Source: Solirubrobacterales bacterium (lineage in GTDB: Bacteria; Actinomycetota; Thermoleophilia; Solirubrobacterales; 70-9). Taken from it: a stretch of DNA of 52,736 nucleotides. Made by a program: the position numbers and the translations under genes. Position 1 is the first letter of the stretch. Every line of letters starts with the position of its first letter. Shown here in pieces: positions 1-52,736 of this stretch. The stretch lies in NCBI GenBank assembly GCA_036376775.1, contig DASUZP010000032.1:1-52736 (forward strand), given 5' to 3'. Under the pieces are notes generated by a model that had not been told where the DNA came from, made no database searches, and was given only the letters and a program-made list of their open reading frames with translations.

Positions 1-2
1 AG

Positions 3-1082
3 GAGGAGCTCGGCGGCAAGGTCTCGGACCACTTCGAGTCGTTCGAGGAGGGGGCGTTCGCCGCCGCCTCGATCGGCCAGGTCCACCGCGCCGAGCTGCT
101 CGACGGCCGCCGCGTGGCGGTCAAGATCCAGTACCCGGGGATCGCCGAGGCGCTCGACGCCGACCTGCGCAACGCCGGCACGATCGTCCGCCTCGCCCGC
201 GCGCTGGCCCCCGGGCTCGATGCCAAGGCGATCGCCCACGAGATCCGCGAGCGCGTCATGGAGGAGCTCGACTACGAGTACGAGGCGCAGAACCAGCGCT
301 CCTTCGCCCGCGCCTACCGCGACCACCCGTTCATCTACGTGCCCGAAGTCGTCACCCGCCTCTCGCGCCGCCGCGTGCTCGTCACCGAGTTCGTCGAGGG
401 CATGGACTTCGAGCAGATCAAGCAGCTTCCCCATGACTCGCGCAGCCGCTTCGGCGAGATCGTCTTCCGCGGCAGCTTCGGCTCGATCTACCACCTGCGC
501 CACTTCAACGCCGATCCCCACCCGGGCAACTACTTCCTGATGGAGGACGGCCGCGTCGCCTTCCTCGACTTCGGCATGACCAAGAAGCTCGACCACGAGC
601 AGATCGTGCTCGAGCAGCGCGCCCTCGACGCCGCCTTCCACAGCAACCCGGAGGCGTTCCGCGAGGCCCTGCACGAGCTCGGCTTCGTCAAGAACCCCTC
701 GAAGCTCGACGCCGAACGACTGCTGGGGCACACGATGGCGGTCAGCGGCTGGTTCGTCGAGGATCGCGAGATCGAGATCACGCCGAAACGGGTGATGAAG
801 ATCATCGAGTCGACCCAGGACCCCCGCTCCGAGTACTACGACTTGATGCGTCGCGAGTCGCTGCCGGCCAACGAGCTGATGGGCAGACGGATGGAAATCG
901 GCGTCGTCGCCGTGCTCGGCCAGCTGCGCGCCAAGCGCAACTGGCACCGGATCATGCGCGAGTGGATCTATGCAGACCCACCTGCAACCGAGCTCGGCGA
1001 GCAGGAGTGGGAGTACTTCGAGGGAAGAGGCGTGAGGCAGACCCCGATTGTCGAGCGATCCCTGGAAGGAGATCAGCGATGA
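3..1082 (+). CDS. ABC1/UbiB-family atypical kinase, 5' end outside the window
   Basis: The frame is open from the window edge ([47 protein letters not shown]...), which matches the ABC1-domain pattern. It continues into listed ORF 114..1082. Confidence 0.8.
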
Positions 1083-1939
1083 GCAGGATCAAACGCGGCT
1101 GGGCCTTGACGAAGAAGAGCTGGGGAGTGCTGAACGGCCACCGCGAGCTGGCCCGCTTCCCTCTATACGGGGCGGTCGCCACGATCCCGCTGGCCTTCGT
1201 CTTCCTCGGACCCGGGCTCTACTTCCTGGACAAGGACGTGCTCGGCGGCGCGATCCCGCTGCTGGTGATCGGCGTCTACGTGCTCAGTGTGGTCGGCTTC
1301 TACTTCAGCGTCGGGCTTGCGGCCGCCGCCGACATGATCTTCCGCGGCGAGCAGGCGACGGTCAGCGACGGGCTCGCCGTGGCGCGCAACCGCTTTTCCC
1401 AGATCTGTGGCTGGGCTGCGGTCTCGACCGCGATCAGCGTGCTGATGGGCGCGCTGGAAAACCAGGGTGGCATCGCCGGGACGATCGCCGCGCGGCTGGT
1501 CGGTATGGCGTGGTCGCTGGTCACCTTCCTTGCCGTGCCCGTGATCGCGATCGAGGGCACCGGGCCCTTCGAAACGTTGAAGCGCTCGTCGCACCTGTTC
1601 AAATCGCGCTGGGGCGCGCAGATCACCGGCAACATCGCAATCGGCGGCGCGATCTTCTTCTTCGGCGTGCTGCCGAGCGCGATCGTGATCGCGGCGGGTG
1701 TCCTCGTCTGGGCCTCGGCCAGCTTCGCCGGCGCCCTGCTGGTCGTCGTCGGCGCCATCGGCCTCGCCATCTCCCTGCTGATCAGCAAGGCGCTGAGCGG
1801 CATCTTCGGCGTCGCCCTCTACCGCTACACGCTCGACGGCGAGGCGGTCGGCGGCTTCACCGCCGCGGACATGGAGTCGGCCGTGAAGCGCAAAAAAAGC
1901 CGCAACGCCCCACCGACGGCGACGCCGGGCACGGTCTAA
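1079..1939 (+). CDS. Polytopic membrane protein (DUF6159 / GDPD-membrane-domain-like pattern)
   Basis: The internal ATG at 1079 overlaps the upstream stop (ATGA). The N-terminus [31 protein letters not shown] is followed by several hydrophobic helices. The longer listed ORF 962..1939 overlaps the upstream gene. Confidence 0.7.
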   Translation: MSRIKRGWALTKKSWGVLNGHRELARFPLYGAVATIPLAFVFLGPGLYFLDKDVLGGAIPLLVIGVYVLSVVGFYFSVGLAAAADMIFRGEQATVSDGLAVARNRFSQICGWAAVSTAISVLMGALENQGGIAGTIAARLVGMAWSLVTFLAVPVIAIEGTGPFETLKRSSHLFKSRWGAQITGNIAIGGAIFFFGVLPSAIVIAAGVLVWASASFAGALLVVVGAIGLAISLLISKALSGIFGVALYRYTLDGEAVGGFTAADMESAVKRKKSRNAPPTATPGTV

Positions 1940-2021
1940 CCCTCCCCGGGCCGCACCACTCCAACCGGGCCAACACCCGCAAACTCCGGCCAACCTCCCG
2001 CCCGAGGGGACGAAACTCCGT

Positions 2022-2066
2022 TCCGGTGCGCCTTATGTGTCTGTGGGGCACACAAAGCGCACCGGA
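2022..2066. repeat. H-family 45-nt palindromic hairpin, copy H1
   Basis: TCCGGTGCGCCTTATGTGTCTGTGGGGCACACAAAGCGCACCGGA. The stem is imperfect, and the ends TCCGGTGCGC/GCGCACCGGA are shared with H2 and H3. It contains the GTG start (2037) of the DUF559 ORF. Confidence 0.85.
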
Positions 2067-2975
2067 AGCCGCGGGCACGCCATTGCCGCTCTTGCTGAGC
2101 GGCAGCACGGTGTGGTCGCACGGCGACAGTTGCGAGCGCTGGGCCTCAGCGACACCGAAATAACCACTCGAACGGCCGCCGGGTATCTACAGCCTCTCTT
2201 TCGCGAAACGTTCGCGGTAGGCCATCGTCCAATCGACAGACGTGCTCGCATGCTGGCGGCCGTCCTCGCGTGCGGCGACGGCACGGTCCTCTCGCACAGC
2301 AGCGCCGCTGAGCTGATCGGGCTGTGGGACAAGCAGGCCGTACCGGTCGATGTCATCCCACCTGACTGGTCGGGCCGCAAGATCCGGGACATCCGTTGGC
2401 ACCGGGTGCTCTTCCCAGCCCCGGAGGAGATCGAAACCCTGCACGGAATCCGATGCACAACGCCTGCGCGAACTCTGGTCGATATGGCGGGGCGGGTCGG
2501 GCAGGAGTCGCTGCGCCGGCTGATCGAGCAGGCCGCCGTGCTGCGGGTGCTCGATGTCCGTGAGGTGGATCGCATCCTCGCCCGAGGCCGCAGGCGCGGT
2601 GCCCCGAACCTGCGCGCTCTGCTCGAAGTCTGGCGCACTGAGGACAACCGGAAGCCGCGCCTGCGCAGCCCCCTGGAGGCGCGCTTCCTGCCTGTACTGG
2701 TGACGGCAGGCATCCCAGCGCCGGAGTGCAACGTCAAGCTTCGTATCGACGGCGAGCCGCTGGAGATCGACCTGCTATGGAAAGAGCAGCGCCTGGCAAT
2801 CGAAACCGACGGCGAGGAAACGCATGGAACGCGGGGTGCCTTCCAGAGCGACAGGCGACGCGATCAGCTCCTGCTCGCAGCCGGATACCGAGTCGGCCGC
2901 GTCACATGGCGGCAAGTGGAAGACGAACCGGCCGCCGTTGCCATTCGGATCAAGCGCATGCTCGCTATCGACTAG
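2037..2975 (+). CDS. DUF559 / AbiEi_4-like N-terminal domain protein (Vsr-like endonuclease fold family)
   Basis: AIAALAERQHGVVARRQLRALGLSDTEITTRTAAG at the N-terminus and LEIDLLWKEQRLAIETDGEETHG...DRRRDQLLLAAGYRVGRVTWRQV at the C-terminus match the actinobacterial DUF559 pattern. The start is uncertain (GTG 2037 or 2043, both inside hairpin H1). Confidence 0.75.
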   Translation: MSVGHTKRTGSRGHAIAALAERQHGVVARRQLRALGLSDTEITTRTAAGYLQPLFRETFAVGHRPIDRRARMLAAVLACGDGTVLSHSSAAELIGLWDKQAVPVDVIPPDWSGRKIRDIRWHRVLFPAPEEIETLHGIRCTTPARTLVDMAGRVGQESLRRLIEQAAVLRVLDVREVDRILARGRRRGAPNLRALLEVWRTEDNRKPRLRSPLEARFLPVLVTAGIPAPECNVKLRIDGEPLEIDLLWKEQRLAIETDGEETHGTRGAFQSDRRRDQLLLAAGYRVGRVTWRQVEDEPAAVAIRIKRMLAID

Positions 2976-2980
2976 CCCGC

Positions 2981-3025
2981 TCCGGTGCGCTTTATGTGTC
3001 CCACAGGCACATAAAGCGCACCGGA
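2981..3025. repeat. H-family 45-nt palindromic hairpin, copy H2
   Basis: TCCGGTGCGCTTTATGTGTCCCACAGGCACATAAAGCGCACCGGA has a perfect 18-bp stem and begins 6 nt after the DUF559 stop. Its reverse complement matches H1 at 41/45 positions (hand count). Confidence 0.85.
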
Positions 3026-3047
3026 GGCAGCTCAGAGCTCTCCGGGC

Positions 3048-3791
3048 TCAGCTGGCGTCGACAAGGCCCGCGAACAGGCGGGGGTCGTTGGAGCAGATGC
3101 CGTCGACGCCCGCTGCCACGAGCTTCTTCATGCGCCCCAGGTCATCGACCGTCCAGGCGATCAACTCGACTCCGGCCAAACCGGTGATCTTGGCGAGCTG
3201 ACGGCTGACCAGCGGGTGGTATACCCACATCGCCTCCACCCCCATCTTCGGCAACTCGCGCGCGGCGAGGCCAGGGAGACGCTGCCGCATCCAGGCCAGG
3301 GCGGCCAGCATCGGCGCCTTCGCCCAGCGCTTCGACGCCCAGTCCTTGGTCACTTTGGGATAGGTCCAGCCGCGGCGCAGGTCCGGCTCCAGCACGCCGA
3401 TCCGGGCCAGGGTCGAGAGCTCCATGGTCGAGACCATCGCGCGGCTGAGCAGCCCGCGCTCGCGGACGGCCGCGACGATCTCCTCCTCCCGCCCCGGCAG
3501 CTTGATGTCGAGGTCGATCTCGACCTTGTCCAGCGGCGGCTTCGCGAAGGCGTCGAGCGCTTTCGCCAAGGTCAGCGGCTCGCGCCCTTCCGCGTCATGC
3601 CAATCGTGGGCGACGATCAGCGGCGTGCGCTCCGCTGCCGCCAGACGGGGGTGGCCGTCGCGAGTCCAGAGGACGTCGATCTCGACCGTGTCGACGCCGG
3701 CCTCGACCGCGGCGGCAAAACTCTCCAGCGTGTTCCCGGGAGCGATCAGATCGGCGCCCTTGTGGCCGACCAGGCGGAGACCGTCGGGCAC
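3048..3791 (-). CDS. Glycerophosphodiester phosphodiesterase family protein
   Basis: VGHKGADLIAPGNTLESFAAAVEAGVDTVEIDV... is a GDPD signature. The GTG at 3791 overlaps the prs stop by 1 nt (TAGTG). The remainder of listed ORF 3048..4403 overlaps prs and is not coding. Confidence 0.8.
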   Translation of the reverse strand: MPDGLRLVGHKGADLIAPGNTLESFAAAVEAGVDTVEIDVLWTRDGHPRLAAAERTPLIVAHDWHDAEGREPLTLAKALDAFAKPPLDKVEIDLDIKLPGREEEIVAAVRERGLLSRAMVSTMELSTLARIGVLEPDLRRGWTYPKVTKDWASKRWAKAPMLAALAWMRQRLPGLAARELPKMGVEAMWVYHPLVSRQLAKITGLAGVELIAWTVDDLGRMKKLVAAGVDGICSNDPRLFAGLVDAS

Positions 3792-4819
3792 TAGAAGAGC
3801 TGGTTCTCGCCGGCGAAGATCTCGGAGACCGAGTCGTCGGTGAAGATGCGGCGGATCGAGTCGGCGAAGGTGCCGGCGGTCGAGAGCACCGTGATGTTGT
3901 CCGGGGCACCGGGACGAAGCGGGATCGTGTCGGTGACGACTATCCGCTCGATCGCCGAGCCCGCCAGCCGCTCGTAGGCCGGGCCGGAGAAGACGCCGTG
4001 CGTGGCGCAGGCGATCACCCGCGCGGCGCCCTCGTCGAGCACCGTCTGTGCGGCGGCGCAGAGCGTCCCCGCGGTATCGATCATGTCGTCGACGAGGACC
4101 GCCGTCTTGCCCTTGACGTCGCCGACCACGTAACCGATCTCGGCGACCTGCTGGGCGGGGCGCTCCTTCTCCATCACCGCCCAGTGGGTGCCGATGCGGC
4201 GGGCGAAGTTGCGCGCGGTCTTGACCCGGCCGGCGTCGGGGGAGACGATCACCAGCTCCTCGCTCAGTTCCTGGTCGGCAAACCACTGGGTCAGCATCGG
4301 CATCGCCGTCATGTGGTCGACCGGAACGTGGAAGAAGCCCTGCACCTGACCGGCGTGCAGATCCATGGTGAGGACGCGGTCCGTACCGACTCCCTCCAGG
4401 CACTTGGCCATGATGCGGGCCGAGATCGGCTCGCGTGGGGCGGACTTCTTGTCCTGACGGGCGTAGCCGTACCAGGGCAGGACGGCGATGATGCGGTGCG
4501 CGGAGGCGCCCTGGGCGGCGTCGATCATGGTCAGCAGCTCGACCAGGGCGTCGTTCGGGGTCATCTCGCTCTGTTCGTTGGCGCAGGTCGACTGGACGAT
4601 GAAGACGTCGGCGCCGCGAATCGACTCCTCGTAGCGGCAGTAGACCTCGCCGTTGGCGAAGGTCTTCAGCGTCACCTGGCCGAGATCAAGGTCGAGCTTG
4701 CCGGCGACTTTGGCCGCCAGCTCCATCGAGCTGCGGCCGCCGAAGACCATCATCCGCTTCGAGTAGTCGTGCGGGATGGCGGTCGGCGCCGCCTCGGGGC
4801 GCTGCTCGATCGTGCTCAC
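3791..4819 (-). CDS. prs: Ribose-phosphate pyrophosphokinase
   Basis: KTFANGEVYCRYEESIRGADVFIVQS... and DLHAGQVQGFF... with the VLVDDMIDTAGT PRPP-binding loop. It sits directly downstream of glmU with a GTGA overlap. Confidence 0.95.
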   Translation of the reverse strand: MSTIEQRPEAAPTAIPHDYSKRMMVFGGRSSMELAAKVAGKLDLDLGQVTLKTFANGEVYCRYEESIRGADVFIVQSTCANEQSEMTPNDALVELLTMIDAAQGASAHRIIAVLPWYGYARQDKKSAPREPISARIMAKCLEGVGTDRVLTMDLHAGQVQGFFHVPVDHMTAMPMLTQWFADQELSEELVIVSPDAGRVKTARNFARRIGTHWAVMEKERPAQQVAEIGYVVGDVKGKTAVLVDDMIDTAGTLCAAAQTVLDEGAARVIACATHGVFSGPAYERLAGSAIERIVVTDTIPLRPGAPDNITVLSTAGTFADSIRRIFTDDSVSEIFAGENQLF

Positions 4820-6207
4820 GAATCCTCCTCATGGGCCCGCGCGGACTTGCCCTCCGCGTAGCCCTCGATGTTCCTCTGGTCGTTCTCGCTCACCGCTAGC
4901 GCCCCCTCAGGGACGTCCTTCTTGATCACCGCTCCGGCGCCAGTGTAGGCGGCGTCCCCGACTTGTACCGGGGCGATCAGCATCGTGTCAACGCCGAGGC
5001 GCACGTCCCTGCCGATCGTCGTGCGGTGCTTGCGGAAACCGTCGTAGTTGGCGGTGATCGTGCCGGCGCCCAGATTGCTGCCCGCGCCGACATCGGCGTC
5101 GCCGACATAGGCCAGATGCGGCACCTTGGCGCCGGCGCCGATCTGCGAGTTCTTGATCTCGACGAAGGTGCCGGCCTTGGCGCCCTGCTCGAGGTGGGCG
5201 CCGGGGCGCAGGTAGGCGAAGGGGCCGACGCTGCAACCGTCGAGGACGTCGCACTCGACCAGGTAGGAGTGCGGCGCGGCGACGTCCTCGCCGAGACGGG
5301 AATCGATCAGCGTGCTGAGCGGTCCGACGACCGAGCGGGCGCCGACCGCCGTGGCGCCGCGCAGGCTGGTGCCGGGCTCGATCCGCGCGTCGGCGGCGAT
5401 CTCGACGTCGACATCGACCCAGGTCGTGCCGGGATCGACGACGGTGACGCCGGTCAGCATGTGCTTCTCGAGGATCCGACGACTGCCCTCCGCCTCGACC
5501 GCCGCCAGCTCGGCCCTGTTGTTGACCCCCATCGTCACCGCGAAGTCGTCGGCGCGGTGTCCGGCGACGGAATGGCCGGCCTCACGCAGGGCAGCGAAGA
5601 CGTCGGTGAGGTAGTACTCGCCCTGGGCGTTGTCATTTGACAATCCCGCCAGAGCGATCGCGAGCGGGCCGGCATCGAAAGCGTAGGTGCCGGCGTTGAT
5701 CTCGCGGACCGCGAGCTCCTCGGCACCGGCATCGCCATCGGCTTTCGCCTCGACCACACGCTCGACCTCGCCGTCGGTACCGCGTACGACGCGTCCGTAG
5801 CTACCCGGATCGTCGAGTTCGATGGTCATCATCGTCGCGGCAGCGCCCGAGGAGGCGTGGGCTTCGAGGAAGCCGGAGACGATCTCGGCGGAGATCAGCG
5901 GGTGGTCTCCGGAGAGGACGAGAACCGTCTCCGCTTCTTCGATCAGCGGCAGGGCAGCGCGCACGGCGCCCCCGGTGCCGTCCGGCTGCGGCTGCACAAC
6001 CGTCTCGACGTCCTGAGGGAGGCCGACGGAGATGTCGATGCCGGGCGAGACGATCGCTGCCACGCGACCCGCGCCGGCCTCGCGCGCGGCAAGGATCGGC
6101 CAGGCAACCAAGGGTCGCCCGCAGACGGGATGAAGCATCTTCGGCAAGCTCGAGCGCATGCGGGTGCCAGCGCCGGCCGCCATGACGAGGACCAGAGGGG
6201 AACTCAC
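4816..6207 (-). CDS. glmU: Bifunctional GlcNAc-1-P uridyltransferase / GlcN-1-P acetyltransferase
   Basis: LVLVMAAGAGTRMRSSLPKMLHPVCGRPLV is the nucleotidyltransferase motif, and the C-terminus has left-handed beta-helix hexapeptide repeats. The GTG at 6207 was chosen as start (ATG 6183 is an alternative). The upstream 117 codons of the listed ORF run through repeat elements. Confidence 0.9.
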   Translation of the reverse strand: MSSPLVLVMAAGAGTRMRSSLPKMLHPVCGRPLVAWPILAAREAGAGRVAAIVSPGIDISVGLPQDVETVVQPQPDGTGGAVRAALPLIEEAETVLVLSGDHPLISAEIVSGFLEAHASSGAAATMMTIELDDPGSYGRVVRGTDGEVERVVEAKADGDAGAEELAVREINAGTYAFDAGPLAIALAGLSNDNAQGEYYLTDVFAALREAGHSVAGHRADDFAVTMGVNNRAELAAVEAEGSRRILEKHMLTGVTVVDPGTTWVDVDVEIAADARIEPGTSLRGATAVGARSVVGPLSTLIDSRLGEDVAAPHSYLVECDVLDGCSVGPFAYLRPGAHLEQGAKAGTFVEIKNSQIGAGAKVPHLAYVGDADVGAGSNLGAGTITANYDGFRKHRTTIGRDVRLGVDTMLIAPVQVGDAAYTGAGAVIKKDVPEGALAVSENDQRNIEGYAEGKSARAHEEDS

Positions 6208-6230
6208 CTTTGGATCGTAATGCTGCGGGA

Positions 6231-6343
6231 GGGAGGATGGGGCATCCCTCCGCTTGCTGGGTTTTCGCCACCAGCGCCGGAAGCTCTTGCTGACCGTAGG
6301 GGCGAAAACGGACGCCGCGCACTCCGGGATGCCCCATCCTCCC
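6231..6343 (+). repeat. F1-family structured repeat, copy A
   Basis: The outer stem is a perfect 18 bp, GGGAGGATGGGGCATCCC / GGGATGCCCCATCCTCCC. The conserved interior is TCCGCTTGCTGGGTTTTCGCC ... GGCGAAAACGGACGCCGCGCACTCC. Confidence 0.85.
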
Positions 6344-6443
6344 CACCCCCAACGCCGCAGGGTGAACAAGCTCACTGGAAAGCTGGGTGCCCTTGCCTCC
6401 GCTTTGGTCTCAAGCGACATTCCCCGAGCTACGAAACCGGGGC

Positions 6444-6567
6444 GGGGATGACGTGGGGTGCCCCTGGAGTGCGCGGCGTCCTGTTTTTCGCCCCGCCAGC
6501 TTGGCGAGAGCTGATGAGTCCGAGGCGAAAAACCCAGCAAGCGGAAGGGGCACCCCACGTCATCCCC
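6444..6567 (-). repeat. F1-family structured repeat, copy B (inverted relative to A)
   Basis: The outer stem is a perfect 21 bp, GGGGATGACGTGGGGTGCCCC / GGGGCACCCCACGTCATCCCC. The interior is the reverse complement of the copy A core (GGAGTGCGCGGCGTCCTGTTTTTCGCC ... GGCGAAAAACCCAGCAAGCGGAA). It ends 10 nt from the hdeD-like stop. Confidence 0.85.
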
Positions 6568-6577
6568 TCAGCCCGGC

Positions 6578-7156
<579 letters not shown>

Positions 7157-7265
7157 CTAAGCGCCGCGCCGGACACAATCAAGTTCCTTGCAATGGGCAT
7201 ATGATCGGCCTTTCTGGAGAACTCAAGGGCGACTTTGGCCTGTGAGCTGACGCAGGAGGAGACAG

Positions 7266-7676
7266 ATGAATGCGATGGTGATTGCAGGAGCATCGGCCGA
7301 GTTACCGACCGAGCCGCTCAAACCAGCCAAACCAGCAGGCACCCAGGAGGGCTGGAGCGACAAGATCAAGGCCATCGGGGGGCTCGTGGCAGTGGCCTTT
7401 GGCGTGCTGGCCGTGGCGATCATCGCAATCGTCGCCGTGGCCGAGGGCACGAGCACCGCCTCGACGATTGCCGGCTCGACCAGCGGCGTGATCGCGACGA
7501 TCGTCGGCGCCTACTTCGGCGTCAAGGTGGGCACCGACCAGGGCAAGACCGCGATGGAGAACCAGAAAGCCGAAGCGGCCAAAGCCCAGGTGTTCGCCGC
7601 CCACCTCCCCGCCGAGCAGGCAAAAGACGTCCTCGAGCTGAGCAAGAAAGCCGCCCAGGACGCCCTCGGCAAGTAA
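7266..7676 (+). CDS. Hypothetical small membrane protein (two predicted TM helices, amphipathic Ala/Lys-rich C-terminus)
   Basis: An AGGAGGAG RBS lies 4 nt upstream of the ATG. No family was recognised. Confidence 0.6.
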   Translation: MNAMVIAGASAELPTEPLKPAKPAGTQEGWSDKIKAIGGLVAVAFGVLAVAIIAIVAVAEGTSTASTIAGSTSGVIATIVGAYFGVKVGTDQGKTAMENQKAEAAKAQVFAAHLPAEQAKDVLELSKKAAQDALGK

Positions 7677-7695
7677 TCCATAGGCCGGAACGGAG

Positions 7696-7766
7696 CTGGG
7701 GAGCCCGGACTCGAACCGGGATAACGGGCTCCAAAGGCCCGGGGCTTGCCATTAGCCGACTCCCCA
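7696..7766 (-). tRNA. tRNA-Gln (anticodon UUG)
   Basis: Hand-folded cloverleaf on the minus strand: acceptor TGGGGAG/CTCCCCA with the U1-A72 pair typical of bacterial tRNA-Gln, D arm GGCT-AATGGCA-AGCC, anticodon arm CGGGC-CTTTGGA-GCCCG, T arm CCCGG-TTCGAGT-CCGGG, discriminator G. CCA is not encoded. Confidence 0.9.
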
Positions 7767-7785
7767 GCGCGGCTTCAGCGTAGCG

Positions 7786-10700
7786 TCAGCCGACCGGCTC
7801 GCGCTCGGGAGGAAGCTTGCCGCCTCGGTCGGTGCCGGCGATCAGCTCGTCCGGCGCCTTGTCCTCGGGGATGAAGCCGGACTTCATGCCGAAGTAGACC
7901 GCCTGCGGGTGGTGGGCGACGATCGCCACCGTCGATTGCTCGGGCATCACGGCGTAGCCGTCGGAGAGGGTCATGCCGATCTGCTCGAGGTCGAGCAGGC
8001 GCCAGACCTTCTCGTGCTCGGACTGGTCCGGGCAGGCCGGGTAGCCCCAGGAGTAGCGGCGGCCCTGGTCGGGATCGATACCGAGCTCGCGGCGCACCCG
8101 CGCATGCAGCCACTCGGCCAGACCCTCGGCCGCCTGCACGCCGAGGCCGTGGACGAAGAGCTGCTCGGCGAACTCGCCTTCGCTCTCCAGCCGCTCGATC
8201 AGCTCGGTCACCTCGGGACCGACCGTGACGCCCTGCAGGGCGACCACGTCGCGTTCGCCGCTCTCCAGCGGGCGGTAGAAGTCGGCGAGGCAGATGCGGT
8301 CGTGCTTGGGCTGGCGGGGGAAGACGAGCCGCTCCAACTCGCGCTCGGGATCGTCGGGGTCGAAGACGATCAGCTCATTGCCCGCAGAGTTGCAGGGGAA
8401 ATATCCGAGCCGCGCCCGCGGCTGGAGGTAGTTCTGCTCGCGCCACATCCGCTCCAGGCGGGGAGCGAAGCCCTCCTCTTCGCCATTGCCCTCGACCAGT
8501 TCGCGCCAGGCCTCGCCCTTGACCCCTTTGCCGCCCCAGTGCAGCTTGAAGAGCACGTGGCGGTCGAGGTATGGGAAGACCTCGTCGAGGTCGATCTCGA
8601 CCTCGCGAACGCCCGGGAACGGCGACGCGGGGATCGGGTTGTCGGTGACGGCTGCGGAGCGCACGCTGGCGTCGCTGGTCGGCGGCGAGTCGTCGACGAC
8701 GACCGGCTTCTCGCGCAGCTGCCGTGCCTCGGCCCGGATCCGCTCGACCAGCGCCTCGCGCGCCGGCTCGTCCACCAGGGCATCCATCGTGTCCAGTCCC
8801 TGGAAGGCGTCCTTGCAGTAGAAGACGCCGGGCGCGTAGACGTCGTCGGACTCTTTGCCGTGCGGGTAAAGCGTGCGACGGCCGAAGTCGCGGTTGATCG
8901 CGGCGCCGCCGATCAGCACCGGGAACTCGAGCCCGCGCTGGTGCAGCTCCTGTACGCAGATCGGCATCTGCTTCGAGGTCGAGACGAGCAGCGCCGAGAG
9001 GCCGATCGCGTCGGCCTCGTTCTCGACCGCGGCCTCGATGATCGTCTCGACCGGAACCTGCTTGCCGAGGTCGACCACGGTGTAGCCGTTGTTGGTGAGG
9101 ATCGTGTTGACCAGCGACTTGCCGATGTCGTGGACGTCGCCGAACACGGTCGCGATCACGACCTTGCCCTTGCTATGGCCCTCTATCCGGTCGAGGTAGT
9201 TCTCCAACCGCGCCACGGCACGCTTCATCACTTCGGCCGACTGCAGGACGAAAGGCAAGATCAGTTCGCCGGCGCCGAACTTGTCGCCGACCTCCTTCAT
9301 CGCCGGCAACAGCACCTCGTTCAGCGTCGGGACGGCGCCGATCTTCTCGTTCGAGCGGTCGATCCACTCCTCGACCCCGTCCTTCTTGCGGCGCAGGATG
9401 TGCCAGTGCAGGGCCTCCTCGGGCTCCATCCCCTCGGTCGGGTCGCCGACCTCCTCGGCCGCTTCCTCGCCCTTCGACTCGAAGTGGGCGATGAAGCGCT
9501 CGAGCGCGTCCTCGCGCCGGTTGAAGACGAGGTCGTCGGTCAGCTCGCGCTCCTCGTCGGAGATCTCCGAGTAGGGAGTGATGTGGTTGGGGTTGACCAT
9601 CGCCAGGTCGAGCCCGGCCTCGACGCAGTGGTGGAGGAAGACCGAGTTGAGCACGGCGCGGGCCGGCTGTCCGACGCCGAAGGAGACGTTGGAGACGCCG
9701 AGCGAGGTCTTCACGCCGGGGATCTCGGCCTTGATTCGCCGGATTCCCTCGATCGTCTCAACCGCCGAGGGCTTCCACTCGTCGTCGCCGGTGGTCAGGG
9801 TGAAGGTGAGTGCGTCGAAGATCAGCGCCTCGGGGTCGAGGCCGTGCTCCTCGCAGACCAGGTCGCGGATCCGCTTTGCGATCTCGACCTTGCGCTCGGC
9901 CGTCTTCGCCATGCCGACCTCGTCGATCGTCAGCGCGATCAGCGCCGACCCGTGCGCCTTTGCCAGCGGCGCGACGACGTTGGCCTTGTCCTCCCCCGCC
10001 TCGAGGTTGATCGAGTTGACGATCGCCCGCCCGGGGATCTTCTCCAGCGCCGCCTCGATCACGTTCGGCTCGGTCGAGTCGACCTGGATCGGCGCCGGCT
10101 GGGTCAGCGAAATCCGCTCGACCACGGCCACCATCTGCTCGTCCTCGTCGGCGCGCTCGGTCAGCGCCACGCAGATGTCGAGCACGTGGGCGCCGCCTTC
10201 GACCTGGTCTTCGGCGACCTGGACGAGGCCGTCGTAGTCGTCGGCAAGCAACAGCTCCTTCGCCTTGCGCGAGCCCTGCGAGTTGACCCGCTCGCCGACC
10301 AGGGTCGGGCGCGGCTCCTGGACCAGCGGCGTCGAGGTCATCATCGAGGAGACCTCGATCGGCCCCGGCGCCGGGCGCTCGCCCGGCACGCGGCCGTCGA
10401 CCCGCTCGCGGATCGCCGCGATGTGCTCGGGGGTCGTCCCGCAGCAACCGCCGACGATGCCGACGCCGTAGCGCTCGACGAACTCGCCCAGAGTCGCCGC
10501 CAGCGGCTCGGGCTGTTCGGGGAAGATCGTCTCGCCGTCGGGGCCCTGCAGAGGCAGGCCGGCATTGGGGATGCAGTGGACCGGCAGCGGGCTGCGCTCG
10601 CCGAGGAAGCGGATCGCCTCGCGCATGTCCTCGGGGCCGGTCGAGCAGTTGAGCCCGATCACGTCGACGTCGAGCGCGGTCAGCGTCGTCAGCACCGCCT

Positions 10701-11388
10701 GGATGTCGGTGCCGAGCAACATCTTGCCGCCCTGCGGCAGCAGCGAGACGCTGCACTGGATCGGCAGCGTGCGGCCGGCCTCCTTGAACGCCTCGCGGGC
10801 ACCGAAGATCGAGGCCTTGACCTCGAGGATGTCCTGCGCGGTCTCGATGATGATCAGGTCGGCGCCGCCCTCGACCAGGCCCTTCGCCTGCTCGGCGAAG
10901 ACCTCGACCAGCTTGCGGAAGGAGATGTCGCCCAGGGTCGGGTCGTCGGACGCGGGCAGGAAGCCGGTCGGCCCGATCGAGCCGGCGACGAAGCGCTCCT
11001 CACCGGCCGCCTTGCGGGCGATCTGCGCCGCCTTGACGTTGACCTCGTGCGTGTGCTCGCCCAGCCCCCACTCTTCGAGCTTCAGACGCGACCCTTGAAA
11101 GGAATCGGTCTCGACCACCTCGGCGCCAGCGTCGAGCATCGAGGTATGGACGCCCTCAATTACGTCCGGGCGGTTGAGCACCAGCGCCTCGTGACATTTG
11201 CCGAGCAGGCCGCCGTAGTCCTCCTGGGTCAGGTCGAACTGCTCCAGGGTTGCGCCCATACCGCCGTCGAAGACGACGACGCGTTCCCTGGTCGCAGTTA
11301 TGTAGTCGCGTACCGCCACGGTAAAAGAGGCTACCGAGGTGAGTGCGGTCGACTTTCTACCGCTATGCGGGCGAAAAGACGACCGCAC
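7786..11388 (-). CDS. metH: Cobalamin-dependent methionine synthase
   Basis: The full five-module order is present: Hcy-binding (VVVFDGGMGATL), pterin-binding, B12-binding (GDVHDIGKSLV = DxHxxG) and the AdoMet activation domain. The start is uncertain: GTG 11388 lies inside a hairpin, and GTG 11319 is the alternative. Confidence 0.93.
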   Translation of the reverse strand: MRSSFRPHSGRKSTALTSVASFTVAVRDYITATRERVVVFDGGMGATLEQFDLTQEDYGGLLGKCHEALVLNRPDVIEGVHTSMLDAGAEVVETDSFQGSRLKLEEWGLGEHTHEVNVKAAQIARKAAGEERFVAGSIGPTGFLPASDDPTLGDISFRKLVEVFAEQAKGLVEGGADLIIIETAQDILEVKASIFGAREAFKEAGRTLPIQCSVSLLPQGGKMLLGTDIQAVLTTLTALDVDVIGLNCSTGPEDMREAIRFLGERSPLPVHCIPNAGLPLQGPDGETIFPEQPEPLAATLGEFVERYGVGIVGGCCGTTPEHIAAIRERVDGRVPGERPAPGPIEVSSMMTSTPLVQEPRPTLVGERVNSQGSRKAKELLLADDYDGLVQVAEDQVEGGAHVLDICVALTERADEDEQMVAVVERISLTQPAPIQVDSTEPNVIEAALEKIPGRAIVNSINLEAGEDKANVVAPLAKAHGSALIALTIDEVGMAKTAERKVEIAKRIRDLVCEEHGLDPEALIFDALTFTLTTGDDEWKPSAVETIEGIRRIKAEIPGVKTSLGVSNVSFGVGQPARAVLNSVFLHHCVEAGLDLAMVNPNHITPYSEISDEERELTDDLVFNRREDALERFIAHFESKGEEAAEEVGDPTEGMEPEEALHWHILRRKKDGVEEWIDRSNEKIGAVPTLNEVLLPAMKEVGDKFGAGELILPFVLQSAEVMKRAVARLENYLDRIEGHSKGKVVIATVFGDVHDIGKSLVNTILTNNGYTVVDLGKQVPVETIIEAAVENEADAIGLSALLVSTSKQMPICVQELHQRGLEFPVLIGGAAINRDFGRRTLYPHGKESDDVYAPGVFYCKDAFQGLDTMDALVDEPAREALVERIRAEARQLREKPVVVDDSPPTSDASVRSAAVTDNPIPASPFPGVREVEIDLDEVFPYLDRHVLFKLHWGGKGVKGEAWRELVEGNGEEEGFAPRLERMWREQNYLQPRARLGYFPCNSAGNELIVFDPDDPERELERLVFPRQPKHDRICLADFYRPLESGERDVVALQGVTVGPEVTELIERLESEGEFAEQLFVHGLGVQAAEGLAEWLHARVRRELGIDPDQGRRYSWGYPACPDQSEHEKVWRLLDLEQIGMTLSDGYAVMPEQSTVAIVAHHPQAVYFGMKSGFIPEDKAPDELIAGTDRGGKLPPEREPVG

Positions 11389-11390
11389 TC
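11341..11390. other. 50-nt hairpin in the metH/tatD divergent spacer
   Basis: GAGTGCGGTCG (11341-11351) pairs perfectly with CGACCGCACTC (11380-11390). The stem extends imperfectly (ACTTTC/GAAAAG), and there is an inner mini-hairpin CCGC-TAT-GCGG. Confidence 0.7.
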
Positions 11391-11411
11391 GTTGGACTAG
11401 GCTGACCGGCG

Positions 11412-12179
11412 ATGATCGATTCCCACACGCACCTGTTCCTCTGCGAGCGGCCCGAGGCCGAGCTCGTCTCCAGCGCGCTCGCCGCCGGGGTCAGCCGCAT
11501 GCTCAACGTCGGCCTCGGTGGCGAGCAGAACGAGACGGCGATCGGAGCTGCCGAGCGCCACGAGGCGGTCTTCGCCGGCATCGGCCTCCACCCGACCGAG
11601 GCGAGCGGGTTCGACGACGCCCAGGCCGAGCAGATCGCCCGCCTCGGCGGGCACGAGAAGGTGCGGGCGATCGGCGAGACGGGGATCGACTACTACCGCG
11701 AGACGGCGAGCCCGGCCGAGCAGCGGCGCGCCTTCGAGGCGCAGGTGGCAATCGCCCGCGAGCAGGGGCTGCCGGTCGTCATCCACGGCCGCGACAAGGA
11801 CGGCGAGACGACCGCGATCGACGAGATCTTCGAGGTCCTCGACGCCCAGGCCGGCGATACCCCCGTGATCCTGCACTGCTTCTCCGCCCCCTGGCGCGCC
11901 GGCGATGCCGCCGAGCGCGGCTGGTATTGCTCTTTCGCCGGCCACACCACCTATCCGGGCTCAGACGAGTTGCGCGAGGCCGCCGCCCAGCTGCCCGCCG
12001 AGCTGCTCCTGGTCGAGACCGATGCCCCCTACCTGGCGCCCCAGACCGTCCGCGGCAAGCCCAACGAGCCCGCCTATGTCGTCGACACGGCCCGGGCTCT
12101 CGCTGCCGCCCGCGGCATCTCCTATGAGGAGCTGGAGGGGATCGTGGAGGAGAACGCCCGCACCCTCTTCGGCTGGTAG
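11412..12179 (+). CDS. tatD: TatD-family metal-dependent hydrolase/DNase
   Basis: MIDSHTHL start motif, then GIGLHP, GETGIDY, VVIHGRD and LVETDAPYL motifs. Confidence 0.9.
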   Translation: MIDSHTHLFLCERPEAELVSSALAAGVSRMLNVGLGGEQNETAIGAAERHEAVFAGIGLHPTEASGFDDAQAEQIARLGGHEKVRAIGETGIDYYRETASPAEQRRAFEAQVAIAREQGLPVVIHGRDKDGETTAIDEIFEVLDAQAGDTPVILHCFSAPWRAGDAAERGWYCSFAGHTTYPGSDELREAAAQLPAELLLVETDAPYLAPQTVRGKPNEPAYVVDTARALAAARGISYEELEGIVEENARTLFGW

Positions 12180-12190
12180 CGGGCGAGACC

Positions 12191-12979
12191 GTGGTCAGGC
12201 TCGGACAGAACTTTCTCGCCGACACGAACCTGCTCGACGCGATCGTGCGCGACGCGCAGCTCGAGCCCGACGACGTGGTGCTGGAGGTCGGCGCCGGAGA
12301 AGGACCGCTGACCGAACGCCTCGCGGCGAGCACCGCGCACGTCCACACGATCGAGCTCGACCGCAGCCTGGCGCCGGCCCTGCAGCGGATCGCAACGCTC
12401 CCCAACGTCGACCTGCACTGGGGCGACGCGCTGCGGCTCGACCTGGCGGGATTCGACCCGGCCCCGAGCGTCGTCGTATCCAACCTGCCCTACTCGATCG
12501 CGACCCCGTTGATCATCCGCACGATCGAACAGCTGCCCTCGGTGCGGAGCTGGACGTTGATGGTGCAGCGCGAGATCGCCGACCGCCTCGGCGCCGAACC
12601 GGGCCGGCGCGAGTACGGCGCGCCGAGCGTGCTGGTACAGCTCGCCTGCGAGACGAAAATGCTGCGCACCGTCAACCCGTCCGTCTTCCGGCCGCCGCCC
12701 CGAGTCGGCTCGGCGGTGATCGGCCTGCGCCGGATCGGCCCCGGCGCAAACGCCGACACGCGCGACCTCGTCCGCGCCGCCTTCGCCCACCGCCGCAAGA
12801 CGCTGGCCCGCTCGCTCTCGCACGCCCGTCCCGGCACCCTGGGCCGGACGCGGTCGATGCTTCCCGAGCTGGGACTGCGACTGGAGGTGCGCGCCGAGGA
12901 CGTCACGCCAGAGGAGTTCGCCGAGCTCGCCCGCGGTCTGCCGTGGAAAGCCGGCGCCAACCGCGGTCGCAGAGTCTGA
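12191..12979 (+). CDS. rsmA: 16S rRNA (adenine1518/1519-N6)-dimethyltransferase
   Basis: LGQNFLAD..., VLEVGAGEGPLT (SAM site) and SNLPYSIATP motifs. The tatD-rsmA-ispE order is conserved. Confidence 0.92.
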   Translation: MVRLGQNFLADTNLLDAIVRDAQLEPDDVVLEVGAGEGPLTERLAASTAHVHTIELDRSLAPALQRIATLPNVDLHWGDALRLDLAGFDPAPSVVVSNLPYSIATPLIIRTIEQLPSVRSWTLMVQREIADRLGAEPGRREYGAPSVLVQLACETKMLRTVNPSVFRPPPRVGSAVIGLRRIGPGANADTRDLVRAAFAHRRKTLARSLSHARPGTLGRTRSMLPELGLRLEVRAEDVTPEEFAELARGLPWKAGANRGRRV

Positions 12980-12990
12980 CCTTCGCCGCA

Positions 12991-13821
12991 ATGCGCATCG
13001 AAGCCCCCGCCAAGCTCAACCTCTGCCTCTTCCTCGGCCGCCGTCGAGCCGACGGTCTGCACGAGCTCTGCTCGCTGTTCGAGCCGCTCGCCCTGGCCGA
13101 CGCACTGACCGTCTCCGAGGCCGATCGGGACGAGGTCCTCTGCCCCGGGGTCGAAGGAGAGAACCTCGCCGCCCGGGCGTTGACGGCGCTGCGCGAAGAC
13201 GGTTGGAGCAGCCCGCCGCTGCGGATCGAGATCGAGAAGCGGATCCCGGTCGCGGCGGGGCTGGGCGGCGGCAGTTCCGACGCGGCGGCAGTGCTGCGGC
13301 TGGCCGAGGGCGAAGTCGGTGACCTCGAGGCGCTGGCAGCGAAGCTCGGCGCCGACGTGCCGTCGCAGCTGTTGCCGGCGCCCGCCCTGGTGCGTGGAGC
13401 CGGCGAGCGAGTTGAGCGTCTGCCGGCCCCGTCCCCCCATGCGGTCCTACTGCTCCCTGGTGGCGGCGGCTTGAGCACCGCCGCAGTCTTCGCCGAGGCC
13501 GACCGGCTGGGCCTCGGCCGCGACGAAGGGGAGCTGGAGGCACTGGCGGATCGCCTGCGCGGAGCGGCCGGCGCAGGTGCCTCGCCACTCTCCTACGCGG
13601 ATCTGCTTTCCAACGACCTCGAGCCCGCGGCCCGCTCGCTGCGCCCCGACATAGGCGAGGCGCTGGACGCCTTGCGGGCAGCAGGCGCCCCGCTGGCACT
13701 GCTAACCGGCTCCGGGCCGACCGCCTTCGGCCTCTTCGGCGACCTCGCCGCCGCGGAGCGCGCGGCAGCCACTCTCGACTGCGACGACGCGATCGTCTGC
13801 GAGGCGGGGTGGGCGCCGTGA
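12991..13821 (+). CDS. ispE: 4-diphosphocytidyl-2-C-methyl-D-erythritol kinase
   Basis: APAKLNLCLFLGRRRADGLHEL and IPVAAGLGGGSSDAAAVL (GHMP kinase motif). This is the last 276 codons of listed ORF 11905..13821; the upstream part of that ORF is out-of-frame overlap with tatD and rsmA. Confidence 0.9.
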   Translation: MRIEAPAKLNLCLFLGRRRADGLHELCSLFEPLALADALTVSEADRDEVLCPGVEGENLAARALTALREDGWSSPPLRIEIEKRIPVAAGLGGGSSDAAAVLRLAEGEVGDLEALAAKLGADVPSQLLPAPALVRGAGERVERLPAPSPHAVLLLPGGGGLSTAAVFAEADRLGLGRDEGELEALADRLRGAAGAGASPLSYADLLSNDLEPAARSLRPDIGEALDALRAAGAPLALLTGSGPTAFGLFGDLAAAERAAATLDCDDAIVCEAGWAP

Positions 13822-15341
13822 AACTGCAGCTGCCGGAGAACCGGCGTCGCCGGCGCCTCCTGATCGCCGCGATCGCCGCCGCGATCGCCGCCGGCTACTA
13901 CCTGCTCAGCCGGGTGATCCCGCACGACGAACTGCAGGGGCTGCTGGAAGACGTCTCCAACGCGCTCGGCGCCTGGACCTATCTCCTCGTCGGCGCCTTC
14001 GCCTTCGCCGAGACCGGCGCCTTCGTCGGCCTCGTCGTCCCCGGCGAGACGGTCATGCTGCTCGGCGGCGCGGTCGCCGGCCAGGGCGCGATCAGCATCT
14101 ACCTGCTGATCGCGATCGCCTGGTTCTCCGCCTGGGCGGGCGACACGACCAGCTTCTTCCTCGGCCGCCGCCTCGGTCGCGAGTTCGTGATGCGCAACGG
14201 TCCCCGCTTCGGGATCAGCCACGAGCGCTTCGAGAAAGTCGAGGACTACTTCTCCCGCCACGGCGGCAAGACGATCTTCATCGGCCGCTTCATCAGCCTC
14301 GTGCGCGCCTTCGCCCCCTTCATCGCCGGCAGCTCGGGCATGCGCTATCGAGCCTTCGTCCCCTACAGCATCCTCGGCACCGGGCTCTGGGCCAGCGCCC
14401 ACATCCTGATCGGCTACTTCTTCTCGCGCAGCATCGACACCGCCGCCAAGTACGCCGGGCGGGGCGCCTTCCTGCTCGGCACGCTGATCGTCGTAGTAGT
14501 CGGCGCAGTGCTGCTGGTGCGCCATTTCCGGGTCGAGGCGAACCGCCGGGCCGCGGTGCGCTGGATGGAGGGACATCGGGTGACGCGGTGGATCGTCGTC
14601 CTCGCGCGTCGCTTCCAACCGCAGCTCAACTTCCTCTGGGACCGGGTAACCCCCGGCGGCACCTTCGGGCTCGAATTCACCTCGCTGATGGCGACCTTCG
14701 CCGTCGCCGCCTTCGTCCTCGTCGCCTACACGGTGATCGTCAACGGCGACCCCGGTCCCACGCCCGGCGATGTCACCGCGATGGAAATCGCCGAAAAGCT
14801 GCGCACCGCCTGGCTTGTCGACCTGGCCAAGGTGGTGACGGCGCTCGGCTCGAGCGCCGTCTGCTGGCCACTGGCGGCGATCGCTGCCGCGGCCCTCGCC
14901 GCGCGCCGCCGCTGGGCCGAGCTCGGCGTGCTGATCGCCGGCATGGCGATCGACATCGTCGGCGTGCACGAGATCAAGTACGCGGTAGACCGACCTCGAC
15001 CCGGAGGCGGCTTGGTGAACACGTCGGGCTCCTCCTTCCCCAGCGCCCACGCCGCCTACTCGACCTTCTATGTCTGGCTGGCGGTGACGATCGTGATGCG
15101 ACTGCGGGTGGGCATGGCGCGGGGCGCATTGGTGGTCACGGCCGGGGTCGTCCTCACCGCCCTGATCGGTCTTTCGCGCGTCTACCTCGGCGTCCACTAC
15201 ATGAGCGACGTCAGCGCCGGCTGGGCACTCGGCGCCGCCGCCTTCTCGCTCTGTGCCGCAGTCGCCCTCGTCGTCACCACGATGCACTCGACGCAGAGGC
15301 CGCAGTGGTCTTCGGACGGGGCCGTGCGGCAGAATGGGTAG
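13809..15341 (+). CDS. Fusion of DedA-family (VTT domain) membrane protein and PAP2 phosphatase
   Basis: The N-terminal half has the DedA pattern (FAETGAFVGLVVPGET...GRFISLVRAFAPFIAG). The C-terminal half has the PAP2 motifs KYAVDRPRP, PSAH and SRVYLGVHYMSD. Confidence 0.85.
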   Translation: MGAVKLQLPENRRRRRLLIAAIAAAIAAGYYLLSRVIPHDELQGLLEDVSNALGAWTYLLVGAFAFAETGAFVGLVVPGETVMLLGGAVAGQGAISIYLLIAIAWFSAWAGDTTSFFLGRRLGREFVMRNGPRFGISHERFEKVEDYFSRHGGKTIFIGRFISLVRAFAPFIAGSSGMRYRAFVPYSILGTGLWASAHILIGYFFSRSIDTAAKYAGRGAFLLGTLIVVVVGAVLLVRHFRVEANRRAAVRWMEGHRVTRWIVVLARRFQPQLNFLWDRVTPGGTFGLEFTSLMATFAVAAFVLVAYTVIVNGDPGPTPGDVTAMEIAEKLRTAWLVDLAKVVTALGSSAVCWPLAAIAAAALAARRRWAELGVLIAGMAIDIVGVHEIKYAVDRPRPGGGLVNTSGSSFPSAHAAYSTFYVWLAVTIVMRLRVGMARGALVVTAGVVLTALIGLSRVYLGVHYMSDVSAGWALGAAAFSLCAAVALVVTTMHSTQRPQWSSDGAVRQNG

Positions 15342-15599
15342 ATGGCTCTAATGCTGCCGCTGGCCCTGCAGAAGATCGAAAATGAGTACCTGCTCTTCGG
15401 CGCCGCCGGACTGATCAGCCTGGTCGCCTTCGTCGCCCTGATCTTCGTTCCCGCGATCGGCTCCTACGGGCGCATCTGGGAGAAGGCGGCGGCGGGCTTC
15501 CTCTCGGTCATCGTCCTTGTAGCCCTCGTCTTAACGGGCGTCGTAGTGGGCCTTGCCATCGTCTACTACTACAACGACATCGTCGAAGTTATTGGTTGA
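15342..15599 (+). CDS. Hypothetical small two-TM membrane protein
   Basis: The ATG follows directly after the DedA-PAP2 stop, and the protein has two long hydrophobic helices. No family was recognised. Confidence 0.55.
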   Translation: MALMLPLALQKIENEYLLFGAAGLISLVAFVALIFVPAIGSYGRIWEKAAAGFLSVIVLVALVLTGVVVGLAIVYYYNDIVEVIG

Positions 15600-15711
15600 G
15601 GGCCTGTCCGGCAGGGCTTCCACTTAACTTTTTCGGTGGATCGCTTGTGGGCTGGCGCCCATAGCCCACACCGAAAAAGTACAAGACGTTCCAGCCCTAC
15701 CGGACAGGCCC
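15600..15711 (+). repeat. F2-family structured repeat, copy 1
   Basis: The outer stem GGGCCTGTCCGGCAGGGC / GCCCTACCGGACAGGCCC pairs at 17/18. The conserved interior is TTCCACTTAACTTTTTCGGTGGATCGC...CACCGAAAAAGTACAAGACGTTCCA. It begins 1 nt after the upstream stop and ends 29 nt before the PucR start. Confidence 0.9.
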
Positions 15712-15740
15712 TAAACGGAAGGCATCGCGATAATGAGCGA

Positions 15741-16979
15741 ATGTCCACCAGCGCGAAGGGGTCGAAAAGCCCTGCAAAAGCTGCTGATCCAGGGACCCTG
15801 GATGCGCTTGCGGAAGCTGTTGAATCGGGGGCTGGGTTGCCCGCCGTGGCGCGGGCTGCTGCGCGGGTGCTGGATGCCAGCGTTGCTCTGATCGAGCGGT
15901 CGGGGGCGGTGCTGGCGGTGGCGGGTGCTTCGCCGGATCAGGAGGAAAAGCTGCTGGCCGGGGGCGAGAAAGTGACCTCGGTCGAGCTGCGCGTCGCCGA
16001 TGCCGCCGTCGGTGAGCTGCGCTACCGGGCAAAAGCTCCGCCCGACCCGGCGATCGCTCGCATGGTGACGACGCTTCTGGCCTTGGAGCTGGAGCGCTCG
16101 CGGGCGCCGGACTGGCAGAACGAGGAGGTGGCCGGGGTCTTCGTCGCCGCACTGCTGGCGCGGCAGGTGACCGACCGCGGCGACATCGTCGCCCGTGCGG
16201 GCGAGCTCGGCACCAACCTGGAGAAGGGCGCCGGAGCGATCGTCCTGCGCGCCGCACCGCGCACGGCGCAGACGGGAGAGTGGCGCGGGCGGGTATTGAC
16301 CCTGGCGATGCGGACGCTGCGCTCGCTCGCCCCCGGCGCCCTGGCCGCGGCGGAAGAGGGCGAGGTGGCGACAGAGATCGCCGTGATCGTCCCCGCCGAG
16401 GACGAGGAGCGACTTCAGCGCGCCGCCGCCGGCCTGACCCGGGAGCTGGAGGACGTCCTGCCCGGCTTCCACCTGACGGTCGGCGCCAGCCGCCGTGTCG
16501 TCGATCCGGTCGACCTCTACCGGGCCGGCAGCGAGGCCCGGCTCGCGGTCAATGTCGGCGAGGCCGAGGGCAAGCCGTTGCTCTCCTTCGAGGAGACCGG
16601 CGCCTACCGCCTGTTGCTGCCGGCGATGAGCGAGGACCCCGGCGAGCTGCAGCGCTTCTTCGCCGAGACGATCGAGCCGCTCGCCGCCTACGACGACCAG
16701 TACGAGACCGAGCTCGTCGCCACCGTCGAGGCGTACCTCAACAACGACGGCAACGTCGCGGCCACCGCCAAACAGCTCTTCACCCATCGCCACACGATTC
16801 GCTACCGGCTCGAGCGCGTGCGCGAGCTCTGCGGCCACGACGTCTCCGCCACCGAGGGTCGCGAGAAGCTCGGCCTCGGCCTCAAGGCGATGCGCGTGCT
16901 GGGCATCGCCTCGCCGCGCGGGCCGGCGCAGGAACCGGGCGCGGAAGGCGGCAAGGTGCCGCGTGGCTCGGAGGAGTGA
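15741..16979 (+). CDS. PucR/CdaR-family transcriptional regulator
   Basis: The C-terminal PucR-type HTH is NGNVAATAKQLFTHRHTIRYRLERVRELCG. The internal ATG at 15741 was chosen because the listed ORF start at 15636 lies inside repeat copy 1. Confidence 0.8.
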   Translation: MSTSAKGSKSPAKAADPGTLDALAEAVESGAGLPAVARAAARVLDASVALIERSGAVLAVAGASPDQEEKLLAGGEKVTSVELRVADAAVGELRYRAKAPPDPAIARMVTTLLALELERSRAPDWQNEEVAGVFVAALLARQVTDRGDIVARAGELGTNLEKGAGAIVLRAAPRTAQTGEWRGRVLTLAMRTLRSLAPGALAAAEEGEVATEIAVIVPAEDEERLQRAAAGLTRELEDVLPGFHLTVGASRRVVDPVDLYRAGSEARLAVNVGEAEGKPLLSFEETGAYRLLLPAMSEDPGELQRFFAETIEPLAAYDDQYETELVATVEAYLNNDGNVAATAKQLFTHRHTIRYRLERVRELCGHDVSATEGREKLGLGLKAMRVLGIASPRGPAQEPGAEGGKVPRGSEE

Positions 16980-17096
16980 GGCCTGCCCCGGTAGGGGTTC
17001 CACTTAACTTTTTGGATGGATCGCCCTTGGGGCTGACGCCCGGTCGCCGGTGACCAAAAAGTACAAGACGTTCCACCCCTACCGGGGCAGGCCTCA
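16977..17096 (+). repeat. F2-family structured repeat, copy 2
   Basis: The outer stem is a perfect 21 bp, TGAGGCCTGCCCCGGTAGGGG / CCCCTACCGGGGCAGGCCTCA. It includes the stop codons of both convergent genes (TGA 16977-16979 on plus, TGA 17096-17094 on minus). The core is the same as in copies 1 and 3. Confidence 0.9.
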
Positions 17097-19412
17097 AGCT
17101 CCGATGCGTTCGCGAGAGCTGCCCTGGGATGGGTGAGGCTTGAGGCGAACCGGGGCCGCGGAGATGGCTTGGACCCTGAGGTCGCTCCAGGTGAGGCCCT
17201 CGCGTACTAGGGCTGGGAGGCCGAGGGCTACGGCGGTGGCGATCTCTACCGCCTGCAAGATGACGCCGTAGGCGAGTGCGTCTGCCGTGCTTATGCCCCA
17301 GCCGGTGTGCAGGACGCTGATCACGGCGAGCTGGAAGACGCCGATGTTGGATGGCGTCGCCGGCACGACCGCGGTCACGTTGACGGCGAAGAGGACCGCG
17401 GCAGCGGCGCCGATGCCGGCATCGCCGAGGCCGAGCGCAGCCAACAGCGCCCAGCAGGCGGCGAGCTGGATAGCCCAGGCGCCGAGCTGTGCGGCGCCGG
17501 CGACGGCGCCATAGCGAGGCTGCCGGAACACCGCCAGGCCCGCCCGCACCTGCAGCAGAGCGCGATGCAGCGCAGCTCCGATCCGGGCAAAGCGGCCATT
17601 GCCGTTGCGCCGCATCAACACCGGGCCGATCAGGACGACGAGCAGCAGGGCGAGCGGCACGAAGCTGAAGACGAACAGCTTCTCGGTGCTGGAGTGAAAG
17701 AGGTCCGTGCTGGAGACGATGATCGTCCCGAGCAGGGCCAGGGCGACGATGTTGAGCACGGTCTGCGAGACCAGCGTCCCCAACAAGACGGGGAAGGTCT
17801 CACGCATGCGGCCGATGCGCCGGGCGAGGGTCATCGCCCGCGCCGGCTCGCCGAGGCGGGCGGGCAGCGTCGCCGACATCAGGACGCCGATCATCGTCGC
17901 CGAGGTGACGTCGCGGCGCCGAACCGGGCGGTTCGGCAGGGCCGCACGCACGATCGCGTACCAGGACGCCGCGCGGAAGAAGAGCGACAGCGCCATCAGC
18001 GCACAGGCGACCAGAACCCAGGTGAAGTCGGAGCGGACGATGCTGGAGATCACCTTGTCGACGCCGATCTTCTGCGCCGCCAGCGCCGTGAGCCCGATGC
18101 CGAGCACGCCGGCAATCCCGAGGCCCAGCCGGCGGGCGACGCGGCGCTTGCGGCTGCCGCTCCGGGCGAGGGGCGGGTCGAGCGAAGGCAGCCGTCGCGG
18201 CGGGCTCAGGCGGCCGCCGTCAGCAGGTCGGATACCGGCCCAGTGGGCGGCGCGTTCGATCGCACTCGACGGCGCCGGCGCCTCGATCGCCCGCTCATAG
18301 ACCTGGCTGACCCGGTCGGCGACGCGCGGCCAGGCGTAGCCCTCGGCGCTCTGCCGCGCCGCCGTGCCCATCGCCGCGAGGCGCTCGGGCTCATGGTGAG
18401 CGCGCTGCAACTCCTCGGCGAGGCGCTGCGGGTCCCCGGGTGGGACGAGGATGCCGTCAAGCCCATCCGTGACGACATCGCTGTAGCCGGCGATGGCGGA
18501 GGCGATCACCGGGGTTCCGGCGGCGAAAGCCTCGGTGAGGACCATGCCGAAGCTCTCACCGGAGAGCGAAGGGGCGCAGAGCAGGTCGGCCTGATGGAGC
18601 GCCGTCCACAAGCTCTCACCCGAGACACGGCCGCGGACATCGATCCAGCGCATCGCCTCGGGATCCGCGAGATAGCGCAGCACGTCCTCGCGCTCGGCGC
18701 CGATCACAGTGAGGCGGCTGGGCACGTGCTCGACCAGCGCTTCAAAGGCGGTCAGCAGGACCGGAAGCCCCTTGCGCTCCTCCGGGCGGCCGACAAACAG
18801 CACCCGCAACTCCCCGCTCGGCGGCTTGGGACCAGACGGGGCGGCGTCGATGTCGACACCGTTCGGCACAACCTCGTAGCGGCCCCCGTACCAGCGGCGA
18901 CCCGTCCAGGCGGCCGCCTCGGAGACGGCGATCCGGGCGGAGAGTCGGTTCAACACTCGCCTGGCACCCAGCGCAGAGGCAATGTGGTTGGAGATCGCCT
19001 TGGTCGAGTAGGCGTGGAAGGTTCCGACCGCGGGCGCGCGCGTCCCAAGTGCCGCATTCCAGCCGACCAGCGGTACCACCGGCTCGTGGATGTGGACCAC
19101 GTCGTAGGCGCCCTGGCGAAGCTCGCGACGGGGAGCGACAACGCCGCCAGCCGGGAAGGGGGCCAGATTGGAGACCGCGCCATTGGCGGAGAACCCCGCC
19201 GTGCGGCCCAGCGGCACCAGATAATCGGGGATCTCGCGGGGCTCCGGGGGCGCACGGTGAAGCGCCCGGCTGAGCCGATCCGGGGGATCGAAGGGAGCGA
19301 GCACACGCACGTGGTGGCCGCGACCGAGAAACTCCTCGGCAAGCGACTCGACGTGCCGGTTCACGCCGCCCTGGTAGCTCCAGGAATATGGCGAGACTAG
19401 GGCGATTCGCAC
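17094..19412 (-). CDS. Fusion of GT4 (PimA-like) glycosyltransferase and UPF0104/lysyl-PG-synthase-type flippase-like TM domain
   Basis: The N-terminus MRIALVSPYSWSYQGGVNRHVESLAEEFLGRGHHVRVLAP and the ...SLSGESFGMVLTEAFAAGTPVIAS E-x7-E region indicate GT4. The C-terminal ~330 aa are multi-pass hydrophobic with the flippase-like pattern. Confidence 0.8.
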   Translation of the reverse strand: MRIALVSPYSWSYQGGVNRHVESLAEEFLGRGHHVRVLAPFDPPDRLSRALHRAPPEPREIPDYLVPLGRTAGFSANGAVSNLAPFPAGGVVAPRRELRQGAYDVVHIHEPVVPLVGWNAALGTRAPAVGTFHAYSTKAISNHIASALGARRVLNRLSARIAVSEAAAWTGRRWYGGRYEVVPNGVDIDAAPSGPKPPSGELRVLFVGRPEERKGLPVLLTAFEALVEHVPSRLTVIGAEREDVLRYLADPEAMRWIDVRGRVSGESLWTALHQADLLCAPSLSGESFGMVLTEAFAAGTPVIASAIAGYSDVVTDGLDGILVPPGDPQRLAEELQRAHHEPERLAAMGTAARQSAEGYAWPRVADRVSQVYERAIEAPAPSSAIERAAHWAGIRPADGGRLSPPRRLPSLDPPLARSGSRKRRVARRLGLGIAGVLGIGLTALAAQKIGVDKVISSIVRSDFTWVLVACALMALSLFFRAASWYAIVRAALPNRPVRRRDVTSATMIGVLMSATLPARLGEPARAMTLARRIGRMRETFPVLLGTLVSQTVLNIVALALLGTIIVSSTDLFHSSTEKLFVFSFVPLALLLVVLIGPVLMRRNGNGRFARIGAALHRALLQVRAGLAVFRQPRYGAVAGAAQLGAWAIQLAACWALLAALGLGDAGIGAAAAVLFAVNVTAVVPATPSNIGVFQLAVISVLHTGWGISTADALAYGVILQAVEIATAVALGLPALVREGLTWSDLRVQAISAAPVRLKPHPSQGSSRERIGA

Positions 19413-19464
19413 GAAGCGTTAAGCCTAAAGGATGCGACGGAGCCGCCTTGGGGCGACAGCGCCC

Positions 19465-19947
19465 CTAGAACAGATGAACGAGAACAGCGGCGACGATTGC
19501 GGCAGCGAGTCCGAAGCCAGCCTGCATCAAGGCGCGGTTCTGGGCGGCAAGCTCGGCCCGCAGGCTCGCGTCCCCCGCTTGCATCTCCGCCCGCAGTTCG
19601 GCGCCCCCTTCTTTCATCTCCTGGCGGAGGGCGGCATTGCCTTCCTGCATCTCTTTCCGCATGGTTGCGGCGCCCGCCTGCATCTCGTCGCGGAGCGCGA
19701 CGGTACCTGCCTCCATCTCCCGCCGCAGCTCGGCATTGCTGTCCTTGAGCTCCCGCCGTAGCTCGGCGTTGCTGCCTTTGAGCTCTCGACGGAGTTCGGC
19801 GTTGCCGGATTTGATCTCCTGGCGAAGCTCCGAGTTGCCTGCTTTGACCTCGGTGCGCAGAGTCGCGATCTCCGTATCCAGGCGATCGAAGCGCTCCTCT
19901 AGGCGATCCTCGGTCCAGCCCTGTCGTGCCATTGCCAATGCCTCCAT
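19465..19947 (-). CDS. Tail-anchored coiled-coil protein made of 11-residue repeats
   Basis: Ten consecutive hendecads follow the pattern E-[LMIV]-[KQEA]-x-[GSQ]-x-x-x-[LM]-[RM]-x, then one C-terminal TM helix (AGFGLAAAIVAAVLVHLF). ATG 19932 is the probable true start, since a GGAGG lies 8 nt upstream of it. Confidence 0.7.
   Translation of the reverse strand: MEALAMARQGWTEDRLEERFDRLDTEIATLRTEVKAGNSELRQEIKSGNAELRRELKGSNAELRRELKDSNAELRREMEAGTVALRDEMQAGAATMRKEMQEGNAALRQEMKEGGAELRAEMQAGDASLRAELAAQNRALMQAGFGLAAAIVAAVLVHLF
19522..19851 (-). repeat. 10 x 33-bp in-frame tandem repeat (coding)
   Basis: The units are EVKAGNSELRQ, EIKSGNAELRR, ELKGSNAELRR, ELKDSNAELRR, EMEAGTVALRD, EMQAGAATMRK, EMQEGNAALRQ, EMKEGGAELRA, EMQAGDASLRA and ELAAQNRALMQ. 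Confidence 0.9.
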
Positions 19948-20036
19948 GTGACCATGCTAGGGAGAAGGGTGTGACGTGTGGGACACGAAAGTGTAACTTA
20001 TTGTCTCAGCAGACGAATGTCTGAGAACTGGCAAAC

Positions 20037-21338
20037 TCAGGCGGGAGATTCGGCCCAGACGAAGCCGGTGAAGGCCAGCAAGTACACGCCGCCGATCTCG
20101 AGCAGGAGAGCGCCGGAGTCGTTGGCGACGGTGCCGACGAGCGTGGCGGCGAGGGCGCCGAGCATGGCGGCACGCATCGCCGGAACGCCGATCAGCCAGG
20201 CGGCGAGGAGATCGCGCCGCAGCCAGGCGATCGCCGCGGCGGCGATTGCGATCGGCAGGCCGACGAGGAGAACCGGTCGGCCAAAGCTGCTGACCATCTC
20301 GCTGAGGCGGTGCCCGACAACGGAGAGGACGTCGCCGCCGCTCTTCGCGTCGAGCACGGTCTTGGTCAGGTGAGCGTCAGCGCCCGTAACCAGGTCGGCG
20401 GCGGAGAGCAGGATCAGTACCGGGATCGGCAGCAGGAAGGCGAGCAGCGCAAGGCGACGGCGTCCGGCGAGCAGCGCCGCGGCGACCGCGGCGCCCAGCG
20501 GCAGGCTGATCGCGGCGCCCACGTCCGCTCCATATCGCCCGTAGGCGAAGACGAAGGTGAAGACCGCAGCGACGACGAGGAACGTGGCGGGCCCCTGCCT
20601 CGACGCCCCCGCGCCTTCCGGTGCGCCTTTCCCACCCCCAACGTGGGAAAGGCGCACCGGAGCGGATAGAGCCGCCCCGGTGCCGACCAAGATCAGGACG
20701 ACCAGGCAGGCCTCGAGCTCGTTGCCGATCCCGTAGAAGCGATGCCCCGCCGCCGGATTGGGGCCGACCAGCGAAAGCTGAGTCAGAGGCGAGCCGGCGA
20801 TCAGGTCGACCGCATAGGCAAGCGACGTTGCTCCGCAGGCGACAGCAAGTGCCCGGTAGCCGCCGAGCGCGGCCAGGGTCAGGGCCGCCAGCGCCGGCGA
20901 GCCGAGCATGACCAACAGTCGTTCGGCGCCAACGCTCGGCTCCAGCGCCGCCCCGGCGAGGCAGAGCAGGGGCAGATAGACCAGCGAAAGCGCCAGTAGC
21001 CGTGCGGCGGCCTTGCCGATTCGACGGCGATCGACCGCCATCGCCAGACCGAACGCGACCAGCCATGCCAGCAGGGTCACGCCGATCACCGGCGCCCGGC
21101 GCCCGGCGACGTCCCAGAGACGTCCACCCGGCGGCGCATCGCGGACCACGGCATGTGGATCGCCGTGGAATCCGGCGCCGGCCAGGTGCAGGGCCAGGAG
21201 GAGCGCGATCGCCGCCGCGACCAGCGCCGCCGGCGCTATCGTGACCCCGATGGCCGACCGCACGTTCGCCAAGTTCACGTTTTTCAAGATCGACCCCGAG
21301 TGGCGCCGCCGCGACGCCGAGCTGCGCGCCGCCGACAA
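20037..21338 (-). CDS. Hypothetical ~12-TM integral membrane protein
   Basis: The ORF is continuous and has about 12 hydrophobic helices in one frame. The start is uncertain: in-frame GTGs near 21278/21263 would reduce the overlap with the divergent hemQ. No family was recognised. Confidence 0.6.
   Translation of the reverse strand: MSAARSSASRRRHSGSILKNVNLANVRSAIGVTIAPAALVAAAIALLLALHLAGAGFHGDPHAVVRDAPPGGRLWDVAGRRAPVIGVTLLAWLVAFGLAMAVDRRRIGKAAARLLALSLVYLPLLCLAGAALEPSVGAERLLVMLGSPALAALTLAALGGYRALAVACGATSLAYAVDLIAGSPLTQLSLVGPNPAAGHRFYGIGNELEACLVVLILVGTGAALSAPVRLSHVGGGKGAPEGAGASRQGPATFLVVAAVFTFVFAYGRYGADVGAAISLPLGAAVAAALLAGRRRLALLAFLLPIPVLILLSAADLVTGADAHLTKTVLDAKSGGDVLSVVGHRLSEMVSSFGRPVLLVGLPIAIAAAAIAWLRRDLLAAWLIGVPAMRAAMLGALAATLVGTVANDSGALLLEIGGVYLLAFTGFVWAESPA
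20617..20661. repeat. H-family 45-nt palindromic hairpin, copy H3 (inside a CDS)
   Basis: TCCGGTGCGCCTTTCCCAC-CCCCAAC-GTGGGAAAGGCGCACCGGA has a perfect 19-bp stem and a 7-nt loop. At exactly 15 codons it is read in frame as part of ...APVRLSHVGGGKGAPE... in the membrane ORF. Confidence 0.85.
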
Positions 21339-21954
21339 GCATGAGTTCCTCGCGGCTTGCGAGGACTTCGCCCTCGACCGCTCTCTGCGCGCCTACTCAA
21401 CCATAGGCACGCGGGGCGACGTAGATCTGGTCCTGCTCAGCCAGAGCCCCAACCTGGACGATCTGCACACCTTCCACGTCGTGCTCGGCCAGAGCGGGCT
21501 GGCGAAGTGGGCGGATACCCCCCACTCCTTCCTCTCGATGACCAAACGCTCCCCCTACAGCGACGAGCAGGCGCGGCCGGAGATCTGCGTCTCCGAGCGC
21601 AAGTACCTCTTCCTCTACCCGATGGTCAAGCAGCGCCGCTGGTACGGGCTGCCGGCGGAGGAACGACAGCGGATCATGAAAAGCCACATCGAAGTCGGCC
21701 GCCGCTACCCGGAGATCGCGATCAACACCTCCTACTCGTTCGGCCTCGACGACCAGGAGTTCGTCGTCGCCTTCGAGGGCGACGACCCGGGGATGTTCCT
21801 CGACCTGGTCAACGAGCTGCGCCCGACCGAGTCGAGCGAGTACACCGAGCGCGAGACGCCGATCTTCACCTGCGTGGCGATGTCGGCGCGCAAGGCGCTC
21901 GACGCGCTCGACGGCACCGCGAGCATCGCCACCGCCGCGCCGGCTGCAGGTTAA
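21250..21954 (+). CDS. hemQ: Chlorite-dismutase-family coproheme decarboxylase
   Basis: MADRTFAKFTFFKIDPEWRR..., YLFLYPMVKQRRWYGLPAEERQRIMKSHIEVGRRYP... and FVVAFEGDDPGMFLDLV match the HemQ/ChdC pattern. Starting at the internal ATG 21250 gives a typical length of 234 aa. Confidence 0.85.
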   Translation: MADRTFAKFTFFKIDPEWRRRDAELRAADKHEFLAACEDFALDRSLRAYSTIGTRGDVDLVLLSQSPNLDDLHTFHVVLGQSGLAKWADTPHSFLSMTKRSPYSDEQARPEICVSERKYLFLYPMVKQRRWYGLPAEERQRIMKSHIEVGRRYPEIAINTSYSFGLDDQEFVVAFEGDDPGMFLDLVNELRPTESSEYTERETPIFTCVAMSARKALDALDGTASIATAAPAAG

Positions 21955-21996
21955 GGACCTTCAGCCGTACCGGGATATGACCGATAATCGGTCCGA

Positions 21997-22539
21997 GTGA
22001 CCGTTGAGACCCTCAGCTACGCGATCGACGACGAGGATCGCCTGATCAGAGTCGACGACGGCTACTACCGCTTCGCCGAGGAGAACGGCTGGGGCGACGC
22101 GGGGGCCAGCCTCGGGCGCTCGCTCTGGGATTTCGTCGCCGGCCACGAGGTGAAGAAGCTGCAGCGACTGCTGCTGCGGCGTGTCCGCGAAGGGGTCCGA
22201 GACGTGGAGCTCCCCTTCCGCTGCGACGGACCGGAGATGACCCGCGAGATGGACATCCGCATCGCCGCCGACAGCACCGGCCGGGTCGTGCTCTTCTCCG
22301 CGCGGCTGCGCTCAGAGGAAGAGCGGGAGGAGCCACAGCCGCTCTTCGATCCAGCTGCGGCGCGCGACGACGACGACTTCCTGCCGATGTGCGCCTGGTG
22401 CGACCGCTTCCTGGTCGAGGGCGAGTGGGTCGAGGTCGAGGAAGCGGCGAAGCGGCTGGAGCTCTTCCGGCGCAGCGAACTGCCGGTGCTGGACCACGGC
22501 ATCTGCCCGACGTGCAGCGGGCAATTGCTCGCCGCGTAG
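21997..22539 (+). CDS. Hypothetical PAS-like protein with C-terminal CxxC...HGICPxC module
   Basis: The C-terminus reads PMCAWCDRFLVEGEWVEVEEAAKRLELFRRSELPVLDHGICPTCSGQL. The start is GTG. A 15-bp palindrome GACCGATAATCGGTC (21979-21993) sits 3 nt upstream. Confidence 0.6.
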   Translation: MTVETLSYAIDDEDRLIRVDDGYYRFAEENGWGDAGASLGRSLWDFVAGHEVKKLQRLLLRRVREGVRDVELPFRCDGPEMTREMDIRIAADSTGRVVLFSARLRSEEEREEPQPLFDPAAARDDDDFLPMCAWCDRFLVEGEWVEVEEAAKRLELFRRSELPVLDHGICPTCSGQLLAA

Positions 22540-22576
22540 GTGGCAGGCGACGCCCGTTCCCTATTCTTCCCGCCTC

Positions 22577-22602
22577 GCGTTAGGCAATTTATGCCCTAAC
22601 GC
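22577..22602. other. Short hairpin GCGTTAGG-N10-CCTAACGC between the PAS-like gene and the fprA-like gene
   Basis: The arms are a perfect 8 bp. The half-site GCGTTAG/CTAACGC is the same as in the hairpin at 47701-47737. Confidence 0.6.
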
Positions 22603-22641
22603 CCAACCCAATACCTGCTAGCTAATACCCGATAGCGAGAA

Positions 22642-24048
22642 ATGACCCAGATCGGAACCGAAGAGAACCCCGTCCGCGTCGCGATCGTCGGCGCCGGCCC
22701 GTCCGGCTTCTACGCCGCCGAGCACATCCTCAAAGATGCCGACACGCACGCCCAGGTCGACCTCTTCGACCGCCTCCCCACCCCCTTCGGCCTGGTTCGC
22801 GGCGGGGTCGCTCCGGATCATCCGAAGATCAAGTCGGTGATCCGCGTCTACGAGAAAACCGCCGCGCGCGAGGGCTTCCGCTTCTTCGGCAACGTCAAGG
22901 TCGGCCACGACGTCGAGGTCGAGGACCTCGAGCGGCTCTACCACGCGATCGTCTTCACGGTCGGCTGCGAGACCGACCGCCGGCTCGGCATCCCCGGCGA
23001 GGAGCTGCCCGGCAGCCACGCCGCCACCTCCTTCGTCGGCTGGTACAACGCCCACCCCGACTACTGCGACGAGGAGTTCGACCTCTCCGGCGAGCGGGCG
23101 GTGGTGATCGGCAACGGCAACGTGGCGATGGACGTCGCCCGGATGCTCGCTCTGACTGACCACGAGCTGCGCCAGACCGACACCGCAGACCATGCGATCG
23201 AGCTGCTCGACCGCAAGCAGATCCGCGAGATCGTCGTGCTGGGGCGCCGCGGGCCGGTGCAGGCCGCCTTCACCAACCCCGAGATCAAGGAGCTCGGCGA
23301 GATGGAGGACGCCGACGTGATCGTCGATCCCGCTGAGGTCGAGCTCGACCCGGCGAGCACCGCCTTCCTCGAGTCCGACGAGGCCGATAAGACGACCCGG
23401 GTCAATGTCGAGACGTTGCGCGAGTTCTCCCAGCGCCGGCCCGAGGGCAAGAAGCAGCGGATCGTGCTGCGCTTCCTCGCCTCGCCGGTCGAGATCAAGG
23501 GCGAGGGCAAGGTCGAATCGATCGTCGTCGGCCGCAACGAACTGGTCGAGGACGGCGGCAGCCTGCGGGCCAAGGACAGCGGCGAGCGCGAAGAGCTCGA
23601 GTGCGGCCTGGTGCTGCGCTCGGTCGGCTACACCGGCATCCCGATCGAGGGCGTCCCCTTCGACGAGAAGCGCGGCCTGATCCTCAACGAGGGCGGTCGC
23701 GTGCTCGACTCGCACGACTCCGGCCACAAGGTCGGCCACTACACCGCGGGCTGGATCAAGCGCGGTCCCTCCGGCGTGATCGGCACCAACAAGAAAGACG
23801 CGCTGGAGACCGTCCAGCACCTGCTTGCCGACGTCGGCTCGCAGACCCTGCTCGACCCGTCAAACCCCGAGCCCTCAGCCGTCGACGACCTGCTCTCGGA
23901 GCGTGGCATCCGCTTCGTCAGCTTCGAGGACTGGCAGGCGATCGACCAGGCAGAGGTCGGCCGCGGCGAGCCCCACGGCCGCCCCCGGGTCAAGTTCGTC
24001 CGGGTCGACGAGATGCTCGAGACGCTGGGCGAGCAGGTCTCTGGCTGA
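22642..24048 (+). CDS. FprA-type NADPH:ferredoxin (adrenodoxin-type) reductase
   Basis: VAIVGAGPSGFYAAEHIL is the FAD GxGxxG motif and AVVIGNGNVAMDVARML is the NADP site. Both the length and WIKRGPSGVIGTNK match the mycobacterial FprA pattern. Confidence 0.85.
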   Translation: MTQIGTEENPVRVAIVGAGPSGFYAAEHILKDADTHAQVDLFDRLPTPFGLVRGGVAPDHPKIKSVIRVYEKTAAREGFRFFGNVKVGHDVEVEDLERLYHAIVFTVGCETDRRLGIPGEELPGSHAATSFVGWYNAHPDYCDEEFDLSGERAVVIGNGNVAMDVARMLALTDHELRQTDTADHAIELLDRKQIREIVVLGRRGPVQAAFTNPEIKELGEMEDADVIVDPAEVELDPASTAFLESDEADKTTRVNVETLREFSQRRPEGKKQRIVLRFLASPVEIKGEGKVESIVVGRNELVEDGGSLRAKDSGEREELECGLVLRSVGYTGIPIEGVPFDEKRGLILNEGGRVLDSHDSGHKVGHYTAGWIKRGPSGVIGTNKKDALETVQHLLADVGSQTLLDPSNPEPSAVDDLLSERGIRFVSFEDWQAIDQAEVGRGEPHGRPRVKFVRVDEMLETLGEQVSG

Positions 24049-24056
24049 GCCCTGCT

Positions 24057-24179
24057 TCAACGGGACATCCGGGTAGGGGTTCCACTTAACTTTTTGGGTG
24101 GATCGCCTTGATGCTGACGCCCGACTGGCGGTGACCAAAAAGTACAAGACGTTTCACCCCTACCCGGATGTCCCGTTGA
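24057..24179 (+). repeat. F2-family structured repeat, copy 3
   Basis: The outer stem is a perfect 23 bp, TCAACGGGACATCCGGGTAGGGG / CCCCTACCCGGATGTCCCGTTGA. The core is about 90% identical to copy 2 by eye. The right arm encodes the last ~6 codons and the TAG stop of the minus-strand hydrolase. Confidence 0.9.
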
Positions 24180-25059
24180 TGAGGACTCGGTTTAGGAAGC
24201 TGGCCTGGTCGGCAGCTACTTGGTTGAAGATTGCGTTGTCGAAGGGGGCGAAGTGGCCGCCTGGGTATTCGCGCAGCTCGCCGCGGGGGGCGCGTTGCGC
24301 GGCTCTTCTGCCGAGCTTGGGCGGGTTGACGTCGTCGTCTTCGAAGACGCAGTAGAGGGACGGGCAGGAAATCCGGTGCACCTTTCTCGAAAGGCTGTAT
24401 GGGGGCGCCAGGGCGACGCGAGCGCAGACCTCGTTGCGCCAGGTCGAGTCCGGCGGGGTGATCGCCGTGAAGCCGGGAACCGCATCGGGGCTGTTGATGA
24501 CCGCGAGGGAGCCTGGCTCCCCGGCCACCGGTATCCGGTACGGAGCGGCTCCGCGCAGCCTTCGGGCCATGTCGCGGCCGCCCGCCACGGTCAGCCTGGC
24601 GACGTGTCCCGGACCGCCGATATGAAGAAGACTGCTCCTCCCGCTGAGCAGGGGCGCAACGCAGATCAACGCCCCGACCTCGACGCCGTCGGCCGCCAGG
24701 GCCTGGATGTGCCCCGTCCCCATCGAGTAGCTCCACATCGCGACCCGGGTGGGGTCGACCTGATCGAGGGTGCCAGCACAGGCGAGGGCACCCCGCCAGT
24801 CCTCGCGCTGACGAGCAGGATCCATCAGCAAGCGAGGCTCGCCAGGACTCTCGCCCCAGTGTCGGTAGTCGAAGGCAAGCGCCGCGAACCCGGCCTCGGC
24901 GAGGTGCTCGGCGAACGCGTCGAGCCCCTGGTCTCGCACGCAGGAAAAGCCCGAGCCCATGGCAACGCAGGGGACGGGCCCGGTCGCGGCTCGCGGCCGG
25001 AACAGCCGGCCGACGCACTCCCCGTCGCCGGCTGCAAAGCGCACCTCCTCCGATCCCAT
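24160..25059 (-). CDS. Alpha/beta-fold hydrolase
   Basis: VAMGSGFSCVRDQGLDAFAEHLAEAGFAALAFDYRHWGES and the nucleophile elbow MWSYSMG. The C-terminal INGTSG and the stop lie in repeat copy 3. Confidence 0.75.
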   Translation of the reverse strand: MGSEEVRFAAGDGECVGRLFRPRAATGPVPCVAMGSGFSCVRDQGLDAFAEHLAEAGFAALAFDYRHWGESPGEPRLLMDPARQREDWRGALACAGTLDQVDPTRVAMWSYSMGTGHIQALAADGVEVGALICVAPLLSGRSSLLHIGGPGHVARLTVAGGRDMARRLRGAAPYRIPVAGEPGSLAVINSPDAVPGFTAITPPDSTWRNEVCARVALAPPYSLSRKVHRISCPSLYCVFEDDDVNPPKLGRRAAQRAPRGELREYPGGHFAPFDNAIFNQVAADQASFLNRVLINGTSG

Positions 25060-25102
25060 GGCGGCGATCCTAGTGTCCCCACACCCATAGAATCGCGACG
25101 CA

Positions 25103-25336
25103 ATGGCCGACTTGGCGGAGATCGAGGCGATGATCGCGGCGGCGCTACCCGGCGCCTCGGTCGAGGTCGTCGACGAGACCGGCGCCGGCGATCATCTGCG
25201 GGCGACGGTGGCGGCGCCCCAGTTCGCGGGACTCTCGCGGCTCGACCAGCATCGGCTGGTCAAGGCGGCCGTCAAGGCGCGCTTCGAGGACGGGCAGATC
25301 CACGCCCTCTCGATACGGACCGAAGTCACCGGGTAG
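25103..25336 (+). CDS. BolA-family protein
   Basis: The 77-aa protein contains ...DETGAGDHLRATVAAPQFAGLSRLDQHRLV...IHALSIRT, which is the BolA pattern. It is adjacent to a monothiol glutaredoxin. Confidence 0.8.
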   Translation: MADLAEIEAMIAAALPGASVEVVDETGAGDHLRATVAAPQFAGLSRLDQHRLVKAAVKARFEDGQIHALSIRTEVTG

Positions 25337-25343
25337 CTAGTCT

Positions 25344-25736
25344 GTGGCCATGGCCGATCCACAGCTGAAAGAGAAAGTCGAAGAGATGATCGCCGCCAAC
25401 CCGGTGCTGCTCTTCATGAAAGGCACGCCGGAGATGCCGCGCTGCGGCTTCTCGATGCGCGTCGTCCAGGTGCTCGACTCGATGGACGTCGAGTACGGTG
25501 CGGTCGATGTCCTCCCGGCGCTGCAGCCGCTGCGCGAGGTGACCGCCGAGATCTCCGACTGGCAGACCTTCCCCCAGCTCTACGTCAACGGCGAGCTGGT
25601 CGGCGGCGCCGACCTCGTAGAGGAGATGTTCGACTCAGGCGAGCTTGCCGAAGCGCTCGGCGTCGAGCAACCAGAGGTTGTCCCCACTGCCGCGCCACCG
25701 GCGCAGTCGCCGCCGCTTCAGATCGACGGCAGCTAG
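25344..25736 (+). CDS. Monothiol (CGFS) glutaredoxin, Grx4 family
   Basis: VLLFMKGTPEMPRCGFSMRVVQVL...WQTFPQLYVNGELVGGADL. The start is GTG 25344 or ATG 25350. Confidence 0.88.
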   Translation: MAMADPQLKEKVEEMIAANPVLLFMKGTPEMPRCGFSMRVVQVLDSMDVEYGAVDVLPALQPLREVTAEISDWQTFPQLYVNGELVGGADLVEEMFDSGELAEALGVEQPEVVPTAAPPAQSPPLQIDGS

Positions 25737-26107
25737 ACCGCGGCAGTCTCGGCAGCGTCCTCTTTCACCTGGAAAGAAGAGCCACAGCCGCAGGCCGCAA
25801 CCACGTTCGGGTTGTTGACTTGAAAGCCCGCCCCTTGCAGGCCTTCCACGTAGTCGACCTCCGAGCCGAAGACAAACTGCATGCTCACCTTGTCGACGAC
25901 GACGGCGACGCCGTCGACCTCGAAGAGATGGTCGTCGTCCTTGGCGCGGTCGAAGGCGAGTGCGTATTGGAAGCCCGAGCAACCGCCGCCGCGCACCGCA
26001 ACGCGCAGCGCCTGACCCTCGGAGTCGTCCTGACCGCCCAGCAGCTCGCCGATCTTCTCGGCTGCCTTGGCGGTGAGCGTGATTGCCTCGTGTGGGGTAT
26101 CCGTCAC
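25733..26107 (-). CDS. IscA/ErpA/HesB-type iron-sulfur cluster insertion protein
   Basis: LRVAVRGGGCSGFQYALAFD... with the C-terminal CGCGSSF motif. GTG 26107 was chosen (124 aa) because the longer listed start at 26188 overlaps degV. Confidence 0.8.
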   Translation of the reverse strand: MTDTPHEAITLTAKAAEKIGELLGGQDDSEGQALRVAVRGGGCSGFQYALAFDRAKDDDHLFEVDGVAVVVDKVSMQFVFGSEVDYVEGLQGAGFQVNNPNVVAACGCGSSFQVKEDAAETAAV

Positions 26108-26147
26108 TTCATAAAGTGTAGCGGCCGGTCTGCGAGAATCGAGCTCC

Positions 26148-27023
26148 TTGACCGTCGCCGCGCCAACCGCCGTCGTCTGCGACAGCACCGCCTACCTTCC
26201 CACCGAGCTCCGCGACGCGCGCGACATCCATCTCGTCAGCCTCTACGTCTCGATCGACGGGGAGCAGCAACGCGAGACCGAAATCGGCGACTACGGCGCT
26301 TTCTTCGAGCGTCTGCGCGCCTCGGAGAGCGGTGCGACGACCTCACAGCCGTCGATCGGCGACTTCGTCTCCATCTACGAACCGCTGCTCGAAGCCGGCC
26401 GCGAGGTCGCCTCGATCCACATCTCGGCCGGCATCTCCGGCACCTGCGAGGCCGCCGGCCAGGCTCGCCAGCGCCTGATCGACGAGGGCAAGGGCGGCGA
26501 GCGGATCAAGGTCTTCGATTCGCGCTCGGCGGCCGGCGGGATGGGCCTCTGCGCGCTCGGCGCCGCCGCAGCCGCAGCAGCGGGCGGCGATGCCGACGCA
26601 GCCCTGGCTCGCGCCCAGCAGACCCGCGAAGAGCTGAAGATGTGGTTCGCGATCGACACCCTCGAGTACCTGCGGCGAGGTGGACGGATCGGCGGCGCCA
26701 GCGCCTTCATCGGCTCGGCGCTGAAGATCAAGCCGATCCTCACCCTGGAGGAGGAGATCACGCCGGTGGAGCGGGTCCGCACCCGCGCCCGCTCGATCGA
26801 GCGCCTGCGCGACTACGCCCGCGAGCGCCACGACTCCAACCTCGACGCCTGGGTCGTCCAGCACATCCAGGACGACGAGACCGCTGCCGCCCTGGCCGAC
26901 GACGCGCGCGAGATCTTTGGCTGCGAGCCGGCCTTCATCTCCGAGATCGGCGCCGTCCTCGGCGCCCATGTCGGCCCGGGCCTGCTCGGGATCGGCAGCG
27001 TCAGCAAATCCGTCTTGAGCTGA
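26148..27023 (+). CDS. DegV-family fatty-acid-binding protein
   Basis: TAVVCDSTAYLP..., TTSQPSIGDF... and LEYLRRGGRIG... are DegV signatures. The start is TTG. Confidence 0.82.
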   Translation: MTVAAPTAVVCDSTAYLPTELRDARDIHLVSLYVSIDGEQQRETEIGDYGAFFERLRASESGATTSQPSIGDFVSIYEPLLEAGREVASIHISAGISGTCEAAGQARQRLIDEGKGGERIKVFDSRSAAGGMGLCALGAAAAAAAGGDADAALARAQQTREELKMWFAIDTLEYLRRGGRIGGASAFIGSALKIKPILTLEEEITPVERVRTRARSIERLRDYARERHDSNLDAWVVQHIQDDETAAALADDAREIFGCEPAFISEIGAVLGAHVGPGLLGIGSVSKSVLS

Positions 27024-27027
27024 GCCG

Positions 27028-27270
27028 CTACCTGCGGCGACGGCGCATCGCGAGCAGGCCAACCGCAAACCCGGCGACGGCGGCTCCGACGACCAGCTGG
27101 CTGCGGTGCTCTTTGACCTGGCGGCGCCAGTCGGTGAGCTCGGCGACGCGGCCGCGCAGGGCTTCGACCGAGCGGCCGAGGTCCTGTCGCTGCAGGTCGA
27201 TGTCGCGGCGGATCTCGGCGGCCGAGCGACCGGGGAGGCCGACGGTGGAAGGACGAACGGGCTCGGTCAC
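27028..27270 (-). CDS. DUF3618-like small protein with C-terminal TM anchor
   Basis: SAAEIRRDIDLQRQDLGRSVEALRGRV...LVVGAAVAGFAVGLLAMRRRRR. An ATGA-type overlap joins it to the upstream holin-X-like gene. Confidence 0.65.
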   Translation of the reverse strand: MTEPVRPSTVGLPGRSAAEIRRDIDLQRQDLGRSVEALRGRVAELTDWRRQVKEHRSQLVVGAAVAGFAVGLLAMRRRRR

Positions 27271-27716
27271 TTCCGCTCCTCTCCAGGCGAGACCTTGGCG
27301 CCGTCGCCTTCGAGCGTGCTCCTGATCTGCTTGGCCTCCTCGATCGCCTGCTCGGGAACCGGCGGCGCGCCGGCCTGGACCGAGCGATAGGCGAAGAGAC
27401 CGGCGCCCGCCGCGATCAGCAGGAAGAGCGCCGCCTCGACGAAGAAGCCGGGCCAGGCGTTGCCGTCGAAGACCTCTTCGGCCAGAAGCCAGGCCACCCC
27501 CTCCATGATCAAGATCAGGGCGAGGAAGGCGAAGGTGCCGGCGGCGATGCCGACGACCGAGCCGCGCAGGATCTTGCCGACTTTCTCACCGATCTCCGTC
27601 TTGGCGAGCTCGATCTCCTCGCGGACGAGCGAGGAGGCGCGTTCGGAGACGTCGAAGACGAGCTCGGCGACCGAGCGGTCGGGATCCTGCGGCGGGGTCG
27701 GGGTGGGGTCGGCCAC
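27267..27716 (-). CDS. Actinobacterial holin-X-like / 'phage holin family' membrane protein
   Basis: SLVREEIELAKTEIGEKVGKILRGSVVGIAAGTFAFLALILIMEG...FFVEAALFLLIAAGAGLF is an amphipathic helix followed by two TM helices. The start is GTG. Confidence 0.65.
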   Translation of the reverse strand: MADPTPTPPQDPDRSVAELVFDVSERASSLVREEIELAKTEIGEKVGKILRGSVVGIAAGTFAFLALILIMEGVAWLLAEEVFDGNAWPGFFVEAALFLLIAAGAGLFAYRSVQAGAPPVPEQAIEEAKQIRSTLEGDGAKVSPGEERK

Positions 27717-27725
27717 TGGACCCGG

Positions 27726-27860
27726 CTACTCCGGTGGATCCTCTTCGAAGACCCGCTTCCAGACGATCGCGGCGAGCCTCGTGGCGGCGATGCTGGCGAG
27801 CGCGCTGCTGGCGGCCAGCAAACCGCTCCAGGCGAGGCGTTTGACGATCTCGTTGTCCAT
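27726..27860 (-). CDS. Unlisted 44-aa ORF, DUF4235-like small membrane protein
   Basis: Hand translation gives MDNEIVKRLAWSGLLAASSALASIAATRLAAIVWKRVFEEDPPE*. It is too short for the ORF track. It ends 9 nt upstream of the holin-X-like start, and the VWKRV..EDPP tail resembles DUF4235. Confidence 0.5.
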   Translation of the reverse strand: MDNEIVKRLAWSGLLAASSALASIAATRLAAIVWKRVFEEDPPE

Positions 27861-27876
27861 CGCGGTCCGACCTTAC

Positions 27877-28482
27877 CTATCGAGGCTCGAGGCCGTCGCA
27901 GATCGTCGCCGTGACAAGAGTCTTTGCCTGCTCGAGATCGGTGTCGGAGGCGGGGGTCAATTCGAAGATCCAGCCCGAGAGCTGCTGCTCGATCGCGCCG
28001 TAGAAGGACATCGAGGCGAAAGCCGAGTCGATGTCGCGGCGGAAGTCACCGGACTGCTGACCGTCGGCGACGATCTTGGCGATCGAGTCGTAGGCGCGGC
28101 GGATCTCCGGTAGATGGGTGCGGCCGAACGAGTTGGCGGCGCGGGTGACCTCGACGATGATCACCTTCATCAGCTCCGGGTCGTGGCGGTAGGAGTCGAC
28201 GATGAAGCCGGCGACCGCCTCGAGCTTTGCCCGCGGCGTCGCTGCGCTGCGGTCGGCCTCCTCGATCGCCGCCAACAGCAACGACCAGCGCTCGCTGAAG
28301 AGCTCGTTGAGAACCTCGTCCTTCGACTTGAAGTAGTGGTAGACCAGCCCGTAGGCGACTCCCGCCTCGTCGGCGATGTCGGCGACGCGGGTCGAGTGAA
28401 AGCCCTGGCGGGCGAAGACGCGGATCGCCGCGTCGAGGATCTGCCGGCGCTTGTCGATCGCCGGTGCTTTCGAGCTCGCCAT
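27877..28482 (-). CDS. TetR-family transcriptional regulator
   Basis: RRQILDAAIRVFARQGFHSTRVADIADEAGVAYGLVYHYFKSK is the HTH. The ATG overlaps the nitrilase-family stop by 1 nt (TGATG). Confidence 0.88.
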   Translation of the reverse strand: MASSKAPAIDKRRQILDAAIRVFARQGFHSTRVADIADEAGVAYGLVYHYFKSKDEVLNELFSERWSLLLAAIEEADRSAATPRAKLEAVAGFIVDSYRHDPELMKVIIVEVTRAANSFGRTHLPEIRRAYDSIAKIVADGQQSGDFRRDIDSAFASMSFYGAIEQQLSGWIFELTPASDTDLEQAKTLVTATICDGLEPR

Positions 28483-29327
28483 CAGGCGTGGGCCTCCATC
28501 AACTGCGGCCAGATGTAGGCCTGCGGGCGACGGTTGGCGAGCGAGGGCAGCTGCTCCCGGGTCCGCTCCTGCGCGACGAGGTCGAGCTCGGCGGCGACGA
28601 AGCACTCCTCGTCCGGCGCCGTGGCGAGCACGACTCCCCAGGGGTCGACGATCACCGAGCGCCCGTAGGAGCTGTAGTGAGGGGGCGCCTCGCCGATCTG
28701 GTCGGGGGCGATGACGAAGACCTGGTTCTCGATCGCACGGGCGCGCAGCAGCACCTGCCAGTGGTCGCGCCCGGTTGCCGCGGTGAAGGCGGAGGGGACG
28801 GCGATCAGACGGGCGCCGCGCACGGCGAGGATCCGGTAGAGCTCGGGAAAGCGCAGGTCGTAACAGACGGTGAGGCCGAGCTCGAGCCCGTCGAGGTTTG
28901 CGGAGACGATCTCGCTGCCCGCCTGCTCGTGCTCGGACTCGCGGTAGGCGACGCCGCCGGCTTCGACGTCGAACATGTGGATCTTGCGGTAGGTGGCGAG
29001 GTCGGTGCCGTCGGGACCGACCAGGACCGAGGTGTTGAACGCCTTTTCCTCGCTGCGCTCGGCGATGCTGCCGGCGAGTAGGTGGATGCCGAGCTCGTGG
29101 GCCCAGCCGCGGGCGGCGGTGAGGCTGGGGCCGTCGAGCGGCTCGGCGCCGACGGCCATCTCCTCGCCCGTGGAGAGCAGGTTCCACTTCTCCGGCAGGG
29201 CGACCAGCTCGGCGCCGTCGGCGGCCGCCGCACGCACCAGGCGCTCGGCGGCGCCCAGGTTCCGCGCCTTGTCGCCATTCGAGTTGAGCTGCACTGCCGC
29301 TACGCGCACTTCGAGTCCTCTCACCAC
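28482..29327 (-). CDS. Carbon-nitrogen hydrolase (nitrilase superfamily) protein
   Basis: RVAAVQLNS..., the catalytic-E region ELVALPE, and the catalytic Cys in LGLTVCYDLRFPELY. The start is GTG 29327 or GTG 29309. Confidence 0.85.
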   Translation of the reverse strand: MVRGLEVRVAAVQLNSNGDKARNLGAAERLVRAAAADGAELVALPEKWNLLSTGEEMAVGAEPLDGPSLTAARGWAHELGIHLLAGSIAERSEEKAFNTSVLVGPDGTDLATYRKIHMFDVEAGGVAYRESEHEQAGSEIVSANLDGLELGLTVCYDLRFPELYRILAVRGARLIAVPSAFTAATGRDHWQVLLRARAIENQVFVIAPDQIGEAPPHYSSYGRSVIVDPWGVVLATAPDEECFVAAELDLVAQERTREQLPSLANRRPQAYIWPQLMEAHA

Positions 29328-29331
29328 TGGC

Positions 29332-29345
29332 TGACTGACCAGTCA
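29332..29345. promoter_or_regulatory. Candidate TetR operator (palindrome TGACTG-AC-CAGTCA)
   Basis: The half-sites are a perfect 6 bp. The site lies in the divergent spacer between the nitrilase-tetR operon and the cyclase gene. Confidence 0.35.
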
Positions 29346-29399
29346 ATCGGTTTGCAGAGGGCCAGTATAGGTGGCTTCGGGGCGTACGATTGGAGTCAC

Positions 29400-32300
29400 G
29401 TGAGCAGTGCGGATCGCATCGAGGCGGACGGTGAGCGCAAGCAGGTCACCGTGCTCTTCGCCGACGTCATGGGGTCGATGGACATGGCCGAGCAGCATGA
29501 TCCCGAGGAGTGGCGCCGGATCATGCAGGGCTTCTTCTCGATCCTCGCCGACGAGGTGCGTCGTTTCGAGGGCACGGTCGACAAATTCACCGGCGACGGG
29601 ATCATGGCCGTCTTCGGCGCCCCGGTCGCCCACGAGGACCACGCCCGGCGCGCCTGCTTCGCGGCGCTGCGGATGCTCGACGACATCGCCGAGTACGCGG
29701 CCGAGCTGCGCCGCAAGCACGGACTCAACTTCTCCGCCCGGATCGGGGTCAACTCGGGCGAGGTGATCGCCGGCGCGATCGGTGAGAAAGACGGTGGGTA
29801 TACCGCGGTCGGCCACACGGTCGGCCTTGCGCAACGAATGGAGGCGCTGGCCGAGCCGGGCAAGGCATACCTGACCGAGGCGGCCGCCGAGCTCGCCCAC
29901 GGCTATTTCGCTTTGGAGGACCTGGGCGAGTTCGAGATCAAGGGAGCGAGCCGCCCGGTGAGGGTCTTCGAGCTGGCCGGGATCGGCTCGGCACGTTCGC
30001 GGCTCGACCTCTCGCGCGAGCGCGGTTTCTCCCGCTTCGTCGGTCGCGGCAAGGAGATGGCAGTGCTGGAGGCGGCGCTGGGCAGAGCCAGGGCCGGCGA
30101 AGGCGCGGTGGTCGGAGTCGTCGCCGAGCCGGGGGTCGGCAAGAGTCGACTCTGCCTGGAGTTCGCCCAGCGCAGCCGCGACCGCGGCGTCGAAGTGTTC
30201 GAAGCACAGGGACAGGCGCACGGGCGGGAGCTGCTCTTCATGCCGGTACTGCAGATGCTCCGCTCCTACTTCGACATCGGCGACTCCGATTCGGAGCGAA
30301 TCGTGCGCGAGAAGATCGCCGGCCGCACGCTCCTCCTCGACCCCGGCTTCGTCGATGACCTGCCCCTTCTATTCGACTTCCTCGGCGTCCCCGACCCCGA
30401 CCGACCCCTCCCGCAGCTGAGCGCAGAGGCGCGGCAGCGAGCGCTGCAAAGTGTGGTCTGCCGGCTCGTCCGCGCGCCCAATCGGCGCAATCCGATCGTC
30501 ACGGTGATCGAGGATCTGCACTGGATGGACGAAGGCAGCGAGAGTCTGCTCGAAGAGCTGCTGAACAACGTCGACGGCACCGAAACGCTGGTCCTCGTCA
30601 ACTTCCGGCCCGAGTACGACCCGGGCTGGGACAGGGGCCCGTCCCGCTACCGCCAGATCGAGCTGGAGCCGCTCGGGGCGAGCGACACGCGGGAGCTGCT
30701 CCGTGACCTCGCCGGGGACGACCCCTCATTCGACGGGCTCTCCGAGCTGATCCACGAGCGGACCGCGGGCAACCCGTTCTTCATCGAGGAGATCGTGCGG
30801 GCCCTGGCCGAGGCTGGAAACCTCGAGGGCGAGCGGGGCGCCTACCGGCTGGCGAAACCGGTCGGAGAGACCCTGGTGCCGGTCAGCGTCCAGACCGTGC
30901 TCGCCGCCCGCATCGATCGGCTCGAGCCCGACGCGAAGCGCCTGCTGCAGGCGGCCTCGGTAGCGGGCAAGGAGGTCGCCGAGCCGGCACTCGTCGCAAT
31001 CTCCGAGAGGAAGGACGAAGAGCGCTGCCGGGTCACGCTGAAAGAGCTGATCGAGGCCGGTTTCCTCTACGAGCACGAGGTCTACCCGGAGCGGGTGCTC
31101 GCCTTCCGCCATCCCCTGACCCGGGAGGTGGCGTACGGAACGCAGCTGGGCGAGCAGCGGGCTGCCACTCACGCCGCGGTCGCCAGGGCGACGATCGCGC
31201 TCAACCCCGAGCGGCACGAGGAGCTCGCGGCGCTGATCGCAAACCACATGGAAAAAGGCGGCGAGGTGCTGGAGGCGGCGCGCTGGTCGGCGCGCGCCGC
31301 CTACTGGGCGGGGCACAGCCGCCCCCACGATTCCATGCGCCTGTGGCGCAACGTGATGGAGCTGGTCGAGGAGCTGGAGGAGACGGAGGAGACGACCGCG
31401 CTCGCCGTCACCTCGCGGCTCTTGCAGCTCGACTATGCGTGGCGCCTCGGCATGGACCGCGAGGAAGCGAGGCAGCTCGAGCGCGAGGCCGGGGAGATCG
31501 CGACGCGGATCGGTGACCTGCGCTCGCTGGCGCTGCTGCGAATGCTGCGCTCCGGACGACCCGGCCTCGAACAGACGACCTCGGCCTGGATCGAGGGCGT
31601 CACCGAGGCCAACCGGATCGCCGACGAATCCGGCGATCCATACCTGCGCGTCGCGATCCGTGCCGCGGGGGCCTACGCGTACCTCTGCGCAGCCGACTTC
31701 GACCGGCTCGAAAGCACCGCCGACGAGGTCCTCGAGCTTGCGGACGGCGACATCGGCGCCGGTGCCGGCATCGTCATCGGTTGCCCCGTAGCCTGGGCGC
31801 TGGGTGCGAAAGCAATAGTCGCCCGGGAGCGGGGCGAATACGAGCGTTGCGAAGAGCTGCTCAACCAGAGCATCCGCATCGCGGAGGAGCTCGGTGACCC
31901 GGAGACCGCGAGCTGGAACCGTGGCACGCGGGCACTGCTGCTATCGGCTCAGGGGCAAGCCGATGCCGCGGTGGTGGCGGCGCGGCGAAACTTCGAGCTG
32001 ACCGAGCGGATGGGGGACGTCTTCTCGCGCTCCCTCGCGCTGACCAACCTCGGCGGCAGCCAGCTCGCGGCAGAGGATTTCTCCGGTGCCCTGGACACCT
32101 TCGAGCAGGCAGAGCGGCTGTATCGCGAGGCGATGGGCGACACCGGCGACGAGATGCAGGCATGGCGCGCGGCCGAGCGCGCCGAAGCCCTGCGAGGAGT
32201 CGGCCGCGTGGACGAGGCGATCGAGCTCGCCGAATGGGCGATCGGTGTGGCGAAGAAGCGCGAGCTCTTCTGGTCGCTCCCAATTGCTCTCCTCGCCGCC

Positions 32301-32444
32301 GGCCGCGCTCGCATCGCCGCCGGCCGCGAGGGCGCGCGCGACCTGCTCGACCGAGCTGCGACGATCGCCGCGGACAACGGCGCACTGACGACGCTGGACG
32401 CGATCGAAGCGGAGCGCGAGGCGCTCGCCGCAACGCGGCGTTAG
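29400..32444 (+). CDS. Class III nucleotidyl cyclase - P-loop NTPase - TPR (STAND-type) protein
   Basis: KQVTVLFADVMGS and VDKFTGDGIMAVFG carry the metal-binding Asp residues, and IGVNSGEVIAG is the cyclase fold. Walker A is AEPGVGKSRL. The C-terminal half is helical-repeat/TPR-like. The GTG at 29400 follows a GGAG; the upstream part of the listed ORF overlaps the nitrilase gene. Confidence 0.85.
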   Translation: MSSADRIEADGERKQVTVLFADVMGSMDMAEQHDPEEWRRIMQGFFSILADEVRRFEGTVDKFTGDGIMAVFGAPVAHEDHARRACFAALRMLDDIAEYAAELRRKHGLNFSARIGVNSGEVIAGAIGEKDGGYTAVGHTVGLAQRMEALAEPGKAYLTEAAAELAHGYFALEDLGEFEIKGASRPVRVFELAGIGSARSRLDLSRERGFSRFVGRGKEMAVLEAALGRARAGEGAVVGVVAEPGVGKSRLCLEFAQRSRDRGVEVFEAQGQAHGRELLFMPVLQMLRSYFDIGDSDSERIVREKIAGRTLLLDPGFVDDLPLLFDFLGVPDPDRPLPQLSAEARQRALQSVVCRLVRAPNRRNPIVTVIEDLHWMDEGSESLLEELLNNVDGTETLVLVNFRPEYDPGWDRGPSRYRQIELEPLGASDTRELLRDLAGDDPSFDGLSELIHERTAGNPFFIEEIVRALAEAGNLEGERGAYRLAKPVGETLVPVSVQTVLAARIDRLEPDAKRLLQAASVAGKEVAEPALVAISERKDEERCRVTLKELIEAGFLYEHEVYPERVLAFRHPLTREVAYGTQLGEQRAATHAAVARATIALNPERHEELAALIANHMEKGGEVLEAARWSARAAYWAGHSRPHDSMRLWRNVMELVEELEETEETTALAVTSRLLQLDYAWRLGMDREEARQLEREAGEIATRIGDLRSLALLRMLRSGRPGLEQTTSAWIEGVTEANRIADESGDPYLRVAIRAAGAYAYLCAADFDRLESTADEVLELADGDIGAGAGIVIGCPVAWALGAKAIVARERGEYERCEELLNQSIRIAEELGDPETASWNRGTRALLLSAQGQADAAVVAARRNFELTERMGDVFSRSLALTNLGGSQLAAEDFSGALDTFEQAERLYREAMGDTGDEMQAWRAAERAEALRGVGRVDEAIELAEWAIGVAKKRELFWSLPIALLAAGRARIAAGREGARDLLDRAATIAADNGALTTLDAIEAEREALAATRR

Positions 32445-32513
32445 CAGCTGGCAGCGCAGCCGACTTTCACCACACCGGGCTGGGGTAAATGTCGGATGCG
32501 CACCCCGGAGGGA

Positions 32514-33353
32514 CTACATCCCCGTTGCGCGAGCGACGATCCAATCGACGATGCGGTCGGGGAGGACGCGGCCTGCGAATGCCTGGCCGCGGGCGTCTGC
32601 ACCGACGAGATAGCGGGTGCGCGGGCGCCTCGCGCTCAACGCATGCTCGATTTTCACCGCGACCCGCTCGGGCGGGATGCCCCGCTCTCCGGTCTTCCGC
32701 GCCACCTCGCGGAAGGCGGCGGACGCCTCCCCGTAGAGCTCCGCATGTCCGTCGCCGGCACGCTCGGCGAGCGCGTCGACTTCGGCGTCGCCGCGTTCCC
32801 AGATCGGGGTTGCGATCGAGCCCGGCTCGATCACGGCGACCTTTATCCCCCAGGGACGCAGCTCCTGACGGAAGACGTCGCCGACCGCCTCGAGGCCGAA
32901 CTTCGCCGCGTGGTAGGCGCCGAACATCGGGAAGGCCATGAGGCCGCCGATCGAGGTGATGAAGACGATGCGGCCCCGCGCCGCGCGGATCGCCGGCAGC
33001 ATCGCCTGGGTCACCGCGACGTGCGCCGTCAGGTTGACGCCGATCTGACGTTCGAAGTCCTCGATCGGCAAGGTCTCGAGTGGGCCCGGCACAGCGATGC
33101 CGGCGTTGTTGACAAGACCGTCGAGACCGGCGCTGACCTCGGCACCGATCCGCTCTGCTGCCGCCGCGATCTGAACGGCATCGGTCACGTCGAGCATCAA
33201 CGGCACCAACCGCTCCGAGCTAGCTTGGCGCAGGGACTCGGCGTCGGCCTCCTTGCGCACCCCGGCGAAAACCCGCCAGCCCGCCGCGTCCAAGTGCAGG
33301 GCGGTCGCCCGGCCGATCCCCGTCGAGGCTCCCGTGATCAGAACCGACTTCAC
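32514..33353 (-). CDS. Short-chain dehydrogenase/reductase (SDR)
   Basis: MKSVLITGASTGIGRA (TGxxxGxG), NNAG, and the active site YHAAK. Confidence 0.88.
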   Translation of the reverse strand: MKSVLITGASTGIGRATALHLDAAGWRVFAGVRKEADAESLRQASSERLVPLMLDVTDAVQIAAAAERIGAEVSAGLDGLVNNAGIAVPGPLETLPIEDFERQIGVNLTAHVAVTQAMLPAIRAARGRIVFITSIGGLMAFPMFGAYHAAKFGLEAVGDVFRQELRPWGIKVAVIEPGSIATPIWERGDAEVDALAERAGDGHAELYGEASAAFREVARKTGERGIPPERVAVKIEHALSARRPRTRYLVGADARGQAFAGRVLPDRIVDWIVARATGM

Positions 33354-33437
33354 GGACGCAGCCTAGATGATTGGTCGAGGTTTGAATCGCATAGTGGTCT
33401 GCGCCGCCCCCACGCGGCGCGGGCTAAAATCGCCCCG

Positions 33438-34427
33438 ATGGGCGCTGCAGTCTTCGTTACCGGCGGATCCGGTTTCATCGGCGGGCGACTGGTCGAACGC
33501 CTCGTCGGCGAAGGGCGCCCGGTCAGGGCCTTGGCCCGCTCCGACGCCTCCGCCGAGAGGGTCGCCGCCCTCGGCGCCGAGCCGGTGCGTGGCGACATCG
33601 TCGACCGCGCGTCGCTCGCCTCCGCCGCCGCTGGAACCAACGTCGCCTTCCACCTTGCCGCCAATCTGGGCGAGTGGGGACCCTGGCCGGACTTCGAACA
33701 GGGCAACGTCGAGGGGACGCGCAACGTGCTCGCCGCCTGCGCCGAGGCAGGCGTGCGGCGCTTCGTCCACTGCGGCACCGAGGCCGCGCTGATGGGCGGC
33801 GAGCCACTGGTCCAGGTCGACGAGACGGCGCCGCTGCGACCCGACTCGCGGGCGCCCTACCCGGCGACCAAGGCACGGGCCGAGCAGGAGGTGCGAGACG
33901 CAAACCGGGACGGCTTCGAGACGGTCGTAGTGCGACCCCGCTTCGTCTGGGGCAAGGGCGACACGACCCTGCTGCCGGGGATGGTCGCGACGGTCGAGGC
34001 GGGCAAATGGGCCTGGGTCGGCGGTGGCACCAACGTCACCGACACCGCCCACGTCGACAACGTCGTCGAGGGGCTGGTCCTGGCGGCCGAGAAGGGCCGG
34101 CCCGGAGAGGCCTACTTCGTCACCGACGACGAGCGGGTCACTTTCCGCGAGTTCGTCACCGCGATGCTGCAGACGCAGGGAGTCGAGCCGCCGGATCGCA
34201 ACCTCCCGGCCTGGACCGCAGCACCGATGGCCCGCATCTGCGAAGCGGCGTGGAAGCTACTGCCGCTCAAGGGCGACCCGCCGATGACGACCTTCCGCTC
34301 CTGGCTGCTGACTCAGGAGTGCACGATCGACATCGCCAAGGCCCGCACCGAGCTCGACTACACCCCACTCGTCACCCACGACCAGGGCCTCGCCGAGTTA
34401 CGCGAAGCTGCATCCAGCGTCACATAG
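33438..34427 (+). CDS. NAD-dependent epimerase/dehydratase (extended SDR, 3-beta-HSD-like)
   Basis: VFVTGGSGFIGGRLVERL and YPATKARAEQ (YxxxK). This is the internal ATG of listed ORF 32496..34427, whose upstream part is antisense to the SDR gene. Confidence 0.85.
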   Translation: MGAAVFVTGGSGFIGGRLVERLVGEGRPVRALARSDASAERVAALGAEPVRGDIVDRASLASAAAGTNVAFHLAANLGEWGPWPDFEQGNVEGTRNVLAACAEAGVRRFVHCGTEAALMGGEPLVQVDETAPLRPDSRAPYPATKARAEQEVRDANRDGFETVVVRPRFVWGKGDTTLLPGMVATVEAGKWAWVGGGTNVTDTAHVDNVVEGLVLAAEKGRPGEAYFVTDDERVTFREFVTAMLQTQGVEPPDRNLPAWTAAPMARICEAAWKLLPLKGDPPMTTFRSWLLTQECTIDIAKARTELDYTPLVTHDQGLAELREAASSVT

Positions 34428-34447
34428 CGACGCCGGATGCAGGCTCG

Positions 34448-35185
34448 TCAGCCTCGATCGGCGCGGTGGCGCTCCAGCTCCGCGACCAGGAGCTTGGTGT
34501 GGAGGGCGGCGATCAGGTCCTGCAGGGGCTGGGAGCCGGATTCGAGCATCTCGACCACGCGCTCCGGTGGGACCTCGCCGGCAAGGCGGTCCATCACCAT
34601 CCCCACCTCCTGGCTGACCAGCTCTTCGAGCGCGGTCTTGTAGCGCAGGGTGTCGTAGACGGTGAAGCCGATCTGCTCGTCGTAGCCGCCGGCGCGGAAG
34701 CGACCGATCGCCTCGATGATCTTGATGTCCGAAGGCGAGTAGCCGCGGCTGTTGGGGCTGAGGACCTCGATCTGCTCGAGCCGGTCGAGCACGTCCTTGG
34801 GGACGCCGTAGCGCTCGCGCACCTCGGCGGCGCTGGTGCGGGTGCGCTCGCCGCCCAGTGCCCGCTCGAGGATGCGGTCCTCGAGCTCGACCATGGCGCG
34901 GGCCCGCTCCGGATCCTCGTCGAGCACCGACTTGATCGCCTTCAGCGGCATGAAGCGCTCCTCCTGCAGCTGCTTGATCAGCTTGATCCGGTCGATGAAC
35001 TCGGGCGAGTAGTAGGCCATGTTGCGACTCGTCTTCACCGGCTCGGGCAAGAGCCCCTCGCGCAGGTAGTGCTTGATCGTCGGCACCGGCACGCCCGACG
35101 CCTCGGCCAGCTCGCCGATCTTCATCAACCGCCGATGGGCCGAATCCGGTCGATATGCGTCCGCTTTCGTCCCGTCGGCGGTCAT
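34448..35185 (-). CDS. MerR-family transcriptional regulator
   Basis: MKIGELAEASGVPVPTIKHYLREGLLP is the HTH. The ATG at 35185 overlaps the CoA-transferase stop (ATGA). ATG 35125 (MKIGEL) is the alternative start. Confidence 0.85.
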   Translation of the reverse strand: MTADGTKADAYRPDSAHRRLMKIGELAEASGVPVPTIKHYLREGLLPEPVKTSRNMAYYSPEFIDRIKLIKQLQEERFMPLKAIKSVLDEDPERARAMVELEDRILERALGGERTRTSAAEVRERYGVPKDVLDRLEQIEVLSPNSRGYSPSDIKIIEAIGRFRAGGYDEQIGFTVYDTLRYKTALEELVSQEVGMVMDRLAGEVPPERVVEMLESGSQPLQDLIAALHTKLLVAELERHRADRG

Positions 35186-36417
35186 GCGCGGAAGGTCGCC
35201 GCGGAGTCGGCGCTGGGGCCAGCGGCCGCGCCCGACTCTTTCATCGCTGCGATCTCCTCCTCCGCATAGCCAGCCTCGCGTAGGACGTCGTCGGTGTGCT
35301 CGCCGAAGGCGGGCGCCGGCCGGGTCGGGTCGCCCGGGGTGCGGCTCATCTTCACCGGGACGCCGAGCTGGCGCACGATGCCGAGGCCGGGTTGCTCGAT
35401 GGCGGTCACCATCTCCCGGGCGCGGACCAGCTCCGAGTCGAGCGCCTCGCCGATATCGAGCACCGGCTCGATGCAGCAGTCGTGCTCGTCGTTGAAAGCG
35501 AGCCACTCGTCGCGCGTGCGGGAGCGGAAGACCTCGGCCACCTCGCGCCAGGCGTCGGAGCCGGGCGCCTCGAACTGCTTCTCGATCAAGTCGGGGCGCT
35601 CGACGCCGTTGCAGAAGGCGGCCCAGAACTTCGGCTCCAGGGCGCCGCAGGTGACCCAGCCGTCGGCGACCTCATAGGGCATGTAACAGAGCAGCCCGCC
35701 GGCCAGCTGCTGCTCGCCGCGGCGCGGCACCTCGCCGTCGCAGAAGTAGCGGCCGGCGACCATTGCCAGCCAGGAGAGCGCTCCATCGGCCATTGAGACA
35801 TCGACCATCTGCCCTTCGCCGGAGCGGCGCCGCTCGTGCAGCGCCGCCATCACACCGAAGGCGGCCATCAGGGCGCCGCCGCCGAGGTCGGCGATCTGTC
35901 CGCCCGACTGCACCGGCGGGCCGTCCTTGGCGCCGGTCAGACCGAGCAACCCGACCAGGCCGAGGTAGTTCATGTCGTGGCCGGCACGCTGCGTGTAAGG
36001 CCCGTCCTGGCCGTAGCCGGTGATCGCGCAGAAGACGATCGCCGGGTTGGCCTCGCGCATACGCTCGTAGCCGACGCCGAGCCGGTCGAGTACGCCCGGG
36101 CGGAAGCCGTCGAGGACGACGTCGTATTTCTCGACCAAGCGCAGCAACGCCTCACGGCCCGCCTCGCTCTTGAGGTCGAGGCGAATCGAGCGCTTGCCGC
36201 GGTTGAGCGAGAGGTAGAGCGCCGAGCGCGTGCCCAGCTCCTGCTGCTCCTCGTCGCCGTAGTAGGGCGGCGCCCAGCGGATGTAGTCGCCCATGCCGGT
36301 GTCCTCGACCTTGAGCACCTCGGCGCCGAGGTCGGCAAGCAAAAGCGAGCAGAAGCCGCCCGGCAGGAGCCGCGTGAGGTCGAGGACCCGTACGTCGCTA
36401 AGCGGCAGATCGCTCAC
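35182..36417 (-). CDS. CaiB/BaiF family III CoA-transferase
   Basis: LSDVRVLDLTRLLPGGFCSLLLADLGAEVLKVE... and GHDMNYLGLVG... match the family III pattern. Confidence 0.88.
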   Translation of the reverse strand: MSDLPLSDVRVLDLTRLLPGGFCSLLLADLGAEVLKVEDTGMGDYIRWAPPYYGDEEQQELGTRSALYLSLNRGKRSIRLDLKSEAGREALLRLVEKYDVVLDGFRPGVLDRLGVGYERMREANPAIVFCAITGYGQDGPYTQRAGHDMNYLGLVGLLGLTGAKDGPPVQSGGQIADLGGGALMAAFGVMAALHERRRSGEGQMVDVSMADGALSWLAMVAGRYFCDGEVPRRGEQQLAGGLLCYMPYEVADGWVTCGALEPKFWAAFCNGVERPDLIEKQFEAPGSDAWREVAEVFRSRTRDEWLAFNDEHDCCIEPVLDIGEALDSELVRAREMVTAIEQPGLGIVRQLGVPVKMSRTPGDPTRPAPAFGEHTDDVLREAGYAEEEIAAMKESGAAAGPSADSAATFRA

Positions 36418-37294
36418 GCTTGGGGACCCCCAGCAGCTCGCGAGCCTCGGCGACCGTGGCGGCGCGGCGGCCGACGTCCTCGGCCATCTGGCGCGCCTTG
36501 GCGATCAGCTCGCCGTTGGACTTCGCCATCTCGCCGTTCGGCAGGTAGAGGTTGTCCTCGACCCCGGCACGGACGTTGCCGCCCAGGACCAGCGAGGCGC
36601 CGAGCAGTTTCCACTGGTCGCGCGAGATGCCGATCGTCTGCCACTGGTTCTCGCCCTCGGCGCCGCCGGGGATCTGGTCCGCCATGAAGCCGACGTTGCG
36701 GGGCGTCGGGCGGATACCGCCGTTGACGCCCATCACCAGCGAGATCTGCAGCGGCGTGCGCTCCAGCAGGCCCATGTCGATCAGCGGGTCGAGGTTGGCG
36801 ACGTGGCCGGCGTCGAAGCACTCGTGCTCGGGCTTGATCCCGAGGTCGCGCATCGCCGTGAGGAACTCGATGATCGTGTCGAAGCTGTTCTCGAAGACCG
36901 CCTTGAAGACGAAGTCCTTGCGCCGCGAGCTGTACTTGGCGTAGTTCATCGAGCTCATGTTGAGAGCGGCGACGTCGGGCCTGCACTCGCGCAGGTACTC
37001 GATCCGCTTCTCGATCGGGATCCCGATCGCGCCGGTCGAGTAGTTGACGATCACGTCGCCGACCTCGGCCAGGATCGCCTCGGTGATCGCCCTGAAGTCC
37101 TCGACCTCATAGGAGGGCGTGCCGTCGGGCTTGCGGGCGTGGATGTGGATCTGCGATGCGCCCTCGTCGACCGCACGCCGCGCCTCGGCCGCGTACTCCT
37201 CGGGCGTGTAGGGGATCGCCGGGCACTGGTCGCGGTTGGCGATCACGCCCGAGATCGAACAAGAAATGACTACTGGATCATTGAAGGAGCTCAT
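36398..37294 (-). CDS. BKACE-family (3-keto-5-aminohexanoate cleavage enzyme-like, DUF849) protein
   Basis: PVVISCSISGVIANRDQCPAIPYTPEEYAAEARRAVDEGASQIHIHAR matches the BKACE TIM-barrel N-terminus. Confidence 0.8.
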   Translation of the reverse strand: MSSFNDPVVISCSISGVIANRDQCPAIPYTPEEYAAEARRAVDEGASQIHIHARKPDGTPSYEVEDFRAITEAILAEVGDVIVNYSTGAIGIPIEKRIEYLRECRPDVAALNMSSMNYAKYSSRRKDFVFKAVFENSFDTIIEFLTAMRDLGIKPEHECFDAGHVANLDPLIDMGLLERTPLQISLVMGVNGGIRPTPRNVGFMADQIPGGAEGENQWQTIGISRDQWKLLGASLVLGGNVRAGVEDNLYLPNGEMAKSNGELIAKARQMAEDVGRRAATVAEARELLGVPKRERSAA

Positions 37295-37433
37295 TGGCCG
37301 TCCCTCGCACGGGCGCGAAAACCAAGCAGGTCGGGGGACGCAGGGAGCGAGGAAAGGGGAGCGCACTTGCTAGTGCGTGACCCGCCCCGAGCGACTGAGG
37401 ACCCCGAGATGCGCCGGTTTGCAGCGTCCGGCC

Positions 37434-39032
37434 TCATACGGGCATCACCCCATGCTTTTTCTTCGGCTTATCGACGTGCTTGCTTGCCGCCATCCGCAAC
37501 GCCCGGGTGATGACCGTCCGGGTTTCCCTAGGGTCGATGATGTCGTCAATTACCGCATTGCCGGCGGCGATGTATGGGTCGATCTGCTCGCGGACCGCAT
37601 TCAGCATTGCCTCGCGGGTGGCATCCGGGTCCTCGGAGGCCTCGATCGCCGAGCGGCCGATGATGTTGACCGCCCCCTCCGCCCCCATCACCGAGATCTC
37701 GGCACCGGGCCAGGCGACGATCAGGTCGGGCTCGTAGGCCTTGCCGCACATCACGTAGTAGCCGGCCCCGTAGGCCTTGCGCACGATCACGGTCACCTTC
37801 GGCACCGTGGCGCGGCTGACCGCGTAGAGCATCTTCGCCCCGTGGCGGATGATCCCGGCGTGCTCGACTTTGGCACCGACCATGAAGCCGGGCACGTCCT
37901 GGAGGAAGACGAGCGGGATGTTGAAGGCGTCGCAGAGGTTGATGAAGCGCGCCGCCTTGTCGGCCGAGTCGTTGTCGAGGATGCCGGCCAGCTGCTTGGG
38001 CTGGTTGGCGACTATCCCGACCGGCTGGCCGCCGAAGCGGGCGAAGCAGGTGATCAGCGTCTTGGCGAACTTCGGCTTGATGTCGAACCACTCGCCCTCG
38101 TCGACGATCTCGGCGATCACGTCGTACATGTCGTAGGGCTGGCGCGACGACTCGGGGACGATCTCCAGCAGCTTCTCCGAGCTGCGATCGTCAGGGTCGC
38201 TCGTCGGCACGATCGGCGGCTTCTGCTCGCAGTCGGAGGGGAAGTAGGAGAGGTACTGCTTGACCTTGGCGATGCATTCCTCGTCGTCCTTGACCTCCAA
38301 GTCCCCCACTCCCGATTTGCGGCAGTGCACCTTGGCCCCGCCCAGCTCCTCCATCGTGATGTCCTCGCCGGTGACAGCTTTGGTCAGGTGCGGACCGGCG
38401 AGCGCCATCGCGCCCTGGCCGGAGACCATCGGCACGAAGTCCGAGAGCGCCGGGATGTAGGCGGTGCCGGCGGCGCAGGGACCCATCATCGCCGCGACCA
38501 TCGGGATCACGCCTGACATTTCGACCTCCTCGCGGAAGAGGTGGCCGGAGCCGGCGAAGAGCGAGCCCGCCGCCTCCTGAATGCGGGCGCCGGCCGAGTC
38601 GAGCAGCCAGATGAACGGCATCCGCTTGGAGAGCGCCATCTCACGCAGGCGGGTGACCTTGAGCTCGCCGGTCATCCCCATCGAGCCGGCCATCACGGTG
38701 AAGTCGTAGGCGGCGATGCAGCAGGGGCGGCCGTCGACGTCGCCCCAGCCGGTGATCACGCCGTCGGCAGGCGCCTCGACGCCGTCCATCGCCCGCTGGG
38801 CGAAGTGCGGCCGTCCGTGGATCCCCATCTCGACGAAGGTGCCCTCGTCGACCAAGAGGTCGAGGCGCTCGCGCGCGGTCAGCTTGCCGCGCTCGTGCTG
38901 TTTGGCGATCTTCTCCTCGCCGCCGCCCAGCTTCGCCTTCTCCCGCCGCTCGTGCAGCTGCTCGGTCAGATCCCCCAGCGGGGCCGTCCCCGGTAGGAGG
39001 TTCTTCTCCTGCTCGCTCTGATCGGTCGCCAC
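37434..39032 (-). CDS. Acyl-CoA carboxylase carboxyltransferase (beta) subunit family protein
   Basis: KLTARERLDLLVDEGTFVE...CIAAYDFTVMAGSMG... and RKAYGAGYYVM match the carboxyl_transferase domain. The GTG at 39032 overlaps the enoyl-CoA hydratase stop by 1 nt (TAGTG). Confidence 0.85.
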   Translation of the reverse strand: MATDQSEQEKNLLPGTAPLGDLTEQLHERREKAKLGGGEEKIAKQHERGKLTARERLDLLVDEGTFVEMGIHGRPHFAQRAMDGVEAPADGVITGWGDVDGRPCCIAAYDFTVMAGSMGMTGELKVTRLREMALSKRMPFIWLLDSAGARIQEAAGSLFAGSGHLFREEVEMSGVIPMVAAMMGPCAAGTAYIPALSDFVPMVSGQGAMALAGPHLTKAVTGEDITMEELGGAKVHCRKSGVGDLEVKDDEECIAKVKQYLSYFPSDCEQKPPIVPTSDPDDRSSEKLLEIVPESSRQPYDMYDVIAEIVDEGEWFDIKPKFAKTLITCFARFGGQPVGIVANQPKQLAGILDNDSADKAARFINLCDAFNIPLVFLQDVPGFMVGAKVEHAGIIRHGAKMLYAVSRATVPKVTVIVRKAYGAGYYVMCGKAYEPDLIVAWPGAEISVMGAEGAVNIIGRSAIEASEDPDATREAMLNAVREQIDPYIAAGNAVIDDIIDPRETRTVITRALRMAASKHVDKPKKKHGVMPV

Positions 39033-39814
39033 TACCGTCCCTTCCACTGCGGATCGCGTTTCTCGAAGAATGCGGTGACGCCCTCGACGATGTCCTCGGT
39101 CGAGAAGGTGAGCGAGAGCTGCGAGCGCAGGTAGTCGAGCGCGTCGTCGACCGCCATGTCCTGCTGGCGGTACATCGCGTCGTGACCGAGCCTCATCAGC
39201 ACCGGGCTCTTCGAGGCGAGCTTGCCGGCCCAATCGGCCACCGCGGCGTCGAACTCAGCAGCCGGCACGACCTTGTTGGCGAGCCCATATTCGACCGCCT
39301 GCTCGGCGCTGAGCCGCTCGCCCAGCAGCATCATCTCGTTGACCTTCTTGCGCGGGACGTTGCGGTAGATGATCGCCATGATCATGTAGGGGAAGGCGCC
39401 GACGTTGATCTCCGGCGTGCCGAAGGTGGCTCCCTCTTTGGCGATCAGCAGGTCGCAGGAGAGGGCGAGGCCCATCCCCCCCGCCAGCACGTGGCCGTTG
39501 GCGGCGCAGAGCGAGGGCTTGCCCAGTCGCGGCATCAGCCGGAAGAACTCGAGGAAGAGGTCGGAGGCGAAGTGTTTGGCGACCAGCGGCACGTCGGCGG
39601 CGAAGCCACCGAGGTCGGCGCCGGCACAGAAGGCCTTGTCGCCGGCAGCGGTGAGCACCACCGCCCGCGCCTCCTCGTCCTCGCGCGCCCGCTTCATCGC
39701 GTCGACCAGCTCGGTCAGCATCTGGCCGGAGAGCATGTTGCGCTTCTCCGGGTTGTTGAGGGTCACCGTCGCGACCCCGTCGGCAACCTCGTACTTGACG
39801 ACCTCGTAATCCAT
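39032..39814 (-). CDS. Enoyl-CoA hydratase/isomerase (crotonase) family protein
   Basis: VATVTLNNPEKRNML...VVLTAAGDKAFCAGADL...GHVLAGGMGLALSCDL. Confidence 0.88.
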   Translation of the reverse strand: MDYEVVKYEVADGVATVTLNNPEKRNMLSGQMLTELVDAMKRAREDEEARAVVLTAAGDKAFCAGADLGGFAADVPLVAKHFASDLFLEFFRLMPRLGKPSLCAANGHVLAGGMGLALSCDLLIAKEGATFGTPEINVGAFPYMIMAIIYRNVPRKKVNEMMLLGERLSAEQAVEYGLANKVVPAAEFDAAVADWAGKLASKSPVLMRLGHDAMYRQQDMAVDDALDYLRSQLSLTFSTEDIVEGVTAFFEKRDPQWKGR

Positions 39815-39851
39815 CCGGCGGGACCATAGCCGAAAGAGAGCCCGGGCTAAA

Positions 39852-39874
39852 AGTAGAAAGTGCTACTGTCTACT
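39852..39874. promoter_or_regulatory. Candidate operator in the divergent ECH/ACAD spacer
   Basis: AGTAGAAAGTGCTACTGTCTACT has AGTAG paired with two alternative CTACT arms. It sits in a locally AT-richer 88-bp spacer upstream of the AGGAGGAG RBS of the ACAD gene. Confidence 0.3.
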
Positions 39875-39902
39875 CGAACTTTCGACCAGGAGGAGAGAAC
39901 CA

Positions 39903-41120
39903 GTGGCGACCGCGACGACGAACGGCTCCAAAGTCATCAAGCCCGACCACGAGACGGGCGGCAAACACTTCATCTTCAGCCAGGAGCACGAAGACCTGCG
40001 CGAGTCGATGCAGTCATGGGTGCGCAAGGAGCTCTGGCCCCATCGCAACGAGTGGGAGGACACCTACTGGCCGACCGAGAAGATGAAGCGAGCGGGAGAG
40101 CTCGGCTTCCTCGGCCTCTGCTTCCCCGAGGAGTACGGCGGCCAGGGCGGCGACTACTTCTACTCGCTGGTCCGCGCCGAATGCATGAGCTACTCGGGCT
40201 CGGGCGGCACCAACATGGGCTTTGCGGTGCAGACCGACATGGTGCTGCCGCCGATCCACCTGCTCGGCAACGAGGAGCAGAAGCAGCGCTACCTCGCGCC
40301 GGGGCTGATGGGCGAGAAGATCGGCTGCCTGGGGATCACCGAGCCGGGCGCCGGCTCCGACGTCGCCGGCATCCGCACTACGGCTATCCGCGACGGCGAC
40401 GAATACGTGATCAACGGCTCCAAGACCTTCATCACCAACGGTCCGCGCGCCGACTTCATCGTCCTCGTCGCCAAGACCGACCCGGAGGAGCGCCACGCCG
40501 GCATCACCCTGTTCGTCGTCGACCTGCGCGACGAGAAAGGCGAGCACGTGCCCGGCTTCACCGTCTCCGCCGAGCTGGAGAAGATGGGCATGCACGCCTC
40601 CGACACCGGCGAGCTGGCCTTCGAAGACGTCCGCGTGCCGGCCGACGCGGTGCTCGGCGAGGTCGGCAAGGGCTTCTACCACATCGCCTGGGAGCTCCAG
40701 GGCGAGCGCCTGGTCGCCGCCGCCGGCTGCCACGCGGGGGCGGAGCGGATGATCGAGAAGACGCTCGAGTACGCCAAGGAGCGCGAGGCCTTCGGCCGCC
40801 CGATCGGCAAGTTCCAGGCGATCCGCCACAAGTTCGCCGAGATGGCGACCAAGACCGAGGCGGCGAAGCAGTTCACCTACGCGACCGCCTGGCGCTTCGC
40901 CAACGGCGAGTACCCGGTGCGGGAGATCACGATGGCGAAGCTCTTCGCCTCACGGATCGCCTGCGAGGTCGCCGACGACTGCGTGCAGATCCTCGGCGGC
41001 TACGGCTACATGAAGGAGTACGAGATCGAGCGCGCCTACCGCGACGTCCGCCTCAACCGCATCGGCGCCGGCACCGACGAGGTGATGCTCGACGTGATCG
41101 GCCGCAGCTACGGCCTGTAG
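39903..41120 (+). CDS. Acyl-CoA dehydrogenase
   Basis: GCLGITEPGAGSDVAGIRTTA...NGSKTFITNG...IQILGGYGYMKEYEIERAYRD. The start is GTG, preceded by a strong RBS. Confidence 0.9.
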   Translation: MATATTNGSKVIKPDHETGGKHFIFSQEHEDLRESMQSWVRKELWPHRNEWEDTYWPTEKMKRAGELGFLGLCFPEEYGGQGGDYFYSLVRAECMSYSGSGGTNMGFAVQTDMVLPPIHLLGNEEQKQRYLAPGLMGEKIGCLGITEPGAGSDVAGIRTTAIRDGDEYVINGSKTFITNGPRADFIVLVAKTDPEERHAGITLFVVDLRDEKGEHVPGFTVSAELEKMGMHASDTGELAFEDVRVPADAVLGEVGKGFYHIAWELQGERLVAAAGCHAGAERMIEKTLEYAKEREAFGRPIGKFQAIRHKFAEMATKTEAAKQFTYATAWRFANGEYPVREITMAKLFASRIACEVADDCVQILGGYGYMKEYEIERAYRDVRLNRIGAGTDEVMLDVIGRSYGL

Positions 41121-41139
41121 GGACGGGCGAGCACGCACC

Positions 41140-41610
41140 GTGTCGCACGTCGAGCACATTCGCTCCTACTACGAATCGCTGAACACCGGCAACGCAGAGG
41201 CCGTAGCGGCTCACTTCACCGAGGACGCGGTCCACTACTACACGCGTCTGGGCCCCCACGAGAGCGCCAAGACGATTGGCGACTACGCCGCCCTGGGCGT
41301 CGGGAGCATCGACGCCCAGTGGTACGTCGAGAACGCGATCGAGCAGGGCGACCAGGTCGTGATCGAGTGGACGATGACCTGGCGCCATCCCGAGAGCGGT
41401 GAGCAGAGACTCGACAGAGGCACGGAGTGGTTTCGCATCCGCGACGGCAAGATCGCCGAGGTGCGTGCCTACCATCACGGCGGTAAGAAGAATCCCCAGG
41501 GCGACCTGCTCGGCTTCGACCACTCCGGACGTGGCTACACGATGCTTGAGGACTGGAAGGCGCCGGCGAGCGCCTCAGCGCCGGCCAAGGCCGACGAAAG
41601 CCAGGCTTGA
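41140..41610 (+). CDS. SnoaL-like / NTF2-fold protein
   Basis: IRSYYESLNTGNAEAVAAHFTEDAVHY...EWFRIRDGKIAEVRAY matches the SnoaL pattern. Confidence 0.7.
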   Translation: MSHVEHIRSYYESLNTGNAEAVAAHFTEDAVHYYTRLGPHESAKTIGDYAALGVGSIDAQWYVENAIEQGDQVVIEWTMTWRHPESGEQRLDRGTEWFRIRDGKIAEVRAYHHGGKKNPQGDLLGFDHSGRGYTMLEDWKAPASASAPAKADESQA

Positions 41611-42785
41611 CAGTCGTCAAGGACACGGGTGCGCGCGCCACCCTCCCGCCTTTCGGCGAGGAGCACGAGGAGCTGCGCGAGACCGTCAGTCGCTTCGTCA
41701 AGAAGGAGATCGCGCCGAACGTCGACGGGTGGGAGGCGGCGCGCGAATTCCCCCGCGAGCTCTACGGTCGCTGCGCCGAGCTCGGCTTCCTCGGGCTGAA
41801 GTTCCCGGAGGAGTACGGCGGCCAGGGCGGCACCCACCTGCACGACGCGATCTGGGTCGAAGAGCTGGCCCGCTCCGGCGGCTCCGGCGGGGTTGCCGCC
41901 GGGCTCAACGCCCACACCTCGATCGCGATGCCGCCGATCTTCAACTTCGGCACCGAGGAGCAGAAGCAGCGTTGGCTCGTGCCGGGGATCGCCGGCGAGA
42001 AGATCGGCGCCCTGGGGATCACCGAGCCGGGCGCCGGCTCCGACGTCGCCGGAATCTCGACCAACGCCCAGCGGGTCGACGGCGGCTACGTCGTCAACGG
42101 CTCCAAGACCTTCATCACCAATGGCGTCCGCGCCGACTTCCTCGTCTGTGCCTGCAAGACGACCCAGGACGGCGGCCACCACGGCATCTCCTTCCTCGTG
42201 CTCGAGCGCGAGATGCCCGGCTACGAGGTGGCGCAGAAGCTGGAGAAGATGGGCTGGCACTCGTCCGACACGGGCGAGCTGGCCTTCACCGACGTCGAGG
42301 TGCCGGAGGAGAACCTGCTCGGCGAGGAAAACGAGGGCTTCAAACTGATCATGTTCAACTTCGCCTGGGAGCGGCTACTGATGGCGATCGGCGCGGTCGG
42401 CGCGATGCAGCGCCTGATCGATGTCACGGTCGCCTACGCCCTCGACCGCGAAGCCTTCGGCCGCCCGATCGGCAAGTTCCAGGCAATCCGCCATCACGTC
42501 GCCGAGATGGCGACCAAGGCCGAGGCCGCCCGTGCCCTCACCTACAACGCCCTGCGCCTCTTCCACGAGGGCCACGACTGCATCAAGGACGTGACGATGG
42601 CCAAGCTGGTCACCCAGCGCGCCGTCCTGGAGATCGCCGACCAGTCCCTTCAGATCCACGGCGGCTACGGCTACATGCGCGAGTACGGCATAGAGCGAGC
42701 CGTCCGCGACGCCCGCCTGGGCCCGATAGGCGGCGGCACCGACGAGGTGATGAAGGAGATCCTCGGCAAATTGATGGGGCTGTAG
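41607..42785 (+). CDS. Acyl-CoA dehydrogenase (paralog of 39903..41120)
   Basis: GALGITEPGAGSDVAGISTNA...NGSKTFITNG...LQIHGGYGYMREYGIERAVRD. The TTG start overlaps the upstream stop. Confidence 0.88.
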   Translation: MTVVKDTGARATLPPFGEEHEELRETVSRFVKKEIAPNVDGWEAAREFPRELYGRCAELGFLGLKFPEEYGGQGGTHLHDAIWVEELARSGGSGGVAAGLNAHTSIAMPPIFNFGTEEQKQRWLVPGIAGEKIGALGITEPGAGSDVAGISTNAQRVDGGYVVNGSKTFITNGVRADFLVCACKTTQDGGHHGISFLVLEREMPGYEVAQKLEKMGWHSSDTGELAFTDVEVPEENLLGEENEGFKLIMFNFAWERLLMAIGAVGAMQRLIDVTVAYALDREAFGRPIGKFQAIRHHVAEMATKAEAARALTYNALRLFHEGHDCIKDVTMAKLVTQRAVLEIADQSLQIHGGYGYMREYGIERAVRDARLGPIGGGTDEVMKEILGKLMGL

Positions 42786-42793
42786 GGGGGCGC

Positions 42794-43159
42794 TTAGTTT
42801 TCGCCTGGCCCGTCGAGGACGTCCATGCGGACGACCAGGCCGTTCTGCAGCCGGTAGCGGTGGAGTACGTGGGTGTCGGACTGGGGCTCGTCCGTCTCTG
42901 CATCGCGGACGATCTGGTGGACGGTCACGGTGATGCTGCCGTCGGGGTGGTGGTCGAAGCGCTCGGGCTCGACCGTGCTCGAGATCGATTCGAACTGGCG
43001 GGTCCAGTAGGCGGCAACCGCCTCGCGGCCGGCCACGCGGCCTCCCTCCCATGCGTTGGGCCAGTCGACGTCGGGATGCATAAGGTCGAGCGCGGCGCCG
43101 ATGTCGCGAGCGTTGAATGCCTCGTAGGCGGCACGAAGGATGTCCTCGTCAGTCCTCAC
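42794..43159 (-). CDS. NTF2-fold (SnoaL/DUF4440-like) protein
   Basis: ILRAAYEAFNARDIGAALDLMHPDVDW... Confidence 0.65.
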   Translation of the reverse strand: MRTDEDILRAAYEAFNARDIGAALDLMHPDVDWPNAWEGGRVAGREAVAAYWTRQFESISSTVEPERFDHHPDGSITVTVHQIVRDAETDEPQSDTHVLHRYRLQNGLVVRMDVLDGPGEN

Positions 43160-43249
43160 CGGATGAATGGTACGAGCGCGGCTCGGGTGGGCACCCGCGC
43201 TAGATCATCTAGGTTCCGTGGGACCGATTTCACGGCAAAGGAGGCGCCG

Positions 43250-43702
43250 ATGCTGTCCTGGCTGGCCAAGAGGATGATCGCCCGCAACATGGCAAAGGCG
43301 AGCGCCGGCGAGCTTGGGCCGACGCTGGGGATGGACGCCGACGACGTTCGGTTCCGCTTCCCCGGCGACAGCTCCTGGGGCGGCCGCTTCGACGGCAAGG
43401 CCGAGCTCGAGCCGTGGCTGCGGCGGTTTGCCGATGTCGGCATCCAGATCGCGCCCGATGAGGTCGTGCTCAAGGGCTTCCCCTGGAATCAGACGATCTG
43501 CATCCGCGGGCGCGACCATCTCGACTCGCCCGAAGGCGAGCGCGTATACGAGAACCGCTACGTGATCTGGGGACGCATCTCCTGGGGCCTGCTGCGCGAC
43601 TACGAGGTCTACGAGGACACGGAAAAGTCCAAGCGGCTCGATCGGTACCTGGCGTCGACCGGCGACGCGCTGAGCAAACGGGCGATCGGCGACGAGTCTT
43701 GA
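43250..43702 (+). CDS. NTF2-fold (SnoaL-like) protein
   Basis: An AAGGAGG RBS lies 5 nt upstream of the ATG. The sequence ...DDVRFRFPGDSSWGGRFDGKAELEPWLRRF...YENRYVIWGRISWG matches the family. This is the last 150 codons of listed ORF 41399..43702. Confidence 0.65.
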   Translation: MLSWLAKRMIARNMAKASAGELGPTLGMDADDVRFRFPGDSSWGGRFDGKAELEPWLRRFADVGIQIAPDEVVLKGFPWNQTICIRGRDHLDSPEGERVYENRYVIWGRISWGLLRDYEVYEDTEKSKRLDRYLASTGDALSKRAIGDES

Positions 43703-44373
43703 GATTCCGGGCCAAAGCCGTCTTTGCCCTGGCGCTGGCGCTGTCCGCGGTCGCCCTGCCGCCCGGTCCTGCCGCCGGCGACGCGTCTTCGCAGCAGCTG
43801 CGCCCCCACATAACCCGCTGGCCGATCCCCTTCCCGCCGAAGCGCAAGCGGCAGATGGCCGCCTACTCGCAGCGCCATTACGGCGAAGACACTTGGCGGC
43901 TGCGGCATCCCCGCGTAATCGTCGAGCACTTTGCCGAAGCCGGCACCGCGGCTGCCGTCTACAACACCTTCGCCCCGGACGTCGCCGACCCCGAGCTGGG
44001 CGAGCTGCCAAACGTCTGCGCCCACTTCGTCGTCTCCTCGTCGGGACGCATCTTCCAGCTGGTCAACCTGAGGACTCGCTGCCGGCACACGGTCGGCCTC
44101 AACTGGACCGCGATCGGGATCGAGCACACCGGCTTCAGCGACGCGGAGGTGCTCGGCGACCGCGCCCAGCTTCGCGCCTCGCTGCAGCTGACCCGCTACC
44201 TGCGCTGCCACTTTCACATCCGCCTGCGCAACGTGATCGGCCACGCCGAGAGCCTCAGCTCGCCCTACCACCGCGAGCGCGTCCCCAGCCTGCGCAACCA
44301 GACCCACGGCGACTGGCGCCATAGCTCGATGCAGATCTACCGCCGCAAGCTGGGAAGACTGGGTGGTTGCTGA
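43699..44373 (+). CDS. Secreted N-acetylmuramoyl-L-alanine amidase (Amidase_2 / PGRP-like)
   Basis: The signal peptide is MRFRAKAVFALALALSAVALPPGPAAG, followed by AHFVVSSSGRIFQLV, NWTAIGIEHTG and NVIGHAE. Confidence 0.75.
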   Translation: MRFRAKAVFALALALSAVALPPGPAAGDASSQQLRPHITRWPIPFPPKRKRQMAAYSQRHYGEDTWRLRHPRVIVEHFAEAGTAAAVYNTFAPDVADPELGELPNVCAHFVVSSSGRIFQLVNLRTRCRHTVGLNWTAIGIEHTGFSDAEVLGDRAQLRASLQLTRYLRCHFHIRLRNVIGHAESLSSPYHRERVPSLRNQTHGDWRHSSMQIYRRKLGRLGGC

Positions 44374-45164
44374 TCTCGTACCGCAAGGCTCACCTCAACC
44401 TGATCGACAGCTCGCGGCAGCTGTTCGAACTCGACCCCGGCGCGGAGATCGAGTCCGGCGATGGCTGGGTCTACGGTGCCGGGCGCTCATCGCACCCGCT
44501 GATCTCGAACGCCGCCTTCCGAGCCGACGACGGGCTCGACCCCGGCGACTTCCTCGCGCGCGCTCAGGCCTTCTTTGCCGCGCGCGGGCGCGGCTTTGCG
44601 GTCTGGGCACGCAGCGAGCTGCCCGAGGATCGCGATCTGATCGAGGCGGCCGAAGAGGCCGGGCTGCAGCAGGCCTACGAGATGCCCGAGATGGTGCTGG
44701 GCGGGCGAGCCGAGGAGAGCCCACCCCCCGACCGGGTCGAGATGCGGCGGGTCGCTTCCGCGGCCGACGCCGGCGACTACTGGCGCGTGGCAACCGCCGC
44801 CTACGCCAGCCTCGGGTTCCCACCTGAGATCTTCGCCTTCTACGAGAACCACGACGGCCTCGTCGGCGAAAACGCAGCCGCCTTCCTGGCCCATTTCGAT
44901 GGACACCCCGCCGCGATCGCGATGACGATCGTCAGCCACGGCGTCGCCGGCATCTACTGGGTCGGCTGTACGGAGGAGGCACGAGGTCGGGGACTGGGAC
45001 GGACGATGACCGCAACCGCGGTCAACGCCGGCTTTGAGCTCGGCGCCGAGACCGCCTCGCTCCAAGCCTCGCCGATGGGCGAGAATCTCTACCGCCAGAT
45101 GGGATTCGAAACAGTCTTCAACTACCGGCTGCTTGCCTGTGCGCCGGCCGAGACCGGCCGATGA
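44367..45164 (+). CDS. GNAT-family N-acetyltransferase
   Basis: GIYWVGCTEEARGRGLGRTMTATAVNAG...ASPMGENLYRQMGFE is the acetyl-CoA binding R/Q-x-x-G-x-G/A motif. The TTG start is uncertain. Confidence 0.75.
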   Translation: MLISYRKAHLNLIDSSRQLFELDPGAEIESGDGWVYGAGRSSHPLISNAAFRADDGLDPGDFLARAQAFFAARGRGFAVWARSELPEDRDLIEAAEEAGLQQAYEMPEMVLGGRAEESPPPDRVEMRRVASAADAGDYWRVATAAYASLGFPPEIFAFYENHDGLVGENAAAFLAHFDGHPAAIAMTIVSHGVAGIYWVGCTEEARGRGLGRTMTATAVNAGFELGAETASLQASPMGENLYRQMGFETVFNYRLLACAPAETGR

Positions 45165-45589
45165 AGCAGCGACTGAACTTGATCACCCTCGGCGTCGCCG
45201 ACCTCGACCGGGCGCGGCGCTTCTACCAGGCGCTCGGTTGGGTGACCGGAGCAGACCCGGACGACGACGTCGTCTTCTTCCAGGCCGGGGAGATGGTGGT
45301 GGCATTGTGGGATCGCGCCCGGCTGGCAGAGGACAGCTGTGTGCAGGACTCGCCCGGCTGGGGCGGCGTGACGCTCGCGGTCAACTTCGGCTCCCGCGCG
45401 GAGGTCGACACGGTGACCGCGGAGGCACGGGCCGCCGGGGCGAAGATCGGCCGCGAGCCGGCCGATACCTTCTGGGGCGGCTACAGCGCCGTCTTCATCG
45501 ACCCCGACGGCCATCCCTGGGAGGTGGCCCACAACCCACACTGGACCGTCACCGAGGACGGTGGCGTCAAGCTCGCCTCTGCCGACTGA
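45161..45589 (+). CDS. VOC (glyoxalase/bleomycin-resistance) family protein
   Basis: LNLITLGVADLDRARRFYQALGW...FIDPDGHPWEVAHNP. The ATGA overlaps the upstream gene. Confidence 0.85.
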   Translation: MKQRLNLITLGVADLDRARRFYQALGWVTGADPDDDVVFFQAGEMVVALWDRARLAEDSCVQDSPGWGGVTLAVNFGSRAEVDTVTAEARAAGAKIGREPADTFWGGYSAVFIDPDGHPWEVAHNPHWTVTEDGGVKLASAD

Positions 45590-45611
45590 GCGCGACCCTT
45601 ACGATCCCGGC

Positions 45612-46052
45612 GTGATCTACCTGCTGCGACACGGCGACGCTGAGCGCGGCGACGGCGACGATGCGGCGCGACGGCTGACCGCGAAGGGCGAGCGCCAATC
45701 GGAGCTCGCAGGGCGGGCGCTGGCGGCCCTCGGGGCGGAGATCGACGCCTGCCTGACGAGTCCCAAGATGCGGGCGGCCGACACGGCGCGGCTGGCCTGC
45801 GACCAGCTGCAGATCGAACCCGAGATCGCCGAGGAGCTGGGGGGCGGCGGCTTCGACTCCCCCAGCCTCGCCGCGGGCCGAGGCGACGTGATGTTGGTCG
45901 GCCACGAGCCGGACTTCTCGAACGAGATCGCGCGGCTCACGGGCGCCAGGGCGAAGCTGCGCAAGGGCGGCCTGGCGATCGTCGACGGCAACACCCTGCA
46001 CGTACTGCTGCGGCCGGAGGACCTGGCCGCGATCGCCGCTCCGCCGAACTGA
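45612..46052 (+). CDS. SixA-like phosphohistidine phosphatase (histidine phosphatase superfamily)
   Basis: VIYLLRHGDAE is the RHG motif, followed by ...LTSPKMRAADTA... and MLVGHEPDFS. The GTG at 45612 was chosen. Confidence 0.8.
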   Translation: MIYLLRHGDAERGDGDDAARRLTAKGERQSELAGRALAALGAEIDACLTSPKMRAADTARLACDQLQIEPEIAEELGGGGFDSPSLAAGRGDVMLVGHEPDFSNEIARLTGARAKLRKGGLAIVDGNTLHVLLRPEDLAAIAAPPN

Positions 46053-46099
46053 GCGGCGGCCCAGGGCCCCGCAGGCAGATGGTGCCCCGACCGCCCATG

Positions 46100-46384
46100 G
46101 GAGGTGCGACGGCCGGGACACGCTTTTGCGGACGACCACTCCCGTTCGCAGTCTGTTGTCTATCAGACATTTCAGCCCTTGCAACCGCAAAAGGTCAACC
46201 GTTCGCGCCAATTCGCGGCAAATGTCACTGATAGAAGACATCGATGTCACTCATACAAAGCAACAACGTTCGAGGACTGCATTTGTCAGAGTCGGCCGCA
46301 GCCGACTGGCCAGTCAACCAGGACCGCGCTTTCCTTGTAGCCTCCCGGCCCGACTTCACGACTTAGATAGGAGAGCGCAAATCG
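46100..46384. promoter_or_regulatory. AT-rich spacer with operator-like repeats and a probable promoter for the SDR gene
   Basis: GC content drops visibly in this stretch. ATGTCACTGATAGAAGACAT (46222-46241, ATGTC-N10-GACAT) has a direct half-repeat ATGTCACTCATACAAAGCA 22 bp downstream. A related palindrome TGTCTATCAGACA sits at about 46157-46169. CTTTTGCGG ... CCGCAAAAG forms a long-range pair. The RBS is GGAGAG. Confidence 0.45.
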
Positions 46385-47215
46385 ATGGGACTTCTTGATG
46401 GGAAAGCGGCGATCGTCACCGGCTCCGCCCGGGGGATCGGACGCGCCACCGCGGAGCTGTTCGCCAGCGAGGGCGCCAAGGTTCTGATCAACGACCTCGA
46501 CGCCGACGTCGCCGAGCAGGCTGCCGGCGAGATCGCCGGCGAAACCGCCGTCCACGCCGGCGACCTGACCAAGCCCGACGCCGCCGACCAGCTGGTGGCC
46601 GCCGGTGTCGACGCCTTCGGTGCGATCGACATCGTCGTCAACAACGCCGGCTACACCTGGGATGGTGTCGCTCACCGGATGACCGACGATCAGTTCCAGG
46701 CGATGCTCGACATCCACACCGTGGTGCCCTTCCGCGTCGCCCGCGCCCTGGCACCCCACTGGCGCGAGGCGGCCAAGGCGGAGAAGGGCGAAGACAAAGA
46801 GGTCTTCCGCAAGCTGATCAACATCTCCTCGACCTCGGGGACGATGGGCAACGCCGGCCAGATCAACTACTCGGCCGCCAAGATGGCCGTCGTCGGCATG
46901 ACCAAAACCCTGGCCAAGGAGTGGGGGCAGTTCAAAATCAACGTCAACGCCGTCGCCTTCGGCTTCGTCGAAACCCGGCTGACCGCCGCCAAAGAGGAGG
47001 GCGGAGAGATGACCGCCCCCGGCGGCGAGAAGATCGAGCTCGGCATTCCCGAGCAGATGCGGGCGATGGCCTCGGCGATCATCCCGCTCGGCCGCCCGGC
47101 GACGCCCGTCGAGGCCTCGGGCCCGGTCCTCTTCCTCGCCTCGCCTCTGGCCAACTACGTGCACGGTCAGGTCCTGAACGTGACCGGCGGGATGTTCGGA
47201 GGGATGTACACCTGA
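46385..47215 (+). CDS. SDR-family oxidoreductase (FabG-like)
   Basis: GKAAIVTGSARGIGRA, NNAG and YSAAKMAV. Confidence 0.88.
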   Translation: MGLLDGKAAIVTGSARGIGRATAELFASEGAKVLINDLDADVAEQAAGEIAGETAVHAGDLTKPDAADQLVAAGVDAFGAIDIVVNNAGYTWDGVAHRMTDDQFQAMLDIHTVVPFRVARALAPHWREAAKAEKGEDKEVFRKLINISSTSGTMGNAGQINYSAAKMAVVGMTKTLAKEWGQFKINVNAVAFGFVETRLTAAKEEGGEMTAPGGEKIELGIPEQMRAMASAIIPLGRPATPVEASGPVLFLASPLANYVHGQVLNVTGGMFGGMYT

Positions 47216-47292
47216 GCCCTGCGGCGACAGAGGGCAGGTCACGGGTTCGCTATCTGGACGTAGGCGATCGCATCTGGCCTGTCCTCCGTCGC

Positions 47293-47697
47293 TTGACGGG
47301 CGTTCACACGCTCCTCTACCGAGCCTCGGGGGGACGCATCGGGCAAGACGTTCCGGGCTTGAGGGGCAGGATGCTGCTGCTCGACCACGTCGGGGCGAAG
47401 AGCGGCACCAAGCGCACCTCCCCGCTCCTCTACGTCAAGGACGGCGACGCCGTCGTCATCGTCGCCTCCAAAGGCGGCTACCCTAAGCACCCTGGCTGGT
47501 ACCACAACCTGATGGCCACCCCAGACACGACGGTCCAGGTCGGCAGCGAGCGGCGGTCGGTCCACGCCCGCGTCGCCAACCCCGAGGAGCGCGAGCGCCT
47601 CTGGCCGGTCGTGGTCAAGAGCTACGGCGGCTACGCGGACTACCAGGCTCGCAGCAAAGGTCGCGAAATCCCGCTGGTCATCCTCGAGCCGCGCTAG
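47293..47697 (+). CDS. Deazaflavin (F420H2)-dependent nitroreductase-family oxidoreductase (DDN-like)
   Basis: MLLLDHVGAKSGTKRTSPLLYVKDGDAVVIVASKGGYPKHPGWYHNLMATPDTTVQVG...ERERLWP...YADYQARSKGREIPLVILEP. The start is uncertain; the in-frame TTG at 47293 was chosen. Confidence 0.75.
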   Translation: MTGVHTLLYRASGGRIGQDVPGLRGRMLLLDHVGAKSGTKRTSPLLYVKDGDAVVIVASKGGYPKHPGWYHNLMATPDTTVQVGSERRSVHARVANPEERERLWPVVVKSYGGYADYQARSKGREIPLVILEPR

Positions 47698-47700
47698 TCG

Positions 47701-47737
47701 GGGCGCGTTAGAGGTCTATAGGACGACTAACGCGCCC
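47701..47737. terminator. Bidirectional terminator-like hairpin between convergent genes
   Basis: GGGCGCGTTAG-N15-CTAACGCGCCC has a perfect 11-bp stem. It lies 3 nt after the plus-strand stop and 2 nt after the minus-strand stop. There is no U-tract. Confidence 0.6.
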
Positions 47738-47739
47738 GG

Positions 47740-48591
47740 TCACTTGGGGCGGCGCTCCTCGGCCACGGGTTTGCCACCCTCGGCGATCGCCTCCGGTGGC
47801 CACGGACCGGCCCAGTTGTCGCGGCCGCCGTCGATCGTGATCGTCGTGCCGGAGACGAAGTCGCCGGCCGGGGAGGCCAGGTAGGCGACCAGCCAGGCCA
47901 TCTCCTCGGCGCGGCCGGCGCGGCCGATCGGGATCGAGCGCTCGAGATTGTCGACGACGACCTGCGGATACTTGGTCAGCAGGGTCTCGGTGGCGAACTG
48001 GCCCGCGGCGAGGGCGCAGGTGGTGATCCCGAAGCGCGCCCACTCGACTGCCAGCGTACGCATCATGTTCTCGACCGCGGCGCGGGCGGCGCCCGAATGG
48101 ACCATCCCCGGCATGCCGTTGTGGGGGGAGAGGGTGACGCTGAGCACCTTTCCCCCACCCTGCGGGATGAAAGCCTTGGTCGCCGCCGCGTGGGTCATCA
48201 GCCAGGTCCCCTGCACGTTCAGCTCGATCACGGTGCGGAAGCCTTTCGGCGTGATCGACTCCGCCGGGGCGAGGAACTGCCCGCCGGCGTTGTTGACGAG
48301 AACGTCGAGCCGCTCGTGCCGCTCGAGCAGGCCGTCGAAGAGGCGCTCGATCGCCTCCTCGTCGCGGATATCCAGCGCCTCGTACTCGAAGCGGCCGGCG
48401 AGCCCCGCGGCCAAGTCCGCGGTCTCCGCCAAGGGCTCCTCGCGGCGCCCGCAACCGACCACGACGGCCCCCAGACGGGTCAGCTCCAGCGCGGTCTCAC
48501 GGCCGAGACCGCTGCCGGCGCCGGAGACCAGGCAGACCTGTCCGTCGAGCAAGCCGTCCTTGAAGACGCGCGAATGAGCGCTTTCACCCAT
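47740..48591 (-). CDS. SDR-family oxidoreductase
   Basis: GQVCLVSGAGSGLGRE, NNAG and SGAARAAV. Confidence 0.85.
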   Translation of the reverse strand: MGESAHSRVFKDGLLDGQVCLVSGAGSGLGRETALELTRLGAVVVGCGRREEPLAETADLAAGLAGRFEYEALDIRDEEAIERLFDGLLERHERLDVLVNNAGGQFLAPAESITPKGFRTVIELNVQGTWLMTHAAATKAFIPQGGGKVLSVTLSPHNGMPGMVHSGAARAAVENMMRTLAVEWARFGITTCALAAGQFATETLLTKYPQVVVDNLERSIPIGRAGRAEEMAWLVAYLASPAGDFVSGTTITIDGGRDNWAGPWPPEAIAEGGKPVAEERRPK

Positions 48592-48640
48592 AGACCGGCA
48601 AGCATATTGCTGACCCCGACCCAGGTAATGTGATTCGGCG

Positions 48641-49552
48641 ATGAAGGTGCACGCGGAGGCGAAACCGCTACACGAGCCGCTTGCCGGCGGTACCCAGGGC
48701 GCGTCGGTCAGCGTCGAGCCGCTGATCGCCGGTCATGTCACCTGGCCACGCACGATGATGGAACGGCCCGGCGGGCGCCTCGAGACGCTGAAGCTGCTGC
48801 GCGCCCTGCTCACCGGCCAGCCGGCGATGACCGTCCCCTGCCCCGCCTTCCTGATCCGCCATCCCAGCGCCGGCGCGATCCTCGTCGACACCGGCCTGCA
48901 CCCCTCGATCGCCACCGACGGACACGAGAACTTCGGCCGGCTCGGCGCCCGCGTCGGCAAGCCGTCGTTGGACGCCGGCAGCGACGTCCCCGCCCAGCTG
49001 CGTTCCCGCGGCCTCGACGCCGGCGAGATCCCGATCGTCGTCATGACCCACATGCACATCGACCACACCTCGGCGATCTCCGAGTTCCCCAACTCGACCT
49101 TCGTCGTCAGCGAGGTCGAGTGGGAGGCGGCAACCATCGGGCCGAAACCGCTGCTGAACGGATACCGGCGCGCCCACTTCGACTACGCCTTCGACTCCCG
49201 CACGGTCGACTTCGACCGCGCCGGCATCGACTCCTACTCCAGCTTCGCCCGCTGCTTCGACCTCTTCGGCGACGGCTCGATCCGCCTCGCCTATACGCCG
49301 GGGCACAGCGCCGGTCACATGTCGGTGATCGCGCGCCTCTCAGAGCGGGACTTCGCGATCGGCGGCGACGCCACCTACACCCAGGGCCAGCTCGACGGCA
49401 GCGCGCCGCTTGCGCCGCGCCCCTTCGACGCCCACAACTACCGGCGTTCGCTCCAGGAGCTGAAGCTGTTCCGCCGCGAGTACCCGGACGCGATCGTCAC
49501 GCCGGGGCACGATCCGGGCTTCTTCGAGCAGCTCGACGCCCGTTACTCCTAG
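48641..49552 (+). CDS. MBL-fold metallo-hydrolase (lactonase-like)
   Basis: VVMTHMHIDHTSA is the HxHxDH motif. GDGSIRLAYTPGHSAGH and TPGHDP are also present. Confidence 0.82.
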   Translation: MKVHAEAKPLHEPLAGGTQGASVSVEPLIAGHVTWPRTMMERPGGRLETLKLLRALLTGQPAMTVPCPAFLIRHPSAGAILVDTGLHPSIATDGHENFGRLGARVGKPSLDAGSDVPAQLRSRGLDAGEIPIVVMTHMHIDHTSAISEFPNSTFVVSEVEWEAATIGPKPLLNGYRRAHFDYAFDSRTVDFDRAGIDSYSSFARCFDLFGDGSIRLAYTPGHSAGHMSVIARLSERDFAIGGDATYTQGQLDGSAPLAPRPFDAHNYRRSLQELKLFRREYPDAIVTPGHDPGFFEQLDARYS

Positions 49553-50240
49553 CCAGCCCCTCGTACATCTCCCGCACCCGGCCGAAGATCTCGGTCGCGG
49601 CCTCGAGCTGGCGCTCGCGGCTCGGCGCTCCCTCCGACCGATAGGAGAGCGGCTCGCCGAACTGGACCGTCACCTTGGGGAAGCGGAAGCGCTTCCAACG
49701 CCGCACCGAAGCAGAGCCGTGGACGGCGACCGGGACCACCGGCACGCCCGCTTCCAGCGCGATGCGGCCGATCCCCGGTTTGGGCTCGCCCAACTCACCG
49801 CTGCGCGAGCGGCCGCCCTCGGCGTAGACGAGCAGCATGCCGCCCTGGTCGAGGATCGCAAAGGCGGTCTTGAACGCCTCCTCGTCATGCTGACCGCGGC
49901 GCACCGGGAAGACGCCGCCGTGCTTGTAGATGTAGGTGAGCACGGGCGGGCCGAACATCTGCGATTTCGCCATGAAGCGGACCTGGCGGCGCAGGTAGAG
50001 GCCGACGAAGAAGTGGTCCATCTGGCTGAAGTGGTTCGGCGCAAGCACGAGCGCGCCGGTCCGGGGCACGTTCTCGACCCCGATCGCGCGTACCCGGTAG
50101 AGCAAGAGAGTGGGCAGGGAGACGATGGCGCGCACAAGCGGGTAGGTCCAGCCGACGCCCTTGCGCGCCGCCGCGTGGAACTGATCGAAGTAGGACGCCG
50201 GGCGGTCGTCCTTGTAGACCTGTGGCTTGATGTCGGGCAT
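49497..50240 (-). CDS. plsC: 1-acyl-sn-glycerol-3-phosphate (lysophospholipid) acyltransferase
   Basis: LAPNHFSQMDHF is the HX4D motif, with FPVRRG, LLVYAEGGRS and GVPVVPVAVHG. The internal ATG at 50240 was chosen. The 3' end overlaps the convergent MBL gene by 56 nt. Confidence 0.82.
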   Translation of the reverse strand: MPDIKPQVYKDDRPASYFDQFHAAARKGVGWTYPLVRAIVSLPTLLLYRVRAIGVENVPRTGALVLAPNHFSQMDHFFVGLYLRRQVRFMAKSQMFGPPVLTYIYKHGGVFPVRRGQHDEEAFKTAFAILDQGGMLLVYAEGGRSRSGELGEPKPGIGRIALEAGVPVVPVAVHGSASVRRWKRFRFPKVTVQFGEPLSYRSEGAPSRERQLEAATEIFGRVREMYEGLARSNGRRAARRSPDRAPA

Positions 50241-50296
50241 GGGCGAGACGACGGCCGCACGGCCGTCGCTGTGCGTACCCCCTGCGCGCGCGGCGG

Positions 50297-51760
50297 TTAC
50301 GCCCGCTTCTCGGGATCGGCCCAGCCGCGCGAGCGCGCGAGCGCACGCCGCCAATCCGCCAGCAGGACGCGGCGCTCGTCGTCCTCCATCCGCGGCTCAT
50401 AGCGGGCCGCCTCGCGCCACATCTCGGCGACCTGCGCGGCACTCCAGCGCCCGGTCGCGATCCCCGCCAGATAGGCAGCGCCGAGCGCCGTCGTCTCGGC
50501 GATCTCCGGCACGACGACCGGCGCTCCGAGCACATCGGCCTGGAACTGCATCAACCAGCCGTTGGCCACAGCGCCCCCGTCGGCTTTCAGTTCGGTCAGC
50601 CGGGCGCCGCCGGCTGCCTCCTCCGCCCGCACCGCGTCGACCGTCTGGTAGGCGATCGCCTCCAGCGCCGCCCGCGCCAGGTGGGCGCGGCCGCTGCCGC
50701 GGGTGAGCCCGACGATCGTGCCGCGCGCGTATGGGTCCCAGTGGGGCGAGCCGAGGCCGGTCAGCGCCGGGACGAAGTAGACGCCGTCGTTGCCGTCGAG
50801 CGACGCCGCCAGCGCCTCGCTCTCCCCCGCCTCCCCGACGATCCCGAGCCCGTCGCGCAGCCACTGCACGGCGGCGCCGGTGACGAAGATCGAGGCCTCG
50901 AGCGCGTAGGCGGTGGCCTCTTCCGGGGCACAGGCGACCGTGGTCAGCAGGCCCTCGCCCGGGGCCGGCGCATCGGCACCCGCGTTGAGCAGGACGAAGC
51001 TGCCGGTCCCGTAGGTGTTCTTGGCGCTGCCGGCGCTGTGGCATGCCTGGCCGAAGAGCGCCGCCTGCTGGTCGCCGGCGATCCCGGCCACCGGCACCTC
51101 GCCACCGAACTCGGTGGAGGTGCCGTAGACGTGGGCCGAGGGCAGCGGCTCGGGCAGCCGCGCCGGGTCGACGCCGAGCATCGCGCAGAGCTCCGCGTCC
51201 CAGGCGAGGCGGTGGATGTCGAACAGCATCGTCCGCGAGGCGTTCGTGTAGTCGGTCGCGTGGCGGCCGGTCAGCTTGAAGAGCAGCCAGGAGTCGATCG
51301 TGCCGAAGACCGCCCGGCCGGCGGCCTCGACGTTGTTCAGCAGCCACTCGATCTTGGTCGCGGAGAAGTAGGGATCGAGGACCAACCCGGTGCGCTCGCG
51401 CACCAGCGCCTCCCTGCCCTCCTCGCGCAGCCGGTTGCAGCGCTCGGCGGTGCGCCGGTCCTGCCAGACCAGAGCCCTGTGCACCGGCTCCCCGCTCGCC
51501 GGATCCCAGGCGACCACGGTCTCGCGCTGGTTGGCGATCCCGATCCCGTCGAGCTCCGCCCCCTGGATCCCGGCGTCGGCGATCGCCTCGATCGCGACCC
51601 GCCGCGTCACCGCCCAGATTTCCGCTGCGTCGTGCTCGACCCAGCCCGGCTGGGGAAAGTGCTGCTCGAACTCCGAGTAGGCGCGGCCGGCGACCCGCCC
51701 CTCCGCATCGAAGACCAGGCAAGTGGTGCCGGTGGTCCCCTGGTCGATCGCCAGGATCAA
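50297..51760 (-). CDS. glpK: Glycerol kinase
   Basis: ILAIDQGTTGTTCLVFD...QHFPQPGWVEHD...IANQRETVVAW...GDQQAALFGQ. Confidence 0.95.
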   Translation of the reverse strand: MILAIDQGTTGTTCLVFDAEGRVAGRAYSEFEQHFPQPGWVEHDAAEIWAVTRRVAIEAIADAGIQGAELDGIGIANQRETVVAWDPASGEPVHRALVWQDRRTAERCNRLREEGREALVRERTGLVLDPYFSATKIEWLLNNVEAAGRAVFGTIDSWLLFKLTGRHATDYTNASRTMLFDIHRLAWDAELCAMLGVDPARLPEPLPSAHVYGTSTEFGGEVPVAGIAGDQQAALFGQACHSAGSAKNTYGTGSFVLLNAGADAPAPGEGLLTTVACAPEEATAYALEASIFVTGAAVQWLRDGLGIVGEAGESEALAASLDGNDGVYFVPALTGLGSPHWDPYARGTIVGLTRGSGRAHLARAALEAIAYQTVDAVRAEEAAGGARLTELKADGGAVANGWLMQFQADVLGAPVVVPEIAETTALGAAYLAGIATGRWSAAQVAEMWREAARYEPRMEDDERRVLLADWRRALARSRGWADPEKRA

Positions 51761-52329
51761 GCCGTCGCCCCGCGGACGATGGTCAGCAAGCCGTCGGCCA
51801 CGCCGGACGCGTCCTCCCCGCCGGCCCCCAGCCGGCGCAGCCCCATCCCGTACATCAGCGCCACGATCGTCCGCGCGTGCCCGGCCGGATCGGGCACCCC
51901 GAGCACCTCCAGGGCGGCTGCCGCCACGCCTTCGTAGGCCTCGAAGCAGCGCAGCGAGGCCTCCCTCAGCGCCGGGTCCCGAGCGGCTTGGAGGTGAAGC
52001 TCGATCTCAGCCAGCTGCTGGATCCGGTTGCCGGACTCCTCGACGATCCGCTCGACCTCGGCCGCGACGTCCTCGACGCTCGGGTGCGCGCGACGCAGCT
52101 CGGCGGCGATCTCCTCCTGCCGGGCGACCTCCTCGCCGACGAAGAGGAGCAGGCTTTCCCGCAGCAGGTCGACCTGGCTGGCGAAGTGGTAGGTGAGAGA
52201 GCCGAGCGCGACGCCGGCCGCCGTGGCGACCCGGCGATTGGTCACGGCGGAGATGCCCTCGCTGCCGATCAGCTCGACCGTCGCACGGAGAATCCGCTCA
52301 CGCGTTTGAGTGGACGCAACGGTGGCCAA
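51757..52329 (-). CDS. TetR-family transcriptional regulator
   Basis: RERILRATVELIGSEGISAVTNRRVATAAGVALGSLTYHF is the HTH. A 4-nt overlap (ATGA type) joins it to the glpK start. Confidence 0.88.
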   Translation of the reverse strand: MATVASTQTRERILRATVELIGSEGISAVTNRRVATAAGVALGSLTYHFASQVDLLRESLLLFVGEEVARQEEIAAELRRAHPSVEDVAAEVERIVEESGNRIQQLAEIELHLQAARDPALREASLRCFEAYEGVAAAALEVLGVPDPAGHARTIVALMYGMGLRRLGAGGEDASGVADGLLTIVRGATA

Positions 52330-52355
52330 GAAGCGCCAGCCTACCCGTTTCGCTT

Positions 52356-52377
52356 ATCGTTCGTTCGAACGAACAAT
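52356..52377. promoter_or_regulatory. Candidate TetR operator (22-bp palindrome)
   Basis: ATCGTTCGTTC|GAACGAACAAT is symmetric at 10/11 positions. It is centred in the 66-bp divergent spacer between tetR and the amidase gene. Confidence 0.5.
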
Positions 52378-52395
52378 CTCAGGCGAGGGGGCCGG

Positions 52396-52736
52396 ATGTC
52401 GACCAGGACCGAAGAGAGAGCTGCCGCAGATGCCGATGGTGGCCGGCTGGAACACGATCCCGGCGGGGGATTGCAGGAGCAGGCCTTGCGGCTGCGGGCC
52501 GGAGAGGTGTCCTCGCGCGAGCTCGTCGAGGCGGCGCTGGGACGAGCGGAGGCAGCCCAGTCGACGCTCAACGCCTTCCGGGTGATCTGCTCCGAAGAGG
52601 CCCTGACCGCCGCCGAGCAGGCCGATCGCCGCCTCGGCGACGGCGAGGGCGCTGCGCTTCTGGGAGTTCCCGTCGCGATCAAGGACGACGTCGACCTCAG
52701 CGGACACACGACCCCGTTCGGCTGCGGTGGCGGGCG
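52396..52736 (+). CDS. Amidase (amidase-signature family), 3' end outside the window
   Basis: Hand translation of the run-off frame, which is not in the ORF track: MSTRTEERAAADADGGRLEHDPGGGLQEQALRLRAGEVSSRELVEAALGRAEAAQSTLNAFRVICSEEALTAAEQADRRL...LLGVPVAIKDDVDLSGHTTPFG matches an amidase N-terminus. Confidence 0.8.
   Translation, partial: MSTRTEERAAADADGGRLEHDPGGGLQEQALRLRAGEVSSRELVEAALGRAEAAQSTLNAFRVICSEEALTAAEQADRRLGDGEGAALLGVPVAIKDDVDLSGHTTPFGCGGG

Follow-up and report, generated by a model that had tools for sequence, protein, structure and literature searches.

A probable REP/ERIC-like family of structured extragenic hairpin repeats in uncultured Solirubrobacterales, two members of which flank a PucR-family regulator gene

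In this study, we describe F2, probably an undescribed, REP/ERIC-like family of structured extragenic hairpin repeats found across uncultured Solirubrobacterales, whose presence on both sides of a PucR-family regulator gene appears incidental. Three copies lie in the window (the whole 52,736-nt stretch of DNA analysed), at 15599-15712 (copy 1), 16977-17096 (copy 2) and 24059-24177 (copy 3). All were placed on the (-) strand, the one whose folding is apparently under selection, from sequence, fold and a covariance model. Copy 1 consists of a left arm (15600-15617), an invariant block TTCCACTTAACTTTTT (15618-15633), a variable centre (15634-15673), a second invariant block AAAAAGTACAAGACGTTCCA (15674-15693) and a right arm (15694-15711), with a further pair between A15599, a base of the stop codon just upstream, and T15712. 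The two core blocks occur three times each in the window and on the + strand only (TTCCACTTAACTTTTT from 15618, 16998 and 24080; AAAAAGTACAAGACGTTCCA from 15674, 17056 and 24137, the last with one mismatch), against 0.00-0.03 matches expected from dinucleotide-preserving shuffles. Direct reading confirmed the coordinates, the shared core and the common orientation of copies 1 and 2 around the PucR gene that an earlier sequence-only reading had reported. It also bore out that the outer stems differ between copies yet pair with themselves, at 17 of 18 positions in copy 1 (GGGCCTGTCCGGCAGGGC / GCCCTACCGGACAGGCCC) and at 21 of 21 in copy 2 (TGAGGCCTGCCCCGGTAGGGG / CCCCTACCGGGGCAGGCCTCA). Compared with dinucleotide shuffles, the three copies fold with z-scores of -4.7 to -10.8, the reverse complement being the more stable strand in every case. 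The same reading had taken the element to be non-coding, which agrees with a conserved TAG (in GGTAGGG) and TAA (in CTTAAC / GTTAAG) that, on either strand, close two reading frames out of three.

Beyond the window, the family comprises at least 118 loci, spread over some 75 assemblies of which almost all are MAGs of uncultured Solirubrobacterales/Thermoleophilia; these were found in species-representative genomes with the pattern ACTTAACTTTTT-N25-55-AAAAAGTACAAGA, which demands 25 exact core bases and therefore biases the count towards exact cores. Host chromosomes of the listed matches measure about 2.5-3 Mb, with up to five sampled loci per genome. An nhmmer profile search of ~0.9 Mb around the loci added about nine copies to those with exact cores; seven share one linked pair of core substitutions (CCGCTTAAC ... 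GACGCTCC), and two are truncated. So small a yield indicates that the core is truly near-invariant, although the census itself demanded exact core bases. The census, which the sequence-only reading had proposed for the core, turned up numerous copies whose pairing is kept and whose placement is not random. There were no matches in the viral contigs scanned, and comparison of the window with Rfam 15 gave nothing at gathering thresholds and nothing overlapping the F2 core at E-values up to 10. Literature searches by taxon and by sequence strings likewise found nothing relevant to the family.

Structurally, the element is a hairpin of ~115 nt with a 20-bp outer stem, a near-invariant asymmetric core, a U5/A5 helix and a variable tip. 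Its folding strand is the complement of the window's + strand and reads 5'-arm-UGGAACGUCUUGUACUUUUU-(variable, ~40 nt)-AAAAAGUUAAGUGGAA-arm-3'; along it, the GC-rich 20-bp stem is followed by a purine-rich GGAA/GA internal loop, a helix of ~15 bp and a tip of ~35 nt. The ~15-bp helix is composed of CG, CUUG/UAAG, AC/GU and U5/A5 together with two covarying pairs, and contains two bulged U and two conserved G.U pairs. When 122 copies were anchored on the core and counted outward, the 20 positions of the outer stem were each Watson-Crick in 74-100% of copies, 18 of them in at least 89%. Many positions use all four pair types (at position 14, CG 42, GC 36, TA 25 and AT 14), and variability is greatest in the outermost ~10 bp. 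An alignment of 130 copies in reverse-complement orientation yielded an RNAalifold consensus of 35 pairs, 22 of which show double compensatory changes. Relative to column shuffles, a statistic that ignores relatedness between copies, paired cells rose from 81.6% to 97.4%, two-sided changes from 149 to 637 cells and the covariation score from 0.122 to 0.419, a value reached in 0 of 500 shuffles; sliding the partner by 1-3 columns lowered pairing to 35-59%. The covariation of the inner T-run/A-run stem, first proposed from the window copies, holds family-wide, with CG 99, UA 17 and GC 11 at alignment columns 44/92 and GC 92, UA 20 and CG 16 at columns 45/91. All three window copies were recovered by a covariance model derived from the 130 aligned sequences. 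The tip falls into several subtypes, and its central ~35 nt have no family-wide fold, retaining only a semi-conserved GGCGUCAGC / CGGACGGCC motif. Taken by itself, the centre folds slightly better on the opposite strand. In the CCGC../..GCTCC subfamily, co-variation may reflect either an in-register A-U pair or a G.U to G-C change (RNAalifold register), the two being indistinguishable.

F2 elements are concentrated at gene ends. With coding strand and frame called heuristically from codon-position GC periodicity in 240-nt flanks rather than from annotation, the junctions with clear calls were 52 convergent (55%), 41 co-directional (24 and 17 by orientation) and 2 divergent (2%), against 20/63/17% for background gene junctions at the same loci (chi-square p = 5e-17). 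About 40% of flanks have a stop codon 1-4 nt from the end of the stem, and about 15 genes upstream and 12 downstream have their stop at a conserved TAG or TAA inside the element; the stem often takes flanking stop codons as its last pairs, or the element donates its TAG or TAA to a gene. Both arrangements are illustrated in the window. Copy 2 is wedged between the PucR gene and a convergent GT4 glycosyltransferase / LPG_synthase_TM gene (17094-19412, (-)), whose stop codon falls within the repeat's right arm, and its 21-bp outer stem holds both stop codons, the PucR TGA (16977-16979, +) and the glycosyltransferase TGA (17094-17096, -), each as the last stem pairs. Copy 3 likewise has convergent flanks, an oxidoreductase gene (22642-24048, +) and an alpha/beta-hydrolase gene (24160-25059, -), the latter stopping at a TAG inside the right arm, which encodes its last codons. 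Past position 20 of the stem, composition returns to background and there is no conserved flank motif; a TNA target was rejected. A terminator scan flagged nothing at F2 elements, and a promoter consensus scan found nothing within them. On both strands a U5 run precedes the inner hairpin and an A5 run follows it; because no U-tract follows the hairpin, F2 is not a canonical (Rho-independent) terminator. A hairpin transcribed within neighbouring mRNAs would instead delimit and protect their 3' ends, as REP and ERIC do, its likeliest local effect being that of a long GC-rich structure that protects or insulates mRNA 3' ends, while the invariant core could serve as the recognition site of a trans-acting host factor.

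The pairing itself is strand-specific. Across the inner nine stem positions of the 122 copies, the + orientation shows 45 C.A-type mismatches and 0 G.T, although about half of this asymmetry comes from a single stem position; C.A/A.C without any G.T on the + strand means that G.U wobbles occur on the complement only. The two conserved G.U pairs of the folding strand are present in 130/130 and 123/130 copies, and folding energy is lower on the complement in 109 of 130. This bias is found in every gene context, including the 24 copies whose neighbouring genes both lie on the other strand (14 versus 3), which indicates that intramolecular pairing of one strand is under selection and is not set by neighbouring transcription. 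A passive model, in which F2 is simply the 3' UTR of a neighbouring gene, does not explain a wobble bias that is independent of the genes; the bias fits a factor-type recognition of one strand as single-stranded DNA, or else transcription that is independent or antisense.

The family lacks the hallmarks of classical transposons. Direct repeats of 2-4 nt in the flanks are about as frequent as chance predicts (9 versus 7.5, 2 versus 1.5 and 0 versus 0.5), so that no target-site duplication is apparent. No transposase recurs among 794 ORFs near F2 elements, no HUH/RAYT or other transposase gene was seen in the scanned window ORFs or in ~0.9 Mb flanks, and no partner IS element was seen. Among sampled loci, pairs of copies share a mean identity of 77% within a genome and 75% between genomes, the within-genome maximum being 88%, and just 6 of 83 copies have their closest match within their own genome. 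Given that copies within a genome are no more alike, and that orthologous sites vary in presence and absence, turnover appears slow, with no sign of recent bursts or concerted evolution. New copies would arise rarely and without target-site duplication, and the element may be neutral or mildly useful to neighbouring genes, long-lived and subject to slow gain and loss.

In relation to known systems, F2 recalls REP/BIME and REPIN elements, which in Proteobacteria are paired with a RAYT (TnpA_REP) and likewise occur in multiple copies as extragenic hairpins, at the 3' ends of genes and between convergent ones. Further likenesses are the lack of target-site duplications, the strand-specific recognition of a folded single strand, compensated stems, GTAG conservation and long-term persistence through vertical inheritance (PMC3116915; PMC8266576). 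They differ in that a REP is a palindrome of 20-40 nt and a REPIN an inverted doublet of REPs, whereas F2 forms one ~115-nt hairpin whose internal core is invariant and asymmetric and whose arms are not themselves palindromes, and in that GTAG lies 5' of the REP palindrome but in the middle of the 20-bp stem in F2. Moreover, the REPIN population of a genome is dominated by a master sequence and its near variants, whereas the sampled F2 copies show no such sequence, their within-genome identity reaching 88% at most, and the RAYT partner, a Y1 HUH transposase whose single-copy gene is flanked by REPs, has no counterpart among the window ORFs scanned or the 794 ORFs near F2, which is hosted by Actinomycetota. 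ERIC/IRU elements of Enterobacteria and Vibrio are imperfect palindromes of ~120 nt that lie in transcribed intergenic regions in either orientation; their sequence is conserved across species at differing chromosomal sites, they have no known transposase, and they are thought to act as RNA hairpins in mRNA stability. F2 resembles them in length, imperfect palindromy, use of either orientation, cross-species sequence conservation at differing sites and the lack of a known transposase, but sequences and hosts are unrelated, and the F2 outer stem is hypervariable with compensation where ERIC is conserved over its full length. With MITEs (Correia, RUP, BOX) it shares the character of a small, non-coding foldback repeat able to supply stop codons and alter gene ends; unlike these DDE-transposon-derived elements, it lacks target-site duplications, conserved terminal inverted-repeat tips and a related IS element. 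Integron attC sites, too, are imperfect palindromes of similar length with structure conserved over sequence, a one-strand fold, conserved bulges, a position just after ORFs and uniform local orientation. However, they stand in tandem cassette arrays next to intI, whereas F2 is dispersed at syntenic housekeeping loci in many species with no integrase near its copies, and attC needs R''(RYYYAAC)/R'(GTTRRRY) at the base of the hairpin, whereas the ACTTAAC of F2 is internal and faces GTACAAG in the opposing arm. F2 thus lacks at least one tested defining feature of REP/REPIN, of MITEs, of attC, of intrinsic terminators and of any Rfam family.

The gene between copies 1 and 2 (15741-16979, +) is a genuine PucR-family regulator, whose Pfam matches to HTH_30 (the PucR C-terminal HTH; E = 8.7e-21) and to GGDEF_2 (E = 3e-9) exceed the curated cut-offs. 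It has been proposed that copy 1, which indeed ends 29 nt before the PucR ATG, must carry or gate the promoter or 5' UTR of that gene, and that the two direct repeats form a recombination-excisable unit. The short spacer and co-orientation speak for such an arrangement, as does a layout reminiscent of an integron cassette, in which ACTTAAC, as read, fits the attC inverse core RYYYAAC. The VTT/PAP2 - small ORF - PucR locus was found in six other species (L011, L006, L007, L039, L046 and L058), and only the window has both flanking copies among these seven loci: L011, L006 and L058 carry F2 only upstream of PucR, L007 carries it only downstream, and in L039 and L046 it is missing from both sides. 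At the two empty sites, the stop of the small ORF (15342-15599, + in the window; 85 aa, conserved in six other loci, no Pfam match, its stop codon abutting copy 1) is followed by 5-7 nt and then by the same GATAATG...ATG. The hexamer GATAAT (15729-15734, +) lies 6 nt 5' of the conserved PucR ATG in orthologs with and without an upstream F2. In actinobacteria, a -10 element follows the rule ANNNT, with A at position 2 and T at position 6. A sigma-70 consensus scan found no promoter at this hexamer; from the ortholog comparison, the PucR -10 promoter is most likely in the 29-nt spacer after copy 1, and the mRNA is probably leaderless. Since L039 and L046 keep GATAAT-N6-ATG without any F2, this promoter would not depend on the repeat, and copy 1 appears to occupy the region 5' of the promoter while being dispensable for it, contrary to the proposed gating role. 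The cassette idea fares no better, with both copies at one of seven loci, an RYYYAAC match that is internal rather than at the hairpin base, and an opposite-arm partner that is not GTTRRRY. Efficient RecA recombination usually needs roughly 25 nt of identity, a length that copies 1 and 2 do not reach, their longest identical runs being 16 and 20 nt. A search of relatives for loss of PucR between solo elements, which the sequence-only reading had suggested, found no relative with a solo F2 and PucR missing. In L007 the upstream F2 was deleted along with the PucR N-terminus. Downstream of PucR, F2 is found only where the PucR/glycosyltransferase junction exists (window, L007), the other loci having a tRNA gene or other DNA there. 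Most family members, besides, flank unrelated housekeeping genes. A functional unit of two copies and PucR is therefore very improbable, a reading that the comparative data largely refute; the two copies look incidental, as independent family members at the gene's two ends, and for PucR the finding is largely neutral, since they are its neighbours and no part of its regulation. Insertion of F2 into pre-existing terminator hairpins, considered in view of the variable arms, was rejected as well, as the empty sites in L039 and L046 carry no hairpin. Elsewhere in the window, copy 3 has an ortholog in L075; in L077, nhmmer gave no further F2 copy.

Two other explanations were considered. F2 could be mobile but non-autonomous, moving as a hairpin of single-stranded DNA in the manner of REPINs or IS200/IS605, with a single-copy host enzyme (an HUH/RAYT-like transposase or a tyrosine recombinase) whose gene lies elsewhere in the genome binding the core on one strand only, and any effects on mRNA arising as a by-product. 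We hold this to be rather unlikely, if the likelier of the two. A fold selected on one strand whatever the orientation of the flanking genes would be expected of such an element, as would the lack of target-site duplication, arms that overlap the ends of coding regions and the GTAG that the folding strand keeps in its 5' arm. Orthologous sites also vary in presence, and subtypes swap at one site: at the upstream PucR site, L006 and L058 share a central subtype that differs from that of the window and L011, the arms of the latter two differing by several compensated pairs while their PucR proteins are 93% identical. REP enzymology offers a precedent, in that the single-stranded REP is recognised whereas its inverse is not, and REPIN hairpins often show compensatory changes (PMC8266576; PMC3116915). 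Against it stand the absence of a master sequence or recent copies within genomes, the lack of any HUH or other transposase gene in the ~0.9 Mb flanks, a weak correlation of orientation with local GC skew (68:50), an architecture not built of two inverted short REPs, and arm tips that are the least conserved part. Alternatively, each copy might be an independently transcribed small structured RNA, be it an sRNA or a self-cleaving or protein-scaffold RNA of a new type, with the core as its active or binding site. An invariant core amid freely covarying helices, conserved G.U pairs and bulges, strand specificity regardless of neighbouring genes and a sister family in the same window that keeps the core motifs are all in keeping with this. 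Nevertheless, there is no promoter-like sequence in or upstream of F2 and no Rfam similarity, coding flanks run right up to the stem, and presence varies between close relatives, all of which makes an independent RNA improbable.

Under the preferred reading of F2 as a REP/ERIC-like family of extragenic hairpins, the repeat offers a handle on how Solirubrobacterales end or protect transcripts without canonical terminators. To our knowledge, conserved structured repeat families were not previously known in small, streamlined (~2.5 Mb) uncultured soil Actinomycetota. The family is order-wide, its covariation is very clean, and its invariant core implies a specific partner. A bolder and doubtful proposal is that this core represents a new class of recognised nucleic-acid element, either the substrate of an undiscovered domesticated ssDNA enzyme in Actinomycetota or a new catalytic or protein-scaffold RNA. 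Were the enzyme version true, it would constitute an actinobacterial counterpart of REP-RAYT or attC-IntI, and F2 would give access to a REP-RAYT-like domesticated system outside Proteobacteria. In practical terms, the repeat could mark lineages and synteny breakpoints in MAGs.

When applied to the window, the F2 covariance model scored nothing else at the level of the three copies. Two units at lower scores are a probable sister-family unit at 6443-6568 (+), matched at full length with 35.8 bits, and a second sister unit at 6226-6348 (-), with 18.1 bits; together they make up a ~360-nt foldback. The units share with F2 the motifs UGGA..GCGUCCUG..UUUUUCG / CGAAAAA..AAGCGGAA, and such shared motifs suggest that F2 may be part of a wider superfamily.

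Directly 3′ of the gene for the PucR-family regulator, synteny is lost among the species compared (the window and the orthologous loci L006, L007, L011, L039 and L046). A glycosyltransferase gene follows PucR only in the window and in L007, and in three species (L006, L039 and L046) the next gene is an oppositely oriented tRNA gene. Another, unrelated arrangement lies after PucR in L011 (7005-7100) and includes a small CCCCGCGGGG hairpin. Copies of F2, the non-coding hairpin repeat, may mark rearrangement junctions.

The PucR ortholog of L007 lacks the element, the GATAAT motif (the −10-like hexamer upstream of the start codon) and about 25 N-terminal codons. At L007:3700-3720, the stop codon of the small ORF preceding PucR overlaps the shortened PucR as ATGA. 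This whole arrangement looks like a deletion that took out the element. Two degenerate F2 remnants were also found, at L101:3093-3131 and L052:3803-3856; one carries an internal deletion that joins the left core straight to the right core (CTTAACTTTTTCGGTACAAGACGCTCC), and the other consists of the left half of F2 alone.

Two element-bearing loci, L046 and L116, come from a single metagenome-assembled genome, JBLMYD01, which is labelled Chloroflexota. Because its PucR locus is syntenic with those of Solirubrobacterales, our data suggest mislabelling or contamination of the bin, not a broader host range of the element.

Elsewhere in the window, positions 6215-6580 form a near-perfect foldback of about 360 nt (minimum free energy −217 kcal/mol, z −8.6), composed of two mutually inverted hairpin units of about 125 nt each. 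Both units contain the F2 core motifs and score 35.8 and 18.1 bits against the F2 covariance model, and they probably represent a sister family of F2. A comparison of the foldback with Rfam returned no family match.

Besides PucR, another single gene has structured repeats on both sides. This ORF (2037-2975, + strand), with AbiEi_4 and DUF559/REase_MTES_1575 domains, is of a type that is frequently multi-copy. It is flanked by non-F2 hairpins of 45 nt (2022-2066 and 2981-3025; TCCGGTGCGC...GCGCACCGGA) with 91% mutual complementarity and an inverted loop, presumably the repeat termed F1 in the sequence-only reading. Finally, coding segments at 40230-41100 and 41913-42770 are tandemly duplicated with 73-83% identity at a spacing of 1665-1683 nt, share a 40-nt block that is 98% identical, and are likely paralogous genes.
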